Shown one piece after another: positions 1 through 34,286 of a stretch of 34,286 bases of DNA. This stretch comes from a virus (Duplodnaviria; Caudoviricetes): positions 1-34,286 of IMG/VR virus record IMGVR_UViG_3300038825_001186; one strand, 5' to 3'. Both the position numbers and the translations under genes were made by a program. The notes beneath the pieces are model-generated. The model worked only from the letters and a program-made list of their open reading frames with translations, did no database searches and was not told the origin of the DNA. Positions within the stretch are counted from its first letter, which is position 1. Every line of letters begins with the position of its first letter.

Positions 1-99
1 GTGTAGTCCCTGCTGTAATCGCCTAATGCCGGCCCTGTGCCAGCCTGTAAACCAAACATCGAGCGCGTGCGTTCATTGCCGGCCAATAGATCTGCCAAC
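1..99. repeat. 99-bp exact terminal direct repeat (copy 1); circular assembly overlap
   Basis: 1-99 is identical to 34188-34286, and an ORF reads in frame through the junction. Confidence 0.95.
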
Positions 100-338
100 C
101 CTTCTACTACCGCAGGGTTTTCTTGCGCCTCTGCCAGTATTTGCTCAACGATGCTTTTAGGCTTTTTGATCTTAGCCTTTGCCGGCTTTTCTTGTGCTAC
201 GTCAACCAACGGCTCTAAATCGTTCGCCTCTTCGACCTTTTCCACTGCACTTGGGTTAGGTTCGCCTTTAGCTGCGCCCATCGGTTGGCCCATGTGATCG
301 TATGCCGCATCTACTGTACTGCTCTTACGTTTAGCCAT
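1..338 (-). CDS. 5' part of an origin-spanning hypothetical virion-module protein (~207 aa; continues at 33902-34187)
   Basis: ATG at 338 (MAKRKSSTVDAAYDHMGQPMG...) stays open for 80 codons and joins the 33902..34285 ORF in frame through the terminal overlap. Confidence 0.85.
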   Translation of the reverse strand, partial: MAKRKSSTVDAAYDHMGQPMGAAKGEPNPSAVEKVEEANDLEPLVDVAQEKPAKAKIKKPKSIVEQILAEAQENPAVVEGLADLLAGNERTRSMFGLQAGTGPALGDYSRDY

Positions 339-358
339 GTTTTGCTTTCGTTATGTGT

Positions 359-390
359 GAGCCGGTAAGGAATTGCTCCCCTACCGGCCC
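359..390 (-). terminator. Stable stem-loop after the capsid/decoration genes (terminator-like or mRNA stabiliser)
   Basis: Minus strand GGGCCGGTAGGGGA-GCAA-TTCCTTACCGGCTC: 14-bp stem with G.U pairs and a GNRA loop. No U-tract follows. Confidence 0.6.
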
Positions 391-401
391 GTTTTCACTG
401 C

Positions 402-890
402 TTAGTTACTTACGTTGTTGACAAAGGGGTGCGAGATGCTTGAAAGCGTCTTGCCGCCCGAATCATCCGCAACAGCGTATGCACCGTAAATGACATCGCC
501 AGCTACAACCGCATCGTCAACCGATCCAGCCGTTGAGGTCAGATACAGCTGCGCGCCATCAGCAACGTCACCGCTGGTGATTTCAACCGTGCCGTCAACG
601 CAATACCAACCATACTGGCTGGCAACGTTAGCCGACATAGCTACACCACACTTGCCCACACCATTGGCAGACGCGCGCGTAGTGGTAAAACCAGCACCAT
701 CAATCAACACCAGATCGCCGGCAGCGGTGCTTGCTACGCCTACAGCGTAAACAAATTCGCTCGTCCCATATCCGGGATTGTCAATGTCGCGCGCCTGTAC
801 ACGCGTCCCCAACGGTGCTTCCTGATAGGTTGACGTTTCATCAATGTCCTGATTGAACGTCGCCCCTCCTACCATCTTCCAAGTAGCCAT
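402..890 (-). CDS. Putative capsid decoration/cement protein
   Basis: Directly downstream of the major capsid gene; 162 aa, Gly/Ala/Val-rich beta-type sequence; strong AGGAAGGG RBS. Confidence 0.6.
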   Translation of the reverse strand: MATWKMVGGATFNQDIDETSTYQEAPLGTRVQARDIDNPGYGTSEFVYAVGVASTAAGDLVLIDGAGFTTTRASANGVGKCGVAMSANVASQYGWYCVDGTVEITSGDVADGAQLYLTSTAGSVDDAVVAGDVIYGAYAVADDSGGKTLSSISHPFVNNVSN

Positions 891-911
891 TATATAGTCA
901 CCCTTCCTTTC

Positions 912-1901
912 TTAAATGCCGGTGATATTCGTGGCAACGCCCAAGCGGCGGCGATTGTTCGTAATCTGCTGCACGCCGGCAACCATATAGGCCAGCTGAC
1001 CTAACTGCCCACTGCTCTGCAACGATACAAACGGCGTTTTCTTGAAGTTCGCCTGGCGCATCACACGCAACTGGTGCGAACGCTTGTCCACGAAATATGC
1101 GTGATTAGCGGCAATGTCGTTGTCAGCTACGATTGCAGCACCCATGTAGGCCGGAAACTCTTGACCGTTCAAGCCATTTAGCTGCGTGCCGTTCAACTCA
1201 ACGTATCCCTGCGAGGTTAGCGCAACGCGATACGCGCCGGCAATCGAGTAAGTCGTAAAGATTGCGTCCGTCTTGCCGCCCTGCTTACGAATCGAATCCA
1301 TCACGGCATTAAAACGCGTAATACCGTCAAAGATGTTTGTAGTCGTCTGCGACAAGAACGTGGTAGCAGTGGTATCTTTCTGGTTCTGCCAGAACGTGCT
1401 GGCAGAAGAATCAATACCGCCGATCGTACCCGTGCCGGCATCTGCAATCAAGTCCTGCAAACCAAGCATCGACTTGCCAGACTGCGCGCCACACGCGTCT
1501 TCGTTGATGGTCTTGAGCAAGCTATTCATGGCGTTGTCACCCAACGCACTTAGCAACTCAAATACCTCTTCTGCACCGCTGTTTTCCCAATTTTCCGTAT
1601 CGCTCAACACGATGGGAACAGCGTAGTAACGCCGCTTGTAAAACGCACTCTCAAACGGATCGCGCGGTGACTTGGAAAGCGGATCATACTTGTCGAACGC
1701 TTCAGCCGTTCCAGCACTCGATTCAAGAATGACCTGGATTTCCTTCCCACCGCCATCCACCATCAGAGAGCCGCCACCGCGCTTTCTCAGTGCGTCGATG
1801 ACATTATACGGCTCAAAAATATTGTCGATCTGCGCCGGCTCAATCGTGCGACGAGTCGACGACCAGCGACTATCCCATACTTCACTTGTGGTCTGTGCCA
1901 T
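912..1901 (-). CDS. Major capsid protein (podovirus-type, HK97 fold expected)
   Basis: 329 aa after the scaffold. The pattern IDNIF..N..D.LRKRG..DGG..I, YDPL, E..ENSG.E...LL, GK...GL..., GGID....FWQN, NRRR.GV..I resembles a widespread podovirus capsid family. Confidence 0.85.
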   Translation of the reverse strand: MAQTTSEVWDSRWSSTRRTIEPAQIDNIFEPYNVIDALRKRGGGSLMVDGGGKEIQVILESSAGTAEAFDKYDPLSKSPRDPFESAFYKRRYYAVPIVLSDTENWENSGAEEVFELLSALGDNAMNSLLKTINEDACGAQSGKSMLGLQDLIADAGTGTIGGIDSSASTFWQNQKDTTATTFLSQTTTNIFDGITRFNAVMDSIRKQGGKTDAIFTTYSIAGAYRVALTSQGYVELNGTQLNGLNGQEFPAYMGAAIVADNDIAANHAYFVDKRSHQLRVMRQANFKKTPFVSLQSSGQLGQLAYMVAGVQQITNNRRRLGVATNITGI

Positions 1902-1921
1902 TGTTTTACCTCGTTATGTGC

Positions 1922-2845
1922 CTATTCATACGTCTGGCGTATTTCGTCTAAGGCGGTAGACTTTGATATAACACCACTCGATTGCGTGTTGCGCGCGCCC
2001 GTTGACTGTCCACGCGTTGCCGCACCAGACTTAGCATTACGCCGCTGTGTGCGCTGCGTTTCTCGCGCTTCCCTCGCTTCTTCCGCAGTGCGCCCTGTCC
2101 ACTGACCAACCAACTCGGCCAATGTCCAGTTCTGCCCCGTTTTTGGATTCACCTCGTTCAACGCGTCCCGGTTTCGCTCAATAAACCGCAATGTCGAAGC
2201 ATCTTTACCGATATCTTGCCCAAACACCTCTACCACTTCAGCTATCTGCTTTTGCATTCGCTGCTGCAACTGTGCTTGGTTTTGGCCCTGCAGCTGTTCG
2301 ACCACCTGACGCAACTGGCCTACTTGGTCTAACCCATTTTTCTGTAGTGCCTGTTGTATCTCTTGGCCGATCAAGTTTTGCACATAGTCGATGCCAGCTG
2401 CCTGTTCCATTAATGAACGCTGCTGCTCTGCATCTGTTGCTTGCATGGCTGCACGCCGTAGTGATTCAGCATCTTGCATGGTCTGCTGCTGCACCGTTTG
2501 CGGCTGCGCTTGTTGCTCTTGTAGCTGTTTTAGCTTGGCCGTTTCTTGTGCAACATACTGATCGTGCTGCTGCTTCAACTGGGTGAAATATCTGTCTGCC
2601 TCCCGACGATCACGCTCCAACGGAGATAGGTCGTCATTTGTTGAATTGCGCGTTGATGCGCTTTCTTCTACTTCGACTTCTTCAGCATTAGTCTGCCCTG
2701 CACTCTGTTCTTCGGGGTCGCTTCGGGGTTGATCCAGATCCAGCATCCCCAGGCCCATTTCATTAATGGGTTCTGCAGATCCTTCATTGGTTCCCTCAGT
2801 CGTCTGCCCTTCCGAAACGGCTGGGTCTATTGCCACTTCCGTCAT
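1922..2845 (-). CDS. Capsid scaffolding protein
   Basis: Acidic N-terminus, Gln/Glu-rich coiled coils and basic C-terminus, immediately upstream of the capsid gene. ATG at 2845 is preceded by GAGGTG; the track uses GTG at 2851. Confidence 0.7.
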   Translation of the reverse strand: MTEVAIDPAVSEGQTTEGTNEGSAEPINEMGLGMLDLDQPRSDPEEQSAGQTNAEEVEVEESASTRNSTNDDLSPLERDRREADRYFTQLKQQHDQYVAQETAKLKQLQEQQAQPQTVQQQTMQDAESLRRAAMQATDAEQQRSLMEQAAGIDYVQNLIGQEIQQALQKNGLDQVGQLRQVVEQLQGQNQAQLQQRMQKQIAEVVEVFGQDIGKDASTLRFIERNRDALNEVNPKTGQNWTLAELVGQWTGRTAEEAREARETQRTQRRNAKSGAATRGQSTGARNTQSSGVISKSTALDEIRQTYE

Positions 2846-2860
2846 ACTCACCTCTACATG

Positions 2861-2933
2861 AAAAAACGCGCCAACTATGCCGGTGCAGGGATTAGTGCCG
2901 TAACCCCCACTGACCCGGCACGGTCAGCGCGTT
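2861..2933 (-). promoter_or_regulatory. Structured leader: intrinsic terminator with an alternative two-hairpin fold
   Basis: Long stem AACGCGCTGAC/GTTGGCGCGTT plus GTGCCGG/CCGGCAT ending in a U6 run. The alternative hairpins have complementary loops GTGCCG and CGGCAC. Confidence 0.7.
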
Positions 2934-2972
2934 ATGTTTTGTGTGACCGCGTGGTCACATTGTAAATACTAC

Positions 2973-3440
2973 TTAGTCGTTGTTGTCCGTGAACAACCCT
3001 GGACTCTCTACGTTTCTACTCAGATCGCCTGTTGCGCCCTTATCTACCTTGTCCCAATCAATCTGATCCATGATCTCTTCAACACTATCTGCTGCCAACG
3101 TCTGTGCGCCGGCGCGCCTTTCCATCTGCGCTTTCTGTGCATCAAATGTCTCAGCCTCGATCTGGCTGCGCGTCTTTTGATCGCCCTCTTCTAACCCTAA
3201 CGCCTTTAACTTAGTGCGCTTGTCTGTGGCGTTTTCGTAATACATACCCGTCTGTGGGTCAGGCATTGCTTGGTTATGGCCCTGCGTACACATCAGCCTA
3301 TTAAACGCGCCCATCGAGCCGAAGTTAATGGTCGATTTCTCGCCGCACTCTGGACATTCGCGCTTCTTCATAGGCTGGCCTGTGTAATACACATCCATCT
3401 CAGCATGGCCTAATCCGCATATGTAGTTATGTGTTGGCAT
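2973..3440 (-). CDS. FmdB-like zinc-ribbon protein
   Basis: Likely start is ATG 3440 (MPTHNYICGLGH...ECPECG), 4 nt after the upstream stop. It matches the MPxYxYxC..(C)GH...CPxCG pattern common in phage head operons. Confidence 0.7.
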   Translation of the reverse strand: MPTHNYICGLGHAEMDVYYTGQPMKKRECPECGEKSTINFGSMGAFNRLMCTQGHNQAMPDPQTGMYYENATDKRTKLKALGLEEGDQKTRSQIEAETFDAQKAQMERRAGAQTLAADSVEEIMDQIDWDKVDKGATGDLSRNVESPGLFTDNND

Positions 3441-3444
3441 ATAT

Positions 3445-5733
3445 CTATTCTTCGTTAGCTGTGTAAGCAGCTGCAGCTGCACCAACGCCGACAGGGTATA
3501 ATATCGGTGCAATACCTGCTAATAAATCGCCACTTTCAGGCTTTTCTTTACGCAAATTTTCGTATTCAAATAGCTTCTTACGGTATTCTTGATTGTTTTC
3601 AATCAACTCAGCTTTTTTCTTGATTAATCTTTTTAAATTGTTTTCGTGATATTCTTTTACTTGTTGGTAATTGACTTTATCATATTCACGTTTAGCAAAT
3701 TTCAAATCTTGACTATTGCTTTTTATGGCTGCATTTATCGCATCTATTTCAGGAATCGCTGTTTCCATACTTTGTAAATCCGACTTAGCTTTTCTCTTTT
3801 CTGCTGCTAATCCTTTTGGCGCATCTTGGGGGTCAAATGTTGCATACCTGCTTCTTATTTGAGAAGGATCAAAAACCACATAGATATCAGTCACACCTGC
3901 CCCATCTGAGGTATTTTTAAAAATTGCACCATCATAACCGCCAGCTTCTGCCGTTGCTAACAATTCATTATATGACACATCTCTATATGAATCTCCTTCA
4001 AAATCACGCACAAATGGATTTGTTATTTGCAATTTAACCGGCATAATATTTTCGCCTAAACCACCGCCAATATCTCTTTTTCTTACTTGTCTTTCTAAAT
4101 AATCTTTCTTTTCTAATTCAAAATCTTGCAACTCTTCTTCTAAATACTTGACAGCGTTTTTATCACCTAACGATTTTGCGCGCTGTATTTGTTCTTTTCT
4201 GTTGCTTATTTCAGCGTCAAAATATTCTGAATTTTTATCTGCAAAAAAACTTTCATATCGTTTCTTATCTAATTTTTCTGCATCAGCTAAATCTGCATAT
4301 ACTGTAGCGGTTTCTGGATCAGCAGAAAAAAAGAATCCTCGTCGCGCGCTTGGTGCATCTGTCGTTGCTCCTAGCAATCCCGGATCAAATGACTCGATAT
4401 TGCCTTTTGTGCCATGAAACGCATCTATGTCGAATCCCTGTTTCACCGCTCGATCAAGACGCGCTTTTTCTGCAACATCTAATTGGTCAACAAAATCATT
4501 GTCCAACGTTCGTAATTCTAAAACATTTTCTTGTATTGCTAAATCATACAGTTTTTTGGCTGGCCCTTGACCTGACAACTCGACATCATCAGCAGCAATG
4601 AACTCATCTGATAGTTGCCTTAAAAGTTCATACTCTGTTGTTTCGCCGTTTTTGAATTGATTTAGGATGATGTTAAATCTGTATTGCTCTTCTTCTTCTG
4701 GTATTATTTCTTGTATTTCTTTTCTAATCTTTTCTGTTTCCGCATTAGATTCTGCTATTTTTGCTTTAACTAATGCGCCAGGCGTTTCGCCGGCTGCAAT
4801 TTGTTCTTGTGCTAACTCTACATTGCGCCGCCCTCTGTCCGTTATTGCAGGTTTAGAAACATTGGCCGTTGTCTTTTGCATCTGCCGGGCGCGCGCGTTT
4901 ACGTCAATTATTTCTGCGTTTTTCAGATTGTCTATGATCTGTGGAAAACTTTGAGACAACTCTTTCACTACATCGCCATATTCTGACCTACTGATATGTG
5001 ACATTGGCCCTTGTTCGTCTACTATTGTGCCTTGCCACTTACCTTTTTCTTTTGCCGACTTTGTTAAAAGTAACTGAGCCGGCGCACTCCCATCAGATCG
5101 CATATTAAATTTGACGCGTGCAGGTGCTGGCGTTGTTTCGTTTACAAACTTTGCTAATTCATTTTGTCTTGTTCTATACTGTGTTGCTTCAGCTAACAAA
5201 TCATCTTTTAATGGCCCATCTTCCATTTCTGCAAGAACTGAATCATAAAAATCATTGGTTGGTTTTGACGCATCAACAATATCCTGTGCTTGCTTCGACA
5301 TCTTTGGCATCTTGCTCATCATCGCCGCTGCGCCTATGCCGCCCATAAACTTGCCGGCTTTCCCTACCATCGGAAAAGCATCTTCTACGCCTATAAATGC
5401 GCCTGCCCCCTTGTCTAAAATATCTTGCTCTAATCCCCGACCCAATGCGCTTGCCACTGCGCCAGGCTGCTCAGTAACCGCAGAAACGATGTCGGGTAAT
5501 GTGCGTCTTGCTTGCCGGCCTAACTGCTCTGCCTTGTCCAGCTGACCAATCGACCCAACGACATCAACGCCCGTCTGTATCCCTTCGCCTATAGACTTAG
5601 CTACGCCGCCCGGCGTTTTCAGTATGATCGCTTCTAACAATCGCTGTAAACGCTCTTGCTCGTCTGTAAGCGGTTGCATGCCACGATTGCCAGATGCAAA
5701 TGCCGGCGTTATGTCACCGCTAAATCGGTTCAT
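3445..5733 (-). CDS. 762-aa protein with a C-terminal ADP-ribosyltransferase-like domain (ART-PolyVal-like)
   Basis: Motifs AFHGT...FDP, GFFFS.DP..A..YA, NIMPVKL.I.NP, GYDG.IF.N, YVVFDPSQIRSRYATFDP. Start is coupled to the portal stop (TAATG). Confidence 0.75.
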   Translation of the reverse strand: MNRFSGDITPAFASGNRGMQPLTDEQERLQRLLEAIILKTPGGVAKSIGEGIQTGVDVVGSIGQLDKAEQLGRQARRTLPDIVSAVTEQPGAVASALGRGLEQDILDKGAGAFIGVEDAFPMVGKAGKFMGGIGAAAMMSKMPKMSKQAQDIVDASKPTNDFYDSVLAEMEDGPLKDDLLAEATQYRTRQNELAKFVNETTPAPARVKFNMRSDGSAPAQLLLTKSAKEKGKWQGTIVDEQGPMSHISRSEYGDVVKELSQSFPQIIDNLKNAEIIDVNARARQMQKTTANVSKPAITDRGRRNVELAQEQIAAGETPGALVKAKIAESNAETEKIRKEIQEIIPEEEEQYRFNIILNQFKNGETTEYELLRQLSDEFIAADDVELSGQGPAKKLYDLAIQENVLELRTLDNDFVDQLDVAEKARLDRAVKQGFDIDAFHGTKGNIESFDPGLLGATTDAPSARRGFFFSADPETATVYADLADAEKLDKKRYESFFADKNSEYFDAEISNRKEQIQRAKSLGDKNAVKYLEEELQDFELEKKDYLERQVRKRDIGGGLGENIMPVKLQITNPFVRDFEGDSYRDVSYNELLATAEAGGYDGAIFKNTSDGAGVTDIYVVFDPSQIRSRYATFDPQDAPKGLAAEKRKAKSDLQSMETAIPEIDAINAAIKSNSQDLKFAKREYDKVNYQQVKEYHENNLKRLIKKKAELIENNQEYRKKLFEYENLRKEKPESGDLLAGIAPILYPVGVGAAAAAYTANEE

Positions 5734-7850
5734 TAGCTACGCGCCTGTGCCTCTATCACATCTGATGTGCGCTGCGCGTTTGATCGCACCTGCGCCATTA
5801 GATCCGTTTCGCCTGTACTAGCTGCAGCGGCTCGACCTGCACTAACTGGCCCGGCTGATTCGCCCTGCTGCGATTGCTGTGCGGCCTGTTGATGCTGCTG
5901 CATATGCTGCTGCATCTGCTGATCCAACGCCTGTATCTGCTGTATGGCCTGAGGATTGGCCGGCTGCCCAACCATATCGCGCGCCTGTGCTTGCATTTGC
6001 AGCTGCACATAGACCTGATGCTGCTGGTATTGCGCGTGAACGCCCATGTGCGCTTCGTGGTCTTGCTCTGGCAGCACTTCAATAGGTTCACCCTGCATCA
6101 CCCGGTCATTCTCGTATTGTGCAGCGCGCTCTGCCTCCACGTTGCTCATATCCTGTATAACCGAATCCACATCTTGTATGCCGTTAGCAACAGCGGCCAG
6201 CTTGTCTATTTCCATCTGGTCATAGTTGGGACGCTGCGCTGCATAAGACACAAACGCCATCGTGCGATCACGCTCTAACTGTGCATAAAGCGGTTGCGTG
6301 CTGCCCGTCTTTGTTTCGATGCGATAGTTGTATAGAAAATCGCTGGTGCGTAGTGCGCGTATCACTCGATCATCCCCATCTGGTGCTACGTTTTCAGCAA
6401 AGTTTTCTGGTGTGTATCTTGGATCGCCCATTATTTGAAACGCATTTCGCACAATGTTTTCGTAAAACCCATTTACAGCCGCTTCCATCCACTGCCCGTT
6501 GATCTGTGCAGCTGCAGCCACTACTGCCGCTTCTGTTGCACTGTCCGTTGAGCCGGCTGCCGGCGGTTGCAGTGCAGCTATCTCGCGCTCCATGCCCATA
6601 ACCATGCTGAAATAGTTATACACATCCGGCGGCACGCTTCCCCAGGCTATTTCACGAAAACTGTTTAGGTCTTCTAACCCAATCACCTCACCGTCACGCC
6701 CTGTGCGTAATGTTTCGCCTAATTCGGGATTCTGCTCCAATTCTGCGTTGGAAACTGCGGCCATACGCGATGTACGTTTGAGCATATCCGAAATGCGCGA
6801 TGTCTGTTCAATGATCGCGTTTTGAAGATCCTCCAAATATTTCAAGTGACCTTTGGGGTAAAACGTTTCGGCACTCAGATCAAACTTGATGCACGCAAAC
6901 GGAAACCCCTGCTCAACCAACCACCCGGCTTGGTCTACACCGTTGTCCAGGTCTAACACAGGTTCCGTTGGTTCGCCGGTATCTGGATCAATATCAAAGA
7001 CGGGTTGGTTAAAGGTGTCTACTACTTGTGGGAACACCATCTTGCGATACGGGTGCGGAATATCTTTGATCGGCTTGTCTACGCCGGCAGCAAACGTCAC
7101 CTCGCGCCGCTCGACCCTCATGTGCCACCGCTCCAGCTGCACAAACTCGCCATTAGAAATAGCGTCTGTAATGGCCTGTTGCTCTGCGCTATCGTATCGC
7201 GCACCCATCAGATCGCCATACCCCAACTTGTCTTCCTTCGACATGGCCGTAGGCTTGATGGACTTTTTGTTTTGTATGGTGGGATCGTCTAACAAGAACT
7301 TGAGAGGCACCCAGAACTTTTCACGGATATACCGCTTATCGCCCAACCTGTGTGGACTGCCGGTTGGATCAACGTGAACACAGTGCGGTGCAACGCGCGA
7401 TGCTACAACTAAGTCTTCGGCCATATCGTCATTGGTGACGTATGGAGCGATGATGTCATCGCCTACTGGATTGTAATCAAGTCTGACCCAACCCACGCCG
7501 GTAAACAGCGCGTCGAAAATGGCCTGATGTACGTGTGATTTAAGGTTGCAGATATTCATCCAGCTGGCACTGGCACGCTCTAATATCTCTGCAACACCCT
7601 GGTTTACTTCATCCTCTACACTGAATGATTGCACCGGGTAATTGTGGGCAATCGTGCCGAGTATCTGCCGTACGATGGGATAAAATCGCGAAACCTTTAC
7701 GACATCTTCGCTTCGCAGGTCGCGTATGCGCTTGTCAAATTTCAGGTCATATGCGTCATATAGCTTCTGCCATTCGTCGGCCCGGTCTTTATAGAGCCGG
7801 TCAAGCATCTGACCTTCTGACTTATACCATTTAGCTTCGTATTTGTTCAT
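5733..7850 (-). CDS. Portal protein (P22-like)
   Basis: 705 aa directly after TerL; DAL.TGVGW..L.Y, V.VDP and L.DLQ..I motifs; long Gln-rich C-terminal helix like the P22 barrel. Confidence 0.85.
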   Translation of the reverse strand: MNKYEAKWYKSEGQMLDRLYKDRADEWQKLYDAYDLKFDKRIRDLRSEDVVKVSRFYPIVRQILGTIAHNYPVQSFSVEDEVNQGVAEILERASASWMNICNLKSHVHQAIFDALFTGVGWVRLDYNPVGDDIIAPYVTNDDMAEDLVVASRVAPHCVHVDPTGSPHRLGDKRYIREKFWVPLKFLLDDPTIQNKKSIKPTAMSKEDKLGYGDLMGARYDSAEQQAITDAISNGEFVQLERWHMRVERREVTFAAGVDKPIKDIPHPYRKMVFPQVVDTFNQPVFDIDPDTGEPTEPVLDLDNGVDQAGWLVEQGFPFACIKFDLSAETFYPKGHLKYLEDLQNAIIEQTSRISDMLKRTSRMAAVSNAELEQNPELGETLRTGRDGEVIGLEDLNSFREIAWGSVPPDVYNYFSMVMGMEREIAALQPPAAGSTDSATEAAVVAAAAQINGQWMEAAVNGFYENIVRNAFQIMGDPRYTPENFAENVAPDGDDRVIRALRTSDFLYNYRIETKTGSTQPLYAQLERDRTMAFVSYAAQRPNYDQMEIDKLAAVANGIQDVDSVIQDMSNVEAERAAQYENDRVMQGEPIEVLPEQDHEAHMGVHAQYQQHQVYVQLQMQAQARDMVGQPANPQAIQQIQALDQQMQQHMQQHQQAAQQSQQGESAGPVSAGRAAAASTGETDLMAQVRSNAQRTSDVIEAQARS

Positions 7851-7866
7851 TCATAGTGTATCGTCC

Positions 7867-9246
7867 TTATGCGTACCTGCTACTTGGCTTCTCTGCTATG
7901 ATCTGCTCGATCAACCGCCCTCCGTCAGCAGCAGCAGATTTTGTCCCTTTGCGCGGCTTGTAAACATGATTGATGCCGTATCGTAGCGCATCTGCTCCGT
8001 GGTCATCGCCGCCCTTTGCTACATCTTCCATGTTCCGTGTATCTCTCTGCACACTCAACAGTGAATCCAGTATTGGCTCAGAATACCCCCGAAAAAACTT
8101 GAGCCGGCCATGATGCAGCAAATTGCCTATGTTGCGCCAACCGTTCACCCTATCCATGTTCGCCCGATGCAGGTATACGCCGTTCTCTGTAAACGTATCG
8201 GCCACGGATCTGGCCTGTGACGCTTCCCCTGGCGCGCGCTTCGTCCACATATCGGACGGTGCTAACACTTGCCGCGCTGCGCGTCCTACAACGCCATGCT
8301 TACCACGCGTAAACGGGCAACCCTCGATCATGCGACTGATGCCGCGCGCGTGCTCTGCGCCGGCTCCCGATGCGTAATAGCTGTTTATTACCCACACATC
8401 GTCATCGTAGTCCACAGCGAGAAGGCAGCCGGCAGTAGGATTATTCTCCCCGTAGTCCAGTGCTGCAAATATGACCCAACTATCTGGTATCTCAAACGGA
8501 TCAACCACCAGCGAATCGCGCGATACAGCGAACATTGAACCCGGTGACGCATCCCAATCCCCTTCTAACCATGCTGCTACTAATGCCGGATCACCAACCG
8601 CGTGCAGCCGGTCTATGTATCCCGGATCATTCTCTAACAGTATCTTGTTGTCTTCGACCCGCGCCGGTATGTAGCACCTGACCATACCCGACTTCTTGCA
8701 TCGAAACGGCACATATCCACCTGGCGCACGATCAATGCCAAAGTAGCTTTTCACTTCGGCATGACACCGGCCACCGGGATTAGCCGTTGATACGACCCGT
8801 TTGTTCTTTGCCGGCCCTCGCAGCGTGCCGAGCATCGCCTTATACGCATCAAGACTGCTGTGGTTTGCTAACTCGTCCCACAACAGTATAGAGTACTGAT
8901 GCCCTTGATACCGCGTGACATCGGCCTCGTTGTCCAGATGCCTAAACGACAACTGCGCCCCGTTAGGCCAATGCCACTCACGCCGGCCAACCTTCCATTC
9001 ACCACCCGTTGCCGGGTATATCTCTAAACTCTGCTTGACTACTTCGTCTAACTCTGGATGCGAACGCCTAAACAGGATACCGCGCCAGGCTGCTCCTTGA
9101 TCCAGATCCTGTGCGAAGCTGCCCAGAAGTAGGCTCGTTTTGCCGCCGCCGCGTGCGCCCCCATACAGTAATTCGTCCACAACCTTGCGTGCTGTGATCG
9201 CGTGCAGCTGTGGCCCGACCTGTGGAGACCATACGAAATCGGTCAA
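7867..9246 (-). CDS. terL: Terminase large subunit
   Basis: PQ.GPQ, Walker A YGGARGGGKT, Walker B LLWDE, TANPGG coupling motif, RNase H-like nuclease ALDYG...DHGADALRY. Confidence 0.95.
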   Translation of the reverse strand: MTDFVWSPQVGPQLHAITARKVVDELLYGGARGGGKTSLLLGSFAQDLDQGAAWRGILFRRSHPELDEVVKQSLEIYPATGGEWKVGRREWHWPNGAQLSFRHLDNEADVTRYQGHQYSILLWDELANHSSLDAYKAMLGTLRGPAKNKRVVSTANPGGRCHAEVKSYFGIDRAPGGYVPFRCKKSGMVRCYIPARVEDNKILLENDPGYIDRLHAVGDPALVAAWLEGDWDASPGSMFAVSRDSLVVDPFEIPDSWVIFAALDYGENNPTAGCLLAVDYDDDVWVINSYYASGAGAEHARGISRMIEGCPFTRGKHGVVGRAARQVLAPSDMWTKRAPGEASQARSVADTFTENGVYLHRANMDRVNGWRNIGNLLHHGRLKFFRGYSEPILDSLLSVQRDTRNMEDVAKGGDDHGADALRYGINHVYKPRKGTKSAAADGGRLIEQIIAEKPSSRYA

Positions 9247-9695
9247 TCCTCTAACGCCTCTGCCACTTCAGTGCGCGCTGCTGCCACCTTCCGCTTGATC
9301 TCCAGCCATTCCTCGATGCTGTTAGCTGCCGGCGGCGTATCAATCACGCGCGTTTCGGTCTGGATCGCTCCACCGTTCGCGCCGGTAATCTCTGTGCGCT
9401 CTGACCAATCACTGCGTACGGTCTTATTGTGCGTCAGAAACCACTTAGCGCAGCCGGCATCCCCACTCATGATACCGTCTATAATCGCATTGCGCGCGAT
9501 TTGACCCACGACCTTATCTGCATGCTCTAATGCCTCTTCGACCTGTGGGTATTTCTTGGCGTATCGCCAGACCGTCATGGGATCACACCCCAACACATCA
9601 GCCGCATCAATCCGTGACCCATTAGCTGACATAATCGCGTCTACCATCTCTTCTATGGTAAACTGCTCTGTGTTTGTACCTCTGCGCTTCTTCAT
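9243..9695 (-). CDS. terS: Terminase small subunit
   Basis: N-terminal HTH (AADVLGCDPMTVWRY), AKWFL and EITGANGGAIQ motifs; overlaps the terL start. Confidence 0.8.
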   Translation of the reverse strand: MKKRRGTNTEQFTIEEMVDAIMSANGSRIDAADVLGCDPMTVWRYAKKYPQVEEALEHADKVVGQIARNAIIDGIMSGDAGCAKWFLTHNKTVRSDWSERTEITGANGGAIQTETRVIDTPPAANSIEEWLEIKRKVAAARTEVAEALED

Positions 9696-9796
9696 AACAA
9701 CCTTATATATAGATCACGCGTATAATGCTATATGATCCGCTATGCGCTCTTTCAGCCGGATCTGCTCGCCAGTTGGCCGGCGCAGCCACTTATACA

Positions 9797-10195
9797 CTAG
9801 TAGGACCATACCCCTGGCCGAATATCCGAATCCACGGTATCCAGATGGAGAAACCGCGTCTTGTAATCACCCGATTGCGACACACCAATACCTGAAAAGC
9901 CTAACGCCATCGCAGCAGCTAAGATCCGATGCGCTTTGCTGCCCATACACTGCACATCAATCGCCTTGCCCTGTGCGTGCGCTCCAACAGTAGATTTCTT
10001 GGCCTCTATGGGATGATCTGGCGATCTGTACCCACTGGTGATAACCAACGGCTCATCGACCAAAACGCGCAATTTTTGCACCTTCGTCATAAAATCTGGA
10101 TCAATATCACACTCGCCCGTATGCTGGCACGCGATCTCTTCAAACGAGAAATTAGGCCACTGATCTGTGGGCCATGTGTCTTCTGTGTATTTCAT
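9797..10195 (-). CDS. Peptidase M15 family endolysin (Zn D-Ala-D-Ala peptidase fold)
   Basis: NFS..E.AC, ITSGYRS, AH..GKAID and FLHLD Zn-binding motifs. Confidence 0.9.
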   Translation of the reverse strand: MKYTEDTWPTDQWPNFSFEEIACQHTGECDIDPDFMTKVQKLRVLVDEPLVITSGYRSPDHPIEAKKSTVGAHAQGKAIDVQCMGSKAHRILAAAMALGFSGIGVSQSGDYKTRFLHLDTVDSDIRPGVWSY

Positions 10196-10212
10196 TGGCT
10201 CTTATGATATAT

Positions 10213-10286
10213 GTGGGATGATGCCGGGACGATATTTCGACACCACCCCACCAGAGAGAAATAGAAAAGAGGCAAGTGATCCTCTT
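10213..10286 (-). promoter_or_regulatory. Two-hairpin leader at the head of the late operon
   Basis: Minus strand AAGAGG-N8-CCTCTT, a pyrimidine tract, then a 14-bp stem GTGGGGTGGTGTCG/CGGCATCATCCCAC whose 3 G.U pairs form only on this strand. Confidence 0.55.
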
Positions 10287-10320
10287 ATATAAAACTACCT
10301 TCTTGAAAACCAAAAAGCAT

Positions 10321-10369
10321 GATTAACATAAAATAACTTATAGGTCATATACAATATATTATGTAAATT
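10321..10369. other. Two overlapping inverted dif-like (XerC/XerD) sites
   Basis: Minus 10321-10348: ATGACCTATAA-GTTATT-TTATGTTAATC. Plus 10342-10369: AGGTCATATAC-AATATA-TTATGTAAATT. Both have the 11-6-11 layout. Confidence 0.65.
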
Positions 10370-10519
10370 ACTATGGGACAGCACCAAAAGCGTATAAGAC
10401 ATAGACATTTGCATATTTTTTAAAAAATAGTGTCAAATGTGGCATCAGAATACACACATTGGGTATTGTTATGGTGTAATCATGTTTATAAACTATAACT
10501 GCGGAGAATATTTCGTTTT

Positions 10520-11281
10520 ATGATTAAAAAATATCAACTGAACATCGAAGACTTCAAAGATCCTCACGAGAGCAATGAGTTTTGGATACGACTGCAGCAA
10601 ATAGTCGAAAACAGCAACCATACCTTAGATACCCTATCAGAAGCTATTGGAGTCCCCAGGCGAACGTTAAGCCGGTTCTTGAGCCGTCAGACTCACGCAG
10701 ATGTGTTGCGTATGGTGTATGACATATCAAATGCGTGTGGCGTAGAACCTGCATTGTTATTTGACAAAAGCAAGCAAATCCCCCACCACGATCTGACTGA
10801 CATAAAATCTATAGACCGAATGTTGATGACCGCGTATAACGGCGCGTCCATTACTGGATGCGACGGATTTGCTAAAACGTGCAGCGATCAGTATAGGTTA
10901 CGGCATCACAGATGGCGCATAAACAACCAGACAGTCCATGATGAAGTAACGCAATTGCTAAAAATAGACGATGAGGGATACCCTGCCCTATCGTTGGCTG
11001 ATGAAATCGCTCTGAATAACGCTGTATCTACAACAAACAAAATGTCTCGACAGCTATACCTACATAGGGCATATATAGCCGGTGATGCGATTGTTGTGCA
11101 ATATACGATTGAAGAGAAGAAAAAATCACCACACAGTGGAAAAAAATTACGCGAGGCGAACGTATATACCGATCACGTTACTCTGGAACGACCTATTGCA
11201 GATTATGTAGAAAATGGGCGGCTCGTGCCGAAAATAAAAATCCGGCAATGGGTTGCTGATAAAAAATTTAGGTTGGACTAA
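10520..11281 (+). CDS. XRE-family HTH regulator (repressor-like) with an unrecognised C-terminal domain
   Basis: TLDTLSEAIGVPRRTLSRFL...DISNACGVEPALLF HTH; GGAG RBS; no S24 peptidase motif recognised. Confidence 0.75.
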   Translation: MIKKYQLNIEDFKDPHESNEFWIRLQQIVENSNHTLDTLSEAIGVPRRTLSRFLSRQTHADVLRMVYDISNACGVEPALLFDKSKQIPHHDLTDIKSIDRMLMTAYNGASITGCDGFAKTCSDQYRLRHHRWRINNQTVHDEVTQLLKIDDEGYPALSLADEIALNNAVSTTNKMSRQLYLHRAYIAGDAIVVQYTIEEKKKSPHSGKKLREANVYTDHVTLERPIADYVENGRLVPKIKIRQWVADKKFRLD

Positions 11282-11296
11282 TTAATGCAGATTGAA

Positions 11297-11518
11297 TCAG
11301 TCTGGTCTATATTCCAGAAACGCACCGGGTTGGCAATCCAACACGCCACACAAACGGTTGATGGTTGTGAGCGTTGCAGCTTTGTGGCCTTGAATATTGT
11401 TGCTCAACTGCTGCGGGGTCAAACCAGCTTTGCGCGCTAACTCAGCTTGTGATTTTATACCAACGCGTGCATATAAAGCGTTTAGAGATTTGATATTTAT
11501 CATAATCATAAAATACAA
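11297..11518 (-). CDS. Small XRE/Cro-like HTH regulator
   Basis: SQAELARKAGLTPQQLSN...TINRLCGVLDCQPGAFLEY is typical of the YozG/HTH_26 group. The true start may be a few codons downstream. Confidence 0.85.
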   Translation of the reverse strand: MYFMIMINIKSLNALYARVGIKSQAELARKAGLTPQQLSNNIQGHKAATLTTINRLCGVLDCQPGAFLEYRPD

Positions 11519-11545
11519 TAATTACCCAAAAAGGCAACTTTTAGG

Positions 11546-11574
11546 TTGACTCAATAGTCCTATAGGGTTATATT
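11546..11574 (+). promoter_or_regulatory. Sigma-70-type early promoter
   Basis: TTGACT-17 nt-TATATT; palindrome CCTATAGG (11559-11566) in the spacer is a candidate operator. Confidence 0.7.
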
Positions 11575-11603
11575 TCAGTATCAGAAAGCAGTAAAAATAG
11601 AAC

Positions 11604-11645
11604 GGGCCAGGTCGCTTAATCTTTGGCGAGACATCGACCTGACCC
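11604..11645 (+). promoter_or_regulatory. Leader hairpin with a TTGGCG apical loop
   Basis: GGG(C)CAGGTCG...TCT-TTGGCG-AGA...CGACCTG(A)CCC lies between the promoter and the first RBS. Confidence 0.55.
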
Positions 11646-11672
11646 ATCACACATCGGCCCGGAGGCTTTTGT

Positions 11673-11807
11673 ATGCCACAAATGTCGCAAAAAAAGCTTA
11701 CAAAATCAAGTAATAGCGACTTGGTGTTGTATGCTATCACCTTTTTCGCCGCTTGCTATCTCACAATTCGGGCATTCATCCCGTTTGCATTGGAGATGGC
11801 AAAATGA
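11673..11807 (+). CDS. 44-aa single-pass membrane peptide (not in ORF track)
   Basis: GGAGG RBS at 11661; MPQMSQKKLTKSSNSDLVLYAITFFAACYLTIRAFIPFALEMAK; stop overlaps the next start (ATGA). Confidence 0.7.
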   Translation: MPQMSQKKLTKSSNSDLVLYAITFFAACYLTIRAFIPFALEMAK

Positions 11808-12073
11808 CGAAACCCTGCCCCCACTGCACCAATAATCTCTACATCTGGCCCAGATCTGCCGATTGGATCTGCCAAGACGGTGCGCGCTGCGGCCACACCG
11901 AACGTTCCAGTGCAGACGAATTGGTCGAGTATATCGCGTATGTGACCAAACGCATCGACAATGCCAGATCTGCCACTGAACCATGCACCACGCGCATTGA
12001 ATCACTCACGCGCACACTGAACACCGCAATCAATAAACACATAGAACTTCAACGCACGGCTGTAGCAGCGTAG
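11804..12073 (+). CDS. Zinc-finger hypothetical protein (89 aa)
   Basis: GGAG RBS, ATG 11804; CPHC...C....C motif followed by a helical region. Confidence 0.7.
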   Translation: MTKPCPHCTNNLYIWPRSADWICQDGARCGHTERSSADELVEYIAYVTKRIDNARSATEPCTTRIESLTRTLNTAINKHIELQRTAVAA

Positions 12074-12425
12074 TGCGCGTAGTAAATGCGTAACTGGTCG
12101 GTAAGCATTAGCAGACGGCAGCGGTTACGCATGATGGGCGGCTACTGTGGGGTTTGACCAAGCCGCAACCCAGTCGAAACAAGCGCGAGGGGTGGTCAAC
12201 GGTTCGATGCCTGAGCCGTAAAGCAGCGCGCAAAGTCAGTGAACGGCATCTGTATAACTGACCAAACATACGAGCGACTCAACGTGACGAGCAATATCAC
12301 AGCGATGGACAGCGTATTGGACAAACGGCTACTCCAGCAATCTAACTACAGATTGGTGGGGGTAGTATCGCCGTATGCAACAAAACAAGACGATCTAACG
12401 ATCTGAGCAATATAAAAAGCACTAC
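12070..12425 (+). ncRNA. Putative large structured non-coding RNA or structured origin
   Basis: No plus-strand ORF of 60 aa or more in an otherwise tightly packed operon; about 9 identifiable helices, an enclosing 7-bp helix and two loop-mediated pseudoknots (see findings). Confidence 0.65.
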
Positions 12426-12445
12426 AAACCCGGAGAGATAGGACG

Positions 12446-12991
12446 ATGCCAGTAAAGATCCACGGACGAGAATACGCAACGGTAGCAGAGCGGATCACTG
12501 CCCTGCACGCTGCAACGAAGGGGCAGTACACGATAGTAACAGAGATAGTCAGATGGGAAGATGCAGTAGTCGTAATACGCGCAACATTAACTATACCTGA
12601 ATGCGGTAGCTACACCGGCCATAGCTACGAAAAGGAAGGATCAACGCAAATCAACAAAACCTCTGCACTTGAAAACTGCGAGACATCAGCCATAGGTCGC
12701 GCATTGGCTGCAGCTGGATATGGCGGCTCAGAATACGCATCAGCTAACGAGGTTTCCAACGCGATCCACCAACAGCAAAACGGCAAAAGCAACGGCCACC
12801 ATAAACCGCCGGCAGACCCTAAAGCTGAGTTTGAGCGCATGGTGAAGGATCTAAACGTTGACAACAAAACAATGAGAGAATGTTTGGATTATCACCAATG
12901 CGTGGATTTAGTCAGCGTGCCGGAATCAAAGCGGCGTGAGTTTTACAAAGATTTGGCCCTAACCACACAAACCGAAGAGGTAAACGCATGA
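12446..12991 (+). CDS. Putative single-strand annealing protein (Sak/Rad52-like)
   Basis: G.EY..V.ER...TEI...A...TGH..E....[20 protein letters not shown] pattern; directly upstream of ssb. Confidence 0.65.
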
Positions 12992-13383
12992 GCGGCGTAA
13001 ACAAGGTCATTCTCGTAGGCAACCTGGGGAACGACCCCGAAATAAAGCAGACAGGCAACGGCACTTCCCTTGCCAACTTTTCTGTTGCTACCAGTGAAAG
13101 CTGGACAAAGGACGGCGAACGCCAAGAGCGCACGGAATGGCATCGTGTGACCTGTTGGGGCAAACTGGCAGACATCGTTGGGCAGTATGTAACGAAGGGC
13201 AGCAAAGTCTACATCGAGGGCAAACTGCAGACGCGATCCTGGGAGCAAGACGGCCAGAAACGCTACGCCACTGAGATTGTCGCGCGTGACCTGCAAATGT
13301 TGGATAAATCCGGCAACGACAATGGACAACCCAACCTGACCGTTGCCAGACCCCCGGTAAGCGACGACGACCTACCGTTTTAA
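12988..13383 (+). CDS. ssb: Single-stranded DNA-binding protein
   Basis: [36 protein letters not shown]; acidic DDDLPF tail. Confidence 0.97.
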
Positions 13384-13389
13384 CCCCAC

Positions 13390-13460
13390 GCCGGCCTAAC
13401 GTTTAGCAGTGCGCTACGGGATAGTCCCAATGCGTAACAGGGGAGAAACGTTGGGCCGGC
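13390..13460 (+). promoter_or_regulatory. Long stem-loop after ssb
   Basis: 15-bp stem GCCGGCCTAACGTTT/AAACGTTGGGCCGGC (one U.G pair) enclosing a GGGA-TAG-TCCC hairpin. Confidence 0.6.
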
Positions 13461-13473
13461 TACTTAAAAACAA

Positions 13474-13878
13474 ATGCACATAGGTAACGGATTCCTACGA
13501 CAAACAGCTATGGTTTTCACACTAAAAACAATCATACCCACACTTAACCAGTATTCGGCTCATGAGCGCACGCATCGGCATCGCGCAGCTGCGGTTAAAC
13601 GCAACACCGAGACATCGCTTGCCATCGAAATGCGCGCACAGCACTCCACCCCTATTACTGACTACCCTATCAACATCTCTTATCACTGGTATGTCCGAAA
13701 CCGCCGCACAGACAAGTCAAATATCGCATTTGGTCAAAAATTCGTTGAAGATGCGCTGCAAAAAGCCGGCATACTTCGCAATGATGGATGGTCAGAAATC
13801 GAATCATTCACCCACTCGTTTTCTGTAGACAACAACGACCCACGATTAGAGATCAAACTGACGAAGGCAACAGGATGA
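13474..13878 (+). CDS. rusA: RusA-like Holliday junction resolvase
   Basis: PTLNQY and R.D..N....KF..DAL..AGIL.NDGW catalytic pattern. The start may be ATG 13510. Confidence 0.8.
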   Translation: MHIGNGFLRQTAMVFTLKTIIPTLNQYSAHERTHRHRAAAVKRNTETSLAIEMRAQHSTPITDYPINISYHWYVRNRRTDKSNIAFGQKFVEDALQKAGILRNDGWSEIESFTHSFSVDNNDPRLEIKLTKATG

Positions 13879-14417
13879 AAACATACAGCACACAAGCAGA
13901 CCTGAGAGCCGCACTAAAGGCCATGCCAATCAACCAGCTGGTCGCACGCTGCGTCTATTACCAACTAATCAATGGTGTCACATACAAACCAAACACGCGC
14001 AAAAGAAAGGGATCTGCGGATAATGTCATCAGCGTTAGCATACCCGGACACGACGAAGGAATCGGAATCACAGGACAACTATTTGACTCTGCCCGTGAAA
14101 AAGCTGTGGCCCGAACTCAGCTTGAGCGAACACGAGACAAATCTCGCGCGGATACACTCCGCAGCATCGAGTATAACGCCCGAAGATACCGAGTTGCAAC
14201 ACCCGTTACTGTCGCTTTACTCCGGGTTGCAGATGCTATCGACGGGGAAATTGTCGCTGACGGAACAGCAGTTGAACGCGAGTTGGCAACTATTGATGCA
14301 GTTAGCGGAAGAGGAAATAGCACGCCTAACCCAAGAACGGAAAGAGCGCGAGGCACGAAAGCAATACAAGCCAGCCGCCGGCGTAGAGATCACGCTCCGC
14401 TTGCCGCCACCAGTTGA
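13875..14417 (+). CDS. Hypothetical protein
   Basis: ATG overlaps the rusA stop (ATGA); open for 180 codons; overlaps the next ORF extensively. Confidence 0.55.
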   Translation: MKTYSTQADLRAALKAMPINQLVARCVYYQLINGVTYKPNTRKRKGSADNVISVSIPGHDEGIGITGQLFDSAREKAVARTQLERTRDKSRADTLRSIEYNARRYRVATPVTVALLRVADAIDGEIVADGTAVERELATIDAVSGRGNSTPNPRTERARGTKAIQASRRRRDHAPLAATS

Positions 14418-14568
14418 ACTGATTGATACATCACGCGGCCTATATAAGGAACTTATTGGTGCAGGGTATACCTACAATTTTGACCGGCAGCTGTGGCGCG
14501 CGTGGGCCACTGACCGATCACGCCAGGTAAAAGAATCGCTCAAATACCAACAACAAAAACTACTGTAA
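13972..14568 (+). CDS. Hypothetical protein (start uncertain, possibly MQLAEEE near 14296)
   Basis: Stop is coupled to the sigma-factor start (TAATG); the C-terminal half looks protein-like. Confidence 0.5.
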   Translation: MVSHTNQTRAKERDLRIMSSALAYPDTTKESESQDNYLTLPVKKLWPELSLSEHETNLARIHSAASSITPEDTELQHPLLSLYSGLQMLSTGKLSLTEQQLNASWQLLMQLAEEEIARLTQERKEREARKQYKPAAGVEITLRLPPPVELIDTSRGLYKELIGAGYTYNFDRQLWRAWATDRSRQVKESLKYQQQKLL

Positions 14569-15317
14569 TGAACAAAACCACACCCCCACTGCCAATTGAA
14601 GAAGAGCGGCAGCTATTAAAACGCTTCCAAGAGACGAACGATGAGCGTGCTATTGAGCAGGTAATCGCCGCCAATACGCCACTGGTCATAAAGATCGTGC
14701 ATGAGATGTGCTCCAAGAACCATGACGACTACATTGCAGCCGGCAGAATCGGCTTGTTTAGAGCAGCGCAGCGGTTCGATCTGTCGTTAGATATTCGTTT
14801 TGTCAATTACGCCCATCACTGGATTCGCAAAGAGATCCGCGACCAACTGCATGACCAGCGTATTAAGATTCCTGCTATAATACAGCACGACTTCGCACGC
14901 GCACACAACACGATGGGACGGTGCGGTGATCCTGCACCACCAGAGGGATACACCGACGAATACAAACGTGCCTGGACAATACACGCCATGCGCCACGCCA
15001 CATTGCATATAGGCGATAAAACAGATGCCACGCCCGAATACGATATACCTGACGAACAACCGAATGCGTTAGACAAACTCTGCGCGTTGAACAGAGAAGA
15101 CGTTTTACAGCATTTAGCTGACAACCTCGATCCACGCACAGCCGATTGCATCGCGCGGTATTTCAACATTATTCCCAATGATGAAAAATGCACTATGCAA
15201 ACGCTGGGCGATGAACACGGAGTGTCACGCGAGGCCATACGCCAGACGATTAAAAAAGGTCTTACAAAACTCAAGTTTTCTATGCGCCACAACAACCGAA
15301 TTAATGAACATATCTAA
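14568..15317 (+). CDS. RNA polymerase sigma-70 family factor
   Basis: Region 2: N.PLVIKIV, DYIAAGRIGLFRAAQRFD...RFVNYAHHWIRKEI. Region 4 HTH: TMQTLGDEHGVSREAIRQTIKKGLTKLK. Confidence 0.92.
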   Translation: MNKTTPPLPIEEERQLLKRFQETNDERAIEQVIAANTPLVIKIVHEMCSKNHDDYIAAGRIGLFRAAQRFDLSLDIRFVNYAHHWIRKEIRDQLHDQRIKIPAIIQHDFARAHNTMGRCGDPAPPEGYTDEYKRAWTIHAMRHATLHIGDKTDATPEYDIPDEQPNALDKLCALNREDVLQHLADNLDPRTADCIARYFNIIPNDEKCTMQTLGDEHGVSREAIRQTIKKGLTKLKFSMRHNNRINEHI

Positions 15318-15486
15318 GACCCCTACCGTGCGATTTATAAGGGAAAAAATGGCCCATATAAACGTATTAGAGCATCGCCTAAGAGTCTCCGGCAACAGCA
15401 ATAGACAGCTGCAGCATGAGTTAAAAATAATGACCGCAGAACGAAACCATTGGAAAGAGCGCGCGCTGCGCGCTGAACAGATATGA
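15304..15486 (+). CDS. Small coiled-coil hypothetical protein
   Basis: ATG 15304; ERNHWKERALRAE motif; ATGA overlap with the next gene. Confidence 0.6.
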   Translation: MNISKTPTVRFIREKMAHINVLEHRLRVSGNSNRQLQHELKIMTAERNHWKERALRAEQI

Positions 15487-15953
15487 TTGGAACGACCATC
15501 ACACTGAACGATGCCGAACAGCGGTTAGCGCGGTATGTAGCACGCGCCAGGCAAGAGCATGACAACCAAGCCGAACACATCACAGAGCGCAAGATCGGCC
15601 CACAGTCCCAATTTGAAACCAACCTGAACGGCATGGGCGCAGAGATCGCCTTTTGCCGGCTTATGAACGTCTACCCCTCGCTTGATGTAGTTGATAATCC
15701 AGCCGCAGACCCACAAGGGGATTGTGTTGTGTTAGGTCGCACAGTTGATGTCAAAGCTACCCGATACAAAAATGGCCGGCTATTGGCTGTGCTGTGGAAA
15801 GAGAAAAAAGATTTGTATGGACTGATGACCGGCACGTTCCCCACCTACGAATTTCGCGGTCTGGCTGATGGCGATGACCTGCTGTCGGCAGACAACATCG
15901 TTGACCTGGGACATGGCCCTACCTACGCACTCGCACAAGAGGCACTGCGATGA
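15483..15953 (+). CDS. PD-(D/E)XK nuclease-fold hypothetical protein
   Basis: G..AE.AF helix followed by GD......VDVK.T. Confidence 0.6.
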   Translation: MIGTTITLNDAEQRLARYVARARQEHDNQAEHITERKIGPQSQFETNLNGMGAEIAFCRLMNVYPSLDVVDNPAADPQGDCVVLGRTVDVKATRYKNGRLLAVLWKEKKDLYGLMTGTFPTYEFRGLADGDDLLSADNIVDLGHGPTYALAQEALR

Positions 15954-16237
15954 GCAAAAAAAAATACGACCACGCCATAAAAGTTCAAACTATGTCAGAT
16001 GAACATCTACTGAATTCTGCTGCCTGGCATTGGAGAAATGGGTTTGAAAAATGGTATGATGAAGCCGCAGATGCTGATTCCTTATACAAAGGCAGTTTGC
16101 AAGATTTCATTACAAAAAATCAACCGGGATATTTCGCAGCTATCAAAGAAATAGAAATCCGCAATCTTTCATATGATGCGCCGCACCAACGAAAAATGCA
16201 GCCGGCTTTTGATAAAAAAAACCCGTTCAATAAATAA
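15950..16237 (+). CDS. Hypothetical protein
   Basis: GAGG RBS and ATGA overlap upstream; TAATG overlap downstream. Confidence 0.65.
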   Translation: MSKKKYDHAIKVQTMSDEHLLNSAAWHWRNGFEKWYDEAADADSLYKGSLQDFITKNQPGYFAAIKEIEIRNLSYDAPHQRKMQPAFDKKNPFNK

Positions 16238-16319
16238 TGAAATACGGATCAGTATGCAGCCGGTTATGCGTTGGATTGGTGAGCGTATTCAGATTGTAGA
16301 TACTATATATAATGAATAG
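16237..16319 (+). pseudogene. Remnant of a C5-cytosine DNA methyltransferase (internal deletion)
   Basis: MKYGSVCS (start of motif I) is joined out of frame to PVMRWIGERIQIVDTIYNE* (end of motif X). Confidence 0.8.
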
Positions 16320-16330
16320 GAGAATTGCCG

Positions 16331-16576
16331 ATGGCGAAACGAAGAGATAAATGGTATAACAGTAAAGAGGCAGCAGAATATCTTGGCTTGACAGTGCAGC
16401 ACGTTCGCCGGCTGTGTCGGCAGGGACAGATTGCACATCGACGGCTAAAAGGGTATCAATTCAGCAAAGATATGCTCGATGCGTTTATACGTTCACGCAC
16501 TGTGTTTCAAGCGCAGCACCCAGATGCAATGAAAGTGCGGCGCGGACGGCCACTGGATGCGGATCGGGGGCGATAG
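16331..16576 (+). CDS. Excisionase-like HTH DNA-binding protein
   Basis: AGGAG RBS; WYNSKEAAEYLGLTVQHVRRLCRQGQI...YQFSK..LDAFI. Confidence 0.8.
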   Translation: MAKRRDKWYNSKEAAEYLGLTVQHVRRLCRQGQIAHRRLKGYQFSKDMLDAFIRSRTVFQAQHPDAMKVRRGRPLDADRGR

Positions 16577-16578
16577 CT

Positions 16579-16842
16579 ATGGATTGGCTGTTAATAGAGT
16601 GGAAATGGACGAATCAAGAACTGCCACCCTCTCAATTCCCAGTTTTATTCTATACTCGGATATTAGGTATGCTGTTTGTTGGTATGTTGGACTATGATCC
16701 ACAGGCTGAATTAACGGACGATGAAAAATTACGAACGCTAATAGTGACTGGCCCATTGCCGGGTGACAAAGGTGATATAGATGGCGATCATCTGCCAGAT
16801 CTGTGGACTGAATTACCTGAAAGACCGATTGAATTGTTTTGA
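16579..16842 (+). CDS. Hypothetical protein
   Basis: ATG 2 nt after the previous stop (MDWLLIEWKW...LWTELPERP). Confidence 0.6.
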   Translation: MDWLLIEWKWTNQELPPSQFPVLFYTRILGMLFVGMLDYDPQAELTDDEKLRTLIVTGPLPGDKGDIDGDHLPDLWTELPERPIELF

Positions 16843-17144
16843 ATATGCCACCATTGTATCCTTATAGAAAACCTATACCAGACACCGTAAAACGCGCCGT
16901 TAGAAAACGCGCCAGCAACTGCTGTGAGAAATGCGGTGACGAACGCAGATTAGAGTTTCACCACCTCACATATCTGAATACAAATTCCAACTACCACCGG
17001 GATTGGTTTGGGTTAATATTTGGTGCAGAAACACACGAAGATCTTGCGCTGTTATGTAGGGAGTGTCACCACCAGCAACACAGAGATTTGAATGGTTATT
17101 TTTGGGCAGATCCAGACGATCACCCTGAAAGGAACATGGCGTAA
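16839..17144 (+). CDS. HNH endonuclease
   Basis: CEKCG...LEFHHLTY...DL.LLCRECH motif. Confidence 0.85.
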   Translation: MNMPPLYPYRKPIPDTVKRAVRKRASNCCEKCGDERRLEFHHLTYLNTNSNYHRDWFGLIFGAETHEDLALLCRECHHQQHRDLNGYFWADPDDHPERNMA

Positions 17145-17305
17145 CATTATGTATTACAACATCTTAGCTGTATTACCTGTTATAGTTAGTATGGGATCAG
17201 TTACACTTAAACTGATGTAGCTAATGAAGTATTTATTAATATGTAGCTTAGGGGTTTTCGCTTTTTGTGCTTAAAACAGTGTGACGGCATTATAAATAGT
17301 ATCGC

Positions 17306-17515
17306 CTAATCATCCACATATAACACCTTCAAGCCTACTTGTGCATCCACCAATCGCTTCAGCTGCATTCGCACAAATACACGCTCATCATCTGTTTCAG
17401 TGCGCCACTTAACCAATGCTAAGATCGTATTGCTCAACGTCTGTGCGTAAACGCCCGTATCATCAATGCCATATAGCGCACCTTCTGGCGGTAATACTTC
17501 TTCCTCTTCCGTCAT
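17306..17515 (-). CDS. Small acidic hypothetical protein
   Basis: TAATG-coupled to the upstream phosphoesterase; last gene of the minus-strand arm. Confidence 0.6.
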   Translation of the reverse strand: MTEEEEVLPPEGALYGIDDTGVYAQTLSNTILALVKWRTETDDERVFVRMQLKRLVDAQVGLKVLYVDD

Positions 17516-18696
17516 TATGCGCGCTGCTTATTTATCCTTAACCACTCTGAGCGGCAATAATTCAAATATCCCACGCCCTGTATAGTAGATTCAAACACGG
17601 AAATCATGCCCGGATCATCGTCATCAAATCGTGGATCTATTACAATCACAGCTGCACCAGATATACGCCGGTCAGGTAAACCCAGCTGGCGCGCGTAATC
17701 ATCAAAGCGTTTATATCCGGCCACGCGCAGTGGATACTTAATGCGTCCAGTTTCGCCATCCCGTACAGCTGGCCCATTAGCCGATGTGTGCCTATGGCCG
17801 GCAACATATATGTGATCATCCCCAAACAGCGATGCCTTTAGGGTTCCATGCCCAGGGTTCCACATCGAGTGACCTGAGTGATCGTGCCGGCAGTTGACCC
17901 GTATTGACTTGCCCGATGGCAGTTCCAACTGCACGCGCACCCCATGTGCATCACAAAACACATTAGCTTGGTCACATAATTCTTTCACATAAATGCCGCC
18001 CCTGTTCCACAGATCGTGGTTTCCCAAGACCAGAAACAGCCACGGAGCCGCATTGATAATCCATTTTGCCAGTATTGCGCCTTCTTCTATGGTCGTCGTC
18101 TGATCGCCGTATTTGGCTTCTAAGCGACCCACCCAATTATTGGTCAAATCACCAACGTGCGCTGCGTATAGACCTTCAGTGCTGTTACAGAGGTCTATAT
18201 CGCGCTTGAGTGCTACAATATCGCATCCATCGTCATCAATGTGTGGATCGCCCAACATCATCAGTGCAATCGGCCCGTCTACATCAATGCGAACGGTCAT
18301 CAGCTGCACCGCATCATTGTGCGATTCGATGCGCTCAAAACGCTTTATTTTGTTTTCTATTAATTCTTCTATGGAGGGTAATGCAGACGGCGGCGTTTCT
18401 ATAGCAAACGTGCGTTTCTTTGTTGTGGGTAACATGGCACGCCAGCCGGGAAACTGCCGTAGAAACGTGTCATCACTCCACTCGTCTGGCTTGAGTTTAG
18501 TGTGACTTGTGCGTGTGGGTATTAGCTTTAATCCGCGTAATCGTTTCAGCGTGCCGTCTACTGTGCCAAGCGATATGCCGGACTCAGCAGACAGTGCTTT
18601 TACGCCATTATTCCTATTATGCAGCATACACAACCAGAATAGATCATGTATAGTGCGTTGTGTGGGAGTTAATTTCTGTATAGCGTCATCTATCAA
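17515..18696 (-). CDS. Calcineurin-like metallophosphoesterase with N-terminal HTH
   Basis: GDPH, GD..NN, GNHD, RH and GHRH metal motifs; VKALSAESGISLGTVDGTLKRL HTH. Confidence 0.85.
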   Translation of the reverse strand: MIDDAIQKLTPTQRTIHDLFWLCMLHNRNNGVKALSAESGISLGTVDGTLKRLRGLKLIPTRTSHTKLKPDEWSDDTFLRQFPGWRAMLPTTKKRTFAIETPPSALPSIEELIENKIKRFERIESHNDAVQLMTVRIDVDGPIALMMLGDPHIDDDGCDIVALKRDIDLCNSTEGLYAAHVGDLTNNWVGRLEAKYGDQTTTIEEGAILAKWIINAAPWLFLVLGNHDLWNRGGIYVKELCDQANVFCDAHGVRVQLELPSGKSIRVNCRHDHSGHSMWNPGHGTLKASLFGDDHIYVAGHRHTSANGPAVRDGETGRIKYPLRVAGYKRFDDYARQLGLPDRRISGAAVIVIDPRFDDDDPGMISVFESTIQGVGYLNYCRSEWLRINKQRA

Positions 18697-18893
18697 AACT
18701 TCATCACAGCCTTCAAAGATGCAACCGCTTCAGATAATTCTATTTTTAACCGCCTGGCATCTTCGTCAACGTCTTCATACTTATCCAATAGCTTTTGTGT
18801 AAGTGCGATAACGTCCTCTACTTCTTTTCGTGCCTTCTTTAGCCGGCGGCCAAATGTAAATGCGCCTGCAGCGCGCTTAATTATCCCAACCAT
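18693..18893 (-). CDS. Small coiled-coil hypothetical protein
   Basis: AAGGTG RBS; stop overlaps the next start. Confidence 0.65.
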   Translation of the reverse strand: MVGIIKRAAGAFTFGRRLKKARKEVEDVIALTQKLLDKYEDVDEDARRLKIELSEAVASLKAVMKF

Positions 18894-18910
18894 TCACACC
18901 TTTTTTAAAT

Positions 18911-18984
18911 TGGTGGCGAGGCGTGGAGTCGAACCACGATTCCCAGGAAATGAACCTGATGAGTTACCGTTACTCTACCTCGCG
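18911..18984 (-). tRNA. tRNA-Met (CAT), initiator-like
   Basis: CGCGAGG TA GAGT AACGGTA ACTC A TCAGG TTCATTT CCTGG GAAT CGTGG TTCGACT CCACG CCTCGCC A CCA: full cloverleaf with encoded CCA. Confidence 0.92.
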
Positions 18985-19245
18985 TCACTTATGTTCAATA
19001 GCGTATTCTAACCCCTTCAATGCGCCTACAATCTCACGCAGCATAGGATCAGCATCACAGATCACCCTAATGCGCTCGTCGCGCTGCTGCTCCAACTCTG
19101 CTTTGATTTCTTCGATGCTTTTTGTTTCTGCCGCACCATTAGCCGGTGCTTCTTCTACTGCAACTGGTTTAGTCATAATGCCGCCTCCTGTGCGACCTTT
19201 GCGTTTTCTGCCCCCGCTACCACCACGTTTTCGTGGACTACTCAC
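18985..19245 (-). CDS. Hypothetical protein (basic Gly/Arg N-terminus plus coiled coil)
   Basis: GTG start overlaps the upstream stop; alternative ATG after AGGAGG; stop abuts the tRNA. Confidence 0.65.
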   Translation of the reverse strand: MSSPRKRGGSGGRKRKGRTGGGIMTKPVAVEEAPANGAAETKSIEEIKAELEQQRDERIRVICDADPMLREIVGALKGLEYAIEHK

Positions 19246-19397
19246 TTCTTCCTACCCTTTGCCGTCTTTGCGGCTTTCTTGAATGCTGCTGCTGTAGGTG
19301 CGCCCTTTGCGCCTGGTTTACGCATCTTCTCACCGCTGCCGCCGGCAATGCGCTTTCTCTTTGCGTGTATGTTTGCGTATAAACCACGTTTTGCCAT
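19242..19397 (-). CDS. 51-aa highly basic protein (not in ORF track)
   Basis: MAKRGLYANIHAKRKRIAGGSGEKMRKPGAKGAPTAAAFKKAAKTAKGRKK; GGAG RBS; fills the gap exactly. Confidence 0.85.
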   Translation of the reverse strand: MAKRGLYANIHAKRKRIAGGSGEKMRKPGAKGAPTAAAFKKAAKTAKGRKK

Positions 19398-19401
19398 TGC
19401 T

Positions 19402-19707
19402 CTAACTCCACTTCGTCTTGTCGGCCCAATACGCCGCGCTACTACGACCTTTTGCTATATTTTTGCCGTGCCTCGATTTGAAATTGGCACGCCGCTGTGT
19501 TGTAGCTTTTGACTCACCCTTTTTAGGTGCGCCAGCTGTAGATGCACCTTGTTCGCCAAATCGAATAGTCTTCGTCTTGGTCTGTCCACCCTCTTTAAAT
19601 TTAGCCACGACCACATGAGACTTTTTAGGATGGTTTGGCGTGCGTTTTGGTTTGTTATACGCAGACACCCCAGCGCGCGCTAATTTAGGATCTTTCTTTG
19701 CCGGCAT
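19402..19707 (-). CDS. 101-aa highly basic protein
   Basis: NKPKRTPNHPKKSHVVVAK...IRFG.QG...RR.NFK.RH...SAAYWAD..KW. Confidence 0.85.
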   Translation of the reverse strand: MPAKKDPKLARAGVSAYNKPKRTPNHPKKSHVVVAKFKEGGQTKTKTIRFGEQGASTAGAPKKGESKATTQRRANFKSRHGKNIAKGRSSAAYWADKTKWS

Positions 19708-19708
19708 C

Positions 19709-19825
19709 TTACTTGCCCTTGCGCGTCTTCGCTTTTGGCTTGGCTTTCATCTTAGCTTTTGCCTTTTTCGCTGCGGCCATACCTTTTGTGGTATAGGGGT
19801 ATGATTTGTTTCCAACCTTTGGCAT
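19709..19825 (-). CDS. 38-aa Lys/Ala-rich peptide (not in ORF track)
   Basis: AGGAG RBS; MPKVGNKSYPYTTKGMAAAKKAKAKMKAKPKAKTRKGK; stop is 1 nt before the next ATG. Confidence 0.8.
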   Translation of the reverse strand: MPKVGNKSYPYTTKGMAAAKKAKAKMKAKPKAKTRKGK

Positions 19826-19904
19826 TGTCCATGCTCCTGTATGGGTTTTATATGTACTATACATACCCATTTATTTGACCCAATCCAACATTTAGGTGTC
19901 ATAA

Positions 19905-20159
19905 TTATCTGTTTTGATTATGCTGCAGGTATCCCTCTAAACGCGCCTGGCAACGTATCAGATCCGTCAGTAATTCATTCGTTCGATCTAACTTGTCTGC
20001 CACTGCGCGTAATTCGTTTATATGGCTATCGTTGCCGTTTCCGTTTCCATTCTTGCCGGCCATCTTAGCTATTATATAGGCGGTCAATGCGCCACCACCG
20101 ACCCCCGAAACACCCCCGGTTGTCAATAGCATGGTTATTGGATCTGCCCCAGGTTCCAT
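19905..20159 (-). CDS. Small membrane-anchored coiled-coil protein (lysis-associated?)
   Basis: Gly-rich hydrophobic N-terminus plus coiled coil; abuts the upstream gene. Confidence 0.55.
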   Translation of the reverse strand: MEPGADPITMLLTTGGVSGVGGGALTAYIIAKMAGKNGNGNGNDSHINELRAVADKLDRTNELLTDLIRCQARLEGYLQHNQNR

Positions 20160-20603
20160 CTAAACCACCTTCGTATTATTGCTTTTTATAACGTCATCGC
20201 CGCGCTTGATAGTCACGTTGCCCTCTTCGACATCTACGGAAAACGGCGGCTCTTCTTTATCCAACCGATCTAGTTTCTCGATCAATTTGTTGATCACGCT
20301 GAACTCAGGTCGATCTGGCTTTTCACCTGCGCCGGCAATAGACGATAGCAACCCAATCAACGCTTGCAGCGATGCGCCTATAATTGCCATGACAGGTGCT
20401 AATACCTGCTCGTTAAGAAATAAGCTGGCAGATACGCCTATTACTACAATGCTGGTTATATACGCCAGACCGTGCTTACCAATCGATTTGCCGGCAACGT
20501 CTTTTGCAGTGCTTTGCGCTTCTAACCGCGCTAACTCTGCTTTGATTTCTTCTTTGTAATGTGCTAATGATCGCCTAAGCGTTTTCTTTTCGTCATCTGT
20601 CAT
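20160..20603 (-). CDS. Two-TM membrane protein (holin-like candidate)
   Basis: Two hydrophobic segments, LAYITSIVVIGVSASLFL and VLAPVMAIIGASLQALIGLLSSIA. Confidence 0.55.
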   Translation of the reverse strand: MTDDEKKTLRRSLAHYKEEIKAELARLEAQSTAKDVAGKSIGKHGLAYITSIVVIGVSASLFLNEQVLAPVMAIIGASLQALIGLLSSIAGAGEKPDRPEFSVINKLIEKLDRLDKEEPPFSVDVEEGNVTIKRGDDVIKSNNTKVV

Positions 20604-20821
20604 TGACCCTCGCCAAAATAGAATCCTAATACAGTGCCGTATATGCCGATTAATACAGTCGCATCTATCTGGTTAGTGACCACAGTTTCCCAGACAACCA
20701 ATCCCGTAAGCGATATGCCGATCAGCTGACGTATCGCTTGTTTACTCACCCAGCTTGTGCGCCCGTTGCTGCCGCCTCTGTGCTGCGTTGGAGCAGACCC
20801 CTGCGGCATCACCTCGCTCAT
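20600..20821 (-). CDS. Small two-TM protein, holin-like
   Basis: Two TM segments ending in VLGFYFG; lies after the tail-fibre genes. Confidence 0.55.
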   Translation of the reverse strand: MSEVMPQGSAPTQHRGGSNGRTSWVSKQAIRQLIGISLTGLVVWETVVTNQIDATVLIGIYGTVLGFYFGEGQ

Positions 20822-21174
20822 TACTCAGCATCCAACCACGGAGCGGACATTTCTCGCGGTGCGACTGCTCGCGCCTGTAACTGCGCCTCCAGACCTTCCT
20901 TCTGTTGTTCATGCCATACGGTGAGTTGGTCAATCGCACGCTGTGGGAGACCTGTTAGCGCGTCTAACGCGACGAAATCAGCAGCGGTCAGACTGCTCAG
21001 ATCAAGTGAGACCCACGGATCAGTGCTTGCTACTTCGCCTGTGTCCGTGTCAGTGGCTTTCGCGATGCACACAACGGCACTTATGCAATCGGTCTGGACG
21101 CTGCCGTCACCGAGGGTTTCTGTGCCGACGCGAATGCGGTCTGTGATAGTCAAATCATGGCTGTACGTTGGCAT
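20821..21174 (-). CDS. Tail-fibre-associated small protein
   Basis: AGGAG RBS; directly follows the tail fibre; ends in APW. Confidence 0.55.
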   Translation of the reverse strand: MPTYSHDLTITDRIRVGTETLGDGSVQTDCISAVVCIAKATDTDTGEVASTDPWVSLDLSSLTAADFVALDALTGLPQRAIDQLTVWHEQQKEGLEAQLQARAVAPREMSAPWLDAE

Positions 21175-21184
21175 TGTCTATCTC

Positions 21185-23935
21185 CTATGCCGCTTCTAAT
21201 GCGGCTACTTTAGTTTCAAGGGTTTCGATTTTTGTGATTGCTTCTTGTAGTGCAGCTGTCAGTAGTGGAACCAGTTTGCTCTGGTCGATGCCTTGATACT
21301 CTGGGTTGCCCTCATCGTCTACTGCATCTTTCGCGCCAGTAATAGCCTCTGGCACAACGTCAGAGACTTCATGCGCCACAAACCCATCGACTGTTTGATC
21401 AGCGTTTGATATGAAATTAAAACGTGACGGCTTTAGTGACTTGATGCGCGTAATGCCGTCTGTGATGCCTACGACATTTTCCTTGAGTCGATAATCTGAG
21501 GAGGTGTTGTATGCGGTAGATGTGGTTGTAATTGATATAGTACCAACTGCACTGCCATTAATTCCGTTTGCATTTGATGTGTGAAAAAATGCAGCAACAT
21601 TACTACCGTTTCTGGATATATTTATTGAGCCATTGCCTGTATCAGCAGCTACCCCATACCACCCTGTTGTACCGTACGAATTGGTGTTACTCGATAGAGT
21701 AAATATGCCATCACTATGGATGCGAGCGCGTTCTTGATTGCCAACGCCAAAAATAACAGGTGCGCTGCTAGATTGTGTACCTATAACCAGACCATTCGAT
21801 GCGGTATCAGCATCGTTTATGAGTGAACATCCGCCGAGCGTTTGCCCGTATTTAACATCGGTACGTGCCGTTCCGTATTTTCCGATATGAAATATGCCAC
21901 CAGTGCTATTTTCGTAAAATACATACGAATTATTACTAGTGGTACCCGCTTTGAGCCGCATACTCGCATCACCCGATTGCACAATGTCAAGTACTCGCTC
22001 TGGCGAGGACGTGCCTATGCCGAGTCTAGATGCCGATGCATCCCATGTCATGCCGCCGCCAGGTGAGAGATTATAGAAAACCACATCGCCATTTTGCACC
22101 AACTGCATTGAGGGCGTGTCGTTTTCATACCCCATATTATTCTGGCCTGCGTAGAAAAACATATTTTGCAGTCCGACTGTACCAGCAGATTTGACCTTTA
22201 TTCCCGCCCCGTAATGGGGTGGCGATCCAAATGCAGTACTTGAATCGTTGCTACTAAATCGAATACCACCCACAACGTCACTTACAGCAATAGACGTATC
22301 ACTACGCTGTATTGTAATTTCTGGGCCTGTTGAAGAATTCAACTCAAGAAGGGTCGTTGGCGAGGACGTGCCTATGCCGACGTTGCCGCTCGGAATTAGG
22401 ACATTGCCAGAACCTGCAATCCTATTTATTGCAAAATTCCCATCAGTGAACGTTGAATAAAACGGAGCGACTTCCCACTCGCCGCCTGTCGTTTCTAATC
22501 GTATTGCGCTAGTGCTAGAATCGCCTTTTAAATGCAAGCCTCGTGATGGCGAGGCCGTTCCCAATCCGAGCAGACCTGCGTTGGTCAGCGTCATGGCCTG
22601 CGTAAACGAGACCGTGTTGCCTGCCGTGCCAGAGGGCGCGGTGTAAAAAATATGTGCGCCTGCTTGCTGACCATAGGCCGCAGAGTAGTCTGTGTTTATA
22701 TATTTATTGTTTGTGCCGTCATAGTAGTAGTTACTGCCAACAAACGTGTCACCGCCATTATTATTGTAGAATACGCTATCATTTACCTGCAACGCCTTAA
22801 ACGAGCCACCCCACGCACTGGGAGTTAAGCCTATGCCCACGTTGCCGTTTTCAAGAAAATACCGCGATGCTGATAACTTCAGATTAGTAGTTGCACTGTC
22901 AGCATCATTACCTGCTTGTAGCTGTATTTCGCTACCTGCGGATGTAGAACTATCGCGAATGAAAAAACGGTGGTTAGATGAAGTTTGAACTGTAAATGGA
23001 TAGTTAGGATTGGTGCATAAAACACCCACACGGTTGTTACTACTATCAACCTTGAGGGTGCTTGTATCTACCGTCAGATCACCGCTGAACGTCCCTGTCG
23101 TGCCGCTGATCGTGCCGCCAGTTACGTTGCCGCTGATATTTCCCGTGACATCGCCTGTTAGGTTGCCTGTGACGTTTCCAGTTACATTCCCTGTCAGATC
23201 TCCCGTGACATTACCAGTGACGTTTCCAGTCAACGCACCGCTCACGCCACCTGTAGCCGTGATGAGGCCAGTAACGCCTAATGTGCCGCCCACTGCCATG
23301 TTGCGCGAAAAGAACCCATCGCGTGGCCGGGTTGCTCCCGATTTGCCAATGTCGTAGGTCGAATCAGTAAACAACAAATCGCTCGTCACGGTGGCATTCA
23401 CAGTCAACGTATCTGAAGCACTATCTCCCACCACCACAGCACCGTTCAGGGTTAACCCGCCGGTTAACGTCAACGCGCCGCCGACACTTACATCACCGGC
23501 AAACGTAGCTGCCTGTGCTGAAGATAGCGTGAGTGCTGTTGCGCCGTTCGTAGTAAACGCCAGGCTGTTTGCACTGTGACTGTATGCTATCTTACCTACA
23601 TCGTTATCAGCCGCATCCCCGAAAAAGATGTTTCCATCGCTGCTACTGCCCGACAGAATCGACAGACCTGACGCTGCGCTGTTTTCTAGTACAGCCTCGT
23701 TTGCATCTGCGTGCGCTTGAACACTGCCGGCTGATGCTGTGTGGACATGAAACTGCCCACCGTCTGCTGCAGTGATGCCCGATCCTACCACCAACTCGCC
23801 TAATACATAGGTTCCTGTGCTATCTATGTCTGAGTTGGTAATTGTGTGCGTGTAGATATTCTGGAATTCGCCATTCAGGTCTGTTGCCGTTAGCGTTTCA
23901 CCAGATACCCACGTTTTTAATGCGGTTAAATTCAT
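21185..23935 (-). CDS. Tail fibre with C-terminal peptidase S74 intramolecular chaperone
   Basis: GNVT repeats, repeated NVGIGT..P modules, and SDYRLKENV...LKP..F...GFVAHEV..VVPEA...YQGIDQSKLVPLL. Confidence 0.92.
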   Translation of the reverse strand: MNLTALKTWVSGETLTATDLNGEFQNIYTHTITNSDIDSTGTYVLGELVVGSGITAADGGQFHVHTASAGSVQAHADANEAVLENSAASGLSILSGSSSDGNIFFGDAADNDVGKIAYSHSANSLAFTTNGATALTLSSAQAATFAGDVSVGGALTLTGGLTLNGAVVVGDSASDTLTVNATVTSDLLFTDSTYDIGKSGATRPRDGFFSRNMAVGGTLGVTGLITATGGVSGALTGNVTGNVTGDLTGNVTGNVTGNLTGDVTGNISGNVTGGTISGTTGTFSGDLTVDTSTLKVDSSNNRVGVLCTNPNYPFTVQTSSNHRFFIRDSSTSAGSEIQLQAGNDADSATTNLKLSASRYFLENGNVGIGLTPSAWGGSFKALQVNDSVFYNNNGGDTFVGSNYYYDGTNNKYINTDYSAAYGQQAGAHIFYTAPSGTAGNTVSFTQAMTLTNAGLLGLGTASPSRGLHLKGDSSTSAIRLETTGGEWEVAPFYSTFTDGNFAINRIAGSGNVLIPSGNVGIGTSSPTTLLELNSSTGPEITIQRSDTSIAVSDVVGGIRFSSNDSSTAFGSPPHYGAGIKVKSAGTVGLQNMFFYAGQNNMGYENDTPSMQLVQNGDVVFYNLSPGGGMTWDASASRLGIGTSSPERVLDIVQSGDASMRLKAGTTSNNSYVFYENSTGGIFHIGKYGTARTDVKYGQTLGGCSLINDADTASNGLVIGTQSSSAPVIFGVGNQERARIHSDGIFTLSSNTNSYGTTGWYGVAADTGNGSINISRNGSNVAAFFHTSNANGINGSAVGTISITTTSTAYNTSSDYRLKENVVGITDGITRIKSLKPSRFNFISNADQTVDGFVAHEVSDVVPEAITGAKDAVDDEGNPEYQGIDQSKLVPLLTAALQEAITKIETLETKVAALEAA
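23110..23240 (-). repeat. 12-bp (4-aa) tandem G[ND][VLI]T repeats in the tail-fibre shaft
   Basis: GALTGNVTGNVTGDLTGNVTGNVTGNLTGDVTGNISGNVTGG. Confidence 0.85.
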
Positions 23936-23986
23936 TCAGCAGTTTTCTCCCACGGTCTTATGATTTGTTACCGGGCCGTGTGCCGG

Positions 23987-26548
23987 TTATTGTCCCAAGT
24001 ATTCCCGTCCTGTGCGCGCTCCTACCTGCCCCGATGCGCGTCCCAATACGTTGATCAGCTGTTGCTTTGTAGCGTCTTGTGCCACGCCTTCGGTTAAGTA
24101 TCTTCTGCCGCTTGGCGTAATAATCGCATCGCCTATTTTTCTCTGTGCAAAGAATTTTGCCAATGCAACAGCCGGACGTTTAACAAACTCCATTGCTTGA
24201 TCATAATACGCTATTGCCTGACCCGATCTGGACGTATTCCTAAACCGCTCCGATGTGCTTGCTTCACGCAGCATCTTAGAAAAGTCTATCAGATCACGCG
24301 CCAACTCTTGCCCAAAAATAGCCACCATCTTCTTTTCGCCGCCGATGCTTTCTATAAAGCTTTGCATCTTCGCGCCGCTCAGATTCACACCCACATCACC
24401 TTTCACCTGTGCTTTTTCCCGCATCTCTTCCAATACTTCAGCCTGTAGGTTCCTAAACGCTTCTACGCCCTCTTTTGATGCCGGCACGCCCGATGGCGTT
24501 TCCACTGCACCTAAGAGTTGTTTAAGGCGTATTACTTCCGTTGGCTGGAAATTGCTGCTCATGACGCGAGTTGCTATACCTTCTGTTTTATCTGGATTCT
24601 TAACCAGATTTGCAGCTGAACTTGCATCTAAGTCGAACGACTCTTTAGCCATTAGTCTTGCCTGGCGCGCTTTTGCCGGCAATTCTCTGGGCAATCGAGC
24701 AGCCTGACCCATTTGTTCGTCTGCTTGTGCAGCTAATGCGTCTTTGGTCGCTTGGCTGCCACCTTCCAGGTCTACAATGCGTTTGTTCAACAACGTATCT
24801 AATCGCTGCTGATTGAATTGACTCAACTCGCCACGCTCTACTGCATCCACCAAACGCGGTGCAAAATCCATCAACTCTTCGCTGTTCATATCCCCAATAG
24901 CCGACTCTACCATATCTACGTCACGGAAATCAATATCCTGTTCACGCCGGGCAAACAGACTCAACGCCTCTTCTTCTGGATCAGCTGCAATCTTTTTGTA
25001 AAAGGTGTCGTCGCGGCGCAGTGCCTCTAACAAATCGTCTTGTGTTTCTATGCGAAGCTGTGGGAATCGTGACCGCAGCTGTTCAGCCACCAGATCAGCA
25101 CCCTGCGGAGCCACTTTTGTTGCATTCCGTATGCTTGTTTCAACGCCTCTGAGCCGGCGCATAACGCGTGGCGATATGTTGTCTGGCAACCCTTTTGTAT
25201 TAAGGCCGCCAACGCGCTCAATGGCCTGTGATAGGCTAATCATGTTAGCCGGATCGACTGCACCTTGTGCCGCCTGACGCGCTGCAACATCCGACTCACG
25301 CGCTAATACACTCCGCATCTGTGCGTCATCTAACCGCGTTCCCTGCATAAAAAACGTTTCGGCATCATCTGCTAATCCACCGTATACATCACGCAAATGT
25401 GCGTCTAACCCCGATGCGCGCGCTGTTTCCGGCTTGCTTCTGAGCATATTGCCTATGCGCTTTCTAAAATCATCCAACTGCTTGAACGAGGTAATTGTCC
25501 CCGTATCGTTCATAATCTTTGCCAAATCTTGATCTAATGCGCTGCCCGTCTGAAAACCACCCCCTGCGCCGGTGCGATCCATTACGCGCTGCACGGCTTC
25601 TTCCGTCTTCGATGTGACAACCCTTGCCTCTGGTGCTACAAACTTTTGTAACTCGTCATAGGCCTTACCTATCGCATCTTGCCGCACATCAACTGCCGTT
25701 TCTACAGCCGTGTTGTATAGCTGATTGCTATCAACGCCCTTCGCTATCTGCAAATCGCCTACTATGCGGTCAAATGCCTTACCCACTTCTTCGTTGTAGG
25801 GGCGCGTTACCTGCTCTTCATACCGGCCAATAGTTGCCGGGAATGTGTCTCTAACGCGCTCTTCAAGGTTTTGCAATGCTGGACTTGTCGTTTGCGCGCT
25901 GAGTGGCAACTTGCTTTCAATCTCCGTGCCAAGTTTTGTGTCGAATCGAGCCGCTTCGTCTATGACATTGCTGCGCTGCGTGCCGGTTACTGCGCCTTTA
26001 AACGGTGCAACCGCTGCCCTTCCTATTCTTGCTAATCCTCTACCTACTATGTCACCACCTGCTGATGTAAGTGCTTCCATCCCCAAATCACCGACATTCA
26101 CCCCCTCTTCACTACCCAACATATTACCAATGCCCTGCTCTATAGCTGCACCTGTAACGCCAGCTGCAGATGCGGCTGCGATAGGCGCGCCCGTAAATGC
26201 CGCTGGTGACGTTGCCAACCCTGCCAAAGTAGAAAGAAGGGTGCGCGGCAAGCGTCCCACCATGTCAGCCAGATCGCCTAATTCTATCTCATCTGGATCA
26301 ACCGGCTGCGTGCCTAATTCCGTTCGCACCATTGGCCGGCCATTGTCCAGATATGCGTCGTATCCTATGCGCCTTAGTATGCTAACTTCGCCTTCTGGCT
26401 TTGTGGCAAATCCAGACTGTAAACGATCAAAAAATCCAGGTGGTTCATTGTCGCTTACAAACCGTCTTAAATCATTGGCTGAAAATCGTGCAGCTATTTC
26501 TTCTGGCGTAAGGCCACGCAAATCATTGAGTGTAAGTTTTTTTGACAT
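23987..26548 (-). CDS. Putative internal virion / DNA ejection protein (853 aa)
   Basis: Helical Ala/Gly-rich protein with a hydrophobic glycine-zipper segment; third of three large genes between nozzle and tail fibre. Confidence 0.6.
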   Translation of the reverse strand: MSKKLTLNDLRGLTPEEIAARFSANDLRRFVSDNEPPGFFDRLQSGFATKPEGEVSILRRIGYDAYLDNGRPMVRTELGTQPVDPDEIELGDLADMVGRLPRTLLSTLAGLATSPAAFTGAPIAAASAAGVTGAAIEQGIGNMLGSEEGVNVGDLGMEALTSAGGDIVGRGLARIGRAAVAPFKGAVTGTQRSNVIDEAARFDTKLGTEIESKLPLSAQTTSPALQNLEERVRDTFPATIGRYEEQVTRPYNEEVGKAFDRIVGDLQIAKGVDSNQLYNTAVETAVDVRQDAIGKAYDELQKFVAPEARVVTSKTEEAVQRVMDRTGAGGGFQTGSALDQDLAKIMNDTGTITSFKQLDDFRKRIGNMLRSKPETARASGLDAHLRDVYGGLADDAETFFMQGTRLDDAQMRSVLARESDVAARQAAQGAVDPANMISLSQAIERVGGLNTKGLPDNISPRVMRRLRGVETSIRNATKVAPQGADLVAEQLRSRFPQLRIETQDDLLEALRRDDTFYKKIAADPEEEALSLFARREQDIDFRDVDMVESAIGDMNSEELMDFAPRLVDAVERGELSQFNQQRLDTLLNKRIVDLEGGSQATKDALAAQADEQMGQAARLPRELPAKARQARLMAKESFDLDASSAANLVKNPDKTEGIATRVMSSNFQPTEVIRLKQLLGAVETPSGVPASKEGVEAFRNLQAEVLEEMREKAQVKGDVGVNLSGAKMQSFIESIGGEKKMVAIFGQELARDLIDFSKMLREASTSERFRNTSRSGQAIAYYDQAMEFVKRPAVALAKFFAQRKIGDAIITPSGRRYLTEGVAQDATKQQLINVLGRASGQVGARTGREYLGQ

Positions 26549-26556
26549 TTAGTTTC

Positions 26557-28089
26557 TCAATTTCGGCTGTAAAGCAATCCACCAGCACCAGAAAAGCCTG
26601 TATTTATTGGTTGCCTATAGTTACCCTGCGATTGCATCCCCAACGCCTTTTGAACGTTTTCTAAAACATCTGAATCACTGAACGTCTGACCTATGGCCTG
26701 TATCTCATTAAGGTCTAATCGGATACCGTCATATCTACCTCTTAGTTCCTTAATTGTATCTTCACCTAACCGTGTATCTATTGCCGGCAACCTAAACGGA
26801 CTGCTCCGTTTCTCTAAATCATTCCGCGTTGTAAAGTCTGAAACCCTGCCCGTAATAGCGTCATTGATAAACCCGTCAATTTCTTTCATTCGCGCGTTAT
26901 ATGATGCAAATGCTAACTCAATGATTGTTTGCCTTCCTTTATCATTAAGCCTTGTCCCATCAAAAAACTGACTAAGTTTAATGCCAGCTTTATCGTACAC
27001 AGCTATTGCTTCGGTAAGCGTATTATATTCTTCGTTTCGCACTACTGAGCCAGGATCTTGTAATTTTGCCAACGCTTTAAGCATCGCAATATCGGCAAAC
27101 CCTCCACCTATTTTTGATGATTGAACCACCTCATCCAATCCCCGACTAACATCATTCCGTATTCTCACCATTGGTTCACTTTTAACTATTGATTCAAACC
27201 CGTCGAGTATATCCCTTTTATCTGTGCGTAATTGCCTTAATTGAACGCCTTGCTCTTGCTGGTATCCATTTAAATACGCCTGTGCCAACTGTGGACTGCC
27301 GCCGGTTGTCTGTAAAAAGTCTGGCGAATTTATCACTTCTTCTCTAGTAAGGCTTGGCGATCCAACCGCCAATGCACCCCCTGCTTTACTCGCCATATCT
27401 ATCTTTTTATCTAATGACAATCCTTCAACTTGTGGCGTTTGTATGTTGAGCAATCTCGCTTCTGCAAGATCTCTCTGTAGCTGAAACAACTCATTTTGCT
27501 GCGCCTGTTCTAATACACCTGCTTGGCGTTGTCTTATCGTTGCATCAAACACACTACGCCCGTAATCACTGGTCACACCTTCGGGATACTGTACGCCGGA
27601 CTGACCCACTGCGCGCAACAGTTCAACGCCCTGTGGCGGTGCTATGCTAACCCCTTTGCCCAACATCCTATCGGTTGGTAAAGGTGCTGCTTGTCCAGCG
27701 GCCTCGCCTAACTGTCTATCAATCGTCATCTGTGCAGCTGTGTTTTGTAGTCTGCGCGTTTCCTCAGCTGCTTGTCGCGCGGCTTCTGCTTCTTTCATGC
27801 CGCTATACAACCCAATCGCCTGTGACCCCAAGCCGGCAACCTGACCCAATGACCGCAACGTATTGGCTCGATCACTGCCCCTGTAAGTGACGGGAATCTG
27901 TGCCGCCCTTGCATTGCCGCCAAACGCGTTCATAAGGTTTACGCGGTTGTTTTCTTTTTCTTGTGCTACGCGTTGCCGTTCGCGCGCCCGGTTCATAGCA
28001 CGCTGCTCTGCTTGCTGCGCTTTGCCACCTAAATAGGACTGCCCTGCTTGCAGTGCTAATTGGCCTAATATTGCCCACGGTATCGCCAT
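26557..28089 (-). CDS. Putative internal virion / DNA ejection protein (510 aa)
   Basis: Hydrophobic N-terminus MAIPWAILG, Gln-rich helices, K..DPGSVVR..E motif; synteny. Confidence 0.6.
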   Translation of the reverse strand: MAIPWAILGQLALQAGQSYLGGKAQQAEQRAMNRARERQRVAQEKENNRVNLMNAFGGNARAAQIPVTYRGSDRANTLRSLGQVAGLGSQAIGLYSGMKEAEAARQAAEETRRLQNTAAQMTIDRQLGEAAGQAAPLPTDRMLGKGVSIAPPQGVELLRAVGQSGVQYPEGVTSDYGRSVFDATIRQRQAGVLEQAQQNELFQLQRDLAEARLLNIQTPQVEGLSLDKKIDMASKAGGALAVGSPSLTREEVINSPDFLQTTGGSPQLAQAYLNGYQQEQGVQLRQLRTDKRDILDGFESIVKSEPMVRIRNDVSRGLDEVVQSSKIGGGFADIAMLKALAKLQDPGSVVRNEEYNTLTEAIAVYDKAGIKLSQFFDGTRLNDKGRQTIIELAFASYNARMKEIDGFINDAITGRVSDFTTRNDLEKRSSPFRLPAIDTRLGEDTIKELRGRYDGIRLDLNEIQAIGQTFSDSDVLENVQKALGMQSQGNYRQPINTGFSGAGGLLYSRN

Positions 28090-31000
28090 TTATAACATCT
28101 CCCATGACATTTCATTACCCATCTGCCGCAGTATATACACCTCGCCACCTGCCCCTAATGCCCTATCTGGACTAAATGGATCTTGTCTTGCGCCAGGCGG
28201 CAGTGGAGGAGGCGTGCCATCAAGTGTTCCATTATTTGCGTCACCGACTCCTGTAGTATTTGTAGTAGTGGTTCCATTGATAATGCCACCCAACAGATCA
28301 TTAAGAATTTGGTTGCGTTGCTCCGTATTGTAGAAACCCGATTGTGCCAATGCCAACGTCTGCTGCACATCCAAGTCCCTAATCTCACGGTCGAATCCAG
28401 TGCCGGCGCGCTGGTCTGCTCTGCCGGATAGCGTTGGTTCTCCCTCTACGCGACCAAAAAGTGCATCTTGTATAGCGCGTTCGGCCCGACTCTCTGCGCC
28501 CTGCGATGCGGCAAGATCTTGCTCGATGGCCCTTGATTGCAACGTCTGCGTAGGTGCTTGGTTATATCCGCGCGCGAAAAACTCACCCGTTGCATCTGCT
28601 TCCGATAACCTGCGCTGAAGATCAGCCGTTGCTAAGTCGGAGGATAACGCCTGTGCAGCACGAAGATCCGCTGCCGTTTGTAGTCCTCTATTTGCAATCG
28701 CATTCTGCACATCTTGCTGTGTTAGTTGCTGTCGTCGCAGGTTATCTGCTGTAGCAAGTTGTCTATTCAACCGCTGCGTTATTAGATCATCGCGCGCCTG
28801 TTCGCCGGCCAATGTTTGTATAGGATCGCCCGTTTGACCCGTTTGCACCTGACCGAAGAGAATAGACTCTAACTGCTGCTGTGCGCGTTGGTCATTAGCA
28901 CGCGCCAAGTCCTCTTCCAACCCCATCGCACGACCTGCCAATGTATCCACAGGTGCTTGATTAGCTGCTTCAAAAAACTGACCCGTCACCCCGGCTTCTG
29001 CTAACCTGCGCTGCAAGTCCTGTGTCACCAGGTCTGATTGAAGTGCATCAGCCGCACGTTCGTCTGCACTGCGCGCCAATCGTCTGCTTTCGGCTGCGCC
29101 TACCAGATCAGATCCCAATGCCTGTGTAGACCGCAAATCTGCTGCCTGTGCCAATCGACGCTGTAAATCTGCTGTAGTCAGATCACTCTGCAGCACTTGG
29201 CCGGCACGCTGATCTGCTGTGTTTGCCAGTGCGCGCTGTTGTGCAGCTGTGGCGAGGTCTGAACCCAACGCCTGCTGTGATCGCATATCTGCTGCTGCTG
29301 CCAGTTGACGCTGCTGTGCTGCTGTCGAAAGGTCACTGCCCAATGCCTGACCAGCACGTTGATCGCCACTTAGTGCCAACCTGCGCTGTAGTTCAGCAGT
29401 AACTAAGTCGGACTGTAATCCACGCTCTTGCCTACTGGCATCGTCCATTGCCAGCTGACGACCCAACCGTTCTGTTTCTAACTGAGCAAGCTGACCCTGG
29501 CGGCCAAACACATCTGCCCGCGCCTGTCGCTGCATCTCTTGATCTGCCAACCCAAGCTGATCTACGCGCGTCTGCAACCCTAATGCTTGAGATATTGCAT
29601 CGCCGGCAAGACCTGCCCCCAACGCTTGCCTGTTGTCCATTTGTGCCGATAGGCCGGCCACATCGCCAATGGATGCCCTCGCCAAATCCTCGTTAGCTAA
29701 CCGTAGATTATCGCGCCTACCCTCAAAGTTCAACGCGTCATTGATCGCTTGTGTTTGTAGGTCATACCCTAATGCGTTTATGTCGTTTAATGTGCGTTCA
29801 CGCGACCCGATAAAGTCACCAAACGCCTCTGCCGTATCGCCACTTCGCAGCACACCCAAGCGGTTTAAGTTTTCGCGTAATTGTCGTTGCTGGTCTTCGC
29901 TGCGCTGTAGAAAGTCTGCACGCTGTTGCTCTATAAGTGGGTTGCTGCCACCACTCAAGCGATCAAGTATGGCTTGTTCAGCCTGTTGGGTAAGGTTGGT
30001 ATCGAGCGATACGCCCGTATTGTTCAGCCTGTTTCGTGCCGCCACCATTGCTTGATCTAAGTCAGCACCAGACCCCAATGGATTGCCCTGTAATCGGCTT
30101 AATACGTTCTGCTGCGCTGCATCTGTTAAAGCTGAGTCTGTGTCTACCAACTTGCCGGCACGCACTTGGTTCAACAGTGCTTGGTCAGCTGCTATCGCGC
30201 CATAATCGTTGCGCGTTGTGCCAATCCCTGTTCCCGTTCCCACCTTCAATGCGTCATCAAACCCCAATGCGCTATACGGCGTTGCTACTCCCGTTCCCGT
30301 ATCCATTGCAGTCGCACCTGTCATATCAACTGGATTAATACGGGTAAAATCTGCGCGTGTTTGGTTGTAATCTCCTACAGCAGTGCCGGGCGTAATGCCA
30401 AGACGCGCCATCGCATCAGACATCGTTTCGCCCTGCACGTTATTAAGGTTTGATGCTGTTATATTTTCCTCACCTATCGCAGTGCCTGGCATAATACCTA
30501 AACGCTCCATCGCGTCAGCAAACGATTCACGGCCACCCATCGCACCACCACCGCCGCCTATGCCCGTGCTACCACTGAACCCACTCAAATCTGCCGGTGC
30601 GTTTAATGGCGTATCTGCTTGGCCCTGCATCATAAACGCTGTATTAGCTGCGCCTAATATTTCTCCTGGCGTAAACCCCATATTTGCATAGCTTGGTGCT
30701 GTTGCTACCGTCTGCACTGCTGAACTACCAAAATTGTCCCGGTATTGCTGGTTCGGATCAGCTACCGTTGTCTGCACAGGCGATTGGCTAAACTGCTCCC
30801 TGTATGCCTGATTGCCACCTATCGAACCCGTTGCAGATGCACTGCTCGTTGGCCTATTCATGACCTGACCGGCATTACCACCCATAACAAAATTGGTATT
30901 AGCAGCACCTTGTGGCACACCCGAAGTCATGCCCCCCATAGCATCAGCCATGCTTCTGCCGGCAAACGGATTGGTTCCACTCTGCTGTGTATTATTTTGC

Positions 31001-31185
31001 ATCGTTGCAGCTGTGTTTGTTGCGCCAATAGGCCCTGTATTCAACCCCAACGCGCTATACATAGCTGCCATGCTGTTCTGGCCGCCACCACTGCCTGTCA
31101 TGCTGAAATAATCCGCTGCAGACATTTGTTGCTTAGGTTTGGTGATGTTGAATGGGTTCATGTTTGCCGGCCCGTACATATTCAT
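28090..31185 (-). CDS. Putative ejection protein with 25-aa tandem repeats (1031 aa)
   Basis: Low-complexity Met/Gly/Asn N-terminus and a long Ala/Gln/Leu helical repeat region; TAATG-coupled to the nozzle gene. Confidence 0.6.
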   Translation of the reverse strand: MNMYGPANMNPFNITKPKQQMSAADYFSMTGSGGGQNSMAAMYSALGLNTGPIGATNTAATMQNNTQQSGTNPFAGRSMADAMGGMTSGVPQGAANTNFVMGGNAGQVMNRPTSSASATGSIGGNQAYREQFSQSPVQTTVADPNQQYRDNFGSSAVQTVATAPSYANMGFTPGEILGAANTAFMMQGQADTPLNAPADLSGFSGSTGIGGGGGAMGGRESFADAMERLGIMPGTAIGEENITASNLNNVQGETMSDAMARLGITPGTAVGDYNQTRADFTRINPVDMTGATAMDTGTGVATPYSALGFDDALKVGTGTGIGTTRNDYGAIAADQALLNQVRAGKLVDTDSALTDAAQQNVLSRLQGNPLGSGADLDQAMVAARNRLNNTGVSLDTNLTQQAEQAILDRLSGGSNPLIEQQRADFLQRSEDQQRQLRENLNRLGVLRSGDTAEAFGDFIGSRERTLNDINALGYDLQTQAINDALNFEGRRDNLRLANEDLARASIGDVAGLSAQMDNRQALGAGLAGDAISQALGLQTRVDQLGLADQEMQRQARADVFGRQGQLAQLETERLGRQLAMDDASRQERGLQSDLVTAELQRRLALSGDQRAGQALGSDLSTAAQQRQLAAAADMRSQQALGSDLATAAQQRALANTADQRAGQVLQSDLTTADLQRRLAQAADLRSTQALGSDLVGAAESRRLARSADERAADALQSDLVTQDLQRRLAEAGVTGQFFEAANQAPVDTLAGRAMGLEEDLARANDQRAQQQLESILFGQVQTGQTGDPIQTLAGEQARDDLITQRLNRQLATADNLRRQQLTQQDVQNAIANRGLQTAADLRAAQALSSDLATADLQRRLSEADATGEFFARGYNQAPTQTLQSRAIEQDLAASQGAESRAERAIQDALFGRVEGEPTLSGRADQRAGTGFDREIRDLDVQQTLALAQSGFYNTEQRNQILNDLLGGIINGTTTTNTTGVGDANNGTLDGTPPPLPPGARQDPFSPDRALGAGGEVYILRQMGNEMSWEML
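28969..29418 (-). repeat. 75-bp/25-aa tandem repeat, 5 full units plus a diverging sixth
   Basis: L[QG]SDL.TA..QR.LA..AD.R..QA units start at 29418, 29343, 29268, 29193, 29118 and 29043. Confidence 0.85.
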
Positions 31186-32747
31186 TAGCTAACCCCTGCT
31201 CTTGGTTTCCTATGCCGCCCAATGACCTTAAACTGTAGATGTGTACGGCGTATTCTATAGGGTTCATCTTTCGTGTTGTTGGTAAACTTCAAACTGCTGT
31301 GTGGATCGTATCCTTTCAGATCTATATCCTTTGACACCATGCGCTTGGTGCCTACAGCATCTACGCCCAGAGTAAACGAATCCATCACACCGCCGCCGCC
31401 CGTTGTCGTCAACGTAGTCGTGTTTCCACCCACCCCTTGTGATTCTTGCTGCACACCGAGCGTGTATGCACCCAACGCATCAAAGTATGTCCGTGCATAC
31501 AACCACCTCAGATCAACGTCACCCCCTAACGGTGCTGGTGCAGATGTTTCAAAATGCGTGTCGTATGCTGCACCTTCATGGCTGTAATAGGCTGCCGGCG
31601 CATGATCTAACAACTTGCCGTTAAAGTTCCCTGCGTGCGGCTTGTCGTCTATGATGCCGGCACAGTTGCGTTCAAACGTTGTCCCTGCACCATTCAAAGG
31701 CCCATACCACGCAAACCGCGTCTGTCCAGAAACGTCATCCACGTACCTATGCCGCAGTGACATCACCATTATTTCATTGCAGTTTGTATTGTCGTTCGGT
31801 AGCCAAAACCACACCTCATTCTCGTCTGCGTAATACACAGCAAACGATTGGTGTAGCCGATTCTTTGACAGATCCGGCCAGTATCCTTCATCCAGCGCAT
31901 AGGACACTTTTTCAACCGTTTCGCCGCCGGCCCACATATACACGCCATCTTCTAATACGAACACCTGCGCGTTGCCAGGAATCGTTACAACAGCACGGCC
32001 CGATAGTGTGCCACCCTGTTGTGGGTTGCGTGGATCTGTTGTAGTGCGTTGCTGAAGTTGGTATGGAATGGTCGCGTTGCCGGTAGGCAGTAGAATAGAT
32101 ATGAAATCTTCTGTATGAATTGCTAACGCGTTTTGTAGTGGCTGTAGACCCGTTACAGGCGAACCCAAGTTATAAAAAGACGATGCGCCCCACGTTTCTG
32201 GATCGCCGGCATCTGAATACCAGACCCTATCTTTGTCTGCATTTGTGTTAGCACAAAACACACGGTTATCAAAGAATGCAACGTGTTCGGCTGTAGTAAA
32301 CCGACTGTCCACATCCAACACATCCGCGTTGCCCGTCCCTGTCCATTTGATTGGAGGATTCACGCCATTTGTCAGAATAAGCGTATCAAACGCGCGCACC
32401 CATTGAAACGTGTTATCATCCCCAGCTGTTATCGTGACAGACCCGGTTATATCTGTCCAACCGCTGTTGTAGTAATAAATCTTGTCACCAGCCACAATAA
32501 ACACATACTCTGTGCCGCTCGATGGCGCACGAAACTGCCCACAGGCTGTAAGTGTAGGCGTGCCGGCTAATGCACTGGCATTCTCATAGCTTTTGACACC
32601 CAACACCTTTTCAACCGATGCCGCTTGTGTCAGACGCGTGTTGAGCATATCGCGCAACCCGTTCGGCCCAATATCTTCAGCAGCCAAATCATACCGCACG
32701 CCCTGCGTCCACGGCCCGTATTTAATAGTCTCTGCAGCTATAGGCAT
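31185..32747 (-). CDS. Tail nozzle / DNA-stabilisation protein (P22 gp10 / tubular protein B-like)
   Basis: 520-aa beta-propeller-like sequence (LILTNGVNPPIKWTG, F.NRVF, RVWYSD.GDPETW); follows the adaptor. Confidence 0.75.
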   Translation of the reverse strand: MPIAAETIKYGPWTQGVRYDLAAEDIGPNGLRDMLNTRLTQAASVEKVLGVKSYENASALAGTPTLTACGQFRAPSSGTEYVFIVAGDKIYYYNSGWTDITGSVTITAGDDNTFQWVRAFDTLILTNGVNPPIKWTGTGNADVLDVDSRFTTAEHVAFFDNRVFCANTNADKDRVWYSDAGDPETWGASSFYNLGSPVTGLQPLQNALAIHTEDFISILLPTGNATIPYQLQQRTTTDPRNPQQGGTLSGRAVVTIPGNAQVFVLEDGVYMWAGGETVEKVSYALDEGYWPDLSKNRLHQSFAVYYADENEVWFWLPNDNTNCNEIMVMSLRHRYVDDVSGQTRFAWYGPLNGAGTTFERNCAGIIDDKPHAGNFNGKLLDHAPAAYYSHEGAAYDTHFETSAPAPLGGDVDLRWLYARTYFDALGAYTLGVQQESQGVGGNTTTLTTTGGGGVMDSFTLGVDAVGTKRMVSKDIDLKGYDPHSSLKFTNNTKDEPYRIRRTHLQFKVIGRHRKPRAGVS

Positions 32748-33658
32748 TAACCGGCCTCTACTACTAACGAGTTATCGGTGCGTACAATAAATGCGTATGG
32801 CTGATCAGATGCCGGATACCGACGATTGCCCTGTTGCGCCAGGTTCGCTTTCATCATCAGCCGCACTACGCGCGCCATCTCTGCAGCTTCGCGCTGCGCG
32901 CCTGACTCATCCCCCTTCTCTTCGTAATACAGCTTCGATGCACCGTAAACAAGCGCAGACTCAGCTATTTGTGGGAAACCCAGCGTGAGGAATGTTTTGT
33001 TGTCGTCTGATGCGCTCCATTCAGCTATAGCAATCTGGTATCTGACGCGAATCGTGACATTGGTATCCGATGGCGTGTAATACAGTTCAATCGTGGGATA
33101 CCCCGTAGTCGTATCAACGCCGCCAATAAATACTTTATATACGTTGCCGGTAAGACTTCGGTCTTCGTCCGACATATCGTATTCATCCGGCCCGACGATC
33201 TCTAACGGCCATTCGTCTGTTTCGTTGACAAACGACCACCATGCAGTGACCGCCCCGTCTACAGGCGTGTAAACGCGCGTTATAGAAGACGAATCAAACG
33301 TAGCTGTGACACCGCTTGTGCCGCCAGTTAGCGTTTCAGTGGCCGTGAATGTGCCGGACTCGCTATAGACATACAGCCGATTATTGGTAGTGTCGTGCGA
33401 ATCCACAATAGCCGTCTTGCCACTTGTCCCACCTGTGACCGTTTCGCCCACAGCAAACGTGCCACTGGCAGACGAAACAACAAACGTCAACGTAGTCTTG
33501 AACGTGGTCGTACGGTCTAACCACCACCACTTGAGCAGGTTTGATATTTCAACGGCTGTCAGATTTAGGTATTTGCGCGCGCGGTTCTTAAACGATGTGT
33601 TGCCACTATCCAACCCTACGCGATCTAATACCAGGCTGATACCTTCGTCTAATGTCAT
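32747..33658 (-). CDS. Head-tail adaptor (tubular protein A-like) with an inserted beta domain
   Basis: MTL.E....V..R...YLN....I....WWW start; IELY.TP and ALVYGA helical end; synteny. Confidence 0.7.
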   Translation of the reverse strand: MTLDEGISLVLDRVGLDSGNTSFKNRARKYLNLTAVEISNLLKWWWLDRTTTFKTTLTFVVSSASGTFAVGETVTGGTSGKTAIVDSHDTTNNRLYVYSESGTFTATETLTGGTSGVTATFDSSSITRVYTPVDGAVTAWWSFVNETDEWPLEIVGPDEYDMSDEDRSLTGNVYKVFIGGVDTTTGYPTIELYYTPSDTNVTIRVRYQIAIAEWSASDDNKTFLTLGFPQIAESALVYGASKLYYEEKGDESGAQREAAEMARVVRLMMKANLAQQGNRRYPASDQPYAFIVRTDNSLVVEAG

Positions 33659-33665
33659 TCATAGT

Positions 33666-33902
33666 CTACGATGTGGTTATGTTTACCCACGCGCCGCCCT
33701 TATACACCTGTAGCTGATCGTCTGTTGTGTTGTATATGATCCAGCCATTCGATGCCGTTAGCGCATTGCGTTCAGTTGTGGTTAATGTCGGTGCTTGAAG
33801 CACTTGCCCTATCTCTACTACATCAAACTGTGCAACCGTGCCAAACGTAGTTGCTTGCTTAACCTGCCCTGCAATGTTTGGCGATTGCCGGGGTATCTGC
33901 AT
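33666..33902 (-). CDS. Small virion protein consisting of one fibre-type module
   Basis: P.LTTTERNAL...NG.IIYNTTD..LQVY.G..W motif, usually seen within fibre proteins. Confidence 0.6.
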   Translation of the reverse strand: MQIPRQSPNIAGQVKQATTFGTVAQFDVVEIGQVLQAPTLTTTERNALTASNGWIIYNTTDDQLQVYKGGAWVNITTS

Positions 33903-34286
33903 TAAGCCAACTCTACACCCTGGTCGTGCTGCATGGTTTCTTCAGCAGCAATATCAAACCGCACATTGCTGTCCATCTTCGTGCCATTCTTGTGGTGGTC
34001 GATCCACTCTTTGTATCGCTCCGTCTTAATTGGCTGCCCCTTGCCGTCTTTCACGGCCAATGCAGGGTCATTCGTATCATCGCCGCCCTGCCCCTTATAC
34101 ATAGGCAACCAACCGGGAGGCAATGGGGTAAACCCTTTAGGGTGTGCTACCTCTACACCACCAAACACACGCAACGCTGGTTCACTCGTGTAGTCCCTGC
34201 TGTAATCGCCTAATGCCGGCCCTGTGCCAGCCTGTAAACCAAACATCGAGCGCGTGCGTTCATTGCCGGCCAATAGATCTGCCAAC
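33902..34286 (-). CDS. 3' part of the origin-spanning hypothetical protein (starts at 338)
   Basis: In frame with the ATG at 338 through the 99-bp overlap; TAATG-coupled to the next gene. Confidence 0.85.
   Translation of the reverse strand, partial: LADLLAGNERTRSMFGLQAGTGPALGDYSRDYTSEPALRVFGGVEVAHPKGFTPLPPGWLPMYKGQGGDDTNDPALAVKDGKGQPIKTERYKEWIDHHKNGTKMDSNVRFDIAAEETMQHDQGVELA
34188..34286. repeat. 99-bp exact terminal direct repeat (copy 2)
   Basis: Identical to 1-99. Confidence 0.95.

What the first reader, a model, noticed from the sequence alone, without database searches (positions are those of the whole stretch)
2861..2933. Complementary-loop versus terminator RNA switch in front of the scaffold/capsid genes
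Seen (minus strand): AACGC GCTGACC-GTGCCG-GGTCAGT GGGGGTTA-CGGCAC-TAATCCCT GCA CCGGCAT A GTTGGCGCGTT TTTT. Fold A is two directly adjacent hairpins whose 6-nt loops, GTGCCG and CGGCAC, are perfect complements. Fold B opens hairpin 1 and pairs it with the 3' arm into a long stem ending in U6, a terminator about 15 nt before the scaffold start. The two folds exclude each other. Known: P22 scaffolding protein regulates its own synthesis post-transcriptionally; HK022 put RNA is a two-adjacent-hairpin antiterminator; phi29 pRNA uses complementary loops intermolecularly. Inference: a cis switch that sets scaffold/capsid output, perhaps read by the scaffold or the adjacent FmdB-like protein, or a self-multimerising RNA.
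Basis: partly seen in the sequence, partly recalled or inferred. Interest (0 to 1): 0.75.

Follow-up and report, generated by a model that had tools for sequence, protein, structure and literature searches.

The report
Kissing-loop attenuator before phage capsid genes
An uncultured aquatic phage carries, just before its capsid-building genes, an uncatalogued folded RNA whose two hairpin loops and a competing terminator-like arm stay complementary across relatives, so it likely acts as a stop-or-go switch, probably thrown when copies of the RNA pair with one another.

Summary
In five related phage lineages the two adjacent hairpins keep their 7/7-8 bp stems and zero-base linker. Their loops change together through four sequence pairs (GTGCCG/CGGCAC, GTGCGG/CCGCAC, GTGCAG/CTGCAC, 7-nt GTCACGG/CCGTGAC), and the terminator-like 3' arm changes with loop 1. 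There is no Rfam match.

Most likely it is a transcription attenuator: the terminator has to start at loop 1, and loop 2 blocks that entry. A coarse geometry check says the kiss cannot easily form within one molecule with both stems intact. Loop 2 also stays exposed on the terminated RNA. So I favour pairing between copies, giving RNA-dose-dependent read-through. This step is inferred and untested.

Against: the element is in only 10 of 23 distinct junctions of its clade and none beyond it. Nothing ties it to the scaffold or FmdB-like protein. No termination data exist. The scan noted a similar architecture before on another genome (e1-8997949, unreviewed).

The parts
2973..3440 (-). Upstream gene, FmdB-like zinc-ribbon protein, 155 aa
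   Evidence: TIGR02605 E 0.008, below cut-off, in the window; E 1e-5 in relative L082. Present in relatives with and without the element.
2942..2959 (-). Upstream hairpin P0 (7 bp) followed by an A/C-rich linker; probably a separate module
   Evidence: -10.3 kcal/mol, z -3.5. Clear hairpin in W, L122 and L126, weak in L131 and L132. Retained in L127, which lacks the element.
2915..2933 (-). 5' arm of the terminator-like long stem; overlaps hairpin 1 and its loop
   Evidence: Paired with the 3' arm in the minimum-energy fold of all 6 sequences folded.
2909..2928 (-). Hairpin 1 (7 bp); predicted antiterminator
   Evidence: 41 of 42 pairs kept in 6 sequences; 5 of 7 columns change on both sides.
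2916..2921 (-). Loop 1 (GTGCCG): partner of loop 2 and predicted entry point for the 3' arm
   Evidence: Four loop types in five lineages; 5-7 of its bases pair with the 3' arm in fold B.
2887..2908 (-). Hairpin 2 (8 bp; 7 bp in three lineages), present in both folds
   Evidence: 42 of 42 pairs kept (7 columns counted from the base); 5 of 7 columns change on both sides; nested in fold B.
2895..2900 (-). Loop 2 (CGGCAC), strict Watson-Crick complement of loop 1
   Evidence: 37 of 37 loop-loop pairs are Watson-Crick, none G-U. Cognate loop duplex -7.8 to -10.5 kcal/mol; non-cognate -0.2 to -7.1.
2865..2883 (-). 3' arm of the terminator-like stem; can also form a small hairpin of its own (2883-2871)
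   Evidence: For each 5' arm the most stable duplex is with a 3' arm of its own loop type.
2861..2866 (-). U6 tract, predicted termination site
   Evidence: 5-6 U directly after the stem in the five lineages; 7 in L121.
2849..2855 (-). Shine-Dalgarno-like sequence of the next gene, outside both folds
   Evidence: Sequence; not paired in the predicted folds.
1922..2845 (-). Probable scaffolding protein, 307 aa (inferred from position and acidic, Gln-rich composition)
   Evidence: No PHROG, Pfam or NCBIfam hit; conserved position before the capsid gene.
912..1901 (-). Major capsid protein, 329 aa
   Evidence: NF033394 capsid_maj_Podo E 4e-48; phrog_9953 E 2e-30.

Best explanation
The element is a conserved phage RNA that likely works as a transcription attenuator in front of the probable scaffold gene and the capsid gene, with read-through probably switched on when loop 2 of another copy of the same RNA kisses loop 1 of the growing transcript. 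Steps: (1) predicted: hairpin 1 and then hairpin 2 fold first during transcription. (2) Predicted: the 3' arm emerges loop-1-complement first, so it must enter through loop 1 to unzip hairpin 1 and build the terminator before polymerase leaves the U tract. (3) Shown by covariation: loop 2 is kept as an exact complement of loop 1 and cannot extend into the stems, so it is a dead-end blocker. (4) Inferred: with a zero-base linker the kiss is strained within one molecule, while every finished transcript refolds to fold B and displays loop 2 at its tip. Accumulated late transcripts would then block termination on new ones, giving positive feedback that delays and then sharpens scaffold and capsid synthesis.
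For: Three-way covariation of loop 1, loop 2 and the 3' arm in five lineages with four loop types. Among the junctions printed, none kept the two stems with broken loop complementarity. Complementarity stops at the loop edges in the four loop types (sequences). Stem lengths (7 and 7-8 bp) and the zero linker are conserved. The folding series gives hairpin 1 + hairpin 2 first and fold B later in all 6 sequences. With 11-12 nt held in the polymerase, fold B leads the hairpin-1 fold by 1.2-9.8 kcal/mol in four lineages, about the size of the loop duplex (7.8-9.3). G-U pairs and a sense fold 4-12 kcal/mol more stable than antisense point to RNA of this strand. A generous geometric model closes the zero linker only with about 80 degrees of bend at both junctions, whereas the kissing motifs named in PMC4707685 are 180 and 120 degrees (passages). 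Precedents: a kissing loop blocks a terminator in guanidine-IV riboswitches (PMC11611296, abstract and two sections); a terminated short RNA acts in trans on its own locus in IsrK and P4 CI (PMC4825925, abstract and passages).
Against: No termination or kissing has been measured. The element is dispensable: absent from 13 of 23 distinct junctions in its clade, including phages with 96% capsid identity, and from 41 of 41 more distant ones. In L132 fold B leads by 13.6-18.7 kcal/mol, more than the loop duplex (10.5); in L122 and L126 it also wins when only 9-10 nt are protected. The switch would therefore have to be kinetic. Trans capture within 1-5 s needs roughly micromolar RNA at assumed on-rates of 1e5-1e6 per M per s (the rates are assumptions). 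The geometry model is coarse and ignores frayed stems. Only five lineages were found and registers were set by structure, so no formal covariation test was run. A terminator ahead of the genes needed in most copies is counter-intuitive, and no promoter was located.
Confidence: 0.45

Rival explanations
1. It is the same attenuator, but the kiss forms within one molecule. Stems would fray at the junction, or Mg2+, temperature or a protein (scaffold, FmdB-like or a host factor) would stabilise the kiss and set read-through.
For: The same covariation. The outermost hairpin-1 pair is G-U or A-U in 4 of 6 sequences. Guanidine-IV uses a cis kiss. P22 scaffold autoregulation exists (titles of Casjens and Adams 1985 and Wyckoff and Casjens 1985 seen in a reference list only).
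Against: A 35-45 A gap remains at bends of 30-45 degrees per junction, about six or more unpaired bases, while both stems are almost fully conserved. No conserved unpaired pocket for a ligand is evident. FmdB-like and scaffold genes do not track the element.
Confidence: 0.25
2. It is not a regulated switch. Fold B is a terminator, 3'-end stabiliser or RNase III-type processing stem, and hairpins 1 and 2 are a folding intermediate or a small RNA released from it.
For: Fold B is 20-32 kcal/mol more stable than the bare two-hairpin fold. The stem is about 18-20 bp long. Other clades have different terminator-like hairpins at the same junction.
Against: It does not explain strict loop 1-loop 2 complementarity through three independent loop changes, nor the compensatory changes in hairpin 1.
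Confidence: 0.15
3. The hairpin 1-hairpin 2 unit is a structural, self-assembling RNA: a 14-15 bp dumbbell with complementary loops at opposite ends that polymerises into rings or filaments, with the 3' arm as an off-switch.
For: The zero linker favours end-to-end stacking, and the geometry favours head-to-tail pairing. Natural RNAs under 200 nt form cages and filaments (bioRxiv 10.64898/2026.07.01.735769, first fifth of the text).
Against: The full-length RNA is predicted to collapse to fold B, burying loop 1. No processing site that would remove the 3' arm was identified. The phage has an ordinary large terminase, and many relatives lack the element.
Confidence: 0.1
4. It is a DNA-level element (origin, packaging or operator site) or a translation switch for the scaffold gene.
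For: Other clades have repeated palindromes at this junction. The 3' strand of hairpin 2 is pyrimidine-rich and resembles an anti-Shine-Dalgarno sequence.
Against: G-U pairs and strand asymmetry. Loop sequences vary while pairing is kept. The ribosome site is outside both folds, and by inspection the anti-SD match is only 4-5 bp and does not covary.
Confidence: 0.05

Closest known systems
Guanidine-IV riboswitch (PMC11611296; abstract, introduction and first results section read)
   Same: A kissing loop formed during transcription prevents completion of an intrinsic terminator and gives read-through.
   Different: No Rfam match. The downstream genes are phage head genes, not a guanidine exporter. 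The loops vary in sequence, the stems abut with no linker, and no ligand pocket is evident.
IsrK of Gifsy-1 prophage and CI RNA of satellite phage P4 (PMC4825925; abstract and passages read)
   Same: A short RNA made from the regulated leader acts in trans on longer transcripts of the same locus; alternative folds; phage setting.
   Different: IsrK mainly switches on translation, and CI promotes termination by pairing with seqA and seqC. Here a 6-7 bp loop-loop contact is predicted to block termination, and the target is head morphogenesis.
Plasmid antisense kissing control (ColE1 RNA I/II, pT181 and pIP501 attenuation, IncI repZ pseudoknot); recalled, not read here
   Same: Loop-loop recognition decides between two folds during transcription, and loop sequence defines specificity groups.
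   Different: Those use an RNA from the opposite strand that extends to a long duplex. Here the blocker is a same-strand hairpin that cannot extend beyond the loops.
phi29 pRNA and engineered RNAI/II-inverse nanorings (PMC4707685; passages read)
   Same: Two complementary loops in one RNA that are better placed to pair between copies than within one.
   Different: No three-way junction or motor-binding helix, embedded in a terminator, and in a phage with a normal terminase.
HK022 put RNA (recalled, not read here)
   Same: Two nearly adjacent hairpins in a phage transcript linked to antitermination.
   Different: put binds RNA polymerase and acts on distant terminators, and I recall no complementary loops in it. 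Here hairpin 1 directly overlaps one terminator.

Membership tests
Intrinsic (Rho-independent) terminator | GC-rich stem directly followed by a U tract on the sense strand | tested here: met
   Fold B followed by 5-6 U in five lineages; the only such strong site in the window.
Intrinsic (Rho-independent) terminator | Transcript 3' ends at the U tract | tested here: inconclusive
   Only assembled contigs of RNA runs were available; they cannot show ends.
Transcription attenuator (general kind) | Earlier-folding helix that overlaps the terminator's 5' arm and is conserved | tested here: met
   Hairpin 1: 41 of 42 pairs, 5 of 7 columns with two-sided change; folding series.
Transcription attenuator (general kind) | A signal changes read-through | not testable with these tools
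   Needs in vitro or in vivo termination assays.
Guanidine-IV riboswitch | Match to a catalogued covariance model | tested here: not met
   No Rfam hit at gathering score; best local hits are ftsZ-DE E 0.31 and bglG-cis-reg E 2.1, far below threshold.
Guanidine-IV riboswitch | Upstream of guanidine export genes such as mepA | tested here: not met
   Downstream genes are a probable scaffold and the major capsid protein.
Guanidine-IV riboswitch | Kissing loop that competes with the terminator | tested here: met
   By covariation only; works-like, not membership.
IsrK / P4 CI self-acting phage RNAs | A stable short RNA from the same leader acts in trans on its own transcript | not testable with these tools
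   Geometry favours trans pairing, but no RNA species or activity was measured.
IsrK / P4 CI self-acting phage RNAs | Sequence or model homology | tested here: not met
   No Rfam match at this site.
phi29-type packaging RNA | About 120-170 nt RNA with a three-way junction serving a phi29-type motor (recalled) | tested here: not met
   42-nt two-hairpin core inside a terminator; the genome encodes a Terminase_6N large subunit and a P22-like portal.
HK022 put RNA | Binds RNA polymerase and suppresses many downstream terminators (recalled) | not testable with these tools
   No second strong terminator was found in the window, which does not favour a processive role.
P22-type scaffold autoregulation site | Free scaffolding protein binds its own message (recalled; titles only seen) | not tested
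   No binding test was possible; the scaffold gene is equally present in phages without the element.

The most novel reading that the evidence does not exclude
The element is a protein-free and ligand-free RNA counter. Each late transcript leaves one exposed loop 2, and once enough have built up they kiss loop 1 of nascent transcripts and open the capsid operon. It would be a self-activating timer for head assembly, with lineage-specific loop codes that keep co-infecting relatives from cross-activating. The 42-nt core may also be a natural dumbbell that chains into rings.
Probability: 0.3. Interest if true: 0.9.

Novelty: new variant of a known kind. Interest (0 to 1): 0.7.

Why it matters
How phages time and proportion scaffold and capsid synthesis is known mostly from protein-based control in a few model phages. 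This 73-nt element would do it with RNA alone and is small enough to test completely in vitro. If the kiss is between copies, it is an attenuator that senses its own concentration, and I found no description of one in the searches run. The four natural loop pairs are predicted to be largely orthogonal, so they would be ready-made parts for RNA feedback circuits. Near-identical phages with and without the element offer a natural comparison.

Tried and rejected
Rfam: nothing at this site. INPHARED phages: no capsid relative.

Wider family: two degenerate pattern scans of IMG/VR returned only contigs already found (12 and 1 stretches). A relaxed descriptor over 84 more distant loci gave no hit of this architecture, and I looked at the junction in 38 of the 84. 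Eight pattern matches in the Latescibacterota genome G002 are at chance level (control 16); 5 of the 8 were folded and lack the structure, and the other 3 were only covered by no later check. A DNA search of five handles searched one record only, with no match.

Expression: only assembled contigs were served. In run X8 one contig (depth 20) runs from upstream genes and stops at 2873 in the 3' arm, with scaffold and capsid contigs at depth 3-4. In run X7 a contig spans 2689-2951 across the element. One stop in one study is not evidence.

Promoter: no sigma-70-like site in the junction. A TTTACA/TGTAAA word recurs in several junctions but on either strand, so it was not interpreted. A leader peptide was rejected by inspection: there is no conserved start or frame, and U-tract length shifts the frame between W and L121.

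Covariance model R1 was built with the structure shifted by one column and was never used. The scaffold tree did not finish.

Literature: ten searches found no description of this motif; four returned no papers. The alignment files of the IMG/VR structured-RNA catalogue (PMC10690425) could not be read, so the motif may be among its 8,495 unnamed candidates. The four readable files showed no match to the terms tried.

Full report
Context. The window is a 34.3 kb phage contig and the whole record held. On the minus strand run terminase (7867-9246), P22-like portal (5733-7850), an ART-PolyVal protein (3445-5733), an FmdB-like zinc-ribbon gene (2973-3440), the element, a probable scaffold gene (1922-2845) and the major capsid gene (912-1901). 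The scaffold label is inferred from position and composition; no library matched it.

Observation. The quoted sequence, both folds and the distances are right. Fold B scores z -4.9 against shuffles. The two-hairpin, complementary-loop descriptor hits only this site in the window, against one hit in 20 shuffled windows. It is the only strong stem plus U-run in the window. Hairpin 2 persists inside fold B, so the real alternative is hairpin 1 versus the terminator.

Relatives. Capsid, scaffold and FmdB searches of viral, metagenome and genome collections gave 164 redundant loci with the capsid gene, the scaffold gene and upstream DNA, or 64 distinct junctions. The element is in 10 of 23 junctions with about 73% or more capsid identity and in 0 of 41 below that. 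It was not found in 84 more distant loci either. On the capsid tree it occurs in all three subgroups of a 100/100-supported clade of 18 rows, interleaved with branches that lack it. This fits an ancestral element lost several times, or exchange by recombination; I did not test between these. Phages without it usually have a 12-22 nt junction with only a ribosome site, so their scaffold gene is likely read from upstream transcripts.

Covariation. Five lineages (W, L122, L125/L126, L131, L132) show four loop pairs, one with 7-nt loops. L007, L016 and L021 were recognised by position before the descriptor existed, and no junction printed kept the stems with mismatched loops, so the result is not only an artefact of selecting for complementarity. 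In six sequences hairpin 1 keeps 41 of 42 pairs and hairpin 2 keeps 42 of 42, each with two-sided changes in 5 of 7 columns. All 37 loop-loop pairs are Watson-Crick. The 3' arm follows loop 1 but tolerates G-U pairs and bulges. In L126 it differs from loop 2 at three positions, so loop 2 and the arm are separately tuned to loop 1 rather than being copies of each other. Swapped combinations are weaker than cognate ones for both contacts, the closest cross-pair being L126 loop 1 with L131 loop 2 (-7.1 against -9.3 kcal/mol). Registers were set by structure and the sample is small, so these are counts, not a significance test.

Mechanism. Folding of growing transcripts predicts hairpins 1 and 2 first and fold B only as the 3' arm appears. 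The arm's first bases are the complement of loop 1, and the bases that pair with the free 5' end come last, next to the U tract. Loop 1 is therefore the likely entry point, and a loop 2 kiss would block it (inferred). At the modelled decision point the two states are within about one loop-duplex energy in four lineages but not in L132. The final equilibrium is fold B in every case, so the switch would be kinetic. A coarse helix model with freely chosen backbone positions closes the zero-base linker only at about 80 degrees of bend at both junctions. The kissing motifs named in PMC4707685 are straight or bent to 120 degrees. Since finished transcripts display loop 2 at the tip of fold B, the simplest partner is another copy. 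With assumed on-rates of 1e5-1e6 per M per s, capture in 1-5 s becomes likely at around 1-2 micromolar RNA, 100-500 copies in a 0.1-0.5 fL cell. This gives positive feedback that would hold back head genes until upstream late transcripts have accumulated. I put this at 0.45, a cis kiss aided by fraying or a factor at 0.25, a plain terminator or processing stem at 0.15, a structural multimer at 0.1 and other readings at 0.05.

Against. Nothing was measured. The element is dispensable in close relatives. No promoter was found. RNA-run contigs gave one stop inside the 3' arm and one contig across the element, which is inconclusive. The FmdB-like and scaffold genes do not track the element.

Comparison. 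It works like the guanidine-IV riboswitch, where a kissing loop blocks a terminator (PMC11611296; abstract and two sections read), but fails membership on model match and gene context. The trans reading resembles IsrK and P4 CI RNA (PMC4825925; abstract and passages), with a different outcome. The pRNA, nanoring and manA-cage parallels (PMC4707685 passages; bioRxiv 10.64898/2026.07.01.735769, first fifth of the text) bear on the multimer rival. HK022 put, plasmid antisense control and P22 scaffold autoregulation are recalled; for P22 I saw only two titles in the reference list of PMC5529062.

Novelty. There is no Rfam family and no description in ten literature searches. The alignment files of PMC10690425 (main-text passages read) could not be read and may list it as an unnamed candidate. 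An unreviewed note of this scan (e1-8997949) describes a similar architecture before scaffold and capsid genes in another genome. Sequence look-ups did not link it to this window, so it may be a distant or independent case; I could not check it. Note e1-10462381 gave the lead to RNA-only cages.

Verdict. A real, conserved and uncatalogued phage RNA; a new variant of kissing-loop attenuation, confined so far to one clade; interest 0.70.

Noticed in passing
L082, L085, L142, L146, L147, L150, L239, L242 (FmdB-scaffold junction): A sister clade (about 70% capsid identity) carries a different conserved long hairpin with a U-rich tail at the same junction. Its apical stem shows compensatory changes and its loop is conserved.
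   Followed up: no
L117:1925-2060; also L096, L164, L168, L170, L184: A third clade carries a terminator-like stem, then a hairpin whose loop is complementary to the ribosome-binding region of the scaffold gene: a possible translational pseudoknot (z -4.8; sequences).
   Followed up: partly
L147, L085, L151, L242, L096, L184 junctions: Insertions of 130-330 nt with tandem palindromic repeats upstream of those hairpins; they look like operator or origin arrays.
   Followed up: no
L126 versus L127: Close relatives differ by about 65 nt that remove the element but keep the upstream P0 hairpin and the ribosome site.
   Followed up: partly
window 3445-5733: 762-aa protein with an ART-PolyVal domain (E 2e-9) between portal and the FmdB-like gene; this slot varies in length and content among relatives.
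   Followed up: no
window 14568-15317: Phage-encoded sigma-70-type factor with regions 2 and 4; a candidate for late transcription.
   Followed up: no
L199 / G002; G042: The only cellular genome with a close capsid relative (49% identity) is a Latescibacterota MAG. The wider capsid family is in 2 of 168 genomes of that phylum. A weak host hint only.
   Followed up: partly
window 348-390 (minus strand, approximate): A GC-rich hairpin without a U tract lies between the 162-aa gene after the capsid gene and the next gene (seen by eye).
   Followed up: no
window 18914-18984: One tRNA gene (Rfam RF00005).
   Followed up: no

What the first reader, a model, noticed from the sequence alone, without database searches (positions are those of the whole stretch)
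12070..12425. Candidate large multi-domain ncRNA with two pseudoknots, at the position of the missing replication module
Seen: a ~370-nt gap in an operon whose genes otherwise mostly overlap or abut is filled with nested complementarities. Enclosing helix: GTAGTGC(12070-76)/GCACTAC(12419-25). Stem: ATGCGTAACTG(12086-96)/CGGTTACGCAT(12122-32). Stem GCGGCT(12138-43)/AGCCGC(12161-66) has a loop TTGACCA(12154-60) matching TGGTCAA(12193-99). Hairpin ACGGTTC/GAGCCGT has loop GATGCC(12206-11), complementary to GGCATC(12245-50) in the loop of GTCAGT(12235-40)/ACTGAC(12257-62). A second domain is closed by CATACG-a-GCGA(12267-77)/TCGCCGTATG(12368-77) and contains GTGA/TCAC and GCTACTCC..CAATCT/AGATTG..GGGGTAGT hairpins. 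A GATC-TAAC-GATC tetraloop hairpin follows. G.U pairs favour the plus, transcribed strand. Known: large structured RNAs tied to replication regions exist (ColE1 RNA II primer; ARRPOF and GEBRO motifs). I do not recognise tmRNA, RNase P, group I intron or small-ribozyme signatures here. Inference: an unrecognised phage RNA, possibly an R-loop primer/origin acting with the adjacent annealase-SSB-RusA genes in a genome with no initiator.
Basis: partly seen in the sequence, partly recalled or inferred. Interest (0 to 1): 0.88.

Follow-up and report, generated by a model that had tools for sequence, protein, structure and literature searches.

The report
Self-targeting phage RNA, likely replication origin
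This gene-free stretch of a marine phage is a real, four-times-knotted RNA element shared by many phages and phage satellites, and it carries a short internal copy of its own end that changes in step from phage to phage, so the RNA likely pairs back onto its own DNA and probably starts genome copying without a phage initiator protein.

Summary
The element is real. All helices are at the stated coordinates. It is a divergent, ~330-nt relative of Rfam Betaproteobacteria-1 (RF02932; 30.9 bits, below the 49.4 cut-off), whose model covers only the first ~110 nt. Relatives occur in phages, prophages and capsid-forming satellites. The enclosing helix is unsupported.

New feature: two short RNA segments covary by identity, not complementarity, with sites near the 3' end. 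In 92 of 98 non-redundant copies an 8-mer recurs at 6/8 or better, with mismatches G (inner copy) versus A (end copy) 40 times and the reverse twice. That fits the RNA pairing with its own template strand, as ColE1 RNA II does. The window keeps a 9-nt repeat (12289, 12405).

This phage, 6 of 8 followed-up carriers and 3 satellites show no initiator, primase or helicase; two annealase-sharing phages without the RNA encode an initiator there. Origin function is inferred (about 0.55), untested. This scan reported the family's short form with a similar reading on other DNA (e1-8347483).

The parts
12086..12413 (+). Whole structured element (P1 to the end-site repeat), about 330 nt
   Evidence: Covariance model built without this clade matches 12082-12280 at 65.9 bits, E 7.5e-18, rough calibration; nhmmer E 4.5e-10; 3' half placed by motif correspondence with relatives (inference)
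12086..12132 (+). P1 (12086-96 with 12122-32); loop holds conserved GGUCGG (12096-101) and ACGGCAG (12115-21)
12116..12150 (+).
   Evidence: 98.2% of cells paired, 22-27 double changes at the two central pairs
12138..12166 (+). P2 (12138-43 with 12161-66)
   Evidence: Two compensatory changes in close relative L062; family covariation
12154..12199 (+).
   Evidence: 95.2% of cells paired, all 6 pairs with double changes
12168..12193 (+). P3 (12168-71 with 12190-93); its loop carries short guide g1, GUCG at 12173-76
   Evidence: 99.2% paired; g1 identical to site s1 in 61 of 67 relatives; window assignment by alignment
12183..12231 (+).
   Evidence: 98.2% paired, strongest covarying pair of the alignment; compensatory change in L062
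12199..12262 (+). P4 (12199-205/12213-19) and P5 (12235-40/12257-62) with loop-loop pairing PK3 (12206-11 with 12245-50)
   Evidence: Permutation test 4.87 vs 3.03 nt; P5 compensatory change in L062
12275..12297 (+). Inner copy X1 (predicted guide); perfect 9-nt core at 12289-97; family hexamer GGCUCC is altered here
   Evidence: 17 of 26 positions identical to the X2 unit; repeat D12; family statistics
12325..12379 (+). Long 3' hairpin P7 and site s1 (GCCG, 12370-73)
   Evidence: Fold; resembles P7 of long-form relatives; outer register uncertain
12391..12413 (+). End copy X2 (predicted DNA target; its bottom strand would pair with X1); core 12405-13
   Evidence: RNA-run contigs of two studies end at 12421 and 12418 (weak hint)
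11546..11574 (+). Candidate sigma-70 promoter of the early operon that would read through the element
   Evidence: 10 of 12 consensus match; number of such sites in the region is at chance level
12446..13878 (+). Downstream genes: annealase-like protein (12446-991), SSB (12988-13383), RusA-like resolvase (13474-878)
   Evidence: PHROGs/Pfam; the first gene matches only unknown-function PHROGs and, by features, PF27148 dsRBD-like clusters, so 'annealase' is inferred

Best explanation
The stretch is a four-pseudoknot RNA element whose inner guide segments likely pair with the template DNA strand at the element's own 3' end, probably forming a persistent R-loop that would serve as the phage's replication origin in place of a protein initiator. 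Steps: (1) it is transcribed on the plus strand as part of the early operon (strand shown by G-U bias; transcription only weakly shown); (2) the 5' 180 nt fold into a compact knot (shown by covariation); (3) guide X1, and probably the 4-nt loop guide g1, pair with the bottom strand at X2 and s1 behind the RNA polymerase (inferred from identity covariation and G>A asymmetry); (4) the hybrid extends, and host RNase H/Pol I or PriA-type restart, or a phage primase-helicase where one is encoded, starts replication (inferred by analogy with ColE1); (5) annealase, SSB and RusA then support recombination-dependent replication (inferred). Odds: real RNA structure 0.95, pairing with own template about 0.8, origin function about 0.55.
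For: X1/X2 chosen by flanking motifs only: 92 of 98 non-redundant copies share at least 6 of 8 nt, 77 distinct 8-mers; mismatches G>A 40, A>G 2 (nominal p 4e-10, relatedness not modelled); the base before is G/A in 83, A/A in 14, G/G in 1, never A/G; the pyrimidine upstream is identical in 95 of 98. Shuffled partners give 2.6 of 7 against 5.8 observed. No own complement of X inside the RNA (5.94 vs 5.84 +/- 0.06). Mutual information finds a second identity pair, g1 = s1, 61 of 67. ColE1 needs pairing of an rG stretch of the RNA with a stretch of the template strand (PMC4412123, passages). One copy in each of 19 of 23 genomes where the profile hit, never two. Directly behind helicase-primase in cultured Paracoccus phage Shpa, directly before an RNase H gene in L046. 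No initiator/primase/helicase seen in the window, in 6 of 8 followed-up carriers or in 3 proviral satellites; 2 of 3 scanned annealase-sharing phages without the RNA carry an initiator next to that gene.
Against: No experiment shows an R-loop or replication. Synonymous GC skew is inconclusive (13 of 21 in the expected direction) and points the opposite way in this genome, -0.10. 13 of 23 genomes do encode a helicase, primase or initiator, 5 of them 6-14 kb away; G023 has a partial initiator match and G010 a weak loader match. Many copies sit just before terminase genes. Only 1 of 72,556 plasmid records matched one query. In the window the family motifs GGCUCC and YUCACC are altered and X1/X2 have a 4-nt mismatch block. 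g1 can also pair with the 5' arm of P7 in 41-53 of 67 cases, so it may be an internal switch. Absence of genes rests on profile searches of part of the ORFs.
Confidence: 0.55

Rival explanations
1. A cis-acting transcription switch: the folded RNA pairs with the template strand to pause, release or modify RNA polymerase and so controls the downstream replication or packaging genes (works like HK022 put-type antitermination, recalled), with no role as origin.
For: Same guide-template logic fits; the repeat is 8-9 nt, the size of the polymerase hybrid (recalled); the element often starts within 50 nt of an upstream stop codon and precedes an operon.
Against: In G018 it points into a convergent repressor gene rather than an operon; it does not explain why carriers often lack replication genes.
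Confidence: 0.17
2. A DNA-packaging specificity element: the RNA marks or helps cut the packaging site, replacing small terminase.
For: In at least 8 of 33 loci (satellite-like) it lies between head-tail adaptor genes and terL; no terS was recognised in 3 whole satellites.
Against: The window and Shpa have their own terS, 2.4 and about 5 kb away; terL is within 2 kb in only 3 of 10 genomes and over 12 kb away in 4.
Confidence: 0.08
3. A catalytic RNA that, once docked on its own DNA, nicks it or cuts itself to make the 3' end used for replication.
For: Four pseudoknots and a near-invariant GGCUCC set against a conserved, imperfectly matching UCACC at the hybrid border.
Against: No match to any ribozyme family in Rfam; GGCUCC is not kept in the window; part of its invariance comes from my search patterns.
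Confidence: 0.1
4. The structure acts as single-stranded DNA (top strand folding after unwinding) or the repeats are paired protein-binding sites.
For: G-T wobble gives the same asymmetry; expression evidence is weak.
Against: GNRA loop in 57 of 67 with GAAA/GCAA/GUAA/GAGA variants and no GNA triloops in 17 P7 triloops; protein binding does not predict one-way G>A or 77 different words.
Confidence: 0.1

Closest known systems
Rfam RF02932 Betaproteobacteria-1 RNA (typed Gene; sRNA)
   Same: P1, P2 and the loop motifs GGUCGG, ACGGCAGC, CUGUGGG align; 4 of 20 relatives tested pass the Rfam cut-off; a model of the long form also finds those short-form loci.
   Different: Window scores below cut-off; the Rfam model (120 positions) stops before PK2/P4/P5, both guides and the 3' hairpin; long-form copies in satellites and Shpa get no Rfam hit at E 0.1; carriers are phages, prophages and satellites, with profile hits in Alphaproteobacteria, Bacteroidota, Acidobacteriota and Bdellovibrionota records; evidence points to action in cis on DNA. 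That the motif comes from Weinberg 2017 is recalled: the main text does not name it and the supplement was unreadable.
ColE1 RNA II primer origin
   Same: Folded nascent RNA whose upstream segment pairs with the template strand to hold a persistent hybrid that is processed into a primer (PMC4412123 and PMC4555960, passages).
   Different: No sequence or Rfam match; guide is a variable 8-9-mer plus a 4-mer rather than a G run; no antisense RNA I or Rom seen; found in phages, almost not in plasmids.
ARRPOF / GEBRO / PAGEV plasmid motifs
   Same: Structured motifs tied to replication regions; ARRPOF lies in a gene-free region needed for Rep-independent replication (PMC5737381, passages).
   Different: No Rfam match; no self-targeting repeat described in the passages seen.
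T4 oriF/oriG R-loop origins
   Same: Transcript-primed phage origin (PMC4412123, passage).
   Different: Promoter plus unwinding element, no conserved RNA fold or guide described.

Membership tests
RF02932 Betaproteobacteria-1 | Score at or above gathering cut-off 49.4 bits | tested here: not met
   30.9 bits, E 0.0014
RF02932 Betaproteobacteria-1 | P1 and P2 with conserved loop motifs | tested here: met
   Alignment
RF02932 Betaproteobacteria-1 | Third hairpin region of the Rfam model | tested here: not met
   Model positions 78-116 are skipped in the window alignment; window has the long-form P3/PK2/P4/P5 instead
Extended family (long form defined here) | P1-P5 and PK0-PK3 | tested here: met
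Extended family (long form defined here) | GGCUCC before X1 and YYCACC before X2 | tested here: not met
   Replaced by related words shared with one other phage, L044/L357
Extended family (long form defined here) | Inner copy of the end site | tested here: met
   9-nt perfect repeat, spacing 116, 17 of 26 identical; a 9-nt repeat alone is chance-level in 1.6 kb (12 families listed), its weight comes from position
ColE1-type RNA origin | Sequence or structural homology to RNA II / RNA I | tested here: not met
   No Rfam hit other than RF02932 and a chance miRNA at E up to 10
ColE1-type RNA origin | Upstream RNA segment pairs with template strand | tested here: inconclusive
   Strong comparative signal; not shown physically
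ColE1-type RNA origin | RNase H / Pol I dependent priming and autonomous replication | not testable with these tools
   Needs a replicon assay
tmRNA, RNase P, group I/II introns, small ribozymes, GOLLD, ROOL, OLE, raiA | Rfam or ARAGORN match | tested here: not met

The most novel reading that the evidence does not exclude
A widespread class of protein-free phage replication origins: a multi-pseudoknot RNA that clamps onto its own DNA with re-programmable guides at two sites, replaces the initiator gene in phages and in capsid-forming satellites, and may itself catalyse the cut that starts replication.
Probability: 0.3. Interest if true: 0.93.

Novelty: new variant of a known kind. Interest (0 to 1): 0.8.

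Why it matters
It would give an orphan Rfam motif a function, explain how many phages and 11-12 kb satellites replicate with no visible initiator gene, and supply a second, independently built example of the ColE1 mechanism, with a natural variable guide. It is directly testable: guide and target are known to the base, matched swaps predict rescue, and a cultured carrier (Paracoccus phage Shpa) exists.

Tried and rejected
Rfam at gathering level: only a tRNA in the window. blastn of the gap against 50,697 phage records: no match. Protein-coding: stops in all frames. Target-site duplication of an inserted hairpin: rejected, it predicts symmetric mismatches. Internal partner for X in the RNA: not found. 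Pairings GGCAGC-GCUCC and GUGGG-YYCAC that I first suspected: rejected, since the GCAG/CUGU segments covary with each other. Reverse-transcriptase template jump: no RT among 149 + 73 neighbour proteins scanned. GC skew: window plot tracks gene direction; synonymous-site test inconclusive. Distance test 8 of 13 genomes within 2 kb of a helicase/primase/initiator is inflated because seeds came from the same loci, so it is not used as support. Expression: X18 contigs scatter over the genome (DNA or whole transcript); in X20 the only full-length piece in 20 kb was 12213-12418, but the run was found with that stretch. Chance hits were common in pattern scans and were dropped by a profile filter (37 of 96 and 96 of 120 viral loci passed the long-form profile at E<1e-6; short-form copies partly fail it). 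Fold class of the satellite 152-aa ORF (possible terS) was not obtained. PDB search for the annealase-like protein: no hit. Literature: 10 searches found no paper on this motif's function; the library is limited to open-licence texts.

Full report
Setting. The window is a whole 34,286-base virus record with direct terminal repeats, found in marine DNA runs. It encodes head, tail, terminase, endolysin, two repressors, a sigma factor, SSB and RusA, but no initiator, primase, helicase or polymerase among the 40 main ORFs or the extra ORFs scanned more loosely. The gap lies in the early operon between a small ORF ending at 12073 and an annealase-like gene starting at 12446.

Observation. All listed segments are at the stated places. 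Alone, the region folds at z -1.87 on the plus strand and 0.11 on the minus strand. Rfam gives nothing at gathering level but a sub-threshold match of 12087-12193 to RF02932 Betaproteobacteria-1, 30.9 bits against 49.4.

Relatives. A scan anchored on 3' words gave 120 more, independent of the 5' core. These sets contain chance hits; 238 loci passed a long-form profile at E<1e-6. Four of 20 loci tested pass the Rfam cut-off. There is a short form (the Rfam one plus a 3' tail) and a long form of about 290-330 nt. A covariance model of 31 long-form 5' domains, none from the window's clade, matches the window at 65.9 bits, E 7.5e-18, and short-form loci at 35-49 bits (E-values rough).

Structure. 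Mutual information on 67 long-form copies recovers P1, P2, P3, P4, P5 and three pseudoknots as complementary pairs. Counted on that alignment, PK0, PK1 and PK2 have 98, 95 and 98% of cells paired, and the score is 0.742 against 0.210 shuffled and at most 0.144 slid; the pairs were picked from the same data, and related sequences are not independent. PK3, the P4-P5 loop pairing, gives 4.87 nt against 3.03 +/- 0.10 on permutation. All four are present in the window, and close relative L062 shows compensatory changes in P2, PK2 and P5. G-U outnumbers A-C 101 to 12 and loop L3 is GNRA in 57 of 67, which fits plus-strand RNA.

The unusual signal. The same analysis shows columns that covary by identity: X1 with X2, loop word g1 with site s1, and the pyrimidines ahead of both flanking motifs. 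With sites defined only by flanking motifs (167 of 238 loci had both with enough flank; 98 after removing redundancy), 92 of 98 share at least 6 of 8 bases and 49 all 8, over 77 different words; mismatches are G inside and A at the end 40 times and the reverse twice; the preceding base is G/A in 83, A/A in 14, G/G in 1. Swapped partners give 2.6 of 7 against 5.8. No matching complement lies in the RNA. The simplest reading is that X1 pairs with the bottom strand of X2, where G-T is tolerated and A-C is not. g1 equals s1 in 61 of 67, but could also pair with the 5' arm of P7 in 41 (53 with G-U), so that second contact is less certain. In the window the flanking motifs are altered, in a way shared with one other phage; X1 and X2 units are 17 of 26 identical with a perfect 9-nt core at 12289 and 12405, and g1 (12173-76) differs from s1 (12370-73) by a wobble-compatible U/C that is identical in the three closest relatives and L062.

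Context. Neighbours vary: 10 of 25 viral loci have a helicase, primase, initiator or RNase H gene close by and 7 have terminase or portal genes; of 33 loci from the 3' scan, 6 showed helicase or primase and 13 terminase genes. In Paracoccus phage Shpa the element follows helicase and primase and overlaps two short annotated hypothetical ORFs; its terS and terL are about 5-6 kb away. The Shpa paper (PMC5135824, passages) places a putative origin near 0/38 kb by GC skew, about 5 kb from the element, and does not mention it. Three proviral satellites of 11-12 kb carry integrase, capsid and terL but no recognisable primase, helicase, Rep or terS among the ORFs given. Of 23 near-complete genomes, 13 had a helicase, primase or initiator by my seeds; of the other 10, one is the window, one (G020) was not followed up, and 8 were scanned in part (142 proteins with Pfam, 81 with PHROGs): 6 showed none, G023 a partial initiator match, G010 a weak loader match. 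As a small control, of four phages that share the annealase-like gene but lack the RNA, three were scanned (64 of 117 proteins): G042 and G043 have an initiator next to that gene, G041 (85% complete) none. The profile found one copy in 19 of 23 genomes and never two.

Against. Synonymous GC skew is inconclusive and contrary in this genome. Plasmids almost lack the element: 1 record for one query, an Agrobacterium plasmid with no typed replicon in the part seen. Expression evidence is weak. Gene absences rest on profile searches.

Mechanism and comparison. ColE1 RNA II needs pairing between an rG stretch of the RNA and a stretch of the template strand to form its persistent hybrid (PMC4412123, passages), which RNase H then cuts for Pol I (PMC4555960, passages; PMC3167613, passages, for PriA). 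The element works like that in logic but is not a member: no homology, different fold, variable guide. I put origin function at 0.55, transcription control 0.17, catalytic variant 0.10, ssDNA or protein sites 0.10, packaging 0.08.

Novelty. The 5' part is a catalogued motif of unknown function; the long form, its extra pseudoknots, the one-way wobble signal, the second guide and the satellites without replication genes were not found in 10 literature searches. The Weinberg 2017 supplement could not be read and may say more. An earlier agent of this scan reached the self-targeting reading for the short form on another genome (e1-8347483); I had stated that reading before the look-up and it is not independent evidence.

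Noticed in passing
L483, L484, L485 (G001-G003): 11-12 kb capsid-forming satellites with integrase, capsid and terL but no recognisable primase, Rep or terS; a conserved ~77-aa ORF of no known family directly precedes the RNA (profile hits in 35 locus entries, some duplicates) and could be its protein partner.
   Followed up: partly
window 3445-5733 (-): 762-aa protein between portal and capsid genes with an ADP-ribosyltransferase-like domain (PF18760 ART-PolyVal, E 2e-9), possibly a virion-borne host-takeover enzyme.
   Followed up: no
window 14568-15317 (+): Phage-encoded sigma-70-type factor.
   Followed up: no
window 18911-18984 (-): tRNA gene with CAT anticodon.
   Followed up: no
window 13788-14417 and 13972-14568 (+): Two long overlapping ORFs in different frames after RusA, neither with a family match; one could be an unrecognised replication protein.
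   Followed up: partly
L481:8952-9248 (Paracoccus phage Shpa, record 33.0-33.3 kb): Annotated hypothetical genes gp47 and gp48 overlap the RNA element and are probably not genes.
   Followed up: partly
L482:6246-6527 (Agrobacterium pusense plasmid pC): A full long-form copy on a 32-kb circular element with integrase and MobA but no replicon type given; only 22.5 kb of the record was viewed.
   Followed up: no
L050, L057, L130, L133, L263, L287: Further variants keep the 5' knot but have different 3' domains without GGCUCC; their guides were not worked out.
   Followed up: no
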